Shown in pieces: positions 1 to 64,000 of a stretch of DNA of 64,000 nt. The position numbers were made by a program, and so were the translations under genes. Every line of letters begins with the position of its first letter. The stretch's first letter is position 1. The DNA lies in assembly GCA_039189765.1 (NCBI GenBank), contig JBCCYL010000008.1:32001-96000 (forward strand). The letters run 5' to 3'. This DNA comes from Cyanobacteria bacterium P01_F01_bin.150. Its GTDB lineage: Bacteria; Cyanobacteriota; Cyanobacteriia; CAKZMO01. The notes beneath the pieces are model-generated. The model ran no database searches. It was given only the letters and a program-made list of their open reading frames with translations, and was not told the origin of the DNA.

Positions 1-54
1 TTCAGTTATAAGCCAAAAGACAGAAGCTTCCAAATACTTCTTATATTCAATTCA

Positions 55-801
55 TTATGATCTTTGACCAAAATTGCATTCTCCATCTGCGGCCTGATCT
101 AGAAGCCACCAGAGATTCCCTGGGGGTTGGATAAACCTAGACGGAAACATCTTGGAATCAATGGAGCTAGATGAAGGGGCCAGTACATTTTGCAATGCAG
201 TATTTTTATTAGCTCCAGACACTAGAAAAATTGTGGTCTTCGCATGATTCAGCAAAGGAATAGTCAATGTAATCCTTATGCTGTCTTGCTTATTCCCTAC
301 AGTAACCCACCGATCACGCACCTCCAAGGCCGGAGTATTGGGAAACAGAGATGCAGTATGGCCATCATCTCCCATACCTAACAGCACCAGATCTAGGACA
401 GGAAAATGATCGGCCTCAACTTGAAAAAAGTCCTTCAGCTCTTTTTCATAGGCATCGGCCGCGATCGCAGGGTCATCCATTCCCGTGGGCATGGGATGAA
501 TATTATTAGCCGGAATACTGACGTGGTTCAGCCATGCACTACGCGCCATCCTTTCATTACTGTCTGGATGATCTGGCGCAACATAGCGTTCATCTCCCCA
601 AAAAATATGGAGCTTTGACCAATCAATCGATTCTTTAGCCAACGCTTCATACAGTGGCTTTGGTGTACTCCCTCCGGCAAGGGCCATAGTGCAACGACCT
701 TGTGTTGCAATAGAATCTTGAATGATGTCACAGACTATCTGGCGCGATCGCTCCACAATAGCCGCCTTGTCCGACAAGATTTCAATCCTACGACGACTCA
801 T
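55..801 (-). CDS. pgl: 6-phosphogluconolactonase
   Basis: Motifs ALAGGSTP, FWGDERYV, LGMGDDGHTASLFP, RITLT. Start placed at ATG 801 (ORF track opens at 822). Confidence 0.93.
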   Translation of the reverse strand: MSRRRIEILSDKAAIVERSRQIVCDIIQDSIATQGRCTMALAGGSTPKPLYEALAKESIDWSKLHIFWGDERYVAPDHPDSNERMARSAWLNHVSIPANNIHPMPTGMDDPAIAADAYEKELKDFFQVEADHFPVLDLVLLGMGDDGHTASLFPNTPALEVRDRWVTVGNKQDSIRITLTIPLLNHAKTTIFLVSGANKNTALQNVLAPSSSSIDSKMFPSRFIQPPGNLWWLLDQAADGECNFGQRS

Positions 802-1069
802 ATAGAAATAGTCCTCACTCAATATTATTAAAGCTGATCGCGGGTTTCGCCCCTGCTTTAAGCATGTACTCCGTGCCCATACTACATCCTAGATCGACTA
901 CCCGTTCTTGAGACTAACCTTGTTTATAGAAGAGACCACAGAACCAAACGAATCCTTAAGAAATGAAAATTGCAGATTCTTGAGCAACATCTATCGGGAC
1001 AACATCTAGCAGGCGATGGGGTCCCACATGGGTTCGAACGCTCTTTATTTGAATGTTGTTAAGGCAAAG

Positions 1070-1148
1070 GGGGACCAACTTGAGGCAGTAGTGGAGACTC
1101 TTTAAGCCCCCACTACTGTTCATTTTATTTCGGCTTAAAACGAAGCAT
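1070..1148 (+). mobile_element. ~80-bp TIR/hairpin repeat, degenerate copy
   Basis: GGGACCAACTTGAGGC, hairpin CAGTAGTGG..CCACTACTG, then TTTCGGCTTAAAACGAAGC; same layout as copies at 22309 and 34375. A more decayed copy may lie at ~842-903. Confidence 0.65.
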
Positions 1149-1371
1149 ATGAGATGGTAAGAGTGAAATTTTTAAAGAATGTGGGCACTATAAGCAAGTC
1201 TTGCTAATTCCAAGCCTTTTTGCCCAGTTATCTATCCATAAGGTCTACCCATACGGTTTAATGAGCGATGGGTCTGGCTATTCACTTAAATAGGACTATT
1301 CCCAATATTCATTAACTGTCTAACTATCAAGTGACACTACACCAATCTTAGTCGCACTCACTATCAAACCT

Positions 1372-2127
1372 ATGAATGCATTGAACAGTCGTCAACTATC
1401 TCCACTATTAGCGATCGCCTGCCGATCTACCGGAGCCATTATGATTGTGGCAACCCTAGTTAGTATGATTGTCTTACCATTACCCTATGAATTTCAGAAT
1501 CGGGAATGGCTATTGTTCCGCTTTGTCACTCCCATTGTCGACCGGGGTATTATTTCATTACTGGGAATTGTTTTAGTGTTGGGTAGTTGCTGGATTGACT
1601 CCATTACCCGCGATAACCAAACCAATACAGGAAAAACGTCTCCTCTTCCCCTGGTCTCCTTTAGCACTTCGGGCTTTTTTGCAGCCTTATTTGGGATCTT
1701 ACTTATTCTGCATCTTTGGAATCTTTTTCAGTGGCGAACAGAGCAAATTAACTCTGTTGCAGCACAAGCTGCTGAAGCCGAAACCCAGCTTACTCAACAA
1801 GTCGATCAGCAAAAGGAAATGATTAATACTTTGTTGGAAAATACTGGACTACGACAAGAAGCAATTGCCCAGGGGCAAATCCCTGGTGAAGTGGTTGCTT
1901 TACTTGAGCAGCTTGATGATAATCCAGAAAATTTAACGACTTTTGAGGATCAAATTAAAGAGGGTCTGAGCGATCGCCAACAAGAAATTGGACTGAGACG
2001 TCAGCAACTGCAAGAAGAAGTGGCCAATCGAGCTCTTAAGTCCGGTTTGATGACTGGACTTGATAGCTTACTTTTAACCTTCGGATTTGGCTTAGTCGCA
2101 GGTACAGGATTTATTCTCACCAAATAG
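1372..2127 (+). CDS. HpsJ-like membrane protein (3 N-terminal TM helices, coiled coil, C-terminal TM)
   Basis: TM pattern, 'IVDRGIISLLG' motif and Q/E-rich coiled coil recalled for the cyanobacterial HpsJ family; next to a GT2 gene. Confidence 0.65.
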   Translation: MNALNSRQLSPLLAIACRSTGAIMIVATLVSMIVLPLPYEFQNREWLLFRFVTPIVDRGIISLLGIVLVLGSCWIDSITRDNQTNTGKTSPLPLVSFSTSGFFAALFGILLILHLWNLFQWRTEQINSVAAQAAEAETQLTQQVDQQKEMINTLLENTGLRQEAIAQGQIPGEVVALLEQLDDNPENLTTFEDQIKEGLSDRQQEIGLRRQQLQEEVANRALKSGLMTGLDSLLLTFGFGLVAGTGFILTK

Positions 2128-2281
2128 AAACGCGATGGAAGCTGAGGTAACACTCTGCATTATTGGGCCAAGAACATGCCTATTCCCTCTTCCAAGATGA
2201 AGAATATGTTTTTACTCTCGATACATCAGCAGAATCCATCATCATGTTTATTGTCCAACTTTACTGAACTTTTACAGTGCT

Positions 2282-3136
2282 ATGATTTCAGTTTTTATTC
2301 TGACTCATAACGAAGAAATTGAAATTGCTGCCTGTATCGAATCAGCTTTATTATCCGATGACGTAATTGTAGTAGATTCTTTCAGTAGCGATCGCACCAT
2401 AGAAATTGCCCAAAAATATCCCGTTCGCACCGTCCAACATGCATTTGAGAGTCACGGCAAACAACGGACTTGGATGTTAGAGTCCGTTCCGGTGAAGTAC
2501 GACTGGATCTACATCCTAGAAGCCGACGAACGAATGACTGTCGATTTATTCCAGGAATGTATCGAAGTATCTCAAAAGGATGAATATATTGGATATTACG
2601 TGGCTGAACGGGTCATGTTTATGAATCGATGGATTCGCCACAGCACCCAATATCCTCGCTATCAGCTACGTCTGTTTCAGCATGGCCGCGTCTGGTTTAC
2701 GGATTATGGCCACACAGAACGTGAAGTCTGTGATGGCAATACCAGTTTTCTCAAAGAAACCTATCCCCATCACACTTGCGGAAAAGGATTTAGCCGCTGG
2801 ATTGACAAACATAATCGCTACTCCACGGATGAGGCATTTGAAACGCTGCGCCAGCTAGAACAAGGCCATGTTGCTTGGTCTAGTCTACTATGGGGTAAAT
2901 CCGAGGTTGAGCGCCGACGAGCCTTAAAGAATCTATCGTTACGTCTGCCCTGCCGACCCATCGTCCGTTTTATTTACATGTATATCGGATTAAAAGGGTT
3001 TCTGGATGGCCGTGCTGGGTTTACATGGTGCATACTTCAAGCCTTTTACGAGTATTTAATTTTGCTGAAAGTCTGGGAGATTCAGAATACTCTTCCCGCA
3101 GGATCAGCAATATATCATTCGTTAGAAGAAGTATAA
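2282..3136 (+). CDS. Glycosyltransferase family 2
   Basis: ISVFILTHNEE, VVDSFSSDRT, ILEADE (DxD-like), GFLDGRAG. Confidence 0.9.
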   Translation: MISVFILTHNEEIEIAACIESALLSDDVIVVDSFSSDRTIEIAQKYPVRTVQHAFESHGKQRTWMLESVPVKYDWIYILEADERMTVDLFQECIEVSQKDEYIGYYVAERVMFMNRWIRHSTQYPRYQLRLFQHGRVWFTDYGHTEREVCDGNTSFLKETYPHHTCGKGFSRWIDKHNRYSTDEAFETLRQLEQGHVAWSSLLWGKSEVERRRALKNLSLRLPCRPIVRFIYMYIGLKGFLDGRAGFTWCILQAFYEYLILLKVWEIQNTLPAGSAIYHSLEEV

Positions 3137-3466
3137 ATAGCCAAAACAAAGCCCAGTCTCTATTCATAGTCTTGATTCATAGACCAGTCCACTAAAAAAG
3201 GGAAATACTTATCTACGGAGTTTAAATTCACACAATCTTTATTTTCCTGGAACAAAGAGCATCTGCATTTGTCCTGATTATTAAGGTTCCACGTAGAATA
3301 GATGAGGCTATACGGCTTAATAGTGTCACTGCATAGTGAACCATTGACTAGACTCAGTTTGAAAAACGTAATAGAATCCGGTCAGCTACTTCTGAGTACC
3401 TCTCGTCGTAGGATTATGACGCGTTTGCGTTGAGGTGGTCCGCCATTTTTGGAGAGTGAATTGTCT

Positions 3467-4492
3467 GTGAGTTTCTTAAATCGCTTCTCGTTTTCCCGTG
3501 ACATGGGTATCGATCTCGGTACTGCCAATACTCTTGTGTATGTCTCTGGTAAAGGTATTGTCCTGCAAGAGCCTTCTGTAGTAGCGATGGATCAGAATGA
3601 TCGCGTTCCTCTTGCTGTGGGAAAAGATGCCAAGAGCATGCTGGGTCGAACTCCTGGCAATGTCTTAGCGCTTCGCCCATTAAGAGATGGTGTGATTGCC
3701 GATTTTGATACGGCAGAAATCATGCTGAAGCATTTTATTCGTCGCGTCCATGAAGGACGAACTCTAGTCTCTCCCCGTATCGTCATTGGCATACCAAGCG
3801 GTGTTACAGGTGTAGAACGAAGAGCAGTTGAAGATGCGGCTCGTGAAGCAGGGGCCAGGGAGGTTCACCTGATTGATGAACCTGTAGCCGCTGCTATTGG
3901 CGCAGGACTTCCCGTTGCTGAACCCACCGGCAATATGATTATTGATATTGGTGGAGGAACAACTGAGGTGGCAGTCCTGAGCTTACAGGGTACGGTTCTG
4001 AGCGAATCCGTTCGAGTTGCGGGTGATGAACTGAGTGAAGCGATGATCCAGTATATGAAGAAAGTCCATAATTTGGTGATTGGAGAACGAACAGCAGAAG
4101 AGATTAAAATCACCATCGGCTCAGCTTATCCTCAAGATTATGATGACGAAAATACGATGGAGGTCCGTGGACTACATATGCTCTCGGGTCTTCCCCGAAC
4201 CGTCACAGTGAAAGGTGCAGAAATGCGGGAAGCGATGGCTGAGCCACTAGCAGTGATCATTGATGCAGTAAAGCGAACCCTTGAAAGAACACCACCTGAA
4301 TTGGCGGCTGACATTGTTGATCGGGGCATTATGTTAGCAGGGGGTGGGGCTTTACTAAGGGGCCTTGATACTCTGATTAGTCATGAAACAGGGATTGTCG
4401 TCCATATTGCAGCAGATCCCCTAAGCTGTGTTGTTTTAGGAACGGGACGTGTTTTGGAAAACTTCAAGCAGCTAGCCCGTGTCTTCAAATAG
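3467..4492 (+). CDS. mreB: Rod shape-determining protein MreB
   Basis: [32 protein letters not shown]. Start uncertain (GTG 3467 chosen; track opens at 3449). Confidence 0.97.
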
Positions 4493-4563
4493 ACTACACG
4501 ATTAAAAGGGTAAAACTAAACTTAGATCATTGGGGTTGAAATTTTAGAGACTGAGAAGATTGC

Positions 4564-5304
4564 ATGTATACACTGCGCCGTTGGTGGGAACGATATAGTA
4601 TTCAAACTGCTCTGATTGCGATCGCACTCATTGGAGCTTGGGCTATTCGAGCAACCCACGGTCTTTTTCTAGTTGAGCTGTATTATTGGATTTCCTACCC
4701 GTTTCAGCCTCAAGCGTCTTCAGAGCAAGTTCTTGCCGATGTTCAAGTTGCAGAACTCCAAGATCGTCTTTTAGAGTTAGAGGCCCAGAATCAACAGCTA
4801 CAGACTTTACTGGGATATACTTCCCAACTGCCAGAAGAAACAATTAGTGCTCCTATCATTGGTCGTCCACCCGACCAGTGGTGGCAACAAATTACCCTGG
4901 GTCGCGGGTCAGCTGACGGTGTAACACTTGGATCGGTTGTTTGGGGCATTGGAGGTTTAGTGGGAAGAGTGACAGACGTCACTCCACACACCAGTCGCGT
5001 TCTTCTAATTAGTGATCCGTCCAGTCAAATCGGCGTCACCGTCAGTCGCTCAAGAGCGATGGGATACCTGCGGGGGCAAACAGGCAGTAAAGCAGTTATG
5101 GTATTCTTCGACAAGTTGCCGGACGTCCGTCCTGGAGACGTTATCTCCACATCCAAACTCAGTCAGCTTTTTCCATCAGGGTTACCTATTGGTCGAGTTG
5201 AGTCAATTCAGTTAGATAAATCTCCAGCACCAGAGGTAGTTGTTAAGCTCAGTGCACCCATTAGTTCTTTGGAATGGGTTGTCATTCAAAGCACTCAGAA
5301 ATAG
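4564..5304 (+). CDS. mreC: Rod shape-determining protein MreC
   Basis: N-terminal TM, coiled coil, GLVGRV, FPSGLPIGRV; directly after mreB. Confidence 0.93.
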   Translation: MYTLRRWWERYSIQTALIAIALIGAWAIRATHGLFLVELYYWISYPFQPQASSEQVLADVQVAELQDRLLELEAQNQQLQTLLGYTSQLPEETISAPIIGRPPDQWWQQITLGRGSADGVTLGSVVWGIGGLVGRVTDVTPHTSRVLLISDPSSQIGVTVSRSRAMGYLRGQTGSKAVMVFFDKLPDVRPGDVISTSKLSQLFPSGLPIGRVESIQLDKSPAPEVVVKLSAPISSLEWVVIQSTQK

Positions 5305-5309
5305 AATCC

Positions 5310-5870
5310 ATGCATATTGCTGATTTTCATCCTCGAATTCGAGAGGTTTTTAACTGTTGCGTAACCCTGGGTTCTGTATTGATATGTACTCTTATTTTAT
5401 TGACTCGCTTTCCAGGCATGGAACTGTTAGGTGTGGGGCCAAACTGGTTACTGATTTGGGTCGTCGCATGGAGCTTACAGCGATCGCCGTTTCAAGGAGC
5501 GATCGCAGGAGTTTGTCTGGGGCTGATACAAGATGGGCTGACGGCGCATATGCCGACCCACACGATTAGTCTAGCAATTGCAGGCATTTTGACAGCTCGA
5601 TTGCAGAAGCAAAAGTATATCCAAGAAGATTTTATTTCCGTCGCTATGATTGTCTTCGGCATGGCCGTTGTACTTGAGACCATTATGGCCGTGCAGTTTA
5701 GCATAGGGGTTTTGATGAACCGTCTACCCAGCACCTACTTTATTCTGACGGACACATGGCTATACCACCAACAAGTTGCCTTAAGTTCAGCCATTCTCAG
5801 CAGTTTGTGGGCACCCGTGGTTTACTATCCCTTGAGCCGATGGTGGAAAGCAATTCGAGCTTTAAATTAA
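5310..5870 (+). CDS. mreD: Rod shape-determining protein MreD
   Basis: Hydrophobic protein with PNWLLIWVVAWS and GLIQDGLT; third gene of mreBCD; ATG 5310. Confidence 0.9.
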   Translation: MHIADFHPRIREVFNCCVTLGSVLICTLILLTRFPGMELLGVGPNWLLIWVVAWSLQRSPFQGAIAGVCLGLIQDGLTAHMPTHTISLAIAGILTARLQKQKYIQEDFISVAMIVFGMAVVLETIMAVQFSIGVLMNRLPSTYFILTDTWLYHQQVALSSAILSSLWAPVVYYPLSRWWKAIRALN

Positions 5871-5980
5871 ATGTTCTGAGTTAAGCAATGTGTGACATTT
5901 GAGCAGAGATCATCTGATACGAGATACCTTTCTGAATAAGCCATACTCGTCGAATCATTACTGCTATTGGTGGAAGCATT

Positions 5981-12679
<6,699 letters not shown>

Positions 12680-12819
12680 TCTCAGGCGATTTCTCAAAAT
12701 AAATATACCAACGATGATGGGTTACGCTGTCGCTACAAGCAGCACATTCTTTTTCAGAAATAGCCTCAAAAGATGAACGGTTGCCCCCCAACCCTTTCAA
12801 GGGAGGACATTGCAGAGAA

Positions 12820-14082
12820 TTACTCGGTAAATTTCAACCGATGGCGATGATTCATCACCGATTCCACAATGCCTAAAGATAAAAAGTTCGTTAGCATCGC
12901 CGATCGCCCATAGCTCATCCAGGGCAGAGGAATTCCGGTAATGGGCGCTAAGCCAATCGTCATGCCAATATTCACCAAGACTTGAAAAATAATCATCAGC
13001 AACACGCCAATGGCAAGTAAAGACCCAAAATCGTCTTTAGCATTTTGAGCAATAATCACCAAGCGTAAACATACAACCCAAAATAGAAACAGCACAAGGC
13101 AAGCGCCTGCAAATCCTAACTCTTCGCCAATGGCTGAAAAAATAAAGTCTGTGTGCTGTTCCGGAATAAAGCCAAGCTGAGTTTGAGTGCCCTGGTGTAA
13201 CCCTCTTCCCCAAAGCTGTCCAGCACCAATAGCAATGCGGGATTGAATTAAGTGATAGCCTCCGCCTAGGGGGTCTTTGTCTGGCTCTAAAAACAGAATC
13301 AACCGAGCTTTTTGATAATCTTGGAGCAAGCTCCACAGAAGTTTACCAATACCGCCAGCGAGGAGGTTCATGACTACCATGGCAAAGGTTCCCAACCAGC
13401 GCCACGGCAAGCTGTTCCATGCGATCGCCCCTACTACACCTACCCATAAAAACCATAGGGGCCAGTATAACCCGAACAAAATAGCCGATATTAAAGGGGC
13501 AACCAGCAATGCTAACCAGCCTGGATTAGCATTCGCCCAGTAAAGCATGCCCAGAGTAATCGCCCCAAAGACCAGCGAGGTTCCCAGATCAGGCTGTAGA
13601 AATATCAGTGCCCACGGTAGCATTGTGATGCTCAACACTTTGGCTACGATTGATAGATTCATCGCTTTGCTACGATGTAAGACACCTGCCAGGGTAATAA
13701 TCAAGCCCAATTTAGCAAATTCCGATGGCTGAATATTGAACCCACCAACGGAGATCCATCTCTGTGCACCCAGGGCTTTAGTGCCCACAAATATTACTAG
13801 CAGTAGAGACGCATTGGTGATGCCATAAATAATCCACGTCCATCGCAACAGATTTTCATAGCGCCATCGAGCCAAAGACAGTAGAATACCCACACCTATA
13901 ATGCCTAAAAACCAGTGTTGCCAGGAAAAAAAGACAACATCCTCAGCAATTTCAGTACTGCGAATCATAAATCCACCAATGGTGGTCAAAACAATAACGA
14001 CGACGACCAAGAGCCAATCCAGTTCTTGCCACGGCTGAAAAACGGCCTTCCATTTGACGCGACCGGAAACCTGTTGAACCAT
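12820..14082 (-). CDS. rodA: Rod shape-determining protein RodA (SEDS family)
   Basis: GAQRWI, IQPSEFAK, QPDLGT, IPEQHTDFIFSAIGEELG, GIPLPWMSYG. Confidence 0.93.
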   Translation of the reverse strand: MVQQVSGRVKWKAVFQPWQELDWLLVVVVIVLTTIGGFMIRSTEIAEDVVFFSWQHWFLGIIGVGILLSLARWRYENLLRWTWIIYGITNASLLLVIFVGTKALGAQRWISVGGFNIQPSEFAKLGLIITLAGVLHRSKAMNLSIVAKVLSITMLPWALIFLQPDLGTSLVFGAITLGMLYWANANPGWLALLVAPLISAILFGLYWPLWFLWVGVVGAIAWNSLPWRWLGTFAMVVMNLLAGGIGKLLWSLLQDYQKARLILFLEPDKDPLGGGYHLIQSRIAIGAGQLWGRGLHQGTQTQLGFIPEQHTDFIFSAIGEELGFAGACLVLFLFWVVCLRLVIIAQNAKDDFGSLLAIGVLLMIIFQVLVNIGMTIGLAPITGIPLPWMSYGRSAMLTNFLSLGIVESVMNHRHRLKFTE

Positions 14083-14108
14083 AAATTACACTTCCCCAGA
14101 CTACAAAG

Positions 14109-16811
14109 CTATTGGACATGGGCAACGGTAACACCACTGCCACCATCTGCCTTATCCGCAGGTTCAAAGCGAGACACTTGGGGATGTTGCTTCAGAAAGG
14201 CTTGGACACCTTTGCGCAACTTACCCGTACCATGTCCATGAATAATCCATAATGGCCCTCCAAGGGAAGAGGCGATCGCCCGATCGATCTCAATCTCCGC
14301 ATCTGCGACTCGACTCCCCCTCAAGTCCAAAGTATTACGAGAGGTACGCACGGCGGGCTGACTTGGCTGAGATTCAGGCACAGCTACTTTTTTCTCAGGG
14401 GTCATTTTAGACGCTTTTTCTTTCTCAGGTACCACCGCTTTAATACCCTGCAACGACTCTACATCTTCCAGTGCTACAGTCATTTTCATTAGGCCAAATC
14501 GCACCGACATTTCCCCATCGGCATCGGGCAGAGTCAACACCTCCGCCACCTGATCAATGCGAGGAATCCGGACGCGATCGCCGACCTTAGGCTCATAGCC
14601 CACTTTCTTTTTCTTCTTCGCCTCCATCTTCCGTTTCTGACGTTCGGCGATTCTATCCAAATCATTAGTTGCCTTATGAGCATCCTGGGCAGTCGTGGTA
14701 CCTTGCTGGAGAGTCCGAATCACCTTAGCAATTTCCCCTTTCGCTTGAGAAATAGCATTTTGAACTTCTTTATCCTGCTGCCGTTGGAGAGCTTTTTCAC
14801 GCTTTTTCAGTAAGTTCGCTTTGCGCAAGACCTCATCATGGAGCTGTTCCGCCTGACGCACCAAAACATTGGCCTCCTGTGCCTTCTGTTCCTGTTCCCG
14901 ACGCTGCTCCTCTAATCCGGCAATAACTTCGTTGACATCCTCATTAGACTGCAAACCCACCTGTTGACGAGCCTGGGCAATCACGCTTTCATTTAGCCCC
15001 AACCGACCAGCAATCGATAGTGCGTTGGAGCGCCCTGGAATTCCCCACAATAAACGATAGGTTGGGGACATACTGACATCATCAAATTCTACCGACGCAT
15101 TTTCAAATCGTTCATCCTGATACTTGAGAGATTTCAGCTCACCAAAGTGGGTAGTGGCAATGGAGAGATACGCATGGTCAGCAAGATGTTGGAGAAGGGC
15201 GATCGCCAATGCGCTACCTTCAGTTGGGTCAGTACCCGCACCAACCTCATCGAGAAGAACAAGGGATTTTGGATTTTGGATTTTGGATTTTAGACCTTGG
15301 AGGGTTGTGGAGTTGGAGGGTTGTGGAGTTAAAGAGTTAGCATTTTCCAATAGCTCCTCTGCTCCCCTGCTCCCCTGCTCCCCTGCTCCTCTGCTCCCCT
15401 GCTCCTCCGCTCCCCTGCTCCCCTGCTCCTCTGCTCCTCCGCTTCCTCGCTCCTCTACTCCCCCGCTCCCCTGCTCAGCATCGGGGTCAAGCTCATGCAG
15501 TAACTCAGCCAACTGTTCGTCTTCATCGGCAGGCTTTTCAGCAGAGGATTCGAGAGGCGACGGTTCAAGAGGCTGGAGGGCATCGAGGATGCGACTAATG
15601 CGGCGAATATGCCCAGAAAAAGTCGAAAGGCTTTGCTGAAGAGACTGTTCGTCTCCAATATCTGCTAACACTTGATCAAACCAGGGTAGCTCTACCGGCT
15701 CACGGGCGGGAATAAACAGACCCACTTTGGCCATAAGCGCAGTAATACCCAACGTTTTTAAGGTGACGGTTTTGCCGCCAGTGTTGGGTCCAGTAATCGC
15801 CACTACACGAATCTGAGGCTGAATATTAACATCAATGGGAACGACCTCTGGCCCCTCTTCGTGATGTTGCAGCCATACGAGAAGAGGATGTCGCAATTGT
15901 CGGAGCACCACTCGCTCATTGTCAGACCGTTCTATAAAACGCGGAGGATTGGCCTCTAGCCACAGACTGTAACGAGCACGGGCTGAAGCAAGATCAAGGG
16001 TAGTGCAAATCACCAACAAGCGCTCAATATCCGGAATAACTTCAGCGACTTTTTCAGTAAGCACGGAGCGAATTTTCTCTTCCTGGGCCTGCTCCTGTCG
16101 TAATGCTTGGCGTAGCTGATTACCTAAAGAAATAACCGCTTGAGGCTCCACGTAAAGAGTTGCACCACTGGCGGAGGCATCATGAACAACACCAGGAATC
16201 TTATCTTTTTGAGGCGCTTTAATGGGTAGCACAAAGCGATCGCCCCGCTGAGTCATCACCATTTCTTGCATAGCGCCGCTATGGCGCTGCATAATGCGCT
16301 GAAGACTGGTGCGGATGCGATCGCGCACCTCTTTAACTTTTTGTCGAATTCCACTCAGTTGCGGATTCGCTCGGTCAGTAACTTTGCCCTGATCGTCAAT
16401 ACAGCGATGAATCTCTTTTTCTAGTTCAGGATAAGTCCGTAACTGTGTAACTAGCGATTGGAGTACGGGTACATCTTCTTGGGCATCAATCGTGCGCCGT
16501 AGGCTCCGGGCAGCGGCAAAAGTCGTTGCCACATTCAAGAGCTGATCACCCGATAAAATACCTTTGCGCTCTGCCCGCTCCAGTGGCTCCCAAATATCCT
16601 CCAATCCATCAAACTTAAGTCCCGTTACCAAGGTGGTCTCTAGATAGTACATTTCCTTGGTTTGGATTAAGAGCGATTCACTCTCTGCTTTCGTGGAAGG
16701 AATGACTAGGCGCTGAGCCGCCATCATCCCTAACTTCGTCGCAGCAAACGTGGAAAGCTGCTGACAGAGACGGGACCATTCAAGTAGTTCAAGAGTTTCA
16801 GATTGAATCAA
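14109..16811 (-). CDS. mutS2: MutS2 with C-terminal Smr domain
   Basis: TGPNTGGKT, DIGDEQSLQQSLSTFSGH, LLDEVGAGTDP, Smr motifs LDLRG..IIHGHGTGKL. Carries an ~100-aa repeat-derived insert. Confidence 0.95.
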   Translation of the reverse strand: MIQSETLELLEWSRLCQQLSTFAATKLGMMAAQRLVIPSTKAESESLLIQTKEMYYLETTLVTGLKFDGLEDIWEPLERAERKGILSGDQLLNVATTFAAARSLRRTIDAQEDVPVLQSLVTQLRTYPELEKEIHRCIDDQGKVTDRANPQLSGIRQKVKEVRDRIRTSLQRIMQRHSGAMQEMVMTQRGDRFVLPIKAPQKDKIPGVVHDASASGATLYVEPQAVISLGNQLRQALRQEQAQEEKIRSVLTEKVAEVIPDIERLLVICTTLDLASARARYSLWLEANPPRFIERSDNERVVLRQLRHPLLVWLQHHEEGPEVVPIDVNIQPQIRVVAITGPNTGGKTVTLKTLGITALMAKVGLFIPAREPVELPWFDQVLADIGDEQSLQQSLSTFSGHIRRISRILDALQPLEPSPLESSAEKPADEDEQLAELLHELDPDAEQGSGGVEERGSGGAEEQGSRGAEEQGSRGAGEQGSRGAEELLENANSLTPQPSNSTTLQGLKSKIQNPKSLVLLDEVGAGTDPTEGSALAIALLQHLADHAYLSIATTHFGELKSLKYQDERFENASVEFDDVSMSPTYRLLWGIPGRSNALSIAGRLGLNESVIAQARQQVGLQSNEDVNEVIAGLEEQRREQEQKAQEANVLVRQAEQLHDEVLRKANLLKKREKALQRQQDKEVQNAISQAKGEIAKVIRTLQQGTTTAQDAHKATNDLDRIAERQKRKMEAKKKKKVGYEPKVGDRVRIPRIDQVAEVLTLPDADGEMSVRFGLMKMTVALEDVESLQGIKAVVPEKEKASKMTPEKKVAVPESQPSQPAVRTSRNTLDLRGSRVADAEIEIDRAIASSLGGPLWIIHGHGTGKLRKGVQAFLKQHPQVSRFEPADKADGGSGVTVAHVQ
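15264..15476. repeat. Composite microsatellite inside mutS2: (GGATTTT)x4, ~5 GGAGTTGG-like 8-mers, 15 GCTCCCCT-like 8-mers
   Basis: Read directly: heptamers 15264-15291, 8-mers ~15299-15340, 15 full 8-mers 15353-15472. Confidence 0.92.
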
Positions 16812-16920
16812 CAGACTTACAGTAGAAAACTATGGTGAATTTTACATAATAGATGTAGTCACATTCTGACATAGGTTTACCGTCAAAGCAGCACTACAAT
16901 AGCTTCCCTGAAATCAAGAG

Positions 16921-17001
16921 AGACCATCACTTAAGTTGGGAAAGATTGAACGGGTTTCTGGGGCACTTCGTGCCCCAGAAACCCGCTTTAAAATACAAGC
17001 C
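16921..17001 (-). mobile_element. ~80-bp TIR/hairpin repeat, subtype 2
   Basis: Perfect 16-bp stem CGGGTTTCTGGGGCAC-ttc-GTGCCCCAGAAACCCG next to TTTAAAATACAAGCC; its reverse complement aligns with 17542-17622. Confidence 0.75.
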
Positions 17002-17019
17002 AAAATTACAAATTTTTAA

Positions 17020-17155
17020 AAGGAAATAGCCTGACCCTATAAGCCCCCAAGGGTCAGGCATTTGTTTACTGTAAGGACGCTTTCGTTTAGTACCAAAGAG
17101 CGAAGCAGTATTTTGCCCCCTAACCACTCCACTCTTACAGAATGCGCTCTTGCAG
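17020..17155 (-). ncRNA. Candidate ~130-nt small RNA
   Basis: Minus-strand TACTAT -10-like box (17162-17167), internal CTGTAAG/CTTACAG stem with sub-hairpins, orphan terminator-like hairpin at the 3' end; no convincing ORF. Confidence 0.35.
17029..17059 (-). terminator. Rho-independent terminator-like hairpin
   Basis: 10-bp stem GCCTGACCCT/AGGGTCAGGC followed by T-rich sequence on both strands. Confidence 0.6.
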
Positions 17156-17541
17156 AAGTTAATAGTATTGTGTCACGGGGACAGACGAACAACGTCCTCA
17201 AAAATACTCAATATTGAAAGGGATGATTGAGATATTTGAGTTAGAAATCTTAGGATTTAAGTATTTACACATTGGTCATCTGCCAATCTTATATATATGG
17301 ATGCGCCGCTTGAGGTTTAATCCTTAAGACATTCTATTGCAATAATTATGGGTTCTCACTAAAGTAGCGAACAACGCCTCATGATTGATAACAGAGAATG
17401 CTTGCCATCAACCCACACCCAAAACTGGACTCTTCCTTGAGACAGAATATTAGAACACAAACTGTATCAGCATCGCGTTCCTTGATTTCTCACTCCCGTG
17501 AAGTTGCAATACGACACCACAACATGCAAGCCCAAAAAGTA

Positions 17542-17622
17542 GGCTTGTTTTTTAAGGCAGAATGCTGGGGCGCGGAGTTCCCCAGCATCCCGTTAAATTC
17601 TTCTCAGCTTAAATTTTAAGCC
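17542..17622 (+). mobile_element. ~80-bp TIR/hairpin repeat, subtype 2
   Basis: GGCTTGTTTTTTAAGGC, stem ATGCTGGGG/CCCCAGCAT, ending GCTTAAATTTTAAGCC. Confidence 0.75.
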
Positions 17623-17679
17623 TTTTTAACTTATGAAAATAAAGATTGCTAATCCTATAGAGTTTTTTTGAGATTAGCA

Positions 17680-18291
17680 TCAAACAACGACTTCAAAATT
17701 AGCTCTTTTATTGAGCGATCGCCGCTCTGCTTCATCTCGCATTGCTGTAATATTTGCTTTCAAGCTATCCATCAATAGACCCTGCACAATCTTCTCAAAG
17801 AACACCGATCCTGCATCCACTTCTGTGCTGTAAATCAGCAACGTTTGTTCCATTCCAGGATGGTCATCCATTTCCACCGCATATAGCTGCCAATGGCCTT
17901 GAAAAGTCTTCATATCACCTTCTACAAGCCGAAAATTAATGCGCTTTTTAGGAATCTCTATATTTTCAGTGCATACTCGCGTCCGTACAGGCGCAAATAG
18001 AATGGTTCGCGAATCGATTTGTTCGACAATATGACAATTTCCCGTCGATTTTAAGACTCGACTAGAGATTACTGTGGGTAAAAAGTGATTAAAGTGCTTG
18101 TAGTCCGTTAGGATATCCCAAACGGTTTCAGTACTTGCCGATACTAAGATTCGGGTTACAAATCGACACCCTGTTGGTGTCACTACAGCTTGCCTGTATC
18201 GCAATGATTTCTGAACAGTTTTAGGTAGGGGACTAATCAGAACATCAAATGAATTGATGGCAGAAGAATAATCAACAGATGGAAACGCCAT
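17680..18291 (-). CDS. SRPBCC / polyketide cyclase-dehydrase family protein
   Basis: VWDILTDY..F.P, FRLVEGDMKTFQGHW motifs. Confidence 0.82.
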   Translation of the reverse strand: MAFPSVDYSSAINSFDVLISPLPKTVQKSLRYRQAVVTPTGCRFVTRILVSASTETVWDILTDYKHFNHFLPTVISSRVLKSTGNCHIVEQIDSRTILFAPVRTRVCTENIEIPKKRINFRLVEGDMKTFQGHWQLYAVEMDDHPGMEQTLLIYSTEVDAGSVFFEKIVQGLLMDSLKANITAMRDEAERRSLNKRANFEVVV

Positions 18292-18399
18292 AGACCGTTA
18301 TATGATGGCTGCGTAGTTGTCTTTTCCACGCCTAAGAGGCTCAGATATTTTAGCAGTTGTTTTTGCCTTCTAACGTTCTCTAATTCTAAAGATATTCCG

Positions 18400-19605
18400 A
18401 TGATTTCAATTCAACGTGCCGCCTCTTCCAATACATTTCGTAATACTATCCAAGATATTCTTAACCAGGCAGACATTGAAATTAACGGCGATCGCCCGTG
18501 GGATATTCAAGTACATGACGAGCATTTTTTTAGACGTCTGCTTGCAGAGGGATCTATGGCGGCTGGGGAAGCTTATATGGACGGATGGTGGGATTGTCAA
18601 CAGCTCGATGAATTCTTTGCTAAACTACTGCGCTGTAAGTTAGAAGATGCCTTTAAACATTGGACAATTGTACAAATTATTCAAGCAAAGCTGCTTAATT
18701 TTCAGTCTATTTATCGAGCATTTACGGTGGGAAAACGGCACTATGATTTAGGAAACGATCTGTATACCGCAATGCTGGACGATCATCTTATTTATAGCTG
18801 CGGCTATTGGCAGAATGTCGATACCTTAGAAGCAGCTCAGTTAGCTAAGCTGGATCTAATTGCCCGTAAGCTGGATTTACAGCCTGGCATGAGAGTCATG
18901 GACATCGGCTGTGGTTGGGGCAGCACCGCTAAGTATTTAGCCCAAACCTATGGAGTCAGCGTTATTGGCATTACCGTGTCGGAAGAACAGGCCGTTTATG
19001 CCAGAAAACTTTGTGAGGGGTTGCCCGTTGAAATTCGTCTTCAGGATTATCGAGAAATGGGTCGAGATATGAAACAAGGACGAGAGAATAAATGCGATCG
19101 CATTCTTTCCGTGGGTATGTTCGAGCATGTAGGCTACAAAAACTATCGCACTTTTTTTGAATGCGTTACCTCCTGTCTCAAGCAAGATGGCCGCTTCTTA
19201 CTCCACACTATCGGCACCAATATTTTGACAGTACGCACCGATCCTTGGATCGAACGATATATTTTTCCTAACTCCATGGTCCCCTGTGAACAATATGTAG
19301 CATCAGCCTTTAATGGATTGATGGTGCTGGAAGATTGGCATAATTTTGGACCAGACTATGACAAAACACTAATGGCATGGCACCACAATTTTCATCAGGC
19401 ATGGTCTAGCCTAAAAGAGCAATATGGCGATCGCTTTTCATCCAGTAAGCAGGATCGTCTACATGATAGTTCTGTACGTTTTTACAGAATGTGGACCTAC
19501 TATCTGCTGAGCTGTGCCGGGTCATTTCGCGCCCGCAAAAATCACGTTTGGCAACTGTTATTGACACCCCATGGTATTCCAGGAGGATATACCGTTGCTC
19601 GCTAA
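18400..19605 (+). CDS. cfa: Cyclopropane-fatty-acyl-phospholipid synthase
   Basis: HYDLGNDLY, YSCGYW, DIGCGWG, SVGMFEHVG, DPWIERYIFP. Confidence 0.95.
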   Translation: MISIQRAASSNTFRNTIQDILNQADIEINGDRPWDIQVHDEHFFRRLLAEGSMAAGEAYMDGWWDCQQLDEFFAKLLRCKLEDAFKHWTIVQIIQAKLLNFQSIYRAFTVGKRHYDLGNDLYTAMLDDHLIYSCGYWQNVDTLEAAQLAKLDLIARKLDLQPGMRVMDIGCGWGSTAKYLAQTYGVSVIGITVSEEQAVYARKLCEGLPVEIRLQDYREMGRDMKQGRENKCDRILSVGMFEHVGYKNYRTFFECVTSCLKQDGRFLLHTIGTNILTVRTDPWIERYIFPNSMVPCEQYVASAFNGLMVLEDWHNFGPDYDKTLMAWHHNFHQAWSSLKEQYGDRFSSSKQDRLHDSSVRFYRMWTYYLLSCAGSFRARKNHVWQLLLTPHGIPGGYTVAR

Positions 19606-19613
19606 ATCAATGA

Positions 19614-19640
19614 GGGGAAAATCTCTGCGAGATTTTCCCC
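19614..19640. terminator. Perfect hairpin between convergent cfa and mcdB-like genes
   Basis: GGGGAAAATCTC-tgc-GAGATTTTCCCC (12-bp stem); U-tracts weak. Confidence 0.55.
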
Positions 19641-19661
19641 CAAAATAAAGCTGACGCGTTA

Positions 19662-21362
19662 CTAGTCGTACCATCCCATTTCTGAACTAGATCCGTTTTG
19701 GCCATCTTTAGAGCCTGGTTTCATCGAAGCCCTCCGCACTTTTTTATATTTAGGCGTCAAGAAACGACCTTCTTTCTTAGCCATAGGAGTAGTAGAATTT
19801 GTGCGAGCCAACTGAGAGGTGGAGTTCGTCTCTGCATCAGAGAGCTGTTGAATTTGGGTTTTAGCTTTCGCCAATTCAGCTTTTACCTTCTCCGTCTGTT
19901 TCACCTCTTTCTTCAGAGTTTGAACTGAAGCCTTTTCTTTCTTCAAATCGGCTTGGAGAGCAGCAATCTTTTTTTGTAAGACTTGCTCTTTACCAGTATT
20001 TGTATCTGCCAACTTGAGGATAGTTTTCTTTGCGTCCGTCAACTCAGCGGTGAGTTTATCAACCTTTTTCACCTCTTTCTTTAATTTCTGCACCTCAGCT
20101 TTTTCTTGCTTTAAGCGAGTTTCTAAATCAGTCACTTTTTTCTGACCAGCTTGAGCAGAACCGTTGGAACCCTGTTTGAGTTGCGACTGCAAACGGGTAA
20201 TTTGTTTTTGTAAGGCTCCTTCTGCCTTACGCGCAAGCTGTAATTCCGCTTTCGCATCTTCCAACATGACTTCTATTTGAGCCTTAGTCGGTGGCCGTTT
20301 ACGTTGTGCCGCTGGTTTACTAGCAGTTGTTGCGGCTTTAGTAGAAGTTTTAGCAGGTGATGTAGATTTAGACGTACTCGACTTAGATGTACTCTTGGGT
20401 GCAGATGATGTGGGTTTTGAGGTTACTTTACTGTTGCCATTGCTGGCTGCTTTCGACGTCTTAGTAGCTGATTGGTTTCCCGGTGTCTTAGCAGAGGTGG
20501 AGCTTTTAGCCGTTGTAGACTTAATAGTTGATTTACTACCAGGTTTTGATGCCGTAGTATTTGCTGGTGAAGATTTTTGATTAGCAGGCTTAGCCACAGT
20601 TTTCGACGCTGTGGCTTTAGTTGAAGCCGATGTGGGCGCAGCCTTCGATTTTGTCGCTGCTTTAGACGGTGTTGTTTTAGATGCTGACGTTTTAGATGCT
20701 GATGCTTTTGGCGTTGTTTTAGTGGATGCAGTCTTAGCTTTAGATGCTGATGCTTTTGTTGCTGTTGGAGTGGATGTAGCCTTAGACTTAGACACTGATG
20801 CAGTCTTAGCTTTAGACGCTGATGCTTTTGTTGCTGCTTGAGTGGATGTAGCCTTAGACTTAGACACTGATGCAGTCTTGGCTTTAGACGCTGGTGCTTT
20901 TGTTGCTGTTTGAGTGGATGCAGCCTTAGCTTTAGATGTTGCGGCTTTAGCTACAGACTGAGATGTAGTGGACGCCGCTTTAGATGCTGATGCCTTTGCC
21001 GCGCTAGATTTGGGGGTCGATTTAGGCGTTGCTTTAGGGGTTTTAGCTTTACTTGTTGTCGATTTAGCGGTCGTTTTAGCCTCGGTTTTCGACGCTGGCT
21101 TAACTGTCGATTTCGCAGTCAAGGATTTTGATGGTGACGATTTCTTCGTGGCAGTAGACGTCGTTTTAGCCTTACTATCAGTCGATGCTGTAGATGCTTT
21201 TGATGTAGATTTACGGGTTGTTGTTTTACTGCCTGTCGATTTACGAGCGGCTGTTTTATTAGCTGTAGATTTACTTGTCATCTTATTACCTGTAGACGCT
21301 ACGTCAGTAGCAGCCTTACCAGCTTCTTCTTTTAATAGATCTGCAATTCGTTTTTTAGCCAT
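19662..21362 (-). CDS. mcdB: McdB-like carboxysome positioning protein with a histone-H1-like K/A/S/T-rich region and duplicated coiled coil
   Basis: ATG overlaps the ParA stop (TAATG, with GGAGG upstream); basic N-terminus MAKKRIADLLKEE; coiled coil; Trp three residues from the end (MGWYD). These match traits described for cyanobacterial McdB. Confidence 0.62.
   Translation of the reverse strand: MAKKRIADLLKEEAGKAATDVASTGNKMTSKSTANKTAARKSTGSKTTTRKSTSKASTASTDSKAKTTSTATKKSSPSKSLTAKSTVKPASKTEAKTTAKSTTSKAKTPKATPKSTPKSSAAKASASKAASTTSQSVAKAATSKAKAASTQTATKAPASKAKTASVSKSKATSTQAATKASASKAKTASVSKSKATSTPTATKASASKAKTASTKTTPKASASKTSASKTTPSKAATKSKAAPTSASTKATASKTVAKPANQKSSPANTTASKPGSKSTIKSTTAKSSTSAKTPGNQSATKTSKAASNGNSKVTSKPTSSAPKSTSKSSTSKSTSPAKTSTKAATTASKPAAQRKRPPTKAQIEVMLEDAKAELQLARKAEGALQKQITRLQSQLKQGSNGSAQAGQKKVTDLETRLKQEKAEVQKLKKEVKKVDKLTAELTDAKKTILKLADTNTGKEQVLQKKIAALQADLKKEKASVQTLKKEVKQTEKVKAELAKAKTQIQQLSDAETNSTSQLARTNSTTPMAKKEGRFLTPKYKKVRRASMKPGSKDGQNGSSSEMGWYD
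20725..20935. repeat. 72-bp (24-aa) tandem repeat, ~3 copies
   Basis: GATGCAGTCTT(A/G)GCTTTAGA recurs at 20725, 20797 and 20869; encodes ASVSKSKATSTQAATKASASKAKT-like units. Confidence 0.88.
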
Positions 21363-22003
21363 TAGTTCCTCCAATCCTGCTGTATTTCATCTGCTATTGA
21401 TCGATAATCCGACTGCGCGGCTCTTCCATGTCGTCCTTTCCACTGTGTAATGGCCACTCCTTGGAGTGCTGCCTGTTCATGAGCTTTATAGGCGCGAATA
21501 AAGGTGCTGCAAACTGGAATAGCCAATGATTCAAGAGTGTCTTGGGCTTCCACTGCAATATTTGAACTACGAGGATCAACCCGAGTCAGCAATACTCGAT
21601 AGGATACTTTTGTCGGCTTTACCGTTTTTTTTACTGTTTCTATCAACGCTGCTAAATCCATCGGGGCTGGAGGGGTTGGCAAAATAAGATAGTCAGATAA
21701 AGGTACCAGATCTTTCAAGGTTTTAGAATCAAGATGGGGAGGAGTATCAATCACTATTACCCCATATTTCCCATTTTTTTTCAGTTGCTTTAGCTTTCTC
21801 GGATTTGTTTCTTGGCTCAGATCAAACCCCATGCCAGCTTCGTTTCTTCCAGCCCACCAAGTAGCAGACCCCTGGGGGTCTGCATCCACTAAGAGAACAG
21901 GACAGGTTTCCGATAATACGGCAGCCAGGTTGACCGCTGTCGTTGTTTTACCAACGCCGCCTTTTCCATTTAATATCCCCAAAATTTTCATTGTGTGGGA
22001 CAT
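21362..22003 (-). CDS. mcdA: ParA/MinD-family ATPase, probable McdA
   Basis: Deviant Walker A KGGVGKTT, DADPQGSATWW, IDTPP; no parB neighbour; coupled to an McdB-like gene. Confidence 0.72.
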   Translation of the reverse strand: MSHTMKILGILNGKGGVGKTTTAVNLAAVLSETCPVLLVDADPQGSATWWAGRNEAGMGFDLSQETNPRKLKQLKKNGKYGVIVIDTPPHLDSKTLKDLVPLSDYLILPTPPAPMDLAALIETVKKTVKPTKVSYRVLLTRVDPRSSNIAVEAQDTLESLAIPVCSTFIRAYKAHEQAALQGVAITQWKGRHGRAAQSDYRSIADEIQQDWRN

Positions 22004-22308
22004 AAGCGTAAAAAATATCTCCTCAAGAAAGATGGAATCGTCAGCATGTTTATAATGTTGCGTCTAAATATGCTGATGTTTGATGCAATGAATTATCTTG
22101 ACGCTTTAAAGATAACGCTAACATTCAAATATAAGCTAAATGTGTACTGTTGAGGGCTGTTTCACTGATTGTTACGTTACTTCACCATTTTATAGTGTAT
22201 TTACCAAATTAAAAATTGAGTTGAGAAGAATTTCATTGAACACTGGGATATTTCGAGCCTCAGAATCTTGCATTAAAAGATAATCATTTTTATCTAAGAT
22301 CAATATCT

Positions 22309-22388
22309 AGGTATCAACTTTAAGCGGAGAGTGTGGGTGCGTCGCGTCCACACTCTCCTTACTTTTGTTTCGTCTTAAAACGAAACCC
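22309..22388 (+). mobile_element. 80-bp TIR/hairpin repeat, subtype 1
   Basis: AGGTATCAACTTTAAGC, stem GGAGAGTGTGG/CCACACTCTCC, ending TTTCGTCTTAAAACGAAACCC; flanks cAATATCT / aAATACCT. Confidence 0.8.
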
Positions 22389-22467
22389 AAATACCTGATG
22401 ATTCATGACTCTAATGGTAGACAAGAACATCTTCAAGAAATAGCTTTTCTGATTCCTGATGATTTTA

Positions 22468-22545
22468 AGATTAAAATTTACAGTTGTGAACCATCTAACA
22501 AGTATTGGGTTGCACACCCCAGTATCTAGCCTTAAAATACAAGCC
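22468..22545 (-). mobile_element. ~78-bp repeat, subtype 2
   Basis: Stem TATTGGG/CCCAGTA next to GCCTTAAAATACAAGCC; same end as the 16921-17001 copy. Confidence 0.7.
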
Positions 22546-22567
22546 AAATTAATCAGGTGAACTTACT

Positions 22568-22645
22568 GGGTGTCAACTTAAGGAGGGAAATAGGGGCGTG
22601 ACGCCCCTATTTTCTATAGACTTGTTTCTCTTGACGTTGAAACCC
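22568..22645 (+). mobile_element. 78-bp TIR/hairpin repeat, subtype 1
   Basis: GGGTGTCAACTTAAGG, stem AAATAGGGGCG/CGCCCCTATTT, ending CTTGACGTTGAAACCC. Confidence 0.8.
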
Positions 22646-22680
22646 GAGTGTAACTTAACTTAGGCGAATGGGATAAAAGC

Positions 22681-23031
22681 ATGGAAAGGTGGAAATGTAT
22701 AGAAAAATGTGGTGCCTGTTGCCATCTTGACCCAGCAGATAGACCTGATCTGGATGAGTATTTATCTCCTGAAGATTTGTCGTTATATCTCAGCATGGTT
22801 GGTGAAGATGGTTGGTGTATTTATTTCGACCATAATCGTCGATGCTGCACTATTTATGATAAGCGCCCTAGCTTTTGTCGAGTTCATGTCGACACGTTTG
22901 TGGCGATGTACGATATCGAGCCAGAAGAAATGAATGATTTTGCGATCGCATGCTGCCATCAACAAATTGCAGGGGTATATGGCGATCGCAGTCTTGAAGC
23001 TCTTCGCTTTGAGCGGGAAGTGGGGGGATGA
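22681..23031 (+). CDS. YkgJ-family cysteine cluster protein
   Basis: CxxxCGACC, C, CxIY..RP..CR, CC cysteine pattern. Confidence 0.88.
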   Translation: MERWKCIEKCGACCHLDPADRPDLDEYLSPEDLSLYLSMVGEDGWCIYFDHNRRCCTIYDKRPSFCRVHVDTFVAMYDIEPEEMNDFAIACCHQQIAGVYGDRSLEALRFEREVGG

Positions 23032-23103
23032 ATAGAGTAGCTAAGCAATGATATGTTCATTGGACCCAAAACGGCCTAACCAAAGTGACCATGGCTCCAT
23101 AAA

Positions 23104-23136
23104 AGAAACCAGAGTTTTTGGAGAACCCTGGTTTCT
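23104..23136. repeat. Short palindromic REP-like repeat
   Basis: AGAAACCAG..CTGGTTTCT inverted repeat between convergent genes. Confidence 0.55.
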
Positions 23137-23169
23137 TCGATATTAATTCAGAGACTATCGTTTCTCGCA

Positions 23170-23249
23170 GGGTATCAACTTAAGGTGGAAAATTGGGGCG
23201 CGTTGCGCCCCAATTTTCCACAAACTTGTTCCGCCTTACGTTGGAACCC
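23170..23249 (+). mobile_element. 80-bp TIR/hairpin repeat, subtype 1 (well preserved)
   Basis: TIRs GGGTATCAACTTAAGGTGGAA / TTCCGCCTTACGTTGGAACCC; 17-bp inner stem; TCTCGCA on both flanks. Confidence 0.88.
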
Positions 23250-23263
23250 ATCTCGCAAACCCC

Positions 23264-24727
23264 TTAGCTTGCGAACCACATGCTGGCCGTACGGCCAGGA
23301 ATCGAAAAGGTGTGAGATGCTTGGTCGATTTCAATCGGCTCGTCATCAGCTAAAGCATTTTGATAAGGGTGATTCCATTTCAGCTTAAAACGAGTATCAA
23401 TAGTAATGTTACGTTGATCGCCACACTTGTTAATCGCCACAATCCCATCTTCACCTCTACGCCACAACAAGGTACATTCATCGGCATGGAGCATTTCCAT
23501 ACTTTGCCCCTGCATTCGATTGTGGAAGTTGATCATACGGGTCATAGCATCACTCTTCCACACGTTCTGCCAGCGTCCATCATCCGTGTATCCAAAGGGT
23601 GGATCCGCCGTAGTACCATCGTCAAAGACGAGAGGGGAACCACCATCCCGTCCCATAATGTAGGCGTAGGCCAACGCTTCATCCGTAGGGTCCATAATCA
23701 AATAGCGAAAGCCTTCGTTGTAGGGAATATCGTGGGTGGTAACGACGGTGACCGCCCGACTATTCTCTAGGGCGTTGCCATCGGCATAGGGCTGGGCTAA
23801 ATCAGCAAGGGAATTGCCAAAACCAAAGGCCTGTTTAATCGTGTTTAACAATGGAAAATCGTAGGCACCAAAGGCAGCAGGGAGTTCTCTCAAGTAGGGT
23901 TCTAGAAACGTTTCGTACTCGCTATCACCGACGCCACCTGTGGTGATAATTTCAGCAAAAATATGAGCGTTGTCAGAGATCTCATCGGGGACAAAATACT
24001 CAATTGCACCGTTGGGCATGTGCTTAGCCGCATCTAGACGAAATCCACGCACGCCCAAATCATAGAGCGATTGGACATACTGCTTCCGCTGGTCTAAAAC
24101 CCAGTTATCACCTGGAACCGTATCACGCAAATCAGGCAAGCCGGGGTCATCTCCGCCACCACAAATGCGACCGTTGATGACCTCTTGGCGATCGCCATAG
24201 TTGCGAATGCACTGAGGAGAGTGAAAATCATTAGGGCCAAATAATCCATCATCCAGATCACCATAGAGCTGCTGGCGCTGCCAATACTCCGGGTCGCTGT
24301 CATAAGCATCTAACGTTTCTTCTCCAGGGAAAGTTGTAGCGGCATTGCGCTCATTGGCCATATGGTTGACTACCACATCTGCATAGGTGAGGACACCAAC
24401 CTTAGAAAGGACATCAATCATCGCCACAAAGCTGTCTTTATCTCCGTCACAATTTTGAATCACCCGAAAATCCTGGGGTTGATAGCGCTGATACCAACGG
24501 CAATTTTCAGTAATGGGGGACTTAAGTGGGGGTGTCACCAACACGGCTTTATACCCGGCTTCAGCGATCGCCGAGGCACGGTTGGCAACCGTTTCGTAGC
24601 TCCAGTCAAACGCATGGAGAATCACATCAGCATGGACAGGGTTTGCCATCGGTAGAAGAAACGCGATCGCCAATAGCATAACAACGATCGAGCGACAAAG
24701 AGATTGAAACCATCGAGTTACTTGCAT
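23264..24727 (-). CDS. Secreted alpha-amylase (GH13)
   Basis: Signal peptide ending ..PVHA, VILHAFDW, WYQRYQP, DVVVNH, GFRLDAAKH, AEII, TTHD catalytic regions. Confidence 0.9.
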   Translation of the reverse strand: MQVTRWFQSLCRSIVVMLLAIAFLLPMANPVHADVILHAFDWSYETVANRASAIAEAGYKAVLVTPPLKSPITENCRWYQRYQPQDFRVIQNCDGDKDSFVAMIDVLSKVGVLTYADVVVNHMANERNAATTFPGEETLDAYDSDPEYWQRQQLYGDLDDGLFGPNDFHSPQCIRNYGDRQEVINGRICGGGDDPGLPDLRDTVPGDNWVLDQRKQYVQSLYDLGVRGFRLDAAKHMPNGAIEYFVPDEISDNAHIFAEIITTGGVGDSEYETFLEPYLRELPAAFGAYDFPLLNTIKQAFGFGNSLADLAQPYADGNALENSRAVTVVTTHDIPYNEGFRYLIMDPTDEALAYAYIMGRDGGSPLVFDDGTTADPPFGYTDDGRWQNVWKSDAMTRMINFHNRMQGQSMEMLHADECTLLWRRGEDGIVAINKCGDQRNITIDTRFKLKWNHPYQNALADDEPIEIDQASHTFSIPGRTASMWFAS

Positions 24728-24898
24728 GTTGAATAAAATGGGGGAAAAACAACAGTTGATTACCTTTGCAACCATCAGGCAACTAAGTCACAACCTCAGA
24801 AAACTTCACCGACTAATCGCCCCATTTAGCAAAAATAATGACAAGATTCGCGGAAAAATTTTATGGTTTGATGACACTGCGTACCCCATGCAGAATCC

Positions 24899-25963
24899 CT
24901 AGGCGTTGCGCTTAGCCATCTGCTGTTCATCCAGCCATGCAACGCCCGCACCAATAGCTTCCGCTAAGGTACTAACCAATCGATAGAGCGCTACGGCACT
25001 TAGAATAATGCCGGTGGACAGGGTAGTGCTTTGGCCGAGGAGAGCGATCGCCGTTGCTTCAAATACCCCAATGCCCCCAGGTGCCCCTGGAATCACAAGT
25101 CCCAACATCCAAGCCAAACTAAACCCACTCAAAACAGCAGGCAGTTCGCTCCAGTTAAGAGACGTTAAAGCCATTAAAACAGCCACAAATCCCAAACTGC
25201 GGAAGCCGAGAAATATCAGTTCTCCGAATAAGGGAAGAAATGGGTAGCGTTTGAGTTGTGTGGAACCAGTTGGGATTTTAGATTTTGGAGAGTTGGAGAG
25301 TTGGGGAGTTGAGGAGTTGGGGAGTTGGGCAACTCCGATCCCCCTCCTCGGAGGGGCTAGGGGTGGGTTCTTCTGCCTTCTACCTTCTGCCTTCTGCCTT
25401 TTTACCCCCTTCAGATTTTGCAGACGCAAAACGGACTGAAGCTTACCTACTTTTAATCGTTTAAGAAGCCGATTAAGAAGGCGGGGATGAACGCTCAATA
25501 GCCCAACAATTAAGCAGAGGAGCTGTAGCGCAATATTGAGTTGCTGACTGGACAATAGACCAACCAATAACGCTGAAGCTGCCATCAGTAAGGCTTCCAT
25601 TACTACACTGACCGTGCTGGCTTCAATAGGAATATCTATCGATTTTGCCGTCATCACCCGACCATAAAAATGCCATATATTGCCGGGTAAATATTTAGCA
25701 ATATTGGTTTTGAGATAAGTGATCACGCTCCAGCTACCCATTGCTTGAGGATGATTTAGCTCACCCAGAATCCAGCCCCATACCCAACCTGACCAAATAT
25801 GAGCCAGTAGAGTTATCCCGGTGGCAGCAACGATGCAGGCCCAGCCCGCAGCGGTGACTCGAATGGTAGAAATATCTTTCCAGTTAGCTTGTAGCGTCTG
25901 GAACAAGAAGAAAAAGACGCCGCCTAGGATAAACCACTTGAGACTTGCTTTCAGTCGCTTCAT
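24899..25963 (-). CDS. Lysylphosphatidylglycerol synthase-like (UPF0104) membrane protein
   Basis: KYLPGNIW, PGAPGGIGVFE, ALYRLVS; multiple TM helices; repeat-derived insert in a loop. Confidence 0.82.
   Translation of the reverse strand: MKRLKASLKWFILGGVFFFLFQTLQANWKDISTIRVTAAGWACIVAATGITLLAHIWSGWVWGWILGELNHPQAMGSWSVITYLKTNIAKYLPGNIWHFYGRVMTAKSIDIPIEASTVSVVMEALLMAASALLVGLLSSQQLNIALQLLCLIVGLLSVHPRLLNRLLKRLKVGKLQSVLRLQNLKGVKRQKAEGRRQKNPPLAPPRRGIGVAQLPNSSTPQLSNSPKSKIPTGSTQLKRYPFLPLFGELIFLGFRSLGFVAVLMALTSLNWSELPAVLSGFSLAWMLGLVIPGAPGGIGVFEATAIALLGQSTTLSTGIILSAVALYRLVSTLAEAIGAGVAWLDEQQMAKRNA
25273..25398. repeat. Composite repeat inside CDS: GGATTTT-like x2, GGAGAGTT-like x5, palindrome CCCCTCC-tc-GGAGGGG, TTCTGCC-like x4
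   Basis: Read directly from the sequence. Confidence 0.88.
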
Positions 25964-26241
25964 AAATGATTGAGATACGCTTCCGATACTGCTAGGGGAT
26001 ACTATACCCGTTGAGGGAAAGCAGGCTACGTCCGCTCATCCTCAACTTCGGTATTTTTTATTAGCAGATCCCTAATGGCATAATTTCATACAACTTGATA
26101 CATCGTCACCCGATTGCAGGACAGTTCGCATCATTACTGTCATCAAGAGCCACGACCTGAGGGTGGACGGAATGGAAAAAAATTGCTGTGATATGAATAG
26201 ACTTTCTTAATGACAATGGGTATGTCCCCTTTAGAATTGGT

Positions 26242-27585
26242 ATGGACTATCAACAGGCATTGCAAGATATTCGGGCAGGACGCTTTGAAACGGCGATCGC
26301 CCAGTTAGATGAGTTAATTCAATCTGATGCATCTCAACCCAAAGTGTGGCAAGCTAAAGCAGTGGCGTTATTGAGTAGTGGATCTGTGGATGCCGCTATC
26401 GTTGCAGCAGAGCAAGTGTTGCGGTTGAATCCAGCTCAAGCAGATGCCCATCAGTTATTAGGAACAGCCTATAAACAGCAAGGCGATTTGCCCCAAGCAA
26501 TCGCGGCATATAAACAAGCCACCCGTTGTTATTTGAATCATCAGAATAAAGCCAAGGCCCAATCTTGCATCACTCAAATTGAGCAGTTATCCGTTCAGCT
26601 ATCCTCCCATCAGAATGCTCATCGGGTCACTTCCGAGAAAACATCACCGTCTCAGCCGCAAACAAGACAACGGTCAGAATCATCAACTCGTTTTGCGTCT
26701 CCTGTTTCCAATCAGCCCCTGCCATCTCCAGTGGATTTTTTAGCGGAAGCGATCGCCAAAGGTAAGCGGGGAAAGCGTCATGAAGCCTTGAGTGATTTAA
26801 ATTGGCTCCTAGAGCTTGATCCCAATGATGTGGATGGCTTGGCACACCGAGGAATGCTACACGCCCAAACCGGGAACCATCGCGCAGCGATTCGGGATTT
26901 AGAGCGGGCGATGGCCTTGGCTCCCGATAACCCTAAAGTTTGCTTACTGCGTAGCCGAGCGCGGTTGTATATGGGAGATGATTTTGGGGCGATCGCGGAC
27001 CTGTCCCATCTGCTGCAAAATCAAGCTGATAATCAGGTGATGCTGTATTACTTACGGGGACGGGCCTATCTTAAAATTCGTAATGTTGACCAAGCCATTC
27101 GGGATTGTGAAACCCTCGTCAGCCTTGATGCAAATTATGCGGAAGGATATGAATTAGGTGGGGCAATTTATGAGTCTATTGGCAAGTGGGAAGACGCAAT
27201 CGCCCATTATCGCAAGGCCGAAGCCTGTTATTCAAACCAAGAGAAATGGTCCGTTTGTCAACGAGTACAGCGCCACATTCAATACCTTGAGGCAGAGGCA
27301 CGGCCTTCTATTAGTGAACGATCAACCCAAGCATCAGGACCATCAACAGCCAACGCGAAGGGGCAAACGGGGGAGGATCAAACTGAAGCGGAACGGGTAG
27401 AAGCGAAACGCCAAGAGGTCTACGAAGCAACATTAAACTGGCCCCGAGCAAATGCATTGTACAAGAAAGCAAAGCGAGAATCGCCGATGTTGACGGAGTA
27501 TCAAGCCTGGGAAAAAGCCCTAGAAATTTATGTATGGGAAAGCCGCTGGAATCGCTGGCAAGATCCAAACTTTCGCTGGCGGTAA
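26242..27585 (+). CDS. Tetratricopeptide repeat protein
   Basis: Multiple TPR units (A..LLG.AY...GD...AI..Y; RG......G....AI.DL..A..L.P) split by a S/Q/P-rich linker. Confidence 0.85.
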   Translation: MDYQQALQDIRAGRFETAIAQLDELIQSDASQPKVWQAKAVALLSSGSVDAAIVAAEQVLRLNPAQADAHQLLGTAYKQQGDLPQAIAAYKQATRCYLNHQNKAKAQSCITQIEQLSVQLSSHQNAHRVTSEKTSPSQPQTRQRSESSTRFASPVSNQPLPSPVDFLAEAIAKGKRGKRHEALSDLNWLLELDPNDVDGLAHRGMLHAQTGNHRAAIRDLERAMALAPDNPKVCLLRSRARLYMGDDFGAIADLSHLLQNQADNQVMLYYLRGRAYLKIRNVDQAIRDCETLVSLDANYAEGYELGGAIYESIGKWEDAIAHYRKAEACYSNQEKWSVCQRVQRHIQYLEAEARPSISERSTQASGPSTANAKGQTGEDQTEAERVEAKRQEVYEATLNWPRANALYKKAKRESPMLTEYQAWEKALEIYVWESRWNRWQDPNFRWR

Positions 27586-27691
27586 GTGCAACAAGAGATT
27601 TATACGAGGGTATGGACTGTCCAAATAGGCAATGTGGCTTTACCCCGCCTCTGGCAAAGTACGGCCACCATAATACGCAAAAAGAGGAATT

Positions 27692-28650
27692 CTAGCTTGG
27701 AAGTAAGACGTTCTGGCTACTGAGTGCTCCTGGCAAAATATTATCCAATGTGACAATTCGAGTCAATGAGGTTCTCTCTTGCAAAGGATTAAGATTGACT
27801 CTCACTTCAACCCCTGTGCCGCTAGCCCTAAACTCAATCGCAGCACTATATTCGTCAGGGGAACTTAAGCCTGATCCTGCAACAATAGAGCGTAGATCTG
27901 CGACCTGTTCCGCCATTGAGGAAATCCTATCCGCGACTTCCGACGAGGCGATCGTTCCCTTTTCCGCCTAGCAGCAAATCATTCCCTTGCTGTCCAAAGA
28001 TTTTATCATTGCCATTTTGCCCAATAGGGCGATCTTTCTGTCCTCCACCTTTAAAGATGTCTTTGTCATCACCACCCAATAACTTAATCAATGCCCTTTT
28101 TGCCCAACAATTTGTCGTTGCCTTTAAGTCCTTTAAGAATATCGTTATGCCTACTGCCTTTGAGCTTGTCTTTTCCTTTTGTTCCTTGCTTGTTAATGCC
28201 CCGTTTGCCGCCTTTGAAGCGAATGGAAGCAAGGGCAGTACCTGGAACGAAGACCGACGTGACACCTCAACGGGAGGGCCAGGTGACAAATTGATGGGAT
28301 CGCTGGGGTCAATTGGAAGAATCCTTCTTTCGGTCAGATTATTAGGTGGGTCGTTGGCCGGATTAGAATTGCTTGTTGTATTGCCCCCACTCCTTTTTTG
28401 TTAAACAGAAATTTCTCAGTTAACAAAAAAACTATTTTTAAGATGGGATTATATATTTTTACACCAGAAATATTAACTACCTTGTTTACCGCTACCGAAG
28501 ATGTGACCAGATTGCATCCAAAGTTGCTAAATCTTACAAGCATATTCTCCGTGATGGTCACATGCTCAGAGGCGATCGCCAATGAATCCATGAGCATACG
28601 TTTCCGTACCAGAACATATGTCATTCCAGTAAAATCTGTTAAAGATTTCA
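27692..28650 (-). pseudogene. Frameshifted RTX-type calcium-binding protein gene
   Basis: GGxGxD nonapeptides spread over different frames: ..KGLKGNDKLLGKKGID* shifts at ~28086 to KLLGGDDKD..GGKGNDRL; another shift near 28262; stop at 27927. The 5' boundary is uncertain. Confidence 0.7.
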
Positions 28651-28658
28651 TCATGCCA

Positions 28659-29303
28659 TTAATTCAAAGCGTGTTGAGCTAGAACTTTTAAAATTTGCAG
28701 CACTTGATAGAGATCATTCCCTGGATCGATCAAGGAAAAGATAGGCGAGACGCTGTAAGCTGGGGTTTGCTGATGAGTAACTTTGAGGAAGCGGAAGTCA
28801 CTGCCATTGGTGAGTAGTCCAAAGGTGTCTTGAGGGGAGGCAGCACTCGCGTTGGGGCTGGCTAACATGTAGGCTAGCCCTTGAGGCATGGCCTTGTTCA
28901 AAGAAAATTCGCTGTGTTTAGATTCAATCACCACTACCCACAGCTTTTCCTGAAAAACTAAAATATCGATGCGCCCCCGGTAGAGAGTCTCTCCATCTCG
29001 TCCCGAAATCTCAACCGGGAATTCATCGCGCACCTGAATATCCTTGCCATAAAATCCTGCAAGCTCTAGCAACGGTGAGACAATCGCCATTTTGACCAGA
29101 TTTTCGGAGATGAGCAAGTGTCGCGTTAAGGCTATGAAGTGAGATTTGACCTGATCAAGGCGTCGTTTTTCCTCGATGGTCAATTCAGGGAGATTCCTTT
29201 GACACTCGGTAAAAGCATCGTGAGCGTCACTCATTTGTAAATCAAAACTTGTTTCCAAATCATAGAAACTCGTTTTCTCAGAAATCGCCACTGATTGAAC
29301 CAT
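28659..29303 (-). CDS. Stand-alone HsdR N-terminal-like (PD-(D/E)xK) domain protein
   Basis: GRIDILV..VVIESK..Q.LAYM..GLLTNG; ATG 29303. Confidence 0.8.
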   Translation of the reverse strand: MVQSVAISEKTSFYDLETSFDLQMSDAHDAFTECQRNLPELTIEEKRRLDQVKSHFIALTRHLLISENLVKMAIVSPLLELAGFYGKDIQVRDEFPVEISGRDGETLYRGRIDILVFQEKLWVVVIESKHSEFSLNKAMPQGLAYMLASPNASAASPQDTFGLLTNGSDFRFLKVTHQQTPAYSVSPIFSLIDPGNDLYQVLQILKVLAQHALN

Positions 29304-29388
29304 CGTTCGCCCTGTTTTGCTAATCTTATTTATTAGTACATCAGCATTTAATGATAGTTTGGCGAATTTAGAATTGAGAATCCCCCTG

Positions 29389-29411
29389 GTTCCCAGGCTC
29401 TCGCTGGGAAC
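29389..29411. repeat. REP-like palindrome
   Basis: GTTCCCAG-gctctcg-CTGGGAAC. Confidence 0.5.
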
Positions 29412-29719
29412 GAGAATATAAGCCGATTGCAATGGAAATGGGACGAAATTTCTGCCGCCCACGACCTAGGAAATAACATGCAAACTATAAATAAATTTAA
29501 GGGTAAATTTTTATAACTCCCAATTGGCCCATACTTAGCCCCTTCCACAAGCTTAAAGATATGTATATCAGTGCTTAAGCTCAATATAAAATGCAGAAAC
29601 CCTTGTTTGCATAAAAATTTTTATGCATGTTATTTTGTGGATGGGCGATCGCCAAACATCTTATTGACGATGATGCGTCATTCTCGTTTACTCATTCACC
29701 TAGCCTCACTCAAAACATC

Positions 29720-32323
29720 ATGAACACAACCTTTGCCAAGTTTGATTCCGCCACCAGCTTAGAAAACTATTTGGTTGAGCAAGCCCTTGAATCCTATAAA
29801 GGGGTGTTTGGAACAGAAGGCGGCTACTATTACCCCGTACGGGCTTTTTCTGGTGCCGTAGATAATATCGTCCTGGCTGAGACGGCTGCAACCGATCAAG
29901 CCACCTTTTCAGAGACGAATACCCAAGTAGACGGGGTGGATGAAGCGGACTTTATTGAAACCGACGGACAATTTATTTACCACGTCAACGGACAGCTATT
30001 GACTATTCTGGATGCCCGTCAACCTCAAAATTTAGACATTGCGACTCAAGTCTCCTTGAGCGGTAACGCCTATAAAGCAAGTAGTTCAGATGATATTAAT
30101 CTCGCCATTGATGCCTTCTATCCCATAAATAGCAATAGTTGGATCAACGGCATGTATTTGCAGGGCGATCGCCTCACCGTTATTGCGTCCGGCTGGTCTA
30201 CCATTAATGCTGATACAGCTTTAAGCACCTACTATTACTATCCAGGCACTAGTGAGGTTCAGGTCACCGTTTTCAATGTTGCTAATCCGGAAAAAATCAG
30301 CGTCCTTGAGTCCACAACGCTAGAGGGATCATTAGTAACCTCACGGGCAATCGACGATGAAGTTTTTGTGGTCACCAGTTCAAATTTTCAATTGCCAGGT
30401 CCTTTAAAGCTTGAAGACAGCTCTGAAGCTGGCTCAGGCAGTGGTGAACTAATCGATATCTATTCCGGGTCCACTGGAACCTATGAGACGGAGGAGCAAT
30501 ATCTTGAACGGATTAAAGATCAGATTCTAGAACTTGCCCTGCCTAATGTCGAAACGACTGATGCAAACGGTCAATCAGTTGTATCTGGACTCCTCACCCC
30601 GCCAACGGATGTGTACCAGCCCCTAATTGACGATCCGTGGCAACAGCTCACCACCGTATCAACCTTTGATATCAGTGATGGCAATCTGGGCGTTGATGCA
30701 GCGACGAGTATCCCAACAGGTTGGGTTGAAGAGACATTCGTCTCCAAAGACTACATGTATTTGTTGCGAACCAATTACCAAGGCCGCAACACTAAAACTG
30801 AGATTCTAAAGTATGACTTGAATACCGCCTCTCTGGTAGCCGAAGGAACCGTTCCAGGATATATCGATGACCAATTTTCAGTAGATGAACATAAGGGATT
30901 TCTAAGAATTTCCACAACTAAAGGCTTTGGAGACAAGTCCACGAATAACGTGTATGTCTTGGAACAAAATCAATCGTCTTTGGATATCGTCGGCAAAGTA
31001 GAAGATTTAGCTCCAGGAGAACGTATTTTTTCCACACGCTTTCAAGGGGATTATGGCTTTGTAGTGACGTTTCGCCAAGTCGATCCTCTATTCACCCTAG
31101 ATTTGAGTAATCCCAAAGATCCCAAAGTACTGGGCGAATTGAAAATACCAGGCTTTTCTGAGTATCTGCAAGTCATTCCTGATGGCAAGCGCACCCTCTT
31201 ATTAGGCGTCGGACAAGACGCAGATCCAGAGACTGGCCAATCTGAAAACCTCAAGGTTTCCTTATTTGACGTCACCAACTTAGAGAATCCAACGGAAATT
31301 GACAACTATATTTTTGAGGGCGACTTCACCTCGTCTGAAGCATTATGGGACCATCTGGCGATTACTTATTCTCCGGAGCATAAGCTACTGGCAATTCCAG
31401 CAGACTCATATAACTATGCAGAATATAGCTCTAAAAGCGCACTCCATGTTTTTGAAATCGATGGTACGGACGGTATAACCAGTCTGGGGAAAGTAACCCA
31501 TGGTGACGAATGGATCTATCGTAGTCTCTACATCGACGATACGCTGTTTTCTGTTTCAGGCCAGGAAATTTCAGCCCATCAGATTCCAACTATAGAAAAA
31601 TTAGACACGATTAAATGGTCAGGAAAGGGAGAGGGGGAACCAATTTTTGTACCAGGAAATGATTTACCTTTCTTTGGAACCATTCAGGACGAAGTCATCA
31701 CCGGTAGCGCAAGTCGTGACGTGATCAATGGCAAACGCGGTTATGACAGGCTAATGGGACGAAAAGGTCGTGATCTTATTCGGGGGAATAGAGGCGATGA
31801 CGAGCTATATGGTGGCAAAAACGACGATCGCCTCAAAGGCGGGCAGGGAGCAGATACGCTCCGGGGTGGCCAGGGTGATGATTCCCTCAAGGGAGGGAAA
31901 GGAAAAGATAACCTAAACGGAGGTTCTGGAAACGATCGTCTCCATGGCGGTGCGGATGCGGATATATTGGCTGGTGGTGGGGGAAGCGATCGCTTTATCT
32001 TCAAGAGAGCAGTCCATTCTCTCCTTAAAGCCTACGACACTATTCTTGACCTAAACATCAACAAAGATAAAATTAAAGGACGCTACAAAGTTTCAGCAGA
32101 AGACCTCAATCAATTAGGCAGCGTTGACGATCTGCAACCGAATACCATTCGATCACTTTTAGATTCTTCTACGTTTGTGGCAAAAGGAGCGGCAACGTTT
32201 AATTTCGGAGATGAAACGTTTCTTGCGTTGAATGATAAAGCTGACGGTTTTCAAGCAAAATCCGATGCGATCATTAAAATTACGGGCTACATCGGCAATT
32301 TAGATAACCTGAATATCTTTTAA
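29720..32323 (+). CDS. Beta-propeller domain protein with RTX repeats and a bluetail-like C-terminal domain
   Basis: SETNTQVDGVDEADFIETDG, QFSVDE, GERIFSTRF, VTFRQVDPLF, LKIPGFSEYL; GGxGxD repeats; C-terminal GAATF..TFLALND..GF...DAII.ITG. ATG 29720. Confidence 0.82.
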   Translation: MNTTFAKFDSATSLENYLVEQALESYKGVFGTEGGYYYPVRAFSGAVDNIVLAETAATDQATFSETNTQVDGVDEADFIETDGQFIYHVNGQLLTILDARQPQNLDIATQVSLSGNAYKASSSDDINLAIDAFYPINSNSWINGMYLQGDRLTVIASGWSTINADTALSTYYYYPGTSEVQVTVFNVANPEKISVLESTTLEGSLVTSRAIDDEVFVVTSSNFQLPGPLKLEDSSEAGSGSGELIDIYSGSTGTYETEEQYLERIKDQILELALPNVETTDANGQSVVSGLLTPPTDVYQPLIDDPWQQLTTVSTFDISDGNLGVDAATSIPTGWVEETFVSKDYMYLLRTNYQGRNTKTEILKYDLNTASLVAEGTVPGYIDDQFSVDEHKGFLRISTTKGFGDKSTNNVYVLEQNQSSLDIVGKVEDLAPGERIFSTRFQGDYGFVVTFRQVDPLFTLDLSNPKDPKVLGELKIPGFSEYLQVIPDGKRTLLLGVGQDADPETGQSENLKVSLFDVTNLENPTEIDNYIFEGDFTSSEALWDHLAITYSPEHKLLAIPADSYNYAEYSSKSALHVFEIDGTDGITSLGKVTHGDEWIYRSLYIDDTLFSVSGQEISAHQIPTIEKLDTIKWSGKGEGEPIFVPGNDLPFFGTIQDEVITGSASRDVINGKRGYDRLMGRKGRDLIRGNRGDDELYGGKNDDRLKGGQGADTLRGGQGDDSLKGGKGKDNLNGGSGNDRLHGGADADILAGGGGSDRFIFKRAVHSLLKAYDTILDLNINKDKIKGRYKVSAEDLNQLGSVDDLQPNTIRSLLDSSTFVAKGAATFNFGDETFLALNDKADGFQAKSDAIIKITGYIGNLDNLNIF

Positions 32324-32333
32324 ACTCTGCATC

Positions 32334-32395
32334 GGACGCGGCAACCGCTCCTCTACAGGATATTTCGCTACGGTAGGGGTCGGGTTTCCGGCCCC
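32334..32395. repeat. Inverted doublet of GTAG-type REP-like palindromes
   Basis: GGACGCGGCAACCGCTCCTCTAC ... GTAGGGGTCGGGTTTCCGGCCCC between convergent RTX genes; a similar single unit at ~59238. Confidence 0.5.
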
Positions 32396-32476
32396 AAGAT
32401 TGCATAGGAACTTCAGATCGATCTGCCATTTACTGAAAGATCTAGGGTCGATTTCAGAATAGCTCTGGAAACGCCT

Positions 32477-34096
32477 TCAAATGAAAGACGCTTCAGTAAT
32501 CTGGCTCGCTGCAATTCCAATTAGAGTGGCCAGTTTACTGTTACCGCTGGTGATCAGTGTGCTGCCATTGCGATTTTCAAAGGTTAGATTTTCAAAGGTT
32601 AAACTGCCCGATAGCTCTAGCTGATCCTGCTTGAGGTTAAAGTCTGTAATTCGATCAATTCCCGCTTTGGCTTCAAGGACAAAAATATCAGAACCGCCGC
32701 CCCCTCTAAGCACATCAGAACCGCCACCGCCCGTCAAACGATCCTCTCCACCCTGGCCTAGTAAGGTATCGCGACCGCCGCCGCCGTTTAGCAAGTCATT
32801 ACCACCACCGCCCACAAGGCGATCGCGACCACCGCTGCCATTTAATACATCATCACCACCATTGCCAAAGAGGCGATCGCTTCCCCCTGAGCCGTTAAGA
32901 ATATCATCACCGCCATTGCCCCGTAATGTATCGGCTCCAGCTCCACCAATCAAGGTATCAACCCCAGGGCCGCCTTTGAGGGTATCTTGGCCCCCATCCC
33001 CCCACAACTCATCATCTCCAGCTTCGCCGAAGAGACTATCGTTCCCTTTTCCACCGCTTACTTGATCATCTCCGGCTCCGGCCCGAACCACATCATTACC
33101 CGCCAAGGCATCAAATATATCAATGCCATCCGTTCCTAAAACGAAGTCATCGCTATCTAGAAACTGAGAATTGCCAGGAATCGTTGGATCTTGAGGCGTT
33201 GGGTCTTGGATATCCGGATCTTGGCCATCTGGATCTTGGCCATCTGGATCTTGGGGCGGCGGCTGAGGAACAGGCTCTGGATTAGGATTGTCATTATCAA
33301 CAATCAGTAAAGTGGCACTGGCTTGAGATCCAACAATGCCTTCCCCATCAATACTATTTAGGGCCAAGACAACGGTTTCATTGGATTCACTTAAACCATC
33401 ATCGATGATCACAACAGAGACGGTGGCGGTTGTTTGTCCCTCGGCAAAAACAATGGTTGATTGAGACGTAGCAGCATAGTCATCATCACCAGCTGTTCCA
33501 TTACTGATATTGATAGTTACGGCTGTTTGTCCCGTTATTCCCCCTGTACGTACGACCGTAACTGTTGCCGTACCGCTGTCTTCATTAACATTAAAACTTC
33601 CACTGCTGAACCCCAGTGCTCCTGTAAAAATAGGGGTAAAAACTAGGCTATCTAACCGTGCAACTTCATTGCCATTCCGAGTCCCAGTAAAAACAATAGA
33701 ATCGTCTGAATTTACTGGTACATTATTAAATGTAACGCTACGCCTATTAGTAGCAGTAATACCATTTTGACCCAAGTCCTGATTATAGGAAATCGACGGT
33801 AGAGTATTGGAGCCAATACGTAATGTCCCAGTCGACTGACCATCGCTTTCTTCAAAAATATTTGCAGTAATGGTGTATAGACCTGTTTCACCATCAACAT
33901 CACTAAAATTCCCTCTGGCAGTTCCTTCTGCTCCCTGAGTAGTCGTTCTCCTGAGCCGGATTAAATCACCGCCCGATGCAAATGGGAGAAGGGCTGGAGA
34001 CAAATTTTCTCGTATCCTATCGTCACTTTCTTTTTCATAATTAGCAGACAAGGTCAAGTTTTCTGCTTCAAGCGTAATAGGATTTAAAATAGCCAT
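32477..34096 (-). CDS. Calx-beta plus RTX calcium-binding surface protein with a CBM-like N-terminal domain
   Basis: ITLEAENL start; F....F.V.E..G...VTV.R..DDGLSE.NETV.L.L Calx-beta; QDPDG-like 15-bp repeats (~33185-33250); many GGxGxD repeats; DRITDF. Confidence 0.85.
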   Translation of the reverse strand: MAILNPITLEAENLTLSANYEKESDDRIRENLSPALLPFASGGDLIRLRRTTTQGAEGTARGNFSDVDGETGLYTITANIFEESDGQSTGTLRIGSNTLPSISYNQDLGQNGITATNRRSVTFNNVPVNSDDSIVFTGTRNGNEVARLDSLVFTPIFTGALGFSSGSFNVNEDSGTATVTVVRTGGITGQTAVTINISNGTAGDDDYAATSQSTIVFAEGQTTATVSVVIIDDGLSESNETVVLALNSIDGEGIVGSQASATLLIVDNDNPNPEPVPQPPPQDPDGQDPDGQDPDIQDPTPQDPTIPGNSQFLDSDDFVLGTDGIDIFDALAGNDVVRAGAGDDQVSGGKGNDSLFGEAGDDELWGDGGQDTLKGGPGVDTLIGGAGADTLRGNGGDDILNGSGGSDRLFGNGGDDVLNGSGGRDRLVGGGGNDLLNGGGGRDTLLGQGGEDRLTGGGGSDVLRGGGGSDIFVLEAKAGIDRITDFNLKQDQLELSGSLTFENLTFENRNGSTLITSGNSKLATLIGIAASQITEASFI

Positions 34097-34374
34097 GTTG
34101 CAGCTCTCAATATGTCAATCAATAAAGTAGTCAACCGTTGATTTAGCAAGGCACACGGTCAACTGAGTAAATCCGAAAATTATGTTTATACTCAGCTCAG
34201 GCTATCAGACCCATCAGCAAATTCACTAGTGGTCATGACAATCTTTATAGTTTCTTGTATTAAGAATGACAGCACATATCCAAAAGGCTTAAATAATTAA
34301 GATTTAGGTTAAGATACCAAGCAAATTCTGCACAATTGTCAAATCGTAGATTGCACCATCTTCAAGCGTGAACA

Positions 34375-34454
34375 GAGTTTCGTTTTAAGGCGAAATAAAA
34401 TCAAGGGTAGTGTGGGCACGGAGCACCCACACTACCCGCCTAAAGTTGATACCC
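34375..34454 (-). mobile_element. 80-bp TIR/hairpin repeat, subtype 1
   Basis: Reverse complement reads GGGTATCAACTTTAGGC, stem GGGTAGTGTGGG/CCCACACTACCC, TTTCGCCTTAAAACGAAACTC. An extra partial end CCTAAAGTTGATA lies at ~34460. Confidence 0.85.
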
Positions 34455-34511
34455 TGTACCCTAAAGTTGATAATCTGATTTAGAAGCATGAGATATTGAG
34501 TACGGTTAATA

Positions 34512-35003
34512 ATGAAAAACATATATGCGCGTTGGTTAGAGGTCGCTTCCTTAAATCAGAAGGCGATCGCCTTTCTACTCATCACTACCATTACTGTTTG
34601 GGGGATTGGTCTAGGATTCAGTACCTCCGCTCTGGCAGATACGGAGCGATCGAGTGCACCAGATGGAGCAGAGGCTTACATTATTTCCCCTGCAGGAGGG
34701 GCTGAAGTCGCTTCTCCTGTGACGATACAGTTTGGGCTATCAGGAATGGGAGTTGCTCCCGCAGGGATCGATATTAAGAATACGGGCCACCACCACTTAC
34801 TAATTGATGTGGCCGACCAACCCGATCTCGATCAACCACTACCTGCGACTAATAACATTAAGCATTTTGGAGCCGGTCAAACCGAAACAGCCATTTCGCT
34901 CGATGCAGGCTCACACACCCTTCAGCTACTGCTGGGCAACTATGCTCATATTCCCCACGATAAACCGGTCACATCTGAACCGATTACTATTACGGTGAAG
35001 TAG
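34512..35003 (+). CDS. DUF4399 domain protein (exported)
   Basis: Signal peptide, FGLSGMGVAPAG, TGHHHLLID, HFGAGQTE, HTLQLLLG. Confidence 0.85.
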   Translation: MKNIYARWLEVASLNQKAIAFLLITTITVWGIGLGFSTSALADTERSSAPDGAEAYIISPAGGAEVASPVTIQFGLSGMGVAPAGIDIKNTGHHHLLIDVADQPDLDQPLPATNNIKHFGAGQTETAISLDAGSHTLQLLLGNYAHIPHDKPVTSEPITITVK

Positions 35004-35209
35004 TACAAAGCATTACTAATGTACCCTTGGTATGAGGGAGTTGCGGGAAAATGACATACCAATGTTGAGTAGGATAGGCAAAATGAACTTTTGCCCATCA
35101 GCTAAGCGTTAGGATGGGCACGTCCTTATGTCCTTTGCCCATCCTAACTTCTAGTACCTTATTTCTTTGCAAATCCCTAAACGTAGTTACTAGCGGTAGG
35201 TTATTCGAA

Positions 35210-36580
35210 ATGAGCCATCGTTCACGTATCGTTCTTGAAGCGCTTAAGCAACATAATGCTAATCTGACCAGGGAAGAGCGAGCGAGTAAATATGGAAAAA
35301 TGGCTCAATCCCCATTTCGCTTTTACAGGGGAACAAACCACCTATTCTGGTCTGACTTTAGTCAAGATAAACGACTTCAACAATTTAGCTCTCAAAGAAC
35401 TCGAATTTGGCTGCAAGGCGACCTCCACACAGAAAATTATGGGGCTTATGGCAATGATGATGGCCATGTCGTCTACAGCCTCAACGATTTTGATGATTCA
35501 GTGGTCGCTGATTATCAATTTGATATATGGCGCATGGCCATCAGTATTGTGCTAGTTGCACGTCAATCGATCACTCGTTCATTTTCTAAGAAAAATATTG
35601 AACAAATTCTTGAAGCATTTGTAGAAGAATATTTAGAGACTTTAGATCATCATCGCGGTCAGCGTAGCGAACATCGGTTAACGTTTACTGGAAATGTTTT
35701 AACGGAACATCTCAATGAGTTTTTAGAAAAGGTGGATAATCGTTCCACCCTAAAGCAGTTTCTGAATCAGTGGACCATTCTAACCACCGATGAAAAAAAT
35801 TCTAGAAAGATTAGCAGCAAGAATGGCACGGAACGACGGCGATTTAACTATGGAAAATTGCCCCATAAGTTAGCGCCTGTTACCAAACCAGAATGGGACG
35901 CAATCGCTAATCAAATGGCACAATATGGCACCACGCTCAAAGGCAAGATTGATTACAACCCCCACCACTTTGAGATTCAAGATATTGCTCAACGCATTAA
36001 TGCAGGCACGGGATCACTGGGTGCAAGGCGGTATTATGTCCTTATATCTGATGGAGATAAAAGCCCTCTAACAGAGCGAATTTTAGATATTAAACATCAA
36101 ATGGAACCCACTCCCTTCTTACACATGAAGGAAGGCGATCGCCAAACCTATAATCAGGTATTTGGTAACAATCATGCTTTACGCCATGCAACCGCTTATC
36201 GAGCATTAACGAACAGTACAGATGATTATTTAGGCTGGATGTATCTTAAAGATCTTCCAGACCACGTTTCTGGATATTTCTCGGTACGAGAGCTTTCGCC
36301 CTACAAACGTTCGTTTGATGCGACTAAGATTTCTACGCTCAAAATCTTTAAGGATGTTTCGAAAAACTGGGGCACCATTCTGGCCACAGCTCATTCCCGT
36401 GCCGATAAAGATTTCGATTCTACCTTTATTGATTATTCTTTTGATAAGCAGGTTGATAAAATCGTCAAAAATCATCATGACGATTTTTGTAGACTGGTGA
36501 AAACAATTGCTCTTCCCTATGCCGATCAAGTGGAGAGTGACTGGCAAACATTTATAGATTCCAAGCTGATAAATGAGTAG
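35210..36580 (+). CDS. DUF2252 family protein (kinase-like fold)
   Basis: KMAQSPFRFYRG, GDLHTENYG, LNDFDD, GTGSLG.RRY, LATAHSR. Confidence 0.88.
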   Translation: MSHRSRIVLEALKQHNANLTREERASKYGKMAQSPFRFYRGTNHLFWSDFSQDKRLQQFSSQRTRIWLQGDLHTENYGAYGNDDGHVVYSLNDFDDSVVADYQFDIWRMAISIVLVARQSITRSFSKKNIEQILEAFVEEYLETLDHHRGQRSEHRLTFTGNVLTEHLNEFLEKVDNRSTLKQFLNQWTILTTDEKNSRKISSKNGTERRRFNYGKLPHKLAPVTKPEWDAIANQMAQYGTTLKGKIDYNPHHFEIQDIAQRINAGTGSLGARRYYVLISDGDKSPLTERILDIKHQMEPTPFLHMKEGDRQTYNQVFGNNHALRHATAYRALTNSTDDYLGWMYLKDLPDHVSGYFSVRELSPYKRSFDATKISTLKIFKDVSKNWGTILATAHSRADKDFDSTFIDYSFDKQVDKIVKNHHDDFCRLVKTIALPYADQVESDWQTFIDSKLINE

Positions 36581-36771
36581 TCAATCCAGAAAAAAGTCTA
36601 GCAAGATTGATCTTATCCATTAGAACTACGTCGTTCTGCCCAGACTAAAATGCCAAGGGCGATCGCCGTAATTACAACAGATCCTGATAGGGCAACAAAA
36701 ATTTTCCACCAAGTTAGTTGAGCCAGAATTATCTGGCCCATTTCCTGCAATATCTCTAGCATCTTCAGGCT

Positions 36772-37179
36772 TTATTCTTCGTCTTCATCTTCACTACCAA
36801 GCTGTTTAAGATGAATATGCTTTCGTCCCAAAGAAATAATAAATTCATCTCCTGGTTTGAGATCCATTTTTTTAGTGTAGGCGGAGCCAATCAGCAAATT
36901 GCCATTTGATTGGACTGTAATCCGATAGCTAGCATTACGGCCACCACGTCCATTTCCAGTATTACGGCTATCGAGTTGAATATCTTCCGCATCAAGCAGC
37001 GCATTCATATACTTCATAAGATTAACGCGCTCAACACCGCTCTTAGTGACTGTAAAGTAGCCACAAGCTTTTGCCTTTTCTTCCTTCGTTAAGTCACCCA
37101 GCTCCTTGATCTTGTCTAGCAGCTCCTGACCTACCAGTTGCTCTATTTTTTTTGCTTTTGTTGCTTTCTTTCTTGCCAT
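36772..37179 (-). CDS. Cyanobacterial AbrB-like regulator (cyAbrB, probably clade B)
   Basis: AKACGY, GRNASYRITVQSNGNLLIGSAYT, LGRKHIHL; divergent from an Rrf2 gene as recalled for sll0822/slr0846. Confidence 0.9.
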   Translation of the reverse strand: MARKKATKAKKIEQLVGQELLDKIKELGDLTKEEKAKACGYFTVTKSGVERVNLMKYMNALLDAEDIQLDSRNTGNGRGGRNASYRITVQSNGNLLIGSAYTKKMDLKPGDEFIISLGRKHIHLKQLGSEDEDEE

Positions 37180-37219
37180 TAAACGTAATGCCTAGAATAC
37201 TCTACAGAATACTTGTACA

Positions 37220-37380
37220 GGGTATCAACTTTAAAAGGTGAGTCCACATCACTCGTAGTATCTTTAATTTCGTTTTACATCATACCGAATCCGGATTCCA
37301 ACTTAAGGCGGAACAAGCTTGTAGAAAATTGGGACGTATCCCAATTTTCTACCTTAAGTTAATACTCCATAACGAATCCC
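37220..37380 (+). mobile_element. Nested pair of ~75-bp elements (inner copy 37293-37367 on the minus strand)
   Basis: Outer flanks cTTGTACA / tTTGTACA; inner flanks CATACCGAATCC / CATAACGAATCC. Confidence 0.8.
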
Positions 37381-37811
37381 TTTGTACAAGAGACAAAGAT
37401 AAATACTACTTTGATCATTAGGATGATCATACATAACAAGTTTAATCATCTTACACTAATCAGACTCGATTTTTCATCGAAGTTCATATTATATTTCTTG
37501 GATTTTGATTTGTGTTTTGAGACTCTGTTGCAGCATTCAGAATGCGCTAAATTCATCGCTGTAGAATTTTTAACCTCTCTAGATTTATTTCTTTTTTATA
37601 ATCGACAGACCGTATGAGAAGTTATTACTAACCCGATTTGTTCTCTTTGCTGAGTTTTCTATCAAAAGACTTACATCCCATACATACCAATGAATTAAAG
37701 ACCTTGAAACTATATTGTAAAAGATGCAGCTTAGCTAGAATAAGCCCTTAATCTAGCTAAATTAGCCATGGTCACACCCCATTGAATCCATAGCTGTGAA
37801 ATTATGTAAAT

Positions 37812-37892
37812 AATTTGTATTTTAAGGCAAGATATTGGGGTTCAGAGCGCTCCGCTATTTTCCTCAATTCTTCTCGCCCTGAGTTTTAAGTC
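37812..37892 (+). mobile_element. 81-bp repeat, subtype 2
   Basis: TTGTATTTTAAGGC..GGGG..AATTCTTCTC..TTTTAAGTC; flanks aTGTAAAT / gTGTAAAT; 35 bp upstream of the Rrf2 ATG. Confidence 0.7.
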
Positions 37893-37927
37893 GTGTAAAT
37901 ACTATAAATATAGAATTAGCTCTACCC

Positions 37928-38371
37928 ATGAAACTTACCACTCGTGGCTACTATAGTGTAAAAGCCCTGCTAGATTTAAGTCTGCAGCCTGATGGTAGTC
38001 CATCCTCAGTGAAAGCGATTGCAAAACGCCAAAATTTGCCTGCACCCTATTTGGAGAAATTGCTGATTAAACTGAGACAGGCTGATATTGTTGTCTCCAT
38101 TCGAGGTGCGCATGGAGGATATAAATTAGCGCGATCGCCTCATCAGATTTCTTTTGGTCAAATTTTAGAGGCTGTCGGTGAAACGATAAAACCACTCCCA
38201 GTTTCTTCGCTGCTTGAAACAAATGCAGAAGATTGGGTGACAAAAATGGTTTGGCAGCGACTCAATCAAAAAATGAAATCGGCAATGTATGAGATTTCTT
38301 TAGAAGATTTATATTACGATGCTAGAAGCTGGCAAGCAGCCCAGGGAGAAGCAACGAGTTTTATCGTTTAA
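37928..38371 (+). CDS. Rrf2-family transcriptional regulator (no cysteines, Slr0846-like)
   Basis: MKLTTRG, YLEKLL..LR, SIRGAHGGYKLA; lacks Fe-S cysteines. Confidence 0.9.
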   Translation: MKLTTRGYYSVKALLDLSLQPDGSPSSVKAIAKRQNLPAPYLEKLLIKLRQADIVVSIRGAHGGYKLARSPHQISFGQILEAVGETIKPLPVSSLLETNAEDWVTKMVWQRLNQKMKSAMYEISLEDLYYDARSWQAAQGEATSFIV

Positions 38372-38400
38372 AGTCACACATTAAACAGATAACTCATAGA

Positions 38401-38769
38401 TTAAAGGGGCAGATTAATCTGACGACTCGTCTCACTAAATGCCCGAAAATGTTGAGCCTGTTGTTCAATGCGTGTGGCAAGGCGATCGCAGACTAAACCA
38501 CATAGTTCAAAACTTAATTCATCTTCTACTCGATAGTAGGCCGACGTTCCTTCAGTCCTACGCTGTACGATACCGGCTTGAAGCATTACTTTAAGATGCT
38601 TAGACACATTTGCCTGGCTGGTTTCCGTTTCAGAAACCAGGTCTTGAACACACTTTTCCTGATCCCTTAGAAGATGCAAAAGGCGAAGACGCATAGGTTC
38701 TCCCAACACACTAAAATATTCAGCAAGCTGTTGTACGACTTCCGGAGAAACTGATGGGGTAGACTCCAT
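38401..38769 (-). CDS. ArsR/SmtB-family transcriptional regulator
   Basis: F..LGEPMRLRLL, SQANVSKHLKV, YYR; ATG 38769. Confidence 0.9.
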   Translation of the reverse strand: MESTPSVSPEVVQQLAEYFSVLGEPMRLRLLHLLRDQEKCVQDLVSETETSQANVSKHLKVMLQAGIVQRRTEGTSAYYRVEDELSFELCGLVCDRLATRIEQQAQHFRAFSETSRQINLPL

Positions 38770-39102
38770 ATAGATGCTCTTGTAAACGAAAACAAAAGTA
38801 TAGTGGCTTGGCATGCAAGAAAAACGTGGGGGCTATCATATTTGACGAATCATTTAAGATAGACAAGGTCTAGCATGATTGCGAGGCATTGATGAACACC
38901 CCATAATAACGACTTAAAAGCTAAGCCAGCACAAGCCGCAATGATTTATGTATAACAATAGAGTTATATGTGGTCAAATGCACAGGGAGGCACACCCCTA
39001 ACATTGCGATTTGCTACGGTTATGACCTTTGATTTCTCTTTTTACAGTTCATCAGCACTAAACTAAGGGAGACTCATTTTTAAGCGTTCATAAGAATTAG
39101 GC

Positions 39103-39576
39103 ATGGTTCAATATACACTCGCCCAATGTCCAGAAGTCACTCTCTCTATTACCGGTAAAGATTCCAAAAAAGCCCGTGAAAAAGCCTTAGATCAGCTTAT
39201 TGAGCTGATGGATGCGGGCCAATTGCCCGTAGATCTGTCGGAAGGCTTTGGCCCCCAGCAACTGATTGAAGTCAAGTCGCAGGAACTAACGGTGGTAGAT
39301 GAAGAAGCGGCTGTCGTAGAAGCCGTACAAGTTCTAAATAACTTAGCAACATTAAAGCTTAAGGCCCAAAACCTACGAAATGGAGCGTTAGAGGTGCGAT
39401 CGCTGGTCGATTTGTTATTTACAGATGAACCGATTACTGAAGAGCAAATTGATCAGCTCAAAAAAGGATTTAAGGTGCTTAAGGACTTTGCCCAGGCTAA
39501 CCTTCGCTATCGGGCCGGTCGAAGTGAGGCAGAAGAGGCCCGTACAATCTTGGATGCAGCCCTAAAGAATGATTAG
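39103..39576 (+). CDS. Hypothetical protein
   Basis: 157-aa ORF with helical composition, 38 bp before the DUF790 gene. Confidence 0.7.
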   Translation: MVQYTLAQCPEVTLSITGKDSKKAREKALDQLIELMDAGQLPVDLSEGFGPQQLIEVKSQELTVVDEEAAVVEAVQVLNNLATLKLKAQNLRNGALEVRSLVDLLFTDEPITEEQIDQLKKGFKVLKDFAQANLRYRAGRSEAEEARTILDAALKND

Positions 39577-39614
39577 AAAGACAGCTAAATAGCGTTTTAA
39601 CATAAGGAGAGATA

Positions 39615-40838
39615 ATGTTACCGTCTGACCTATTGGTCAACCGATTTTCAGGCGAAGAAATTGTGCCCAAGCGATCACCCCTCAATGATCAAACCTTGGC
39701 GATCGCGCAAGAAGTGATCGATATCTTCCAAGCACATCACCACTGTAAGCAGGGATTACTGAATCGACAGTTAAAAGAGCTAGAGGGTGAGCAAACGAAT
39801 TATCGCTTTAAACGAGGACTAGCTCACCTGCTTAAAAATAAGCGCTACAGCACGTTTGAAGTCGTTAGCCCCCTACCACCTCAGGAGTTACGGAAAAAAG
39901 TTTTTGCGATCGCGTCCAAAGCGGTACCACTACCAACGACAGCGCCTCAGACCTTACAAAAAGTGGCCGATGAGCTGAGTCAGGAACTTGACGATACGGT
40001 TTTATTAGAACAAGTCCGACAAGGGCTCTACGCGGATTTATCTGAGAATCACATCCTAACGGAGTTTGAAACACCCACATCGGAGGCGCTTTTACACCTC
40101 TATAATCTTTCCCAAGTCCAGGGAATCTTTTATAAGGCTAGCCATATTACGATTACAGCCCATCGAAACGATCCGGGAGAATATAAGTTACTCTTTCGCT
40201 ACCTAAAGCTCTTTGGCTTAATGGCCTATATTGAAGGCGACGCCGACCATGGCTTTACCATCACCATTGATGGCCCTACCAGCTTGTTCAAACCCAGCAC
40301 TCGCTATGGATTAGACATTGCTAAATTGATTCCTGCCCTCCTCCATGTGACAAAATGGAGTTTGAGAGCAGAGCTAAAAGTCCCAGATAAGTATAGCGAT
40401 CAGCCAAAAAATCGATATTTTAATCTGAATTCGACCTGTGGTTTGGTGAGCCATTATCCCCCAGGAAAACCCTATGACAGCATGTTAGAGTCGTCCTTTG
40501 TGGAACGATGGCAAAAGCAAAAAACGGAGTGGATGCTGGAACGGGAGGTCGATCTCATTCCCATTCCTGGCAGCGTGATGATTCCTGATTTTCGCCTTGT
40601 TCACCCCGACGGTCGCACTTATTTATTAGAAATTGTGGGCTACTGGCGACCCGAGTATTTACGTAAAAAGTTTTATCAGGTTCGTCAATCTGAACGAACT
40701 GACCTGATTCTAGCCATTTCAGAACGGCTAAATCTAGAAAAGGCAGGGGTTAACTTTGACGACACTCCAGCCAAATTAGTGTGGTTTAAAGACAAACTTC
40801 TACCGAAATCGGTCCTAAAACTATTGGAATCCCAGTAA
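39615..40838 (+). CDS. DUF790 family protein (Bax1-like predicted nuclease)
   Basis: LYADL, YNLSQVQG, IDGP.SLF..STRYG, YDS.LE..F, IPDF, LEIVGYW.PEYL. Confidence 0.88.
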   Translation: MLPSDLLVNRFSGEEIVPKRSPLNDQTLAIAQEVIDIFQAHHHCKQGLLNRQLKELEGEQTNYRFKRGLAHLLKNKRYSTFEVVSPLPPQELRKKVFAIASKAVPLPTTAPQTLQKVADELSQELDDTVLLEQVRQGLYADLSENHILTEFETPTSEALLHLYNLSQVQGIFYKASHITITAHRNDPGEYKLLFRYLKLFGLMAYIEGDADHGFTITIDGPTSLFKPSTRYGLDIAKLIPALLHVTKWSLRAELKVPDKYSDQPKNRYFNLNSTCGLVSHYPPGKPYDSMLESSFVERWQKQKTEWMLEREVDLIPIPGSVMIPDFRLVHPDGRTYLLEIVGYWRPEYLRKKFYQVRQSERTDLILAISERLNLEKAGVNFDDTPAKLVWFKDKLLPKSVLKLLESQ

Positions 40839-40856
40839 TTTTTTCAAATATACCTT

Positions 40857-41474
40857 TTACTTGGCGGAGAGGCGATCGCTTACTCGCCTTAGCACACCGT
40901 TGATAAATCGATGGCCATCGTGTTCGCTGTAGCGTTTCGCTAATTCCACCGCCTCATTAATCGCCACCTTCGGATCGAGTTCTAGATATTTCATCTCAGT
41001 CACTGCAATCCGCAGGATATCCTGATCAATACGGGCCAAACGACCCATCGTCCAATCCACCATAGAGTCATTGAGGTACTGATCAATTTCTTGGCGCTTC
41101 TTCAGCATATCAGTCAAAATATATAGGGTATATTCGCGGACATCCTTCAAATTAGCCCCTTGTAAAAGTTCTGGAATTTCCACCGAATTGCCCAAGCGAT
41201 TGATGGCCGATTGAGTGGCCTCAATTGCTTCTACGACCATCGCTTTAGCCGTAATTAAATCAGAGGAACGAGTTTCACTGGATAGCAACAAACTATTGCC
41301 CCGTTCTAATTCAGAGGAGGCGACCTCCAAGGTGTCTCGGATTTCTCCCGAAAGAGTACGGACCGCAGCAACAACTAAATCCTTCAGTTCCTGCTGTTCC
41401 AATTTCTGAAGATTACTAGGTACTTGACTCGCACTCAGCAAAGCCAGCTCACGAGAAATTCGACGGGGTTGCAT
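40857..41474 (-). CDS. nusB: Transcription antitermination factor NusB
   Basis: RRISRELAL, RLARIDQDILR, VAINEAVELAKRY, FINGVLR. Confidence 0.95.
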   Translation of the reverse strand: MQPRRISRELALLSASQVPSNLQKLEQQELKDLVVAAVRTLSGEIRDTLEVASSELERGNSLLLSSETRSSDLITAKAMVVEAIEATQSAINRLGNSVEIPELLQGANLKDVREYTLYILTDMLKKRQEIDQYLNDSMVDWTMGRLARIDQDILRIAVTEMKYLELDPKVAINEAVELAKRYSEHDGHRFINGVLRRVSDRLSAK

Positions 41475-41525
41475 AATAACTAAGCCTAAAACTTTACGGT
41501 ATCAGACCATCACAAGAGACTCCAT

Positions 41526-42491
41526 CTAAACCCCCCTAGTGAGTCCAGATTGCTCTAAGTCTGACAACTTATTGACAGCTAAACGATTCGGCAGAGTCGA
41601 TTCTACAGCTTTTTGTGGTTCCGTAGTTAAATTAACGGCCTCTCTTTGGGACAGCCGCTCTAGGTCGTCGGCGTCGGAGGAAGTGACTTTCGCTGCCGTA
41701 GAGACCTTTTCATTCGGTTGCTCCAATCTATCGTTGGCAGTGGATTTTTGACCTAGCGTTTTTTCAACATCGCCCTTGGGTAACTGAACATCGGGGGGAA
41801 GCGCACTGACATTGGGGGCCATCAAATTAGCTCCAACAATTCCTCCCGAAATCAACACTTTGAAGGCATCCTCAATGGGAATCGACAGATTAATCACATC
41901 TGATTCTGGCACGATCGCATACCAGCCGCTGGTAGGATTGGGCGTCGTCGGAATAATTACGCTCAGCATGGGACCTGTCACTTGGCCACTCAAGGTCGCA
42001 TTAACCGTGCCCGTGACAAATGCCATAGCCCAAATTCCCCGCCGTGGATATTCCACCAACACAACTCGGCTAAATTTTGTATTGGAATCCCCCAGGATTG
42101 TCTCTAAAATTTGCTTCAGCGTTTTATAGACTGAACCCGCTAGTGGAATAGCTTGTAGCAGCCGTTCACCGACGTCTAATAGCCAACGTCCCGCAATATT
42201 ACGAGCCATTAGCCCAATAAATAGAATGAAAGCAAGGGGTACAGCAAAACCAACAATTAAATTACTTATAGAAATGAGGAAGGGATTTAAATCATTAAAT
42301 GGATTCAGTTGCTTGGGAATCCGGGTCAAAAAGTCAATCACCCAACTGGCAATAGTGAACGTCAACCAGATCGTTGTCGCCAGAGGAATAATGACCAGTA
42401 ACCCTGCAATCAGATCATTCTTTAGATCCTGCTTAAGCCTTTGAAGCACAGATAGCTTAATCTCCTTTAGATTGACCATGTCCACTCGCAT
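41526..42491 (-). CDS. DUF502 membrane protein
   Basis: AGLLVIIPL, IPLAGSVYKT.KQ, VEYPRRG, PTTPNPTSG; upstream of nusB. Confidence 0.9.
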   Translation of the reverse strand: MRVDMVNLKEIKLSVLQRLKQDLKNDLIAGLLVIIPLATTIWLTFTIASWVIDFLTRIPKQLNPFNDLNPFLISISNLIVGFAVPLAFILFIGLMARNIAGRWLLDVGERLLQAIPLAGSVYKTLKQILETILGDSNTKFSRVVLVEYPRRGIWAMAFVTGTVNATLSGQVTGPMLSVIIPTTPNPTSGWYAIVPESDVINLSIPIEDAFKVLISGGIVGANLMAPNVSALPPDVQLPKGDVEKTLGQKSTANDRLEQPNEKVSTAAKVTSSDADDLERLSQREAVNLTTEPQKAVESTLPNRLAVNKLSDLEQSGLTRGV

Positions 42492-42644
42492 TAAACAACT
42501 GACGCCTGCCGTGGACCAAAACTAGAGCCCATGTCAATACACTGCTCATGCCTGGTGCCCAAGCCTTATGATGGCACTCTTCGTTTTATTCTAATGACTT
42601 ATGGGGTGCAAAGGCAGGTTTCTATGATATTTCCTCGATTAGAC

Positions 42645-42696
42645 GGGTATCAATTTTAGGCGTTAGTGGGGGTGCGTCGCGCCCCCACTAACGTTA
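42645..42696 (+). mobile_element. Truncated subtype-1 element
   Basis: GGGTATCAATTTTAGG plus stem CGTTAGTGGGGG/CCCCCACTAACG; TTAGAC on both sides; right TIR missing. Confidence 0.7.
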
Positions 42697-43080
42697 ATTT
42701 AGACAGCCATCATAGCTTTATAGAAAAATGAGGCATCAATGTTAGGTGACGAACATGGACACATTGCACTCACACCACCGTTCATCTTGGTTCGCCTTAC
42801 AACAATCCCCGAGAAATTGTTCTTTGAAAAAAGACAAAAGTGGTAATATTGAACTATAACAGTCGTAGATAGCGGTAGAATAGGCATGCTCAACAAACTT
42901 TCTGGGCAAAGCATCTAGCCCCTTGGCCAGTAAAGATTTCACACAGAAAGTCGAAAGAAAATCTAGTGGAAAGCCGTGAAGATGGCGATAGCCTTGCAGA
43001 ATAGAGTTCAAGCCGTCTTATCAGTCTTGTATTCAATACATGTAAACCAACAATCAAACAACAACCAGGAGGCTATAGAG

Positions 43081-43437
43081 ATGGGGATCAATACCGTACA
43101 GCTAGTGGGTCGAGCCGGAACCGATCCGGACGTTCGCTTTTTTGAATCCGGAAGTGTTGTGTGCAATTTTAACCTTGCCGTCAATCGCCGTAAGCGAGAT
43201 AGTCCTCCTGATTGGTTCAGGCTAGAGTTCTGGGGTCGTCAAGCAGAAGTGGCCAAAGATTACGTTCGCAAAGGCAGCCTGATTGGCATTACTGGCTCTC
43301 TAAAAATCGACACGTGGCAAGATCGTAATACTGGAGCACAACGATTTTCTCCAGTGATTCGGGTCGATCGTCTTGATTTACTCGGATCCAAGCGAGATAT
43401 CGAGCAGCCAATGGCCAGCAGCTACGAAGAATTCTAG
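43081..43437 (+). CDS. ssb: Single-stranded DNA-binding protein
   Basis: N.V.LVGR.G.DP, LAV.R, W..QAE..YVRKGSLIGI.G; acidic C-terminus YEEF. Confidence 0.95.
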   Translation: MGINTVQLVGRAGTDPDVRFFESGSVVCNFNLAVNRRKRDSPPDWFRLEFWGRQAEVAKDYVRKGSLIGITGSLKIDTWQDRNTGAQRFSPVIRVDRLDLLGSKRDIEQPMASSYEEF

Positions 43438-43438
43438 A

Positions 43439-44497
43439 TTACTCCTCAGGCAGCATCTGAATTCGAATGGTTTTCGATAGCTCACTGTTAGCTTCACCAA
43501 GCTGGATCTGAAGAATTTCACCAGACAGCGGCGTTAGCGCATCAAGCATTGATCGGATGTGGGGCGTGCTTGCGCCGCTGTCTAAGTACACTCGTTCAGA
43601 TAGCTTGTTAATGCGCTTCCAAGATGTGTAGACTTTGGCGATCGCCTGTTCTAACTGGGATGCTTGATTCACCATTTCCGCCGTAGAATTCAACGCTCCA
43701 ATTCGTAAAGCTTCTTCCAGCGCCAACTCCAAATCTAAACTTTTGTCCGCTTGAAGCGCCTGTACTTCTGTCGCTGCTTGCAGGTATTTTGCCAAGTACT
43801 TCGCTTCGGACGTAGCCTGTTTGACGCCATCAATGGAAGGTTCAGCGGCCACTTCCTGACGAATCGTTTCTTGATGGACTTCTGGTAGCTTCTCTAGCTC
43901 TTTTACTAGAGGAGCCACATACTTCGTTGGAATGGTATTATCCGCCGCCTTTTCTTTTACTTCCTCAGGCAGAAGATCGGATGACATGGCGGTCCACTCA
44001 TCCGATAGCTGACGCACTTCGCGACGCGTAATGCGATCGCCCTGGTGGGCTGCATCACTCACTAATTGTTGGACCTCAGGCGGCGACTGGGCCGTTTCGA
44101 CAAATGCTTTTTTGCTAAAACGGTTGACGTCATCGGGTTCTAACATTCCTTCCTGGAGCAAAACATCAGCACTGTCTGCCAGCTCCATTAGTTGATAGGC
44201 CTGACTTTTACTAATTTCTCGCTCACTCAGCCAGTTGAGGAATCCACCGCCTCGACTATCACCCTGGGCTTTCTCGCGATCGCGCACCGCCTTTAAAATT
44301 CGCCCACGCCAAATATCCGTTTGTAAGTCAAAGCGATCGCACACTTGCCATGCTTGATTGACCTGAGTCTGAAAATCGATCTCCGTAATCTGATCATCTT
44401 CAGGATCTGGAAGTTGAAACTGTAAATCTCCAGTCGAAGAAATTTCATGAATCGCCGAGTTATGGGGGTCTCGTAGAGTATCAGCGGCTTGAACCAT
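43439..44497 (-). CDS. Conserved cyanobacterial hypothetical protein
   Basis: 352-aa ORF with FDLQTDIWRGRIL and GFLNWL..REISKSQAY; its stop codon is 1 bp from the ssb stop. Confidence 0.75.
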   Translation of the reverse strand: MVQAADTLRDPHNSAIHEISSTGDLQFQLPDPEDDQITEIDFQTQVNQAWQVCDRFDLQTDIWRGRILKAVRDREKAQGDSRGGGFLNWLSEREISKSQAYQLMELADSADVLLQEGMLEPDDVNRFSKKAFVETAQSPPEVQQLVSDAAHQGDRITRREVRQLSDEWTAMSSDLLPEEVKEKAADNTIPTKYVAPLVKELEKLPEVHQETIRQEVAAEPSIDGVKQATSEAKYLAKYLQAATEVQALQADKSLDLELALEEALRIGALNSTAEMVNQASQLEQAIAKVYTSWKRINKLSERVYLDSGASTPHIRSMLDALTPLSGEILQIQLGEANSELSKTIRIQMLPEE

Positions 44498-44661
44498 ATT
44501 TTTGTTATCCGGTGGCCAAAATAATGGGCAGAGTATTAAATACTAATGTTCTGAGAACTATCAGCCGCCATATTATGCCATGCCTCTCTTCACTTTAAGA
44601 GATTGTTAGGGATTATCTCAATTTGGAGGGCGATCGCCTTCAGGGCTGAATCATTAACGTC

Positions 44662-45462
44662 TTACCAGCCTTCCCTCGTTAAGTCTTTGAGATGCTCTAA
44701 ACGTTCAATTGTTAGTCGCGTCTGACATCTTAATTCCAAGGCATCTCTGCGAGCCATGCCTTCATAGGTACGCCCATCGTCCAGTTCATCAATGTCGGGA
44801 AAATAGGGATTAGCCATTACCTGTGTAGCTTCAAACTCACAGTGAGCTTCTCTATAAGAGAGCCACAGCAATTGAGCAGTATTGTAGCGTGGTGCGTTGT
44901 CTCGATCCCCCCAACGACTATATTCACGCCAATGAGCATCTCTTTTATTCCAATCAGTATCAGGGTCCGGCTGTAATTCCATATCTAGCTCCTGTAAGCG
45001 TTGAAACGCTACGTCAGGGTCTAGCGTCACGTCCCCCCAAAACTGTAGTGCAGCGATTCGTTCATTAGTTAACGATGCCCGACAGTTGCCCCAGAGCATA
45101 GGGTAAGCTGAACCACCTAGGACTTGCTGAGCAACCAAATCACAATGTTCATCCCGAAACCTATTCCATACTTGATGGATACTCTCTAGCTCTGATTGTT
45201 GAGTCTCTAGAAGAGAAACGTTTATCTCGTCATACACTAACTCATGAAGATGCTCAGATACCTGCAACCAGCGACCGATACAGCGATTTAAGGGCTGTTG
45301 GGCAAAATCGCCACAGTAAGGCTGAGCAACGCCCGGAATCGAATCGTTTGTCAACCCTGAAGCAGGTACGCCCAGCGCAGGCAACGCCCAACCAGCAACA
45401 CTGATAAGGCTTAAAATAGGCATTGACATCATCAAACATCGAAGCATCATCGTTGACATCAC
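44662..45462 (-). CDS. LprI / DUF1311-like exported protein (two repeats)
   Basis: Signal peptide; two Q..W..(F/Y)R..HC ... C...LT.ER...L motifs. Confidence 0.7.
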   Translation of the reverse strand: MMSTMMLRCLMMSMPILSLISVAGWALPALGVPASGLTNDSIPGVAQPYCGDFAQQPLNRCIGRWLQVSEHLHELVYDEINVSLLETQQSELESIHQVWNRFRDEHCDLVAQQVLGGSAYPMLWGNCRASLTNERIAALQFWGDVTLDPDVAFQRLQELDMELQPDPDTDWNKRDAHWREYSRWGDRDNAPRYNTAQLLWLSYREAHCEFEATQVMANPYFPDIDELDDGRTYEGMARRDALELRCQTRLTIERLEHLKDLTREGW

Positions 45463-45503
45463 CTTTTATTTAGCTCAAGTGGGTCTCTAATGGATTCAGA
45501 CCT

Positions 45504-46664
45504 TCATAGCACGTATCCCTGAGGTTTCATGGACCAGTGATCAAGAAGGAGGTATAGCTGCTCACGGGGGGTTGGATTAGCAGGACGCCCCTGAGTCTCA
45601 TCTGGAAAACGGTCTAATTGACCATCTAGATACAAGTCAGTGGCAGCCACTAACAATCTGCGAAATTGGGGACGAGCATCATCAATTGCACGGAGATTAT
45701 ATCGAGATGAAGCAGAGGGCGATTGACCCAGCTTCTGCATAAGTTTGTCGTTTAACGGAAATTGCAGTCGTAAATAATTGGATTGTGAGGTCGACCCGGT
45801 ATTGGCAAAACGCGGGGAACGGGACATCAATTGTTCAGTAATATAGCGATGAATATCGTTGGGCGCATCCATCAAAACATCCGCAATTCTGGGTGCCCAC
45901 TGACTCAGTCCCCAACCCCTGACTTGTTGCCAAAGCAGCGGCTGAGCTGGGTCGCCTGTACCAATAGATAATACTTTAATCTGACTTAAGCACGCCGACA
46001 CCAACTTAGACGGTAGCCGTTTTGACAAAAGCTTAGCTCCTGCTACCACTGCACAAGAGGTCGGATTATTTGCGCATACGCCTCCATCCACTAAGGAATA
46101 TTCCTGGTTAAGACCATAGGATTTCGGATCAATACGGTGAGCGGGAAAATAAGTGGGTGCAGACGCAGAGCTAATACACGCATCTGCTAACGACAACGTC
46201 TTATACCATTTATGACGGTACCAACTTTTAAAGATGACAGGTCTGCGCCGAACCGTATCGTAGCTAGTAATCAAAACATGCAATCCGTAGGGAGAAGTAG
46301 GCGTGATATCGCCCAGTGTCAAATTCCCTAAATGTCCTGAGATAACCTTTACCAGCCCCTGATCGGAAAATTTTGGAGCTGAAATGCCATGTTTCAACAT
46401 AAGCGGAATGCGCCCAAGCGCCCAATAGTTCCGATAGGGAAAAATATCTTTGCCCTCTTTCTCATAGATATTAAAGATTTCTGAAGCGGACAAACCAGCA
46501 GCGATCGCTCCTGCAATTATCGCCCCTGTTGATGTTCCCGCGATTAAATCGAAGTGGTCTCTCAGAGGACCGCCCCCTAAGCGTTCCTCGACCTGCTTCA
46601 AAATATGGGCAGAGACGATCCCCCGCATTCCGCCACCATCTAAACTCAGAATGCGAAATACCAT
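45504..46664 (-). CDS. Patatin-like phospholipase
   Basis: LSLDGGGMRG, GTSTG, SASAPTYFP, DGGVCANNP, LSIGTG. Confidence 0.92.
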   Translation of the reverse strand: MVFRILSLDGGGMRGIVSAHILKQVEERLGGGPLRDHFDLIAGTSTGAIIAGAIAAGLSASEIFNIYEKEGKDIFPYRNYWALGRIPLMLKHGISAPKFSDQGLVKVISGHLGNLTLGDITPTSPYGLHVLITSYDTVRRRPVIFKSWYRHKWYKTLSLADACISSASAPTYFPAHRIDPKSYGLNQEYSLVDGGVCANNPTSCAVVAGAKLLSKRLPSKLVSACLSQIKVLSIGTGDPAQPLLWQQVRGWGLSQWAPRIADVLMDAPNDIHRYITEQLMSRSPRFANTGSTSQSNYLRLQFPLNDKLMQKLGQSPSASSRYNLRAIDDARPQFRRLLVAATDLYLDGQLDRFPDETQGRPANPTPREQLYLLLDHWSMKPQGYVL

Positions 46665-46700
46665 GATGTACCCCCTAATCGATAGCCGTCGTTGATATCC

Positions 46701-48671
46701 CTATCGAATTCCTAACAAAATCATTAACTGATAGGGTTCTAGGACCAACTTTTGCATTGCAGTAATGGTTTTACCCGACACAATATCGGTAAAGGTTTTA
46801 CGCAAACCCAACAGCCGTAATCGTTTGGCCACCACTTCCTGTGGTTTCTCCGTAAAGTTGGCTAGCACGAGGACATTTTGATTCCAATCGTGCCGAAAAT
46901 AGCCAAATACATGATTATTACCTGGGTCCATAATATCGGTTTCACCATTTGTAAACGCGCGATTCTGCTGACGAATTTGAATCAATCGCAGCAGCCCTTG
47001 GTAAATACGACCGGGGATAGTGTCAATGTCCGAGCGTTCTTCAGCCCGTTCCCAGTCAAACCCAAGTCGATGCAGCCAGCGACTGTCGCCCTCTTTATCA
47101 GGGTCATTGCTGTAGTCATAGTCATTTACCATGCCCAACTCATCCCCCAAATAAATTAGCGGAATACCACCAATTGTTAAAAGAATACCGTGGAGCAAAA
47201 GAATACGACGAATGGCAAGATCAATTTCAATTTCATTCCCCTCAAACAATCCCTTTTCCAATCCACACAAAGACGCCGTTGTTCCTGACACTCTGGCATC
47301 CCCAGTCTTGGGGTTTTCCTGAAATGGTTGACCACGCCCAAATGAGCCGGGAAATTGGCCGGTATAGAAAGACGTTAGAAATTTACGATGGTCATTAAAG
47401 TTTAAATTAATTTCCACCGCATCTTCATCGGAAAAGGCCCAACCAATATCGTCATGACAGCGAATATAGTTGACCCAGGCACAGCCTGATGGAATCGACA
47501 GCCGCTTTTCCATCGCATGGCGCAGCAGGCTGACTTCCCGCGTAGCCAAGGCATTCCATAGCAGGGCCATTAGCTGAGGATTATATGAAAGCTGGCACTC
47601 ATCTTTGCCGATGTACTTATTGACTTCATCGGGATGGACAATTGCCTCAGACTTAAACACCAAAGCAGGTGCTGCGATTTGAACTAAGGCATTAAACGCT
47701 TGAATAATAAGATGGGCTTCTGGCAAATTCTCACAGCGGGTACCCACCTGTTTCCAGAGAAAAGCCACCGCATCCAGCCGCAATACCTCTACTCCAACGT
47801 TAGCTAAAAAGAGCATTTCACCAGCCATACGGCTAAAGACGGTGGGATTTTCGTAGTTCAAATCCCACTGAAAGTTATGAAAAGTAGTCCACACCCATTT
47901 ACGGATACGGTTGCGATAGGTAAAACAGCCCGGGTGTTCATCAGGAAAAACCGCCACAATACTCTCTTCAAAAGCATCGGGCAGATCACGGCTGGAATAC
48001 ATGCGGTAGTATTCCTGGTAATCCTCATGACCCGCTAGCGCTTTCGTCGCCCAGTCATGCTCATCAGAGGTGTGATTGAAGACAAAATCCAGAGCCAAAC
48101 TAATGCCATGACGCCGCAGTTCGGACGCCAACTCTTGCATTTGTTCAATGGTCCCTAACTGCGGATCGACGTCCCGATAGCTACTAACAGCGTAGCCGCC
48201 ATCGTTGTCCCCCTCGGGACTCTTAAAGATGGGCATGAGGTGTAGGTAGGTAATCCCCATTTCAGTGAGGTAAGGAATGCGATCGCTAATTCCTTGTAAA
48301 TCCCCCGCAAACAAATCTACGTAACACATTGTGCCCACCATGCGGTTGGCTTGATACCAATGAGGATCTGCCTCCCGCATAACATCAAGGGCTTTTAAAT
48401 CATCAGGACGCTCCACCCACATTTGAGTCGCCGTAGCCATAATGTCTTCTAAATGATAGAAAAAATCATATTGCTGGCCATAGAGTTGAAAAAGCAGCTT
48501 AAACAAACGAGGAAAATGGGTGTGAATGCGCTGCACGTAGCCATGCCAATCACCTTGGTCCACCTGATCGGCAAACCGAGCTTTCAGACGAGGCATTAAC
48601 CGTGATAAAGATGTTTGAATCTCCTTTGAAAAAGAAATGGGTTCACCCATGACCGTTCTTGATTGCCGCAT
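46701..48671 (-). CDS. Amylosucrase (GH13)
   Basis: YVDLFAG, YLHLMP, DGGYAVS, FQWDLNY, LRLDAVAF, FKSEAIV, RCHDDIGW, DSRWLHR. Confidence 0.9.
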   Translation of the reverse strand: MRQSRTVMGEPISFSKEIQTSLSRLMPRLKARFADQVDQGDWHGYVQRIHTHFPRLFKLLFQLYGQQYDFFYHLEDIMATATQMWVERPDDLKALDVMREADPHWYQANRMVGTMCYVDLFAGDLQGISDRIPYLTEMGITYLHLMPIFKSPEGDNDGGYAVSSYRDVDPQLGTIEQMQELASELRRHGISLALDFVFNHTSDEHDWATKALAGHEDYQEYYRMYSSRDLPDAFEESIVAVFPDEHPGCFTYRNRIRKWVWTTFHNFQWDLNYENPTVFSRMAGEMLFLANVGVEVLRLDAVAFLWKQVGTRCENLPEAHLIIQAFNALVQIAAPALVFKSEAIVHPDEVNKYIGKDECQLSYNPQLMALLWNALATREVSLLRHAMEKRLSIPSGCAWVNYIRCHDDIGWAFSDEDAVEINLNFNDHRKFLTSFYTGQFPGSFGRGQPFQENPKTGDARVSGTTASLCGLEKGLFEGNEIEIDLAIRRILLLHGILLTIGGIPLIYLGDELGMVNDYDYSNDPDKEGDSRWLHRLGFDWERAEERSDIDTIPGRIYQGLLRLIQIRQQNRAFTNGETDIMDPGNNHVFGYFRHDWNQNVLVLANFTEKPQEVVAKRLRLLGLRKTFTDIVSGKTITAMQKLVLEPYQLMILLGIR

Positions 48672-48843
48672 AGTGAAGAGTAATGAAGAGTAGGGCTAGA
48701 CCAATATAGCAAGAACACCGATATCAAAAACCCGATTCATGTTCTCTTGACACAAAATTTGGATATTTATTGCACTCTAGAGTAAAAATTAGGTAGAAAT
48801 GAGGGTGTCTCCATTCACATGGAAGAACTTGTTTATTGATTTC

Positions 48844-48921
48844 GGATTGTATTTTAAGCTGGAATGCTAAAGTTTGCATCCTAGTCTTTCGTTAAATTCT
48901 TGCAAGCTTCAAATACAATCC
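48844..48921 (+). mobile_element. 78-bp repeat, subtype 2
   Basis: TIRs GGATTGTATTTTAAGCT / AGCTTCAAATACAATCC; CGTTAAATTCTT shared with the 17542 copy; inner hairpin decayed. Confidence 0.72.
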
Positions 48922-49226
48922 TTGCTCTTTGCACTTCAATTTAGCGTCGTCTTTAAAAAACAACGCTGTATCTCCTAAAAAATGTAAAGAAACAAGAGAT
49001 TTTCTAAGGGATCTACACTGGGTTGAATATGATGTTTCCATCAAAATCTGAGTTTTCACAGAGGGTAAAACTGCTCACCATCAACTGCTCACCATCGTTG
49101 GCCAAGAATAGTTGCAGGCTCAAACTGCTTATCCTTTTCTAGCTAAAGATGGTTTCAAGCTCATAGGTCTCAATTTTAAGACTGTTTTCTAACAATCAAA
49201 CCGTTGCTCTCTGGAGCCATAGTCCG

Positions 49227-49955
49227 TTGAACCCGATTAACCTGAGTCAATCCACAACCCAAATTATGCCGGTAAATCACCCTAATGATCTACCAGCAGT
49301 GCTCACTGCCTTATCATTGGAAAAAAGGCGACCAACCTTGGTGTTGGTGGGAGGTGCCAGCAAACTCAGTCCAGGGGACTTTGAGAAAGTGGAGACCTTA
49401 TTTTTAAAAGTACTAGCCCCCTTAGCCCAGGAATTAGGGCTAGCAGTTGTGGACGGGGGGACCGATGCAGGCATTATGAGGCTTATCGGGCAGGCTCGAA
49501 AGACCATCGGTGGGACCTTTCCGCTCATAGGAGTAGCTCCCTTGGGACTAGTTAATTTACCAAATCAGCCTGCGCTGAGTGGAGACTCTGCACCGCTAGA
49601 AGAACATCACACCCATTGCCTGTTGATTCCTGGTGATCAATGGGGTGACGAAAGTCCCTGGATTGCAACAGTAGCAAGTACTTTGGCGTCTGGTTTACCC
49701 TCCACAGCAATTCTCATTAACGGAGGAGAAGTCACCTGGAAAGATGCACAGTCAAATGTGGAGGTGAAGCGAAAAGTGGTAGTGGTTGATGGCAGTGGAC
49801 GTACGGCCGATATTCTAGCAGATGCGATCGCAGGGTATGAGGTGTCTGATCAACGGGCTCGCCCTTTGGTTGATTCAGGTTTTTTGAATAGTTTAGACCT
49901 CAATCAATCAGTCGAGCATTTAACAGCTCAAATTCGTCAATTCTTTACGACCTAA
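49227..49955 (+). CDS. SLOG-superfamily protein (TRPM/LSDAT-like, prokaryotic)
   Basis: LVLVGGA, VVDGGTDAGIM, LIGVAP, HHTH, WGDESPW, INGG, GSGRTAD. Confidence 0.75.
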   Translation: MNPINLSQSTTQIMPVNHPNDLPAVLTALSLEKRRPTLVLVGGASKLSPGDFEKVETLFLKVLAPLAQELGLAVVDGGTDAGIMRLIGQARKTIGGTFPLIGVAPLGLVNLPNQPALSGDSAPLEEHHTHCLLIPGDQWGDESPWIATVASTLASGLPSTAILINGGEVTWKDAQSNVEVKRKVVVVDGSGRTADILADAIAGYEVSDQRARPLVDSGFLNSLDLNQSVEHLTAQIRQFFTT

Positions 49956-50052
49956 GTTTAAGCCTTTTCAAGAAATACGCGATCGCCCTGCTCTACATTG
50001 AGAGATTGAGAGATACTAAAATATTTTCCTTGGAATCATCCAATCGCATGGG

Positions 50053-52095
50053 TTATCGTATCAGCTGGAGCTGAATTTTTTGGGAAAGCCACACCTGGAC
50101 CCATCCTCTTGGTTTGCGGATGTAGGTCTCGGGATTGAGCCATTTGGGATACGGTGAAACGTATAAATCTGTCGGCTCAGGATCCTTGGCCCGGCCTCTT
50201 TTCTCAGCAGGTTGAAAGCCGGCTCCATGGATTAATTTAGCCAATATTTCCAGGGTAATATTCCAATCTTCAAACAGCTTTTGCCCCTGTTTAATATCGC
50301 TTTGAGCCTTGGCGATCGCATCAGGCATTACCCGTTCTAACAAAATTTGGATATTGTAGGCGGGAGTTTTCACGTCTTCCGCACGGCAAACAGCATCCAG
50401 CATCAAGTAGATAACTAAACGTATGGTCAATTCATGACCATACGCATCAAGTTGCAACAGATGCAGAGCAATTGTTCCAAATTGATTTAGGCTTTGGTTA
50501 CTATCATCAGTAAATGCCACATCCATAGAGGGTACTGGCGGATTGTACCCGCCATCTAACAGCTCTACCCATAATCCCGGGCGCACCGTTAGCAAGACAG
50601 TGCCGGTCGTTTCAATCTCCCCACTTTGACGATCAAATAGTCCTTGAGGAGTAATCATCACATCCCACAGCTTGCCAACGGGCGATCGCCCCATGGCTTG
50701 AGTATTTAATTTCCCCATCAAAGGCCCTATTGACTGTGATGGCGGTTCTGCATCGTCACTGATGGACTCTTGAGGCGGAATATTCGCCGCACTTTTCAGC
50801 TCAGAACTATCTTGGCCTTTGTAATCTACCCAAACTAGCTTTACCAACACACAAGACAGGGCATAGAGTAAATTGATAGCTTTCGTCTCTACATCCTGAT
50901 CATTTGTGAAATTGCCCATTTTAGCGGCATGGCCGCTAATAGTACGAGACGACGACCAGCCCAATGCTTCCACCAAATTTGCGGACGTTAACGTAAAAGG
51001 CTGATCCCAACGGGGATATTGAGTGGCATAGGCAGCCAAAAGAAACTGTAATTTAGCTGCGCTCAAGCCAAATTTTAGACGAATTTGTTCCACTAATTCC
51101 CACGGTAGCGCTTTAATATCGCGTGAACTGGTGATGTAGTGTTCTAAATATTGATGGCGATTTTGTTTAGCGTGGTAGCGTAAATAAGCAACTTCACGGG
51201 CATCAGATGACCATAAATCAGATTGAAATTGATCTGAAAATGATATAGTCCCGTCTTCGCCTTCCTGAACCGACAGCGGCAACTCACTGGCTAACTCCGC
51301 AATCGGACTGACATTTGACAGGGATTGCTCCACTTGAGGAGTTGCTTGGGACTCCTGTTGTTCGGTCAGACCTAATCGACGTCTCAATAAAGAGAGAGAT
51401 TGGTTTGCCAAATCCATTTCTTGGATAATACGCTGAGCCAATCGCTGGGCATAGGACTCTTCCATGGGCTTTAACCGCTCGCGAAGATTCATCGTCGGAG
51501 CTTCAAACATATATTGAAAGAGAATTTGGTTAAATTCTTCCCAGTCAAGGGATTCCAAAACGCGATCGCCCAAATCACGCTGCATCGCTTGTAACGCTTG
51601 GGAGACTAGCGTAGATCGAATATCTTCAGCAGTATCAGTCCAAAGGTTATAGCGATCGCACTGTTCTGCGGCCCAATTTTTAAGAGTTGTCAAAATGGTA
51701 TCACTCGTCATCTCTTGATCCAACTCGGCACCATATGCCTCAATCAAGTGCTGATAGATGGCGATGGCAATTAAATCCAGTAGGGTCGATTCATGGGCCA
51801 AATAATGGGTAACGGCAGACATCTCTGGCCGAATCACACTAATGGCAGCGTCTTGAGACACTCGCAGAGGGGAATCAGAGCTAGATGATGCTTTAGGAGC
51901 TTTAGGGGAGTTCAGAGTTTTTGGATGCTTGGATGGCTTGGATGCTTGATTGGGCGCAGACAAATTCGATGACAAAGAATCATCATTCCCCATGTAATCA
52001 GCCTGGTCAGCAGAGCTATGCTGAGAGCTGTAGTGGGATGTAGGATTTGATTTAGGCTGGTTCACAGCACATTTTCTCCACTTGCGATCGCCCAA
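50053..52095 (-). CDS. Hypothetical protein (680 aa, disordered N-terminus)
   Basis: Long uninterrupted ORF; no confidently recognised domain; start uncertain. Confidence 0.7.
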   Translation of the reverse strand: MGDRKWRKCAVNQPKSNPTSHYSSQHSSADQADYMGNDDSLSSNLSAPNQASKPSKHPKTLNSPKAPKASSSSDSPLRVSQDAAISVIRPEMSAVTHYLAHESTLLDLIAIAIYQHLIEAYGAELDQEMTSDTILTTLKNWAAEQCDRYNLWTDTAEDIRSTLVSQALQAMQRDLGDRVLESLDWEEFNQILFQYMFEAPTMNLRERLKPMEESYAQRLAQRIIQEMDLANQSLSLLRRRLGLTEQQESQATPQVEQSLSNVSPIAELASELPLSVQEGEDGTISFSDQFQSDLWSSDAREVAYLRYHAKQNRHQYLEHYITSSRDIKALPWELVEQIRLKFGLSAAKLQFLLAAYATQYPRWDQPFTLTSANLVEALGWSSSRTISGHAAKMGNFTNDQDVETKAINLLYALSCVLVKLVWVDYKGQDSSELKSAANIPPQESISDDAEPPSQSIGPLMGKLNTQAMGRSPVGKLWDVMITPQGLFDRQSGEIETTGTVLLTVRPGLWVELLDGGYNPPVPSMDVAFTDDSNQSLNQFGTIALHLLQLDAYGHELTIRLVIYLMLDAVCRAEDVKTPAYNIQILLERVMPDAIAKAQSDIKQGQKLFEDWNITLEILAKLIHGAGFQPAEKRGRAKDPEPTDLYVSPYPKWLNPETYIRKPRGWVQVWLSQKIQLQLIR

Positions 52096-52158
52096 CGCAT
52101 CTCCAGCGTAGCTTAGGATAAACCTTTCAGAGAATGATTTTCGCTCAGTGTAAGAATT

Positions 52159-52317
52159 GGAGATGGAGGGTTAGGGTGTTGAAGAGTTGAGATGTTGAAG
52201 AGTTGGAGCGTTGGGCGTTGAAGAATGGGACAGGTCTAACTGCTTTATTCCTTAGCTCCTCTGCTCCCCCTCTCCTTTTGCCTTCTGCCTTCTGCCTTCT
52301 GCCTTCTACCTTCTGCC
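52159..52317. repeat. Intergenic composite microsatellite (GAAGAGTT-like 8-mers, GCTCCTCT units, TTCTGCC-like x6)
   Basis: Read directly; six heptamers at 52276-52317. Confidence 0.85.
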
Positions 52318-52318
52318 T

Positions 52319-53728
52319 TTAATTGAGGCGTTGATGGGCGATCGCTAGGCTATTGGCATCTCCTACGTTGCCAGGAAAGAGAAGTACGGGCAAGCGGGGA
52401 AACTTTGAATGGGAGGTATCTGTACAGACTAAACAGCATCCTGGCAAAATTTGTCCCAGAAGCTGTACCGACTGCAACCCTAAGCCGTGACTTAAGGTGT
52501 TGTTGGATGTAATTCCTCCCTTGCTAATCAAAAAACTAATCGTACTCGGTAAGTCTTTGACAATATCGATCAACAGATCAGCCACCGTTTGACTAAATTG
52601 AAGACGTTGTTCAGATTTTTCAAATGTAATTTCATCTCGACTGGTGTACACAACGACACTTTGACCCAGACGGTGGGCCGTATGAATTTTGGCCAGGGTG
52701 TCATTGAGCAATTGTTGATAAATTGGTTGTACATCAGCCAAGATTGAGTTGGGTGATGTCACATTTGCATTCACTTGTTGTAAAGTCTGGGGATGAGGCG
52801 ATGCCTGAGGCATAACAAAGGCCCAAATATTTACTTCAATCCCGCACACCCGTGGCTCTTGGAGCAATACCTGGAGTTGTTTTGTGGTTTTGCTCACATA
52901 GGACCCCACAAGCACAACACCGGGTCGAGAGTTACGCATATCTTGGCCAAACAATTCAGACAAGATCGGCTGGGGTGGAAGCTGGGCTAAAGATGTGAGC
53001 AGGCTGGCGGCACTGCGAAACAGAAAACGTTTGCCCTGATCGGCAGCAGTAAGACAGTCTGTAGCAAAATTATCTAAGTCAGTTTGAGCTTCAGCGTCAA
53101 CGACTACACATTGATTCTGCTCAAAAGTTAGTAGCTGATCGACACATCCCTTCTGGAGATCCGCAGAAAGCATTCGATAAACAGACGATGCAGCGATCGC
53201 CCCTCCTGTTTTTTCTTCGACATAATCCGGTAAGAAACTATGACTAAATGGGAAAATAGCATCTTGAGCAAACTCTGTTTTATGCACAGGCATATCAATC
53301 ACGTTGCCCTGATCATCTTCGCTCTTAACATAATGAATGCTATTGCGGGTGAAACGTCCCCCTTCAAAAAAGGCTGGCACTAGAAAATGAGCATCAAAGG
53401 GTCCCAGTTCATCCGCAATGGTGTCCGTTTCTAATGGATAGTGGCCCCGCAGGGTGGAATCGGAACGGCTAACGATTAGACACTTATCAAGACATTCGTG
53501 GGCGATCGCGTCTTTTAGATTACGGCAAACATCACGGGTCACCTGTTCTGCCTGGGCTGGAGAAAGTGATCGGGTGTTGGTGAGAATAAATACGATGGGG
53601 CTGGGGTCCCGAAGACCCATACATAAGGTGTCTACATCCCACTGCATCAGCAATAAACAACTATGGACAGTTTGCGACCCTGTCGGATCGTCATCAAGAA
53701 CAATAATTTTCGGACGTTGGTTTGACAT
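52319..53728 (-). CDS. Four-carbon acid sugar kinase family protein (DUF1537)
   Basis: VLDDDPTGSQ, TNTRSL, RSDSTLRGH, SKGGITS, FPGNVG. Confidence 0.9.
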   Translation of the reverse strand: MSNQRPKIIVLDDDPTGSQTVHSCLLLMQWDVDTLCMGLRDPSPIVFILTNTRSLSPAQAEQVTRDVCRNLKDAIAHECLDKCLIVSRSDSTLRGHYPLETDTIADELGPFDAHFLVPAFFEGGRFTRNSIHYVKSEDDQGNVIDMPVHKTEFAQDAIFPFSHSFLPDYVEEKTGGAIAASSVYRMLSADLQKGCVDQLLTFEQNQCVVVDAEAQTDLDNFATDCLTAADQGKRFLFRSAASLLTSLAQLPPQPILSELFGQDMRNSRPGVVLVGSYVSKTTKQLQVLLQEPRVCGIEVNIWAFVMPQASPHPQTLQQVNANVTSPNSILADVQPIYQQLLNDTLAKIHTAHRLGQSVVVYTSRDEITFEKSEQRLQFSQTVADLLIDIVKDLPSTISFLISKGGITSNNTLSHGLGLQSVQLLGQILPGCCLVCTDTSHSKFPRLPVLLFPGNVGDANSLAIAHQRLN

Positions 53729-54594
53729 TAGGGATTCAGGTGACGGTGAGGAATCAAAGAGTGAGGCTTCTCTAGACCATGAGCCAGCATTAGTTCCTCA
53801 TTGCCCATAATCACTTGGGGAATCCCGTCTGCAATAATCTGGCCTTCGTCGAGTAAAAGGACGCGATCGCACACTTCCAACAAAAACTCCAGGTCATGGG
53901 ACGATATCAGCATGGTTTCCTGGGACGTTTGCAAAAACTGAATTAGGCGACGACGAGCGCGTAAATCTAGGTTAGCCGACGGTTCATCATAAATAATCAG
54001 CTCCGGCAACATCGAGAGCACAGAAGCGATCGCCACCATCCGCTTCTCGCCACCCGAAAGATGATGGGGCGCATGCTGTTTATGGTCTATCATCCCCGTT
54101 AGTTCCAAGGCCATTTGAGTCCGGGTCTGCACTTCATCGGGAGCCAACCCCATATTTTCTGGGCCAAAAGCGACATCGGCTTCAACTGTTGCGGAAAAAA
54201 GCTGATCGTCTGGATTCTGAAAGACCAAGCCGAGTTCAGGGCGAAATTCTCCTTGAACGACAGGTTGACCAAATAAAGAAATTGCCCCTGATTTAAGGGG
54301 TAAAATTCCACAAATTGTCATAAATAACGATGTTTTACCCGCACCATTAGGACCAATAATGCCAAGCTTTTCCCCTGCACTCACCATAAACGATAGTCCG
54401 TCTAATGTTGGCGGATATCCTGGATAAGCAAACGTGAGAGTTTGAACGTCAAGAATCACCGACCCCAGATCACCAGCCACAGAAACATCGGAGAAATGGG
54501 ACGTAATGAACCGATCAACAGGGCCATTTTGCTCATTAGCCTTGAATGGATCGTTATTTTGAGGAGATGAAGGAGAAGATTTAAGTTGTGTCAT
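53728..54594 (-). CDS. cbiO: ECF transporter ATPase CbiO/NikO
   Basis: GPNGAGKT, FQNPDDQLF, LSGGEKR, DEPSANLD, SHD. Confidence 0.9.
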   Translation of the reverse strand: MTQLKSSPSSPQNNDPFKANEQNGPVDRFITSHFSDVSVAGDLGSVILDVQTLTFAYPGYPPTLDGLSFMVSAGEKLGIIGPNGAGKTSLFMTICGILPLKSGAISLFGQPVVQGEFRPELGLVFQNPDDQLFSATVEADVAFGPENMGLAPDEVQTRTQMALELTGMIDHKQHAPHHLSGGEKRMVAIASVLSMLPELIIYDEPSANLDLRARRRLIQFLQTSQETMLISSHDLEFLLEVCDRVLLLDEGQIIADGIPQVIMGNEELMLAHGLEKPHSLIPHRHLNP

Positions 54595-54692
54595 AGGAGG
54601 ATAGTCTGAAATCGCCTTTAGGCGTGGGTACCAGTGAAATGAAGAAAAAGTCAATCCTTACACGATTGACAGTATTGGCAAGAAGCCTGACA

Positions 54693-55589
54693 CTACGTCA
54701 TTGCAGTGCTTCCATGACTGAGCCAATAGTTTGCAGCCAGAAGGCTAATAGCAACCAACAGTGAACAAAAAAGCGCGATCGCATCCCAGGTATACGTCGA
54801 CAGTAGAATATGAGGTTTTAAATTTTGGCCATTGGATTTTGGCGTAAAGCTGTGGGGCCGATATCCATATCCTCGAAGTCGCATGGCTTGATAAACACGC
54901 TCTGATTGCTCATAACTGCGAATAAAAAGTGTTCCTGCCAACGTTGCCAGGATCATGGTCTGATTGGTCAGCGATCGAATATGAATGGGAAGACTGGAGG
55001 ATTCTGTCGAAGAAAGTTGAGGCGATCGCTGAGGGACTTGCTGAGGCGATGAAAGAACCCGAAATCCTCTTAATGTCATGGCCCGTCGCATGCGATCTAA
55101 ATTTGCCAAAATCTCAAACAGATATCGATAGGACAACAGCATCATATCGGTCAGCAGAGCGGGAACTCCCAGTGCTCTAAATGCTTTCACAAGCTTTAGA
55201 AAAGGCGTTGTCCCCAACACAATAAAACCAAGAGTGACACTACATAAAAACCGTCCAGCAATTAATAAAGACGAAAGTAGTCCTTCTCTCCATAGAGTGA
55301 GGGGTCCCCACTGCCATAGAGGAGTCTCACCAGAGAGCCACGGAATAAATAAGACAATGCCCACAAGGAAAAACCCCGGATAGCGGAGACGGGATTGGAG
55401 AAATGACATGGGTAAACATGCAAGTCTGTAGACTAATCCAACAATCAGCACCATCCATGGCAACAGCCACAAGGATTTCACCGCAGCAAATGCCATCATC
55501 AGCCCCACTAAACCAATCACCTTAAAGCGAGCATCCCACTGGTGGACCCACGAATCTAAATTAGTACAATCATCAAACTGAATCTTCAT
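54693..55589 (-). CDS. cbiQ: ECF transporter T component CbiQ/NikQ
   Basis: DARFK, YRYL, AMTLRG, RSYEQSERVYQAMRLRG. Confidence 0.9.
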   Translation of the reverse strand: MKIQFDDCTNLDSWVHQWDARFKVIGLVGLMMAFAAVKSLWLLPWMVLIVGLVYRLACLPMSFLQSRLRYPGFFLVGIVLFIPWLSGETPLWQWGPLTLWREGLLSSLLIAGRFLCSVTLGFIVLGTTPFLKLVKAFRALGVPALLTDMMLLSYRYLFEILANLDRMRRAMTLRGFRVLSSPQQVPQRSPQLSSTESSSLPIHIRSLTNQTMILATLAGTLFIRSYEQSERVYQAMRLRGYGYRPHSFTPKSNGQNLKPHILLSTYTWDAIALFCSLLVAISLLAANYWLSHGSTAMT

Positions 55590-55769
55590 GTAGTCCTGTC
55601 CACATATCAACTTTAAAGGGTATCTAAGAAGGCTCCCAGCCCCTTTGACTGGCAAGTCTGACTGACAAGAATTTCAGTCGAAAGAGCTAAAGTCCCTGTA
55701 GCTCCTGTCCAGTGAGGATTATAATCGACTTCGCGGTCACCCTCTTATGAAGCCAAGCCCGCCTCCGGA

Positions 55770-56522
55770 CTATCCTGTCCGTTGCTCGGTCTGCTGATGG
55801 GCTTGCGGATGAGACGACTGCCCCCTCGTTCGGTCACCTGGCGAATCCAGCAGCTCTGGCTTTGTACGCAAAATAAACACGACAAACGATCCAGTAAATA
55901 GACCTTCTATGATCGCGAGCGGCAAATTAACCAAGGTCATCAAAGAAATAGCAGCCTGCTCGGTCGCAGCGTTTATATCCGCAGGAATCGTCGAAATAAC
56001 CAGAGCAAAAAACAGTAGGGCCGCCCCCATCACCCCCACAAATCCAGCTACCCCTCCAAACAAACCGTGCAGCATTCGAGTCGGAACTCTACCCCCAGCC
56101 GTCATCTTGGGAATTAACCAATGTCGCGATTCAAATAAATGATGAGCTAAGAGAGCAGGTACTCCTAGCAATAAAGTATTCAGTCCTAATGTGGTTAATC
56201 CACCATGACCCAGCAACAATGCTTGAAACAGTAAGCCACTGACAATTGCTGGAATTGCATAATATCCCAGGACAACTCCCAACAGACCATTCATTAAAAA
56301 GTGAATCGTTCCCAAGGGAGGAGGCCCTGGCAAGTAAAGTGATGAAGCCACAAAAAATGTTGCTGTTAATAGGGCCGCTTTAGGAATGGTTCGAGACACA
56401 CCAGCCGGATGGCGACGGGACTGAAGCTCAATACGGCGGAGTGAATACCCGATGAGGGGTACGGCGATCGCATACCCAACGACACTGACTTGAGCAGGTA
56501 GAATTCCATCGGGGATATGCAT
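55770..56522 (-). CDS. cbiM: ECF S component CbiM/NikM
   Basis: Metal-binding N-terminus MHIPDG, GLLFQALLLGHGGLTTLG, IEGL.T. Confidence 0.92.
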   Translation of the reverse strand: MHIPDGILPAQVSVVGYAIAVPLIGYSLRRIELQSRRHPAGVSRTIPKAALLTATFFVASSLYLPGPPPLGTIHFLMNGLLGVVLGYYAIPAIVSGLLFQALLLGHGGLTTLGLNTLLLGVPALLAHHLFESRHWLIPKMTAGGRVPTRMLHGLFGGVAGFVGVMGAALLFFALVISTIPADINAATEQAAISLMTLVNLPLAIIEGLFTGSFVVFILRTKPELLDSPGDRTRGQSSHPQAHQQTEQRTG

Positions 56523-56784
56523 TAGGTCTGATTCCTCTGATTAGTCTCACTTATATTTAGTGTTAGGGCTATTGGGGTTTCTACACAGGTTATTTGGGAT
56601 TTATTAATGGTTTTGTTAAAGCTGAGTAATGTTTTTCAAAAACATCACCTGAACTACCCATTGAGTCTCCCAGTCATTAACCGACAAATTATAGATTTAT
56701 TTAAAATTTCATTTTAAGGTGTCACAATGCCGTTTTAAAGTAATGACTCCAGAGCATCATTTAGGCTTTATACGTAGAATTTAA

Positions 56785-56864
56785 AGGTATCAACTTTAGG
56801 TGGGGAGTGTGGACACAGCATGCCCACACTAACGCTGATTGTGTTTCACCTTAAAACAAAACCC
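56785..56864 (+). mobile_element. 80-bp TIR/hairpin repeat, subtype 1
   Basis: AGGTATCAACTTTAGG..AGTGTGG/CCACACT..TTTCACCTTAAAACAAAACCC; GAATTTA on both flanks. Confidence 0.82.
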
Positions 56865-56868
56865 GAAT

Positions 56869-57354
56869 TTAGAAATGAGAATGCTCTGGAGTGGCTGTAG
56901 TTTGGAGTGGCTGTTGCCGTCTAGAAAAGAATAGGGCGGTTCCCACAAAACCCCATACAACTGCTGCAATTGTCAACCACTTTTGCAGAGGAGTGTTGTC
57001 TGAACGAGATAGCTGTCGAATAGCACCATCTTCTTGGACATTAATTCGCAGTAATTCTCCATGACCTGCTAAACGCGCCTGAATATCCCAAGTACCGGGT
57101 ATATTTGGATCTGGCGTAAATAAAAAGTAGCCATTTTCATTCGTAAGCGTCTGTAGCCAAACGTTTTGCGGATCCGTGGGAGCATAAACATTGATTTGAG
57201 CATTGGCCATTGGCTCGCCGGATTCATATGTGACTTGAACCTGAAACGAGGGAATTGGCGTTGCCTCCATTAATACTCCATGGGCCAATGTTCTAGAAGA
57301 CCAATTGATGCCAGTCACGAGTATTAGCAAGGAAAGAACAAATTGCAGTTTCAT
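56869..57354 (-). CDS. Co/Ni transport accessory protein (CbiL/NikL-like; signal peptide, beta-sandwich, C-terminal TM)
   Basis: Signal peptide followed by HGV; Y.SGEPM..A.I.VY.P; GTW...GHG; first gene upstream of cbiMQO. Confidence 0.75.
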   Translation of the reverse strand: MKLQFVLSLLILVTGINWSSRTLAHGVLMEATPIPSFQVQVTYESGEPMANAQINVYAPTDPQNVWLQTLTNENGYFLFTPDPNIPGTWDIQARLAGHGELLRINVQEDGAIRQLSRSDNTPLQKWLTIAAVVWGFVGTALFFSRRQQPLQTTATPEHSHF

Positions 57355-57763
57355 CAGTATTTATTCCTTGAGGGTTGTCGTCGTACAGTGTCCTTCTCCA
57401 ACATGTCCCATCCCAAGTCATGCATTTGACAATTGAGCACAATCATTAAGAGCTAGCGAGGATTTATGCCCATCTCAATCCATTTCTGATGCGGATTAAT
57501 TTGAAAATATTGTCCCCTAACTTTATGGCTTATGGAGAGAACCTTAGGGAGAACTTCAGACTGTTACTCTATCACCCATGACCACGCTAGCATTGAACCT
57601 TGACTACAACCGTGCCAAACCCGCATAAATAGCGTCAAAGTTCTACAAATCTCTATTATGGACGCTATACTTAGATATATAATATATCAAGAGTCATGTC
57701 ATCTACATCAAGCTCAAGGTTTTATTCTTCACCATTGAGAATTTCTACTTTATGTTGCAATTA

Positions 57764-57843
57764 GAGTGCCAACGCAAGGCGAAATATAAACAAACGGTAG
57801 TGGGAGCGCGACGTGCCTTCACTGACCGCCTAAAGTTGATCAA
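57764..57843 (-). mobile_element. 80-bp element with a perfect 12-bp flanking direct repeat
   Basis: ATGTTGCAATTA at 57752-57763 and 57844-57855; element ends CCGCCTAAAGTTGAT. Confidence 0.85.
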
Positions 57844-57937
57844 ATGTTGCAATTAACGGTGATTCTTAGACGAATAACATGGAACAAAGCTATAACTCTG
57901 TCATGTTTTCAGCGCTTCTATATCTGATGAATTGCAT

Positions 57938-58513
57938 ATGGTTTCCCAACTCCCTCGCACAGACCATCGAACAGATCATCGAATATCTCCCTCTGCTAAA
58001 CAACGCTTTCCACATTTAGTCGAAGGGCTGATTCAAGTCTTCACTGGACCCCGCCGTCGTTTTTTCGCTAACGTAATGGCCCAAGCCTTACAGCAAGCGG
58101 GCCAGGGAACGTCTGTGCTGATCGTTCAATTCCTCAAAGGGGGGATTAATCAAGGCCCTGACAATCCAACTCAACTCGCTCAAAATCTTATCTGGCTACG
58201 CTGTAATGTGGCCCGATGCATTACCACTGCTGAGCTGGAGCCTGATGAAATATCAGCCCTTCAAGAGTTGTGGCACTATACGAAAATGCTTGTTAAGCAA
58301 GGAAAATATTCATTGGTTATCTTGGATGAACTCAGTGTAGCCATCGAACTCGGGTTAATTCCGTTGGATGAAGTCTTGCACTTGCTAAACGACAGACCCA
58401 GCCATGTTGATGTCACATTGTGTGGTCCCCATATGCCCACTGTAATTATGGATATGGCGGATCAAGTCACCGAGCTACGCCAAAGTCCCCGTTTAGCAGA
58501 GATGATATCTTAG
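57938..58513 (+). CDS. CobO/BtuR-like P-loop protein with a degenerate Walker A
   Basis: GLIQVFTG, VQFLKGG, LVILDEL, AD.VTE; the expected GKGKT is replaced by PRRRFF. Confidence 0.8.
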   Translation: MVSQLPRTDHRTDHRISPSAKQRFPHLVEGLIQVFTGPRRRFFANVMAQALQQAGQGTSVLIVQFLKGGINQGPDNPTQLAQNLIWLRCNVARCITTAELEPDEISALQELWHYTKMLVKQGKYSLVILDELSVAIELGLIPLDEVLHLLNDRPSHVDVTLCGPHMPTVIMDMADQVTELRQSPRLAEMIS

Positions 58514-58632
58514 CCCATCCCAATTGGGATTAAAGACTTAAGCCGAAAGCAATTAACGTGATACCGGGTTATAAAGTACACCAGTATCGTCTATTAAACG
58601 ATAAAGCCCAAAATTATTTAGGACACTGGTTT

Positions 58633-59241
58633 ATGATCAAGAACGATAAATGGATCGCCCACATGGCAGATCAAGGGATGATTGCACCGTTTGAACCCCA
58701 GCTTGTTCGTCAAGTTAAATCCTCTGATATAGATGCTTCAGCTCATTTACGGCCCGTAATTAGTTATGGACTATCGTCCTATGGCTACGATATTCGCTTG
58801 TCTCCATCTGAATTCCGGCTTTTTCAACATGTGCCTGGGACCGTGGTCGATCCAAAGCAGTTTAATGCAAACAATTTGCGCCCAGCTACCCTTCACGCAG
58901 ATGAGTCGGGTGATTTTTTTATATTGCCCGCCCATTCTTACGGATTGGGGGTCGCCATGGAAAAGCTAAGCGTGCCCGATTACATTACGGTCATCTGCAT
59001 TGGCAAATCTACCTATGCTCGTTGCGGAATTATTGCCAACCTGACCCCTGCGGAAGCTGAATGGCGGGGACATTTGACCTTAGAGTTCTCCAACTCCTCT
59101 AGTGCAGACTGCCGCATTTATGCCAATGAGGGAATCGTACAGTTATTGTTTTTGGAGGGAGAGCCTTGCGAAGTCAGCTACAACACTCGCCAAGGCAAGT
59201 ATCAAGATCAGCCTGAGGCAGTCACGTTAGCCAGAGTGTAG
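58633..59241 (+). CDS. dcd: dCTP deaminase
   Basis: ISYGLSSYGYDIRL, GKSTYARCG, W.GHLTLE, YANEG..Q, GKYQ.Q. Confidence 0.95.
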   Translation: MIKNDKWIAHMADQGMIAPFEPQLVRQVKSSDIDASAHLRPVISYGLSSYGYDIRLSPSEFRLFQHVPGTVVDPKQFNANNLRPATLHADESGDFFILPAHSYGLGVAMEKLSVPDYITVICIGKSTYARCGIIANLTPAEAEWRGHLTLEFSNSSSADCRIYANEGIVQLLFLEGEPCEVSYNTRQGKYQDQPEAVTLARV

Positions 59242-59412
59242 GTGCGTATCTCTCCGTGTTACGCCCGCCTGTTGGCGCTCGAATCTTTAGCGTAATTCTA
59301 GAAATCACGCAGATTTTGCACGTTATGCTGCTTTGCATATGAGCATTAGAGTCACGCAGCGTAATTGTGAAGATTGCGATGTCAATAGAAAAAATATAGA
59401 GGATGTGGGATT

Positions 59413-60135
59413 GTGGATCGATTTCGGATTGATGTGATTGCGGCAACGGAAAATCCGCAGCAAGTCATTTGGGCTGCTATGCACCAAGATTATTCTGAGG
59501 AATTTGTGGTGAATGAGCGCGATCGCTGGCCCGATGAGACCCAGGCTGGAGAGCTGGTCGTTAAGCATCTCCTAGCGGGCAATCGAGGGCATTATGGTCC
59601 TCTCGAACATCCTCAAATCACCTTTAACGTGGGCTATTTTCCCCATTCGATGATGCAGCAAGTTCGTACTCATCGGGTCGGAATTTCTTTTGACTGTCAG
59701 TCATTTAGGTACACAGGAACTAGAATCGTTGATGTCGTCAAGGGCGATCGCGACGTGGAGGACGTCTTTTACCTCCGCCCCGTCGGGAAGTATTACAACC
59801 GCAAGGGTAAGCACTATGAATACACGACAGACCAGCGCGAATCAGATTTGCAGTGGTGTCGTGAAGCCTGTCAACGATACCATCAGCGGGTGCAAGAAGG
59901 AGTAGTGGAAGAACATGCCCGGGGCTTAATTCCCTTTGATGCCCGCCAGCACTTTGTCGTGAGTTGTAATACGCGATCGCTGATGCATCTGCTAGACCTG
60001 CGCTGGAAAAAAGATGCTCAGCTAGAAGCTCAAAAATTTTGTGAATTGCTGTTTGATCATTTTGAACAGTGGAGTCCAGCGATCGCCCAGTGGTACCAGG
60101 AAAATCGGGCTAAAAAAGCCCGTTTATCGCCCTAA
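59413..60135 (+). CDS. thyX: FAD-dependent thymidylate synthase
   Basis: GHYGPLEH, QVRTHRVGISFDCQSFRY, EHARGLIP, N.RSLMH.LDLR. Confidence 0.95.
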   Translation: MDRFRIDVIAATENPQQVIWAAMHQDYSEEFVVNERDRWPDETQAGELVVKHLLAGNRGHYGPLEHPQITFNVGYFPHSMMQQVRTHRVGISFDCQSFRYTGTRIVDVVKGDRDVEDVFYLRPVGKYYNRKGKHYEYTTDQRESDLQWCREACQRYHQRVQEGVVEEHARGLIPFDARQHFVVSCNTRSLMHLLDLRWKKDAQLEAQKFCELLFDHFEQWSPAIAQWYQENRAKKARLSP

Positions 60136-60150
60136 GCAAATTTTATGAAA

Positions 60151-60189
60151 GGCAGAAGGCAGAAGGCAGAAGGGTGAAAGGCAGAAGGC
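60151..60189. repeat. (GGCAGAA)n heptamer array
   Basis: Four to five copies between convergent thyX and GT2-TPR genes; reverse complement of the TTCTGCC arrays. Confidence 0.85.
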
Positions 60190-60218
60190 GCGTTTTTGAT
60201 TAAATTACCAACCAGCAA

Positions 60219-61469
60219 TTAGAGGTTGAAGCCCATGCTTTTGAGTGCCTGGCTTAAGCGATGGGCTTCCTGGGGGTTGTTGTTTTGATGGAGGGCGATC
60301 GCCTGCTTAAATGCAGCCAGTGCTTGGGACAATTGGCCTAGCTTGAGAGAAGCAACACCTAAATTTTGGTGGGCTTCAGCATAGTCTGGAGCAAGCTGAA
60401 TCGCCTTTTGATAATGGGCAATCGCCTCGACAAACTGGCCTATTGCTTTATAGGTCATGCCTAAATTGTAGTGAGCGATGACGAATTCTGGATCGATGGC
60501 GATAGCCTGTTTGTAAATTTGCCGAGCAGAGGATAAATCACCTGTGAGTTGTTTAAGGGAACCAAGATTGATGTAAGCACCTAATTTCAGGGATTCCAGC
60601 AGAGGTTGCTCTAGGGCTTGTTCGTAATGATATTGAGCGTTGTCTAATTGCTGTTGTCTACGATAGGCAATTCCCAAATGGTAATGCAGCTCATAGGCAA
60701 TAGCGACATTATCACTGCGTTTATCGTGAGAGCGATTATTCCTCTCCACCTTATCTTGCTGTTGATTTGCGTTGATTGCCATCAAACCCTGCATCAACAA
60801 CCGCTGCCCCTTGGCCACTTCCCCCATTTGCACATATAGCGCTCCTAACTTACTACATACATAGGCATCTTTGGAATGTTTGGCTAAGAATTTTTCCATC
60901 GCAACCCTGGCCCGCTTTTGTTTATTGTGGTGGGCGATCGCCGCTGATTGATAGCCTTGGTGGTAGATCATCACCGTAGGAATTTCAGCGATTTGCCAAT
61001 GGGGTTCATCACAGAGTAAATCAGCAACACTATCGTCAATCATGGCGTGGTAAGGACGACTGAAGCGTACTTTAGGATGCTTACGAAATAACCGTGATAC
61101 AGACGAATAAGGCGACTGTGCTGCGCCGACCTCCTGCCGAAGCAAATTCACGACCAAGCAATCCTCAGCTTGAATGGCCTGTTGAATCATTGCTTTTGCT
61201 CCGGGCACAAGCTGCTCATCAGCATCCAGTACCAAAATCCAATCCCCACTGGCATGCTCCAAAGAGACATTACGAGCAGCCGCAAAATCATCGATCCAGT
61301 CAAAATGATAAACTTGAGCATTAAACTGATGGGCGATCGCTACTGTTCCATCCGTCGAGCCAGTATCCAGGACAATAACTTCATCTACAATGTCTACAAC
61401 GCTCTCTAGACAGCTAGGAAGTTGAGTTTCTTCGTCTTTGGCAATTAGACACAAACTAAGGGTGGGCAT
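60219..61469 (-). CDS. Glycosyltransferase family 2 with C-terminal TPR repeats
   Basis: LSLCLIAKDEE, DTGSTDGT, DFAAARN, LVLDADE; several TPR units; ATG 61469. Confidence 0.9.
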   Translation of the reverse strand: MPTLSLCLIAKDEETQLPSCLESVVDIVDEVIVLDTGSTDGTVAIAHQFNAQVYHFDWIDDFAAARNVSLEHASGDWILVLDADEQLVPGAKAMIQQAIQAEDCLVVNLLRQEVGAAQSPYSSVSRLFRKHPKVRFSRPYHAMIDDSVADLLCDEPHWQIAEIPTVMIYHQGYQSAAIAHHNKQKRARVAMEKFLAKHSKDAYVCSKLGALYVQMGEVAKGQRLLMQGLMAINANQQQDKVERNNRSHDKRSDNVAIAYELHYHLGIAYRRQQQLDNAQYHYEQALEQPLLESLKLGAYINLGSLKQLTGDLSSARQIYKQAIAIDPEFVIAHYNLGMTYKAIGQFVEAIAHYQKAIQLAPDYAEAHQNLGVASLKLGQLSQALAAFKQAIALHQNNNPQEAHRLSQALKSMGFNL

Positions 61470-61593
61470 AGGGTTAAATCTAGATGATCCCGACAACGGA
61501 GAGGTACACATTTGGATAGTATTAAGGTAAGCCCATGAATGAATTTTTGCTACCACAATAGGAACATCAGGTCCACGGCAACGGAAATCCACA

Positions 61594-64000
61594 GTGCAAC
61601 ATTTATATTGGCTTAATCAGCTTCAAACCCAACATCGCTCGCTTGTGGGTGAAACTGCTTATACCTTAGGAGTTGCCTCCCAAGCACAGTATCCTGTACT
61701 ACCGGGAATAGTGGTTAGTTCCTCTTCGTTTTGGCAGTTTCTAGAATCTATCAACTGGAGCGATCCGCTACTCGCAGATTTTCCCCATTCTCCGCTCCAT
61801 TTGGATATGGAAAATCCATCTCAACTGCAAGCGATCGCCCAGCGAATTCAATACCTCATTCATGCCCACTCTCTTCCGGAGCAACAGCAAGATACTATTT
61901 ATAAAGCCGTTCAGTCCCTGCACTCTCCTCTAATTCAGCTCCAACCATCCTTAAGTCTGGCCTCCACCCAGCAGACCCGTTCTAGAAAGTCAGCAGACAA
62001 ATCGAAGGACACGATCGCCCCCCTGCTGAATTCGGCCCTGCCGTTACTCGATACCCATATTTGTTATGCAAAACGTAGCGCACTCATAAACGCTATCCGG
62101 CAAATTTGGAGCAGCTTTTTTCGAGCTAGTCATCTGTTCTACTGGCAACAACTTGGTGTTCCCTTTCAGCAATTGCAATTAGCGATCTTAATTTGTCCTA
62201 CCACTTCTGCTTTGGCCTCAGGAACACTCAGCGTCAGTCATCAAAAAACAATTATTAAGGCCGTTTGGGGAATGGGATCTGGAGTAAAAACTGGTGATAT
62301 CCAGCCAGATATTTATTACCATCAAAGACATGATTATCTAGAAAATCATAACCCACCAACCCCTGATCCTCAGCCTGATATTGAATCCCCCAAAATAAGA
62401 ATCAAACGCTACGCCCATCTCCTTGCTGCGGAGAAACCCTCAGACGCTAAAGCTGAAGCTACAAGTATTGAAAGCGTTTATCATCTGCTATCCCACCAAC
62501 GAGCACACCAACCTGTTTTATCAGACCCATTAATCCAATACCTGACTCATCTGACTCAAGGCTTGACCCATGAAAGTGCCATGGCCAACCCAAAAGATTG
62601 GGTCATAGATTGGGTCATTTATCCTAGCTGGTCTGTGCCGTCAAAGGAGCATCAAGAGCCTTCACCTGACAATCAGCCATTTAATGGATGGCAGCATTCA
62701 GAGTCAATTTTTACGCGAATAGACGATTCAGCCTTAGACCTGACATCCCTGGTGCTTGAACAGAAACAGTATGCCGTCTACATCACTCAAATCTTGGCGA
62801 ATCCCCGTGAGATGATGCCTTCTGTAGCCACAAAAAATAGCTTAGCCCCCAATCCATCACGCTCACAGACGTCTTTCAAAGTTGCCTCTGCCGTTGATAT
62901 TGCTCTGGAGCACCAGCGCTCTAGGGCTAGGCACTGGCCTGTAGAAGAAGGCCAAAACACCACAGCTATTAACAGTTTCTCCACAGACAATTTGACTAGC
63001 ACTGAAAAGCTAAATTCTTATTCTGACTTAGCGGGCATTGGCACATCCTCGGGACAAGTCACTGCCCCATTGTGGGTCATGCCAGACACAAAGTCAGCCG
63101 ACCAAGACATTCCCGATAATCATATTTTGTTGACGAATTCAATTTCTCCCGTATGGTTAAATGCAATGCGGGGCGCTAAAGGAGTAATCAGCACTAAAGG
63201 CGGAATGACTTGCCATGCTGCAATTTTAGCCCGGGAATTGGGCATTCCATCCGTGATGGGCGTCACCGATGCCATGACTCGTTTTCAAACCGGGGACTGG
63301 ATTTATTTAGATGGAGATCGCGGTATTGTGACCCTATTGGCTCCAGCCAATAGCCCTGATGCTCTGGATTATCCTCCTGAAAACAGCACGAGCCATCAGG
63401 ACAACGACAGTAGTGAACGTAGTGTTGAGGCTGCTCAGCTCTCACCACTGTATCAACCTGAGCAGCATGGCCTACGCAAAATCGGTACCGCAACTCAACT
63501 AATGCTGAGTCTCAGTCAAATTCATCAGGTAGATGTTTTAGCTCAGCGTCCCGTAGATGGCATCGGTCTGATTCGATCCGAAATTATGTTGGCATCTCTC
63601 TTGCATCATCAGTCGCTTCAATCTTGGTTAACGCAAGATAACCGTTCACTGTTAGTTCAGACAATTTGCTATCACATTAAACAATTCGCTCAAGCCTTCT
63701 CTCCTCGCCCTGTATGGTATCGAACGTTAGATATGCGCAGCCATGAGCAGGGGCATCCTCCAGGACATGCCACAGTCATTAACAATCTGCTAGGCGTTCA
63801 TGGCACCATGAGCTATCAGCAAAATCCAGGATTTTTTATCGCAGAATTAGAAGCATTGCGCCAACTACAGCAAGAAGGCATCAAGAACATCAATATTATT
63901 TTGCCGTTTGTACGTACGGTGGAAGAATTTCAATTTTGCTACCAAACGATTCGAGAGATGGACGTAGATACGTCAGCCTGCGACGTTTGGATTATGGCAG
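61594..64000 (+). CDS. PEP-utilising enzyme / PEP synthase-like protein (3' end beyond window; absent from ORF track)
   Basis: GTG 61594 opens VQHLYWLNQ..; the same frame gives GGMTCHAAILARELGIP (phospho-His domain, ~63200), DGIGLIRSE (~63560), RTLD and LPFVRTVEE. Confidence 0.85.
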   Translation, partial: MQHLYWLNQLQTQHRSLVGETAYTLGVASQAQYPVLPGIVVSSSSFWQFLESINWSDPLLADFPHSPLHLDMENPSQLQAIAQRIQYLIHAHSLPEQQQDTIYKAVQSLHSPLIQLQPSLSLASTQQTRSRKSADKSKDTIAPLLNSALPLLDTHICYAKRSALINAIRQIWSSFFRASHLFYWQQLGVPFQQLQLAILICPTTSALASGTLSVSHQKTIIKAVWGMGSGVKTGDIQPDIYYHQRHDYLENHNPPTPDPQPDIESPKIRIKRYAHLLAAEKPSDAKAEATSIESVYHLLSHQRAHQPVLSDPLIQYLTHLTQGLTHESAMANPKDWVIDWVIYPSWSVPSKEHQEPSPDNQPFNGWQHSESIFTRIDDSALDLTSLVLEQKQYAVYITQILANPREMMPSVATKNSLAPNPSRSQTSFKVASAVDIALEHQRSRARHWPVEEGQNTTAINSFSTDNLTSTEKLNSYSDLAGIGTSSGQVTAPLWVMPDTKSADQDIPDNHILLTNSISPVWLNAMRGAKGVISTKGGMTCHAAILARELGIPSVMGVTDAMTRFQTGDWIYLDGDRGIVTLLAPANSPDALDYPPENSTSHQDNDSSERSVEAAQLSPLYQPEQHGLRKIGTATQLMLSLSQIHQVDVLAQRPVDGIGLIRSEIMLASLLHHQSLQSWLTQDNRSLLVQTICYHIKQFAQAFSPRPVWYRTLDMRSHEQGHPPGHATVINNLLGVHGTMSYQQNPGFFIAELEALRQLQQEGIKNINIILPFVRTVEEFQFCYQTIREMDVDTSACDVWIMA

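Follow-up and report, generated by a model that had tools for sequence, protein, structure and literature searches.

A candidate Type 2 McdAB operon whose McdB carries a 331-residue polycationic tract

Introduction

ATP-bound McdA coats the nucleoid, and the first ~20 residues of McdB release McdA from the DNA. In the current view, McdB does not touch DNA itself and only removes McdA. The 64,000-nucleotide stretch analyzed here (the window), from contig JBCCYL010000008.1 of Cyanobacteria bacterium P01_F01_bin.150, encodes a ParA-family ATPase coupled to a partner that a preliminary description had likened to McdB with a giant histone-H1-like basic region. Is this pair an McdAB system, how far does the partner depart from other McdBs, and what might so large a cationic region do?

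The mcdAB operon and its genomic context

The two genes lie on the minus strand: the ATPase gene (mcdA, 213 aa; 21362..22003) is followed directly by the partner open reading frame (mcdB, 566 aa; 19662..21362), with the stop of the former and the ATG of the latter overlapping as TAATG, i.e., translationally coupled, as had been described. An in-frame TTG four codons upstream is an alternative mcdB start that would give 570 aa. A promoter scan returned matches at chance level only, and no plasmid match was obtained. The operon neighbors, identified by Pfam and NCBIfam, are a cyclopropane fatty-acid synthase gene (cfa) and a gene for a CxxCxxCC protein. A multi-copy intergenic hairpin element (19604..19665), terminator-like on the minus strand (19641-19613) and with 57 blastn matches in the genome, 53 of them ≥30 nt, separates the convergent stops of cfa and mcdB. 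MutS2 and one other gene of the window hold repeat-like insertions.

No carboxysome gene adjoins the operon among its neighbors in the window. The β-carboxysome genes are found elsewhere in the genome, with a ccmK/L/M/N/O operon on contig C169 and rbcS on C80. According to PMC7182216, mcdAB is linked to carboxysome genes in only ~31% of genomes. A search for CsoS2 matched nowhere, its controls included, and has no bearing on α-carboxysomes.

Identity of the ATPase

The gene pair is, with high confidence, a Type 2 McdA/McdB, judged on sequence motifs and relatedness, and it likely positions β-carboxysomes on the nucleoid. Type 2 McdA is delimited in PMC7182216 by a size of 210–228 aa, a signature Lys accompanied by two further Thr, and a Trp pair with a short insertion and conserved Phe, Glu, and Pro residues. 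The ATPase, at 213 aa, has the signature Lys and two further Thr in its Walker A motif (GKGGVGKTTT), followed after Walker A′ by W49 and W50 (SATWW), a short insertion, F60, E65, and P68. It matches NF041546 with an E-value of 1e-36, below that model’s cut-off, and shares 62% identity with McdA from PCC 7702, one of the strains tabulated in the supplement of PMC7182216. Its C-terminal half shares 58–65% identity over length with named Nostocales loci, one of them from a strain in the same table. In a FastTree phylogeny, unrooted and built with no ParA outgroup, the protein nests among 172 McdB-linked ATPases, and the other ParAs of the same genome are 31–35% identical to it. A PDB sequence search returned generic ParAs, and a locus search with the ATPase alone turned up nothing closely related in genome_contigs and a single distant fragment in metagenome_contigs.

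Ends, coiled coil, and predicted fold of McdB

The partner is the genome’s best match to profiles built from 170 other McdBs (E = 2.8e-28 for the McdB profile), which, together with the ATPase features above, supports the earlier assignment to McdAB. Its N-terminal helix (aa 1–16; 21315..21362, minus strand) is a conserved, basic-then-acidic peptide that gives the only significant match in the genome to the N-peptide profile (E = 3.7e-6). This peptide is likely McdA-activating by analogy with H. neapolitanus, in which residues 1–20 of McdB are enough to bind McdA (PMC12139897). At the opposite end, the C-terminal motif GWYD (19665..19691, minus strand) holds the invariant Trp and is likely the carboxysome-binding end, by analogy with the terminal Trp of McdB reported in PMC11321042 to be needed for carboxysome association.

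Between them, three helices with a heptad pattern are predicted at aa 360–511 (19830..20285, minus strand), in the order of coiled coils and then GWYD noted at first sight; this is the central coiled coil of Type 2 McdBs, here pushed towards the C-terminus by the basic tract. An AlphaFold model, computed from a 16-row alignment and with a mean pLDDT of 52, places helices at residues 2–16, 360–398, 406–454, and 459–511, and gives no secondary structure for residues 17–359, which mostly score below 50. By simple register scoring, extra lysines fall at the outward b/f heptad positions while e/g charges are balanced. There are seven glutamines in aa 384–410 and 18 across the three helices, and the C-terminal half contains 10% Gln vs. 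14% in congeners. Like Type 2 McdBs, the protein is polar, of low complexity, and predicted to be disordered (GRAVY −0.93). Pfam and NCBIfam give generic coiled-coil matches only, and the nearest ESM Atlas clusters, at <0.9 and useful as a lead only, are unnamed cyanobacterial proteins.

The basic tract

The predicted disordered tract occupies aa 25–355 (20298..21290, minus strand; delimited by composition and AlphaFold) and carries a net charge of +68 in a protein of +89. Its length of 331 aa is uncertain by about one 24-aa unit because the contigs of run X1 break inside a 72-bp in-frame tandem array (20725..20936; 2.9 copies, 93%) that lies within the tract and is a mark of its growth by duplication. 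The ~330 residues reported earlier as almost only K/A/S/T/P are indeed 90.3% of that set (Ser 23%, Thr 21%, Ala 21%, Lys 20%, and Pro 5%); Asp and Glu occur once each, and Phe, Trp, and Tyr not at all. Charge is spread at ~+0.21 per residue, with almost no adjacent lysines and most lysines 4–5 residues apart. Out of the genome’s 13,491 stop-to-stop frames, the tract has the highest K/R/A/S/T/P score (191.6), the runner-up being a proline repeat at 93.6; thus, it is not due to chance.

The likeness to histone H1 was overstated: it holds for composition only. The tract has 20% Lys and 44% Ser plus Thr, and the repeats of H1-type tails are missing (PAKK 0, KAAK 0, AKK 0, and KPAA 1 occurrence). 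There is no histone-type Pfam match at E ≤ 0.1, and H1-type phosphorylation sites of the form S/T-P-x-K show no enrichment (3 vs. 1.6).

Logan contigs of run X1 tile the region without a mismatch, single contigs covering 19400-20797 and 20850-22300; the run is possibly the source of the window and hence does not count as independent. In run X2, related strains cover the first codons of the tract and its junction with the coiled coil, and their fragments show 11 synonymous and five non-synonymous codon changes over the gene start and tract end. Most of the tract is left uncovered by runs X2 and X3, which says nothing on its presence there.

Length and charge across McdBs

We surveyed 237 loci with an ATPase match, of which 210 passed the Type 2 filter (27 failed). 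Further loci were dropped for having no partner (21), spurious short ORFs (2), a contig-end cut (1), no Trp (1), or as duplicates (14), leaving 171 McdBs including the window’s own. The 170 others measure 135–394 aa (mean 230 ± 43) and have net charges of −3.7 ± 8.3, ranging from −25 to +36. Published β-McdBs span 132–394 aa, with N-terminal extensions of 60 ± 23 aa (PMC7182216). The statement that known McdBs are far shorter is therefore upheld in our survey as in print, and it is because of the 331-aa tract that this McdB exceeds all published lengths.

The window’s McdB is the extreme of a recurring trend. Using a threshold of 40 aa and net +8, chosen after the data were seen, a shorter basic tract of 40–154 aa is present in 30 of the 170 other McdBs and none in 140, with a mean charge density of 0.20 ± 0.04. 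McdBs with such tracts are scattered over the McdA tree (FastTree, unrooted), with at least 10 changes of state. Five further genomes added WCYD-ending McdBs of 325 and 327 aa, with tracts of 164–167 aa and +48, as well as one 76-aa tract, one tract-free protein, and one cut at a contig end. Long McdB linkers are, for the most part, neutral or acidic; for instance, the 394-aa McdB of locus L151 has a net charge of −1.

Compared with Type 2 McdAB as set out in PMC7182216, the pair is alike in the size and motifs of the ATPase, the coupled order of the genes, the charged N-terminal peptide, the central coiled coil, the terminal Trp, and low hydrophobicity. It differs in its 566-aa McdB (vs. 132–394), in an N-terminal extension of ~359 aa (vs. 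60 ± 23), in weak glutamine enrichment, in the presence of a second McdB-like gene in the genome, and in that both extension and coiled coil are basic (pI 11.4 and 10.3); ~13% of McdBs fall in the both-positive class of that study. The basic-linker McdBs of other cyanobacteria (the WCYD/WCFD Acaryochloris type and a Phormidesmis-related clade) have a K/A/S/T tract in the same place and of similar density (~0.2), but their tracts are 40–167 aa long in proteins of up to 327 aa and +48, they sit elsewhere in the McdA tree, and the WCYD type has AKK clusters. The α-McdBs of proteobacteria (Types 1 and 2) share the A/P/K/S/T bias, but they are 51–169 aa long (PMC8359340), lack such a coiled coil, and belong to α-carboxysomes. 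Among the titles and abstract openings searched, we found no paper describing a lysine-rich or Acaryochloris McdB.

Congeners and closest relatives

Two complete McdBs from congeners are 257 and 260 aa long with a short linker; a short linker is also present in a third, which is incomplete at the 3′ end. In alignment with them, the entire excess of the window’s protein sits between the N-terminal peptide and the opening motif of the coiled coil. Closer still, six ATPases at 88–91% identity form a supported clade with that of the window. The six closest McdB-like database proteins are 61–71% identical and only 201–209 aa long, and they start at the equivalent of an internal methionine, Met366 (20265..20267, minus strand). 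From this shared start, their gene calls appear truncated, and their N-terminal regions are probably long. A search of the protein collection for relatives of 311–991 aa found none; it is uninformative because the window’s own McdB is itself missing from that collection in the three forms tried. Protein databases thus hide the long-McdB variant, the relatives being called from an internal Met and the window’s protein being absent.

A putative nucleoid tether

We propose that the tract is an arm that acts as a long, weak, non-specific DNA tether between the carboxysome-binding end and the McdA-activating peptide, a reading to which we assign a probability of roughly 0.55. McdB would keep both its standard ends. 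Together with the basic outward side of the coiled coil, the arm would contact the DNA backbone in rapid exchange, holding the activating peptide in the nucleoid and lengthening its reach (coil radius of ~5–6 nm vs. ~2 nm for a 45-aa linker, from scaling laws). Carboxysomes may in this way gain nucleoid retention independent of McdA, and McdB condensation would depend on a polyanion and no longer on self-complementary charge.

In favor of the tether, besides the outlying length and charge of this McdB and the signs of selection on composition described below, tracts of like density (0.20 ± 0.04) recur in separate parts of the McdA tree, and there are precedents for basic disordered repeats as cargo tethers in PhaF (PMC3574117), AlgP (PMC9239181), and the HupB tail (PMC5676037, PMC5714199). 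These Pseudomonas proteins and the HupB tail have natively unfolded basic repeats joined to a cargo- or DNA-binding part, and granule spacing or segregation depends on the repeat region. We set them apart as non-homologous: they have KPAA/PAKK/KAAK repeats, no ParA partner peptide, and demonstrated binding.

Several observations argue against a tether. McdA binds the nucleoid, and both McdBs tested in print, from S. elongatus (PMC6328274) and a Cyanothece homologue (PMC6582323), do not bind DNA; α-McdBs already have the A/P/K/S/T bias, and a term search of PMC8359340 found no mention of DNA binding for them. Clusters of the PAKK/KAAK/AKK kind seen in H1-type tails are missing from the tract, a short non-basic linker is enough for the congeners, and the 140 tract-free McdBs of the survey do without any such region. 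The operon lies away from carboxysome genes, and firm DNA binding would oppose ratchet movement.

Signs of selection on charge

The strongest competitor is that the linker is a tolerated spacer, lengthened through in-frame duplications in a genome that is prone to repeats and of lower GC; selection would then act only on its solubility and disorder, and its charge would have no partner. All nine internal repeat segments of the tract are in frame, as this would predict, and length is highly variable across McdBs (PMC7182216). Repeat-like insertions also occur in MutS2 and another gene of the window. The genome has a GC content of 46.7% vs. 51–54% in congener loci, and, over 115 orthologue-like pairs obtained from 227 ORFs on 40 contigs of congeners, Lys has drifted mildly upward, by a mean of +0.66 ± 1.09 points and +5.0 at most. 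Other disordered parts have also become more basic, i.e., the TopA tail (+29 vs. +14/+15) and the coiled coil of a second, orphan McdB-like protein (Lys +3.4 to +5.3 points), which counts against the tether as well.

Against a spacer, solubility needs no exclusion of Asp and Glu, of which there are two in 331 residues, and most long McdB linkers bear no such charge, that of L151 included. Nor is growth on this scale general: 0 of the 115 pairs grew by >200 aa. Moreover, the coiled coil has turned basic too. The C-terminal half has a net charge of +19 here and +15 to +22 in all six closest relatives vs. +5 to +8 in short-linker congeners, and its Lys gain of +8.9 to +11.0 points exceeds that of every one of the 115 pairs, the TopA tail, and the orphan’s coiled coil.

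Comparison of the repeat copies points the same way. Among 95 codon pairs compared, 28 differ: 17 within K/A/S/T/P, eight synonymously, and three by leaving the set, none of them to Asp or Glu, when single neutral changes should take ~44% of them out of it (p = 1.6e-4, the pairs not being fully independent). Four of these changes are at the second codon position vs. 14 at the third. Lysines and arginines are also more evenly spaced than in shuffled tracts (variance 5.1 vs. 16.9; 0/2000), with one KK pair vs. 13.3 expected, and the lysine spacing remains even when the tandem array is left aside (p = 0.007 and 0.0002). A point against the tether is that only 11 of 31 basic tracts show significantly even spacing. 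Overall, the tract looks selected for composition, function of the polycationic region is supported indirectly from its sequence, and we consider a mere spacer unlikely.

An orphan McdB-like paralogue

A second gene, P0140 (577 aa), lies outside the window on contig C18 and ends in GWFD. It matches the McdB profile (E = 4.9e-6) and has a coiled coil, and a profile of such orphans in turn matches operonic mcdB genes in other genomes. The McdB N-peptide profile gives no match to it and no mcdA is nearby; it is filed here as McdB-like only, a label given on sequence features. Since orthologues occur in all three congeners (4/4 genomes of the genus), the gene is not contamination. An orphan of this type is present in 15 of 16 family relatives, and Type 2 McdA in three of 16, all from this genus. 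The orphan has an acidic region (aa 95–260, −42), and it is acidic also in congeners with a short McdB and in genera without McdA. PMC8359340, dated 2021, states that two mcdB genes had not been identified in any cyanobacterium, and we found no later report in the literature searched. The same source describes two α-McdB paralogues in 12% of genomes, the orphan being likewise devoid of the conserved charged N-terminus. An acid-base heterodimer of the two McdB coiled coils was considered and is not favored, the e/g charges being balanced.

The orphan is central to a second alternative, in which the arm tunes condensates with another polyanion (polyphosphate, RNA, the carboxysome surface, or the orphan’s acidic region) and the two McdBs jointly set how much activating peptide is displayed. 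The N-terminal net charge of McdB tunes condensate solubility (PMC10554743), polyphosphate granules lie near carboxysomes (PMC13556221), and tuning by a paralogue has already been proposed for α-McdBs (PMC8359340); the paralogue here, with its −42 region and the same Trp tail, accompanies mcdAB throughout the genus. Speaking against it, the polyphosphate–carboxysome link in S. elongatus is independent of McdA and McdB (PMC13556221), the e/g heptad positions show no acid-base zipper, and the paralogue is acidic also beside a short McdB and where McdA is absent. We rank this alternative below the tolerated spacer and regard it as doubtful.

A third possibility is that the cargo positioned by the operon is not the carboxysome and that the family-wide orphan is the carboxysome-associated McdB. 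The distribution of the orphan and of Type 2 McdA just described, the lack of a carboxysome gene near the operon, and the fewer acidic residues before the Trp of the window’s McdB would fit. Every tested Type 2 feature is kept, however, including the terminal Trp motif; distance from carboxysome genes is the rule for McdAB loci, given the ~31% cited above; and the operon has no plasmid match, which together make this reading improbable. Inflation of the tract by misassembly hardly deserves credence: although the tract is whole in one genome only and contigs break in the tandem array, mismatch-free single contigs flank the break on both sides, the greater part of the tract consists of diverged sequence that is not in tandem, and related strains in run X2 reach both its ends.

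Implications

The McdAB system is known; in the literature searched, we did not find a record-length polycationic adaptor or a genus with two McdBs. Returning to the proposed tether, we tentatively suggest that the genus has a two-adaptor β-carboxysome system, in which a family-wide acidic orphan is joined by mcdAB and the giant polycationic McdB of one sub-clade tethers carboxysomes directly to the nucleoid or coacervates with the paralogue. If the tether is real, it would join a ParA ratchet and a passive tether of the PhaF/AlgP type in one protein. Through the orphan paralogue, an McdA-independent function of McdB can be put to the test in a family most of whose genera appear to be without Type 2 McdA. 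Together, the +89 McdB, its congeners with short neutral linkers, and the McdBs with tracts of 40–167 residues offer a graded series for relating reach and charge to carboxysome spacing and condensates, and let one ask whether the adaptor of a ParA system can double as a direct tether to the nucleoid.

Closest McdB Relatives

The six closest database relatives of the 566-aa McdB (P0122 and P0135–P0139) are all annotated as proteins of 201–209 aa starting at the methionine equivalent to M366, an internal residue of the window's protein, and, as called, have no conserved N-terminal peptide (aa 1–16). For two of the six, the contigs match in size (15021 and 4951) those carrying close McdA matches.

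Repeats and Genomic Context

A short imperfect palindrome at window positions 19604–19665, with 57 blastn matches in the genome, is an intergenic repeat dispersed through it, likely serving as a shared terminator at this site. In-frame insertions built from short tandem repeats are found in two minus-strand genes of the window, encoding MutS2 (14109–16811) and a lysylphosphatidylglycerol-synthase-domain protein (24899–25963). On the plus strand, positions 5981–12679 encode a multidomain protein of 2232 aa, presumably a Ser/Thr kinase-AAA-GAF-histidine kinase-receiver fusion, judging from its pattern.

Elsewhere in the genome, a ccmK-L-M-N-O operon lies directly 5' of minC-D-E, on the same strand (contig C169, extracted locus L251; gene names assigned by reading translations). 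Topoisomerase I (C15:90754–93666) ends in a lysine-rich tail with a net charge of +29, versus +14 and +15 in two congeners, and a membrane protein that we take to be YidC-like (C54:13760–15130) also ends in a basic tail.

Distribution of McdA and Orphan McdB-like Proteins

Among 16 relatives covered by family-level searches, Type 2 McdA turned up in three, each belonging to the window's own genus, and in none of the 13 genomes (80–100% complete) from the family's four other genera. The same genome encodes an orphan McdB-like protein, P0140 (577 aa; C18:25624–27357, plus strand; L248:7625–9358), built of a basic N-terminal stretch comprising its first 94 aa (+17), an acidic region (−42), a coiled coil, and a long Pro/Ser tail with a GWFD terminus. 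Orthologues of P0140 occur in all three congeners. Orphan-type matches extend to three of four genomes of another family, in which searches found no Type 2 McdA alongside them, and are present in 15 of the 16 relatives within the family.
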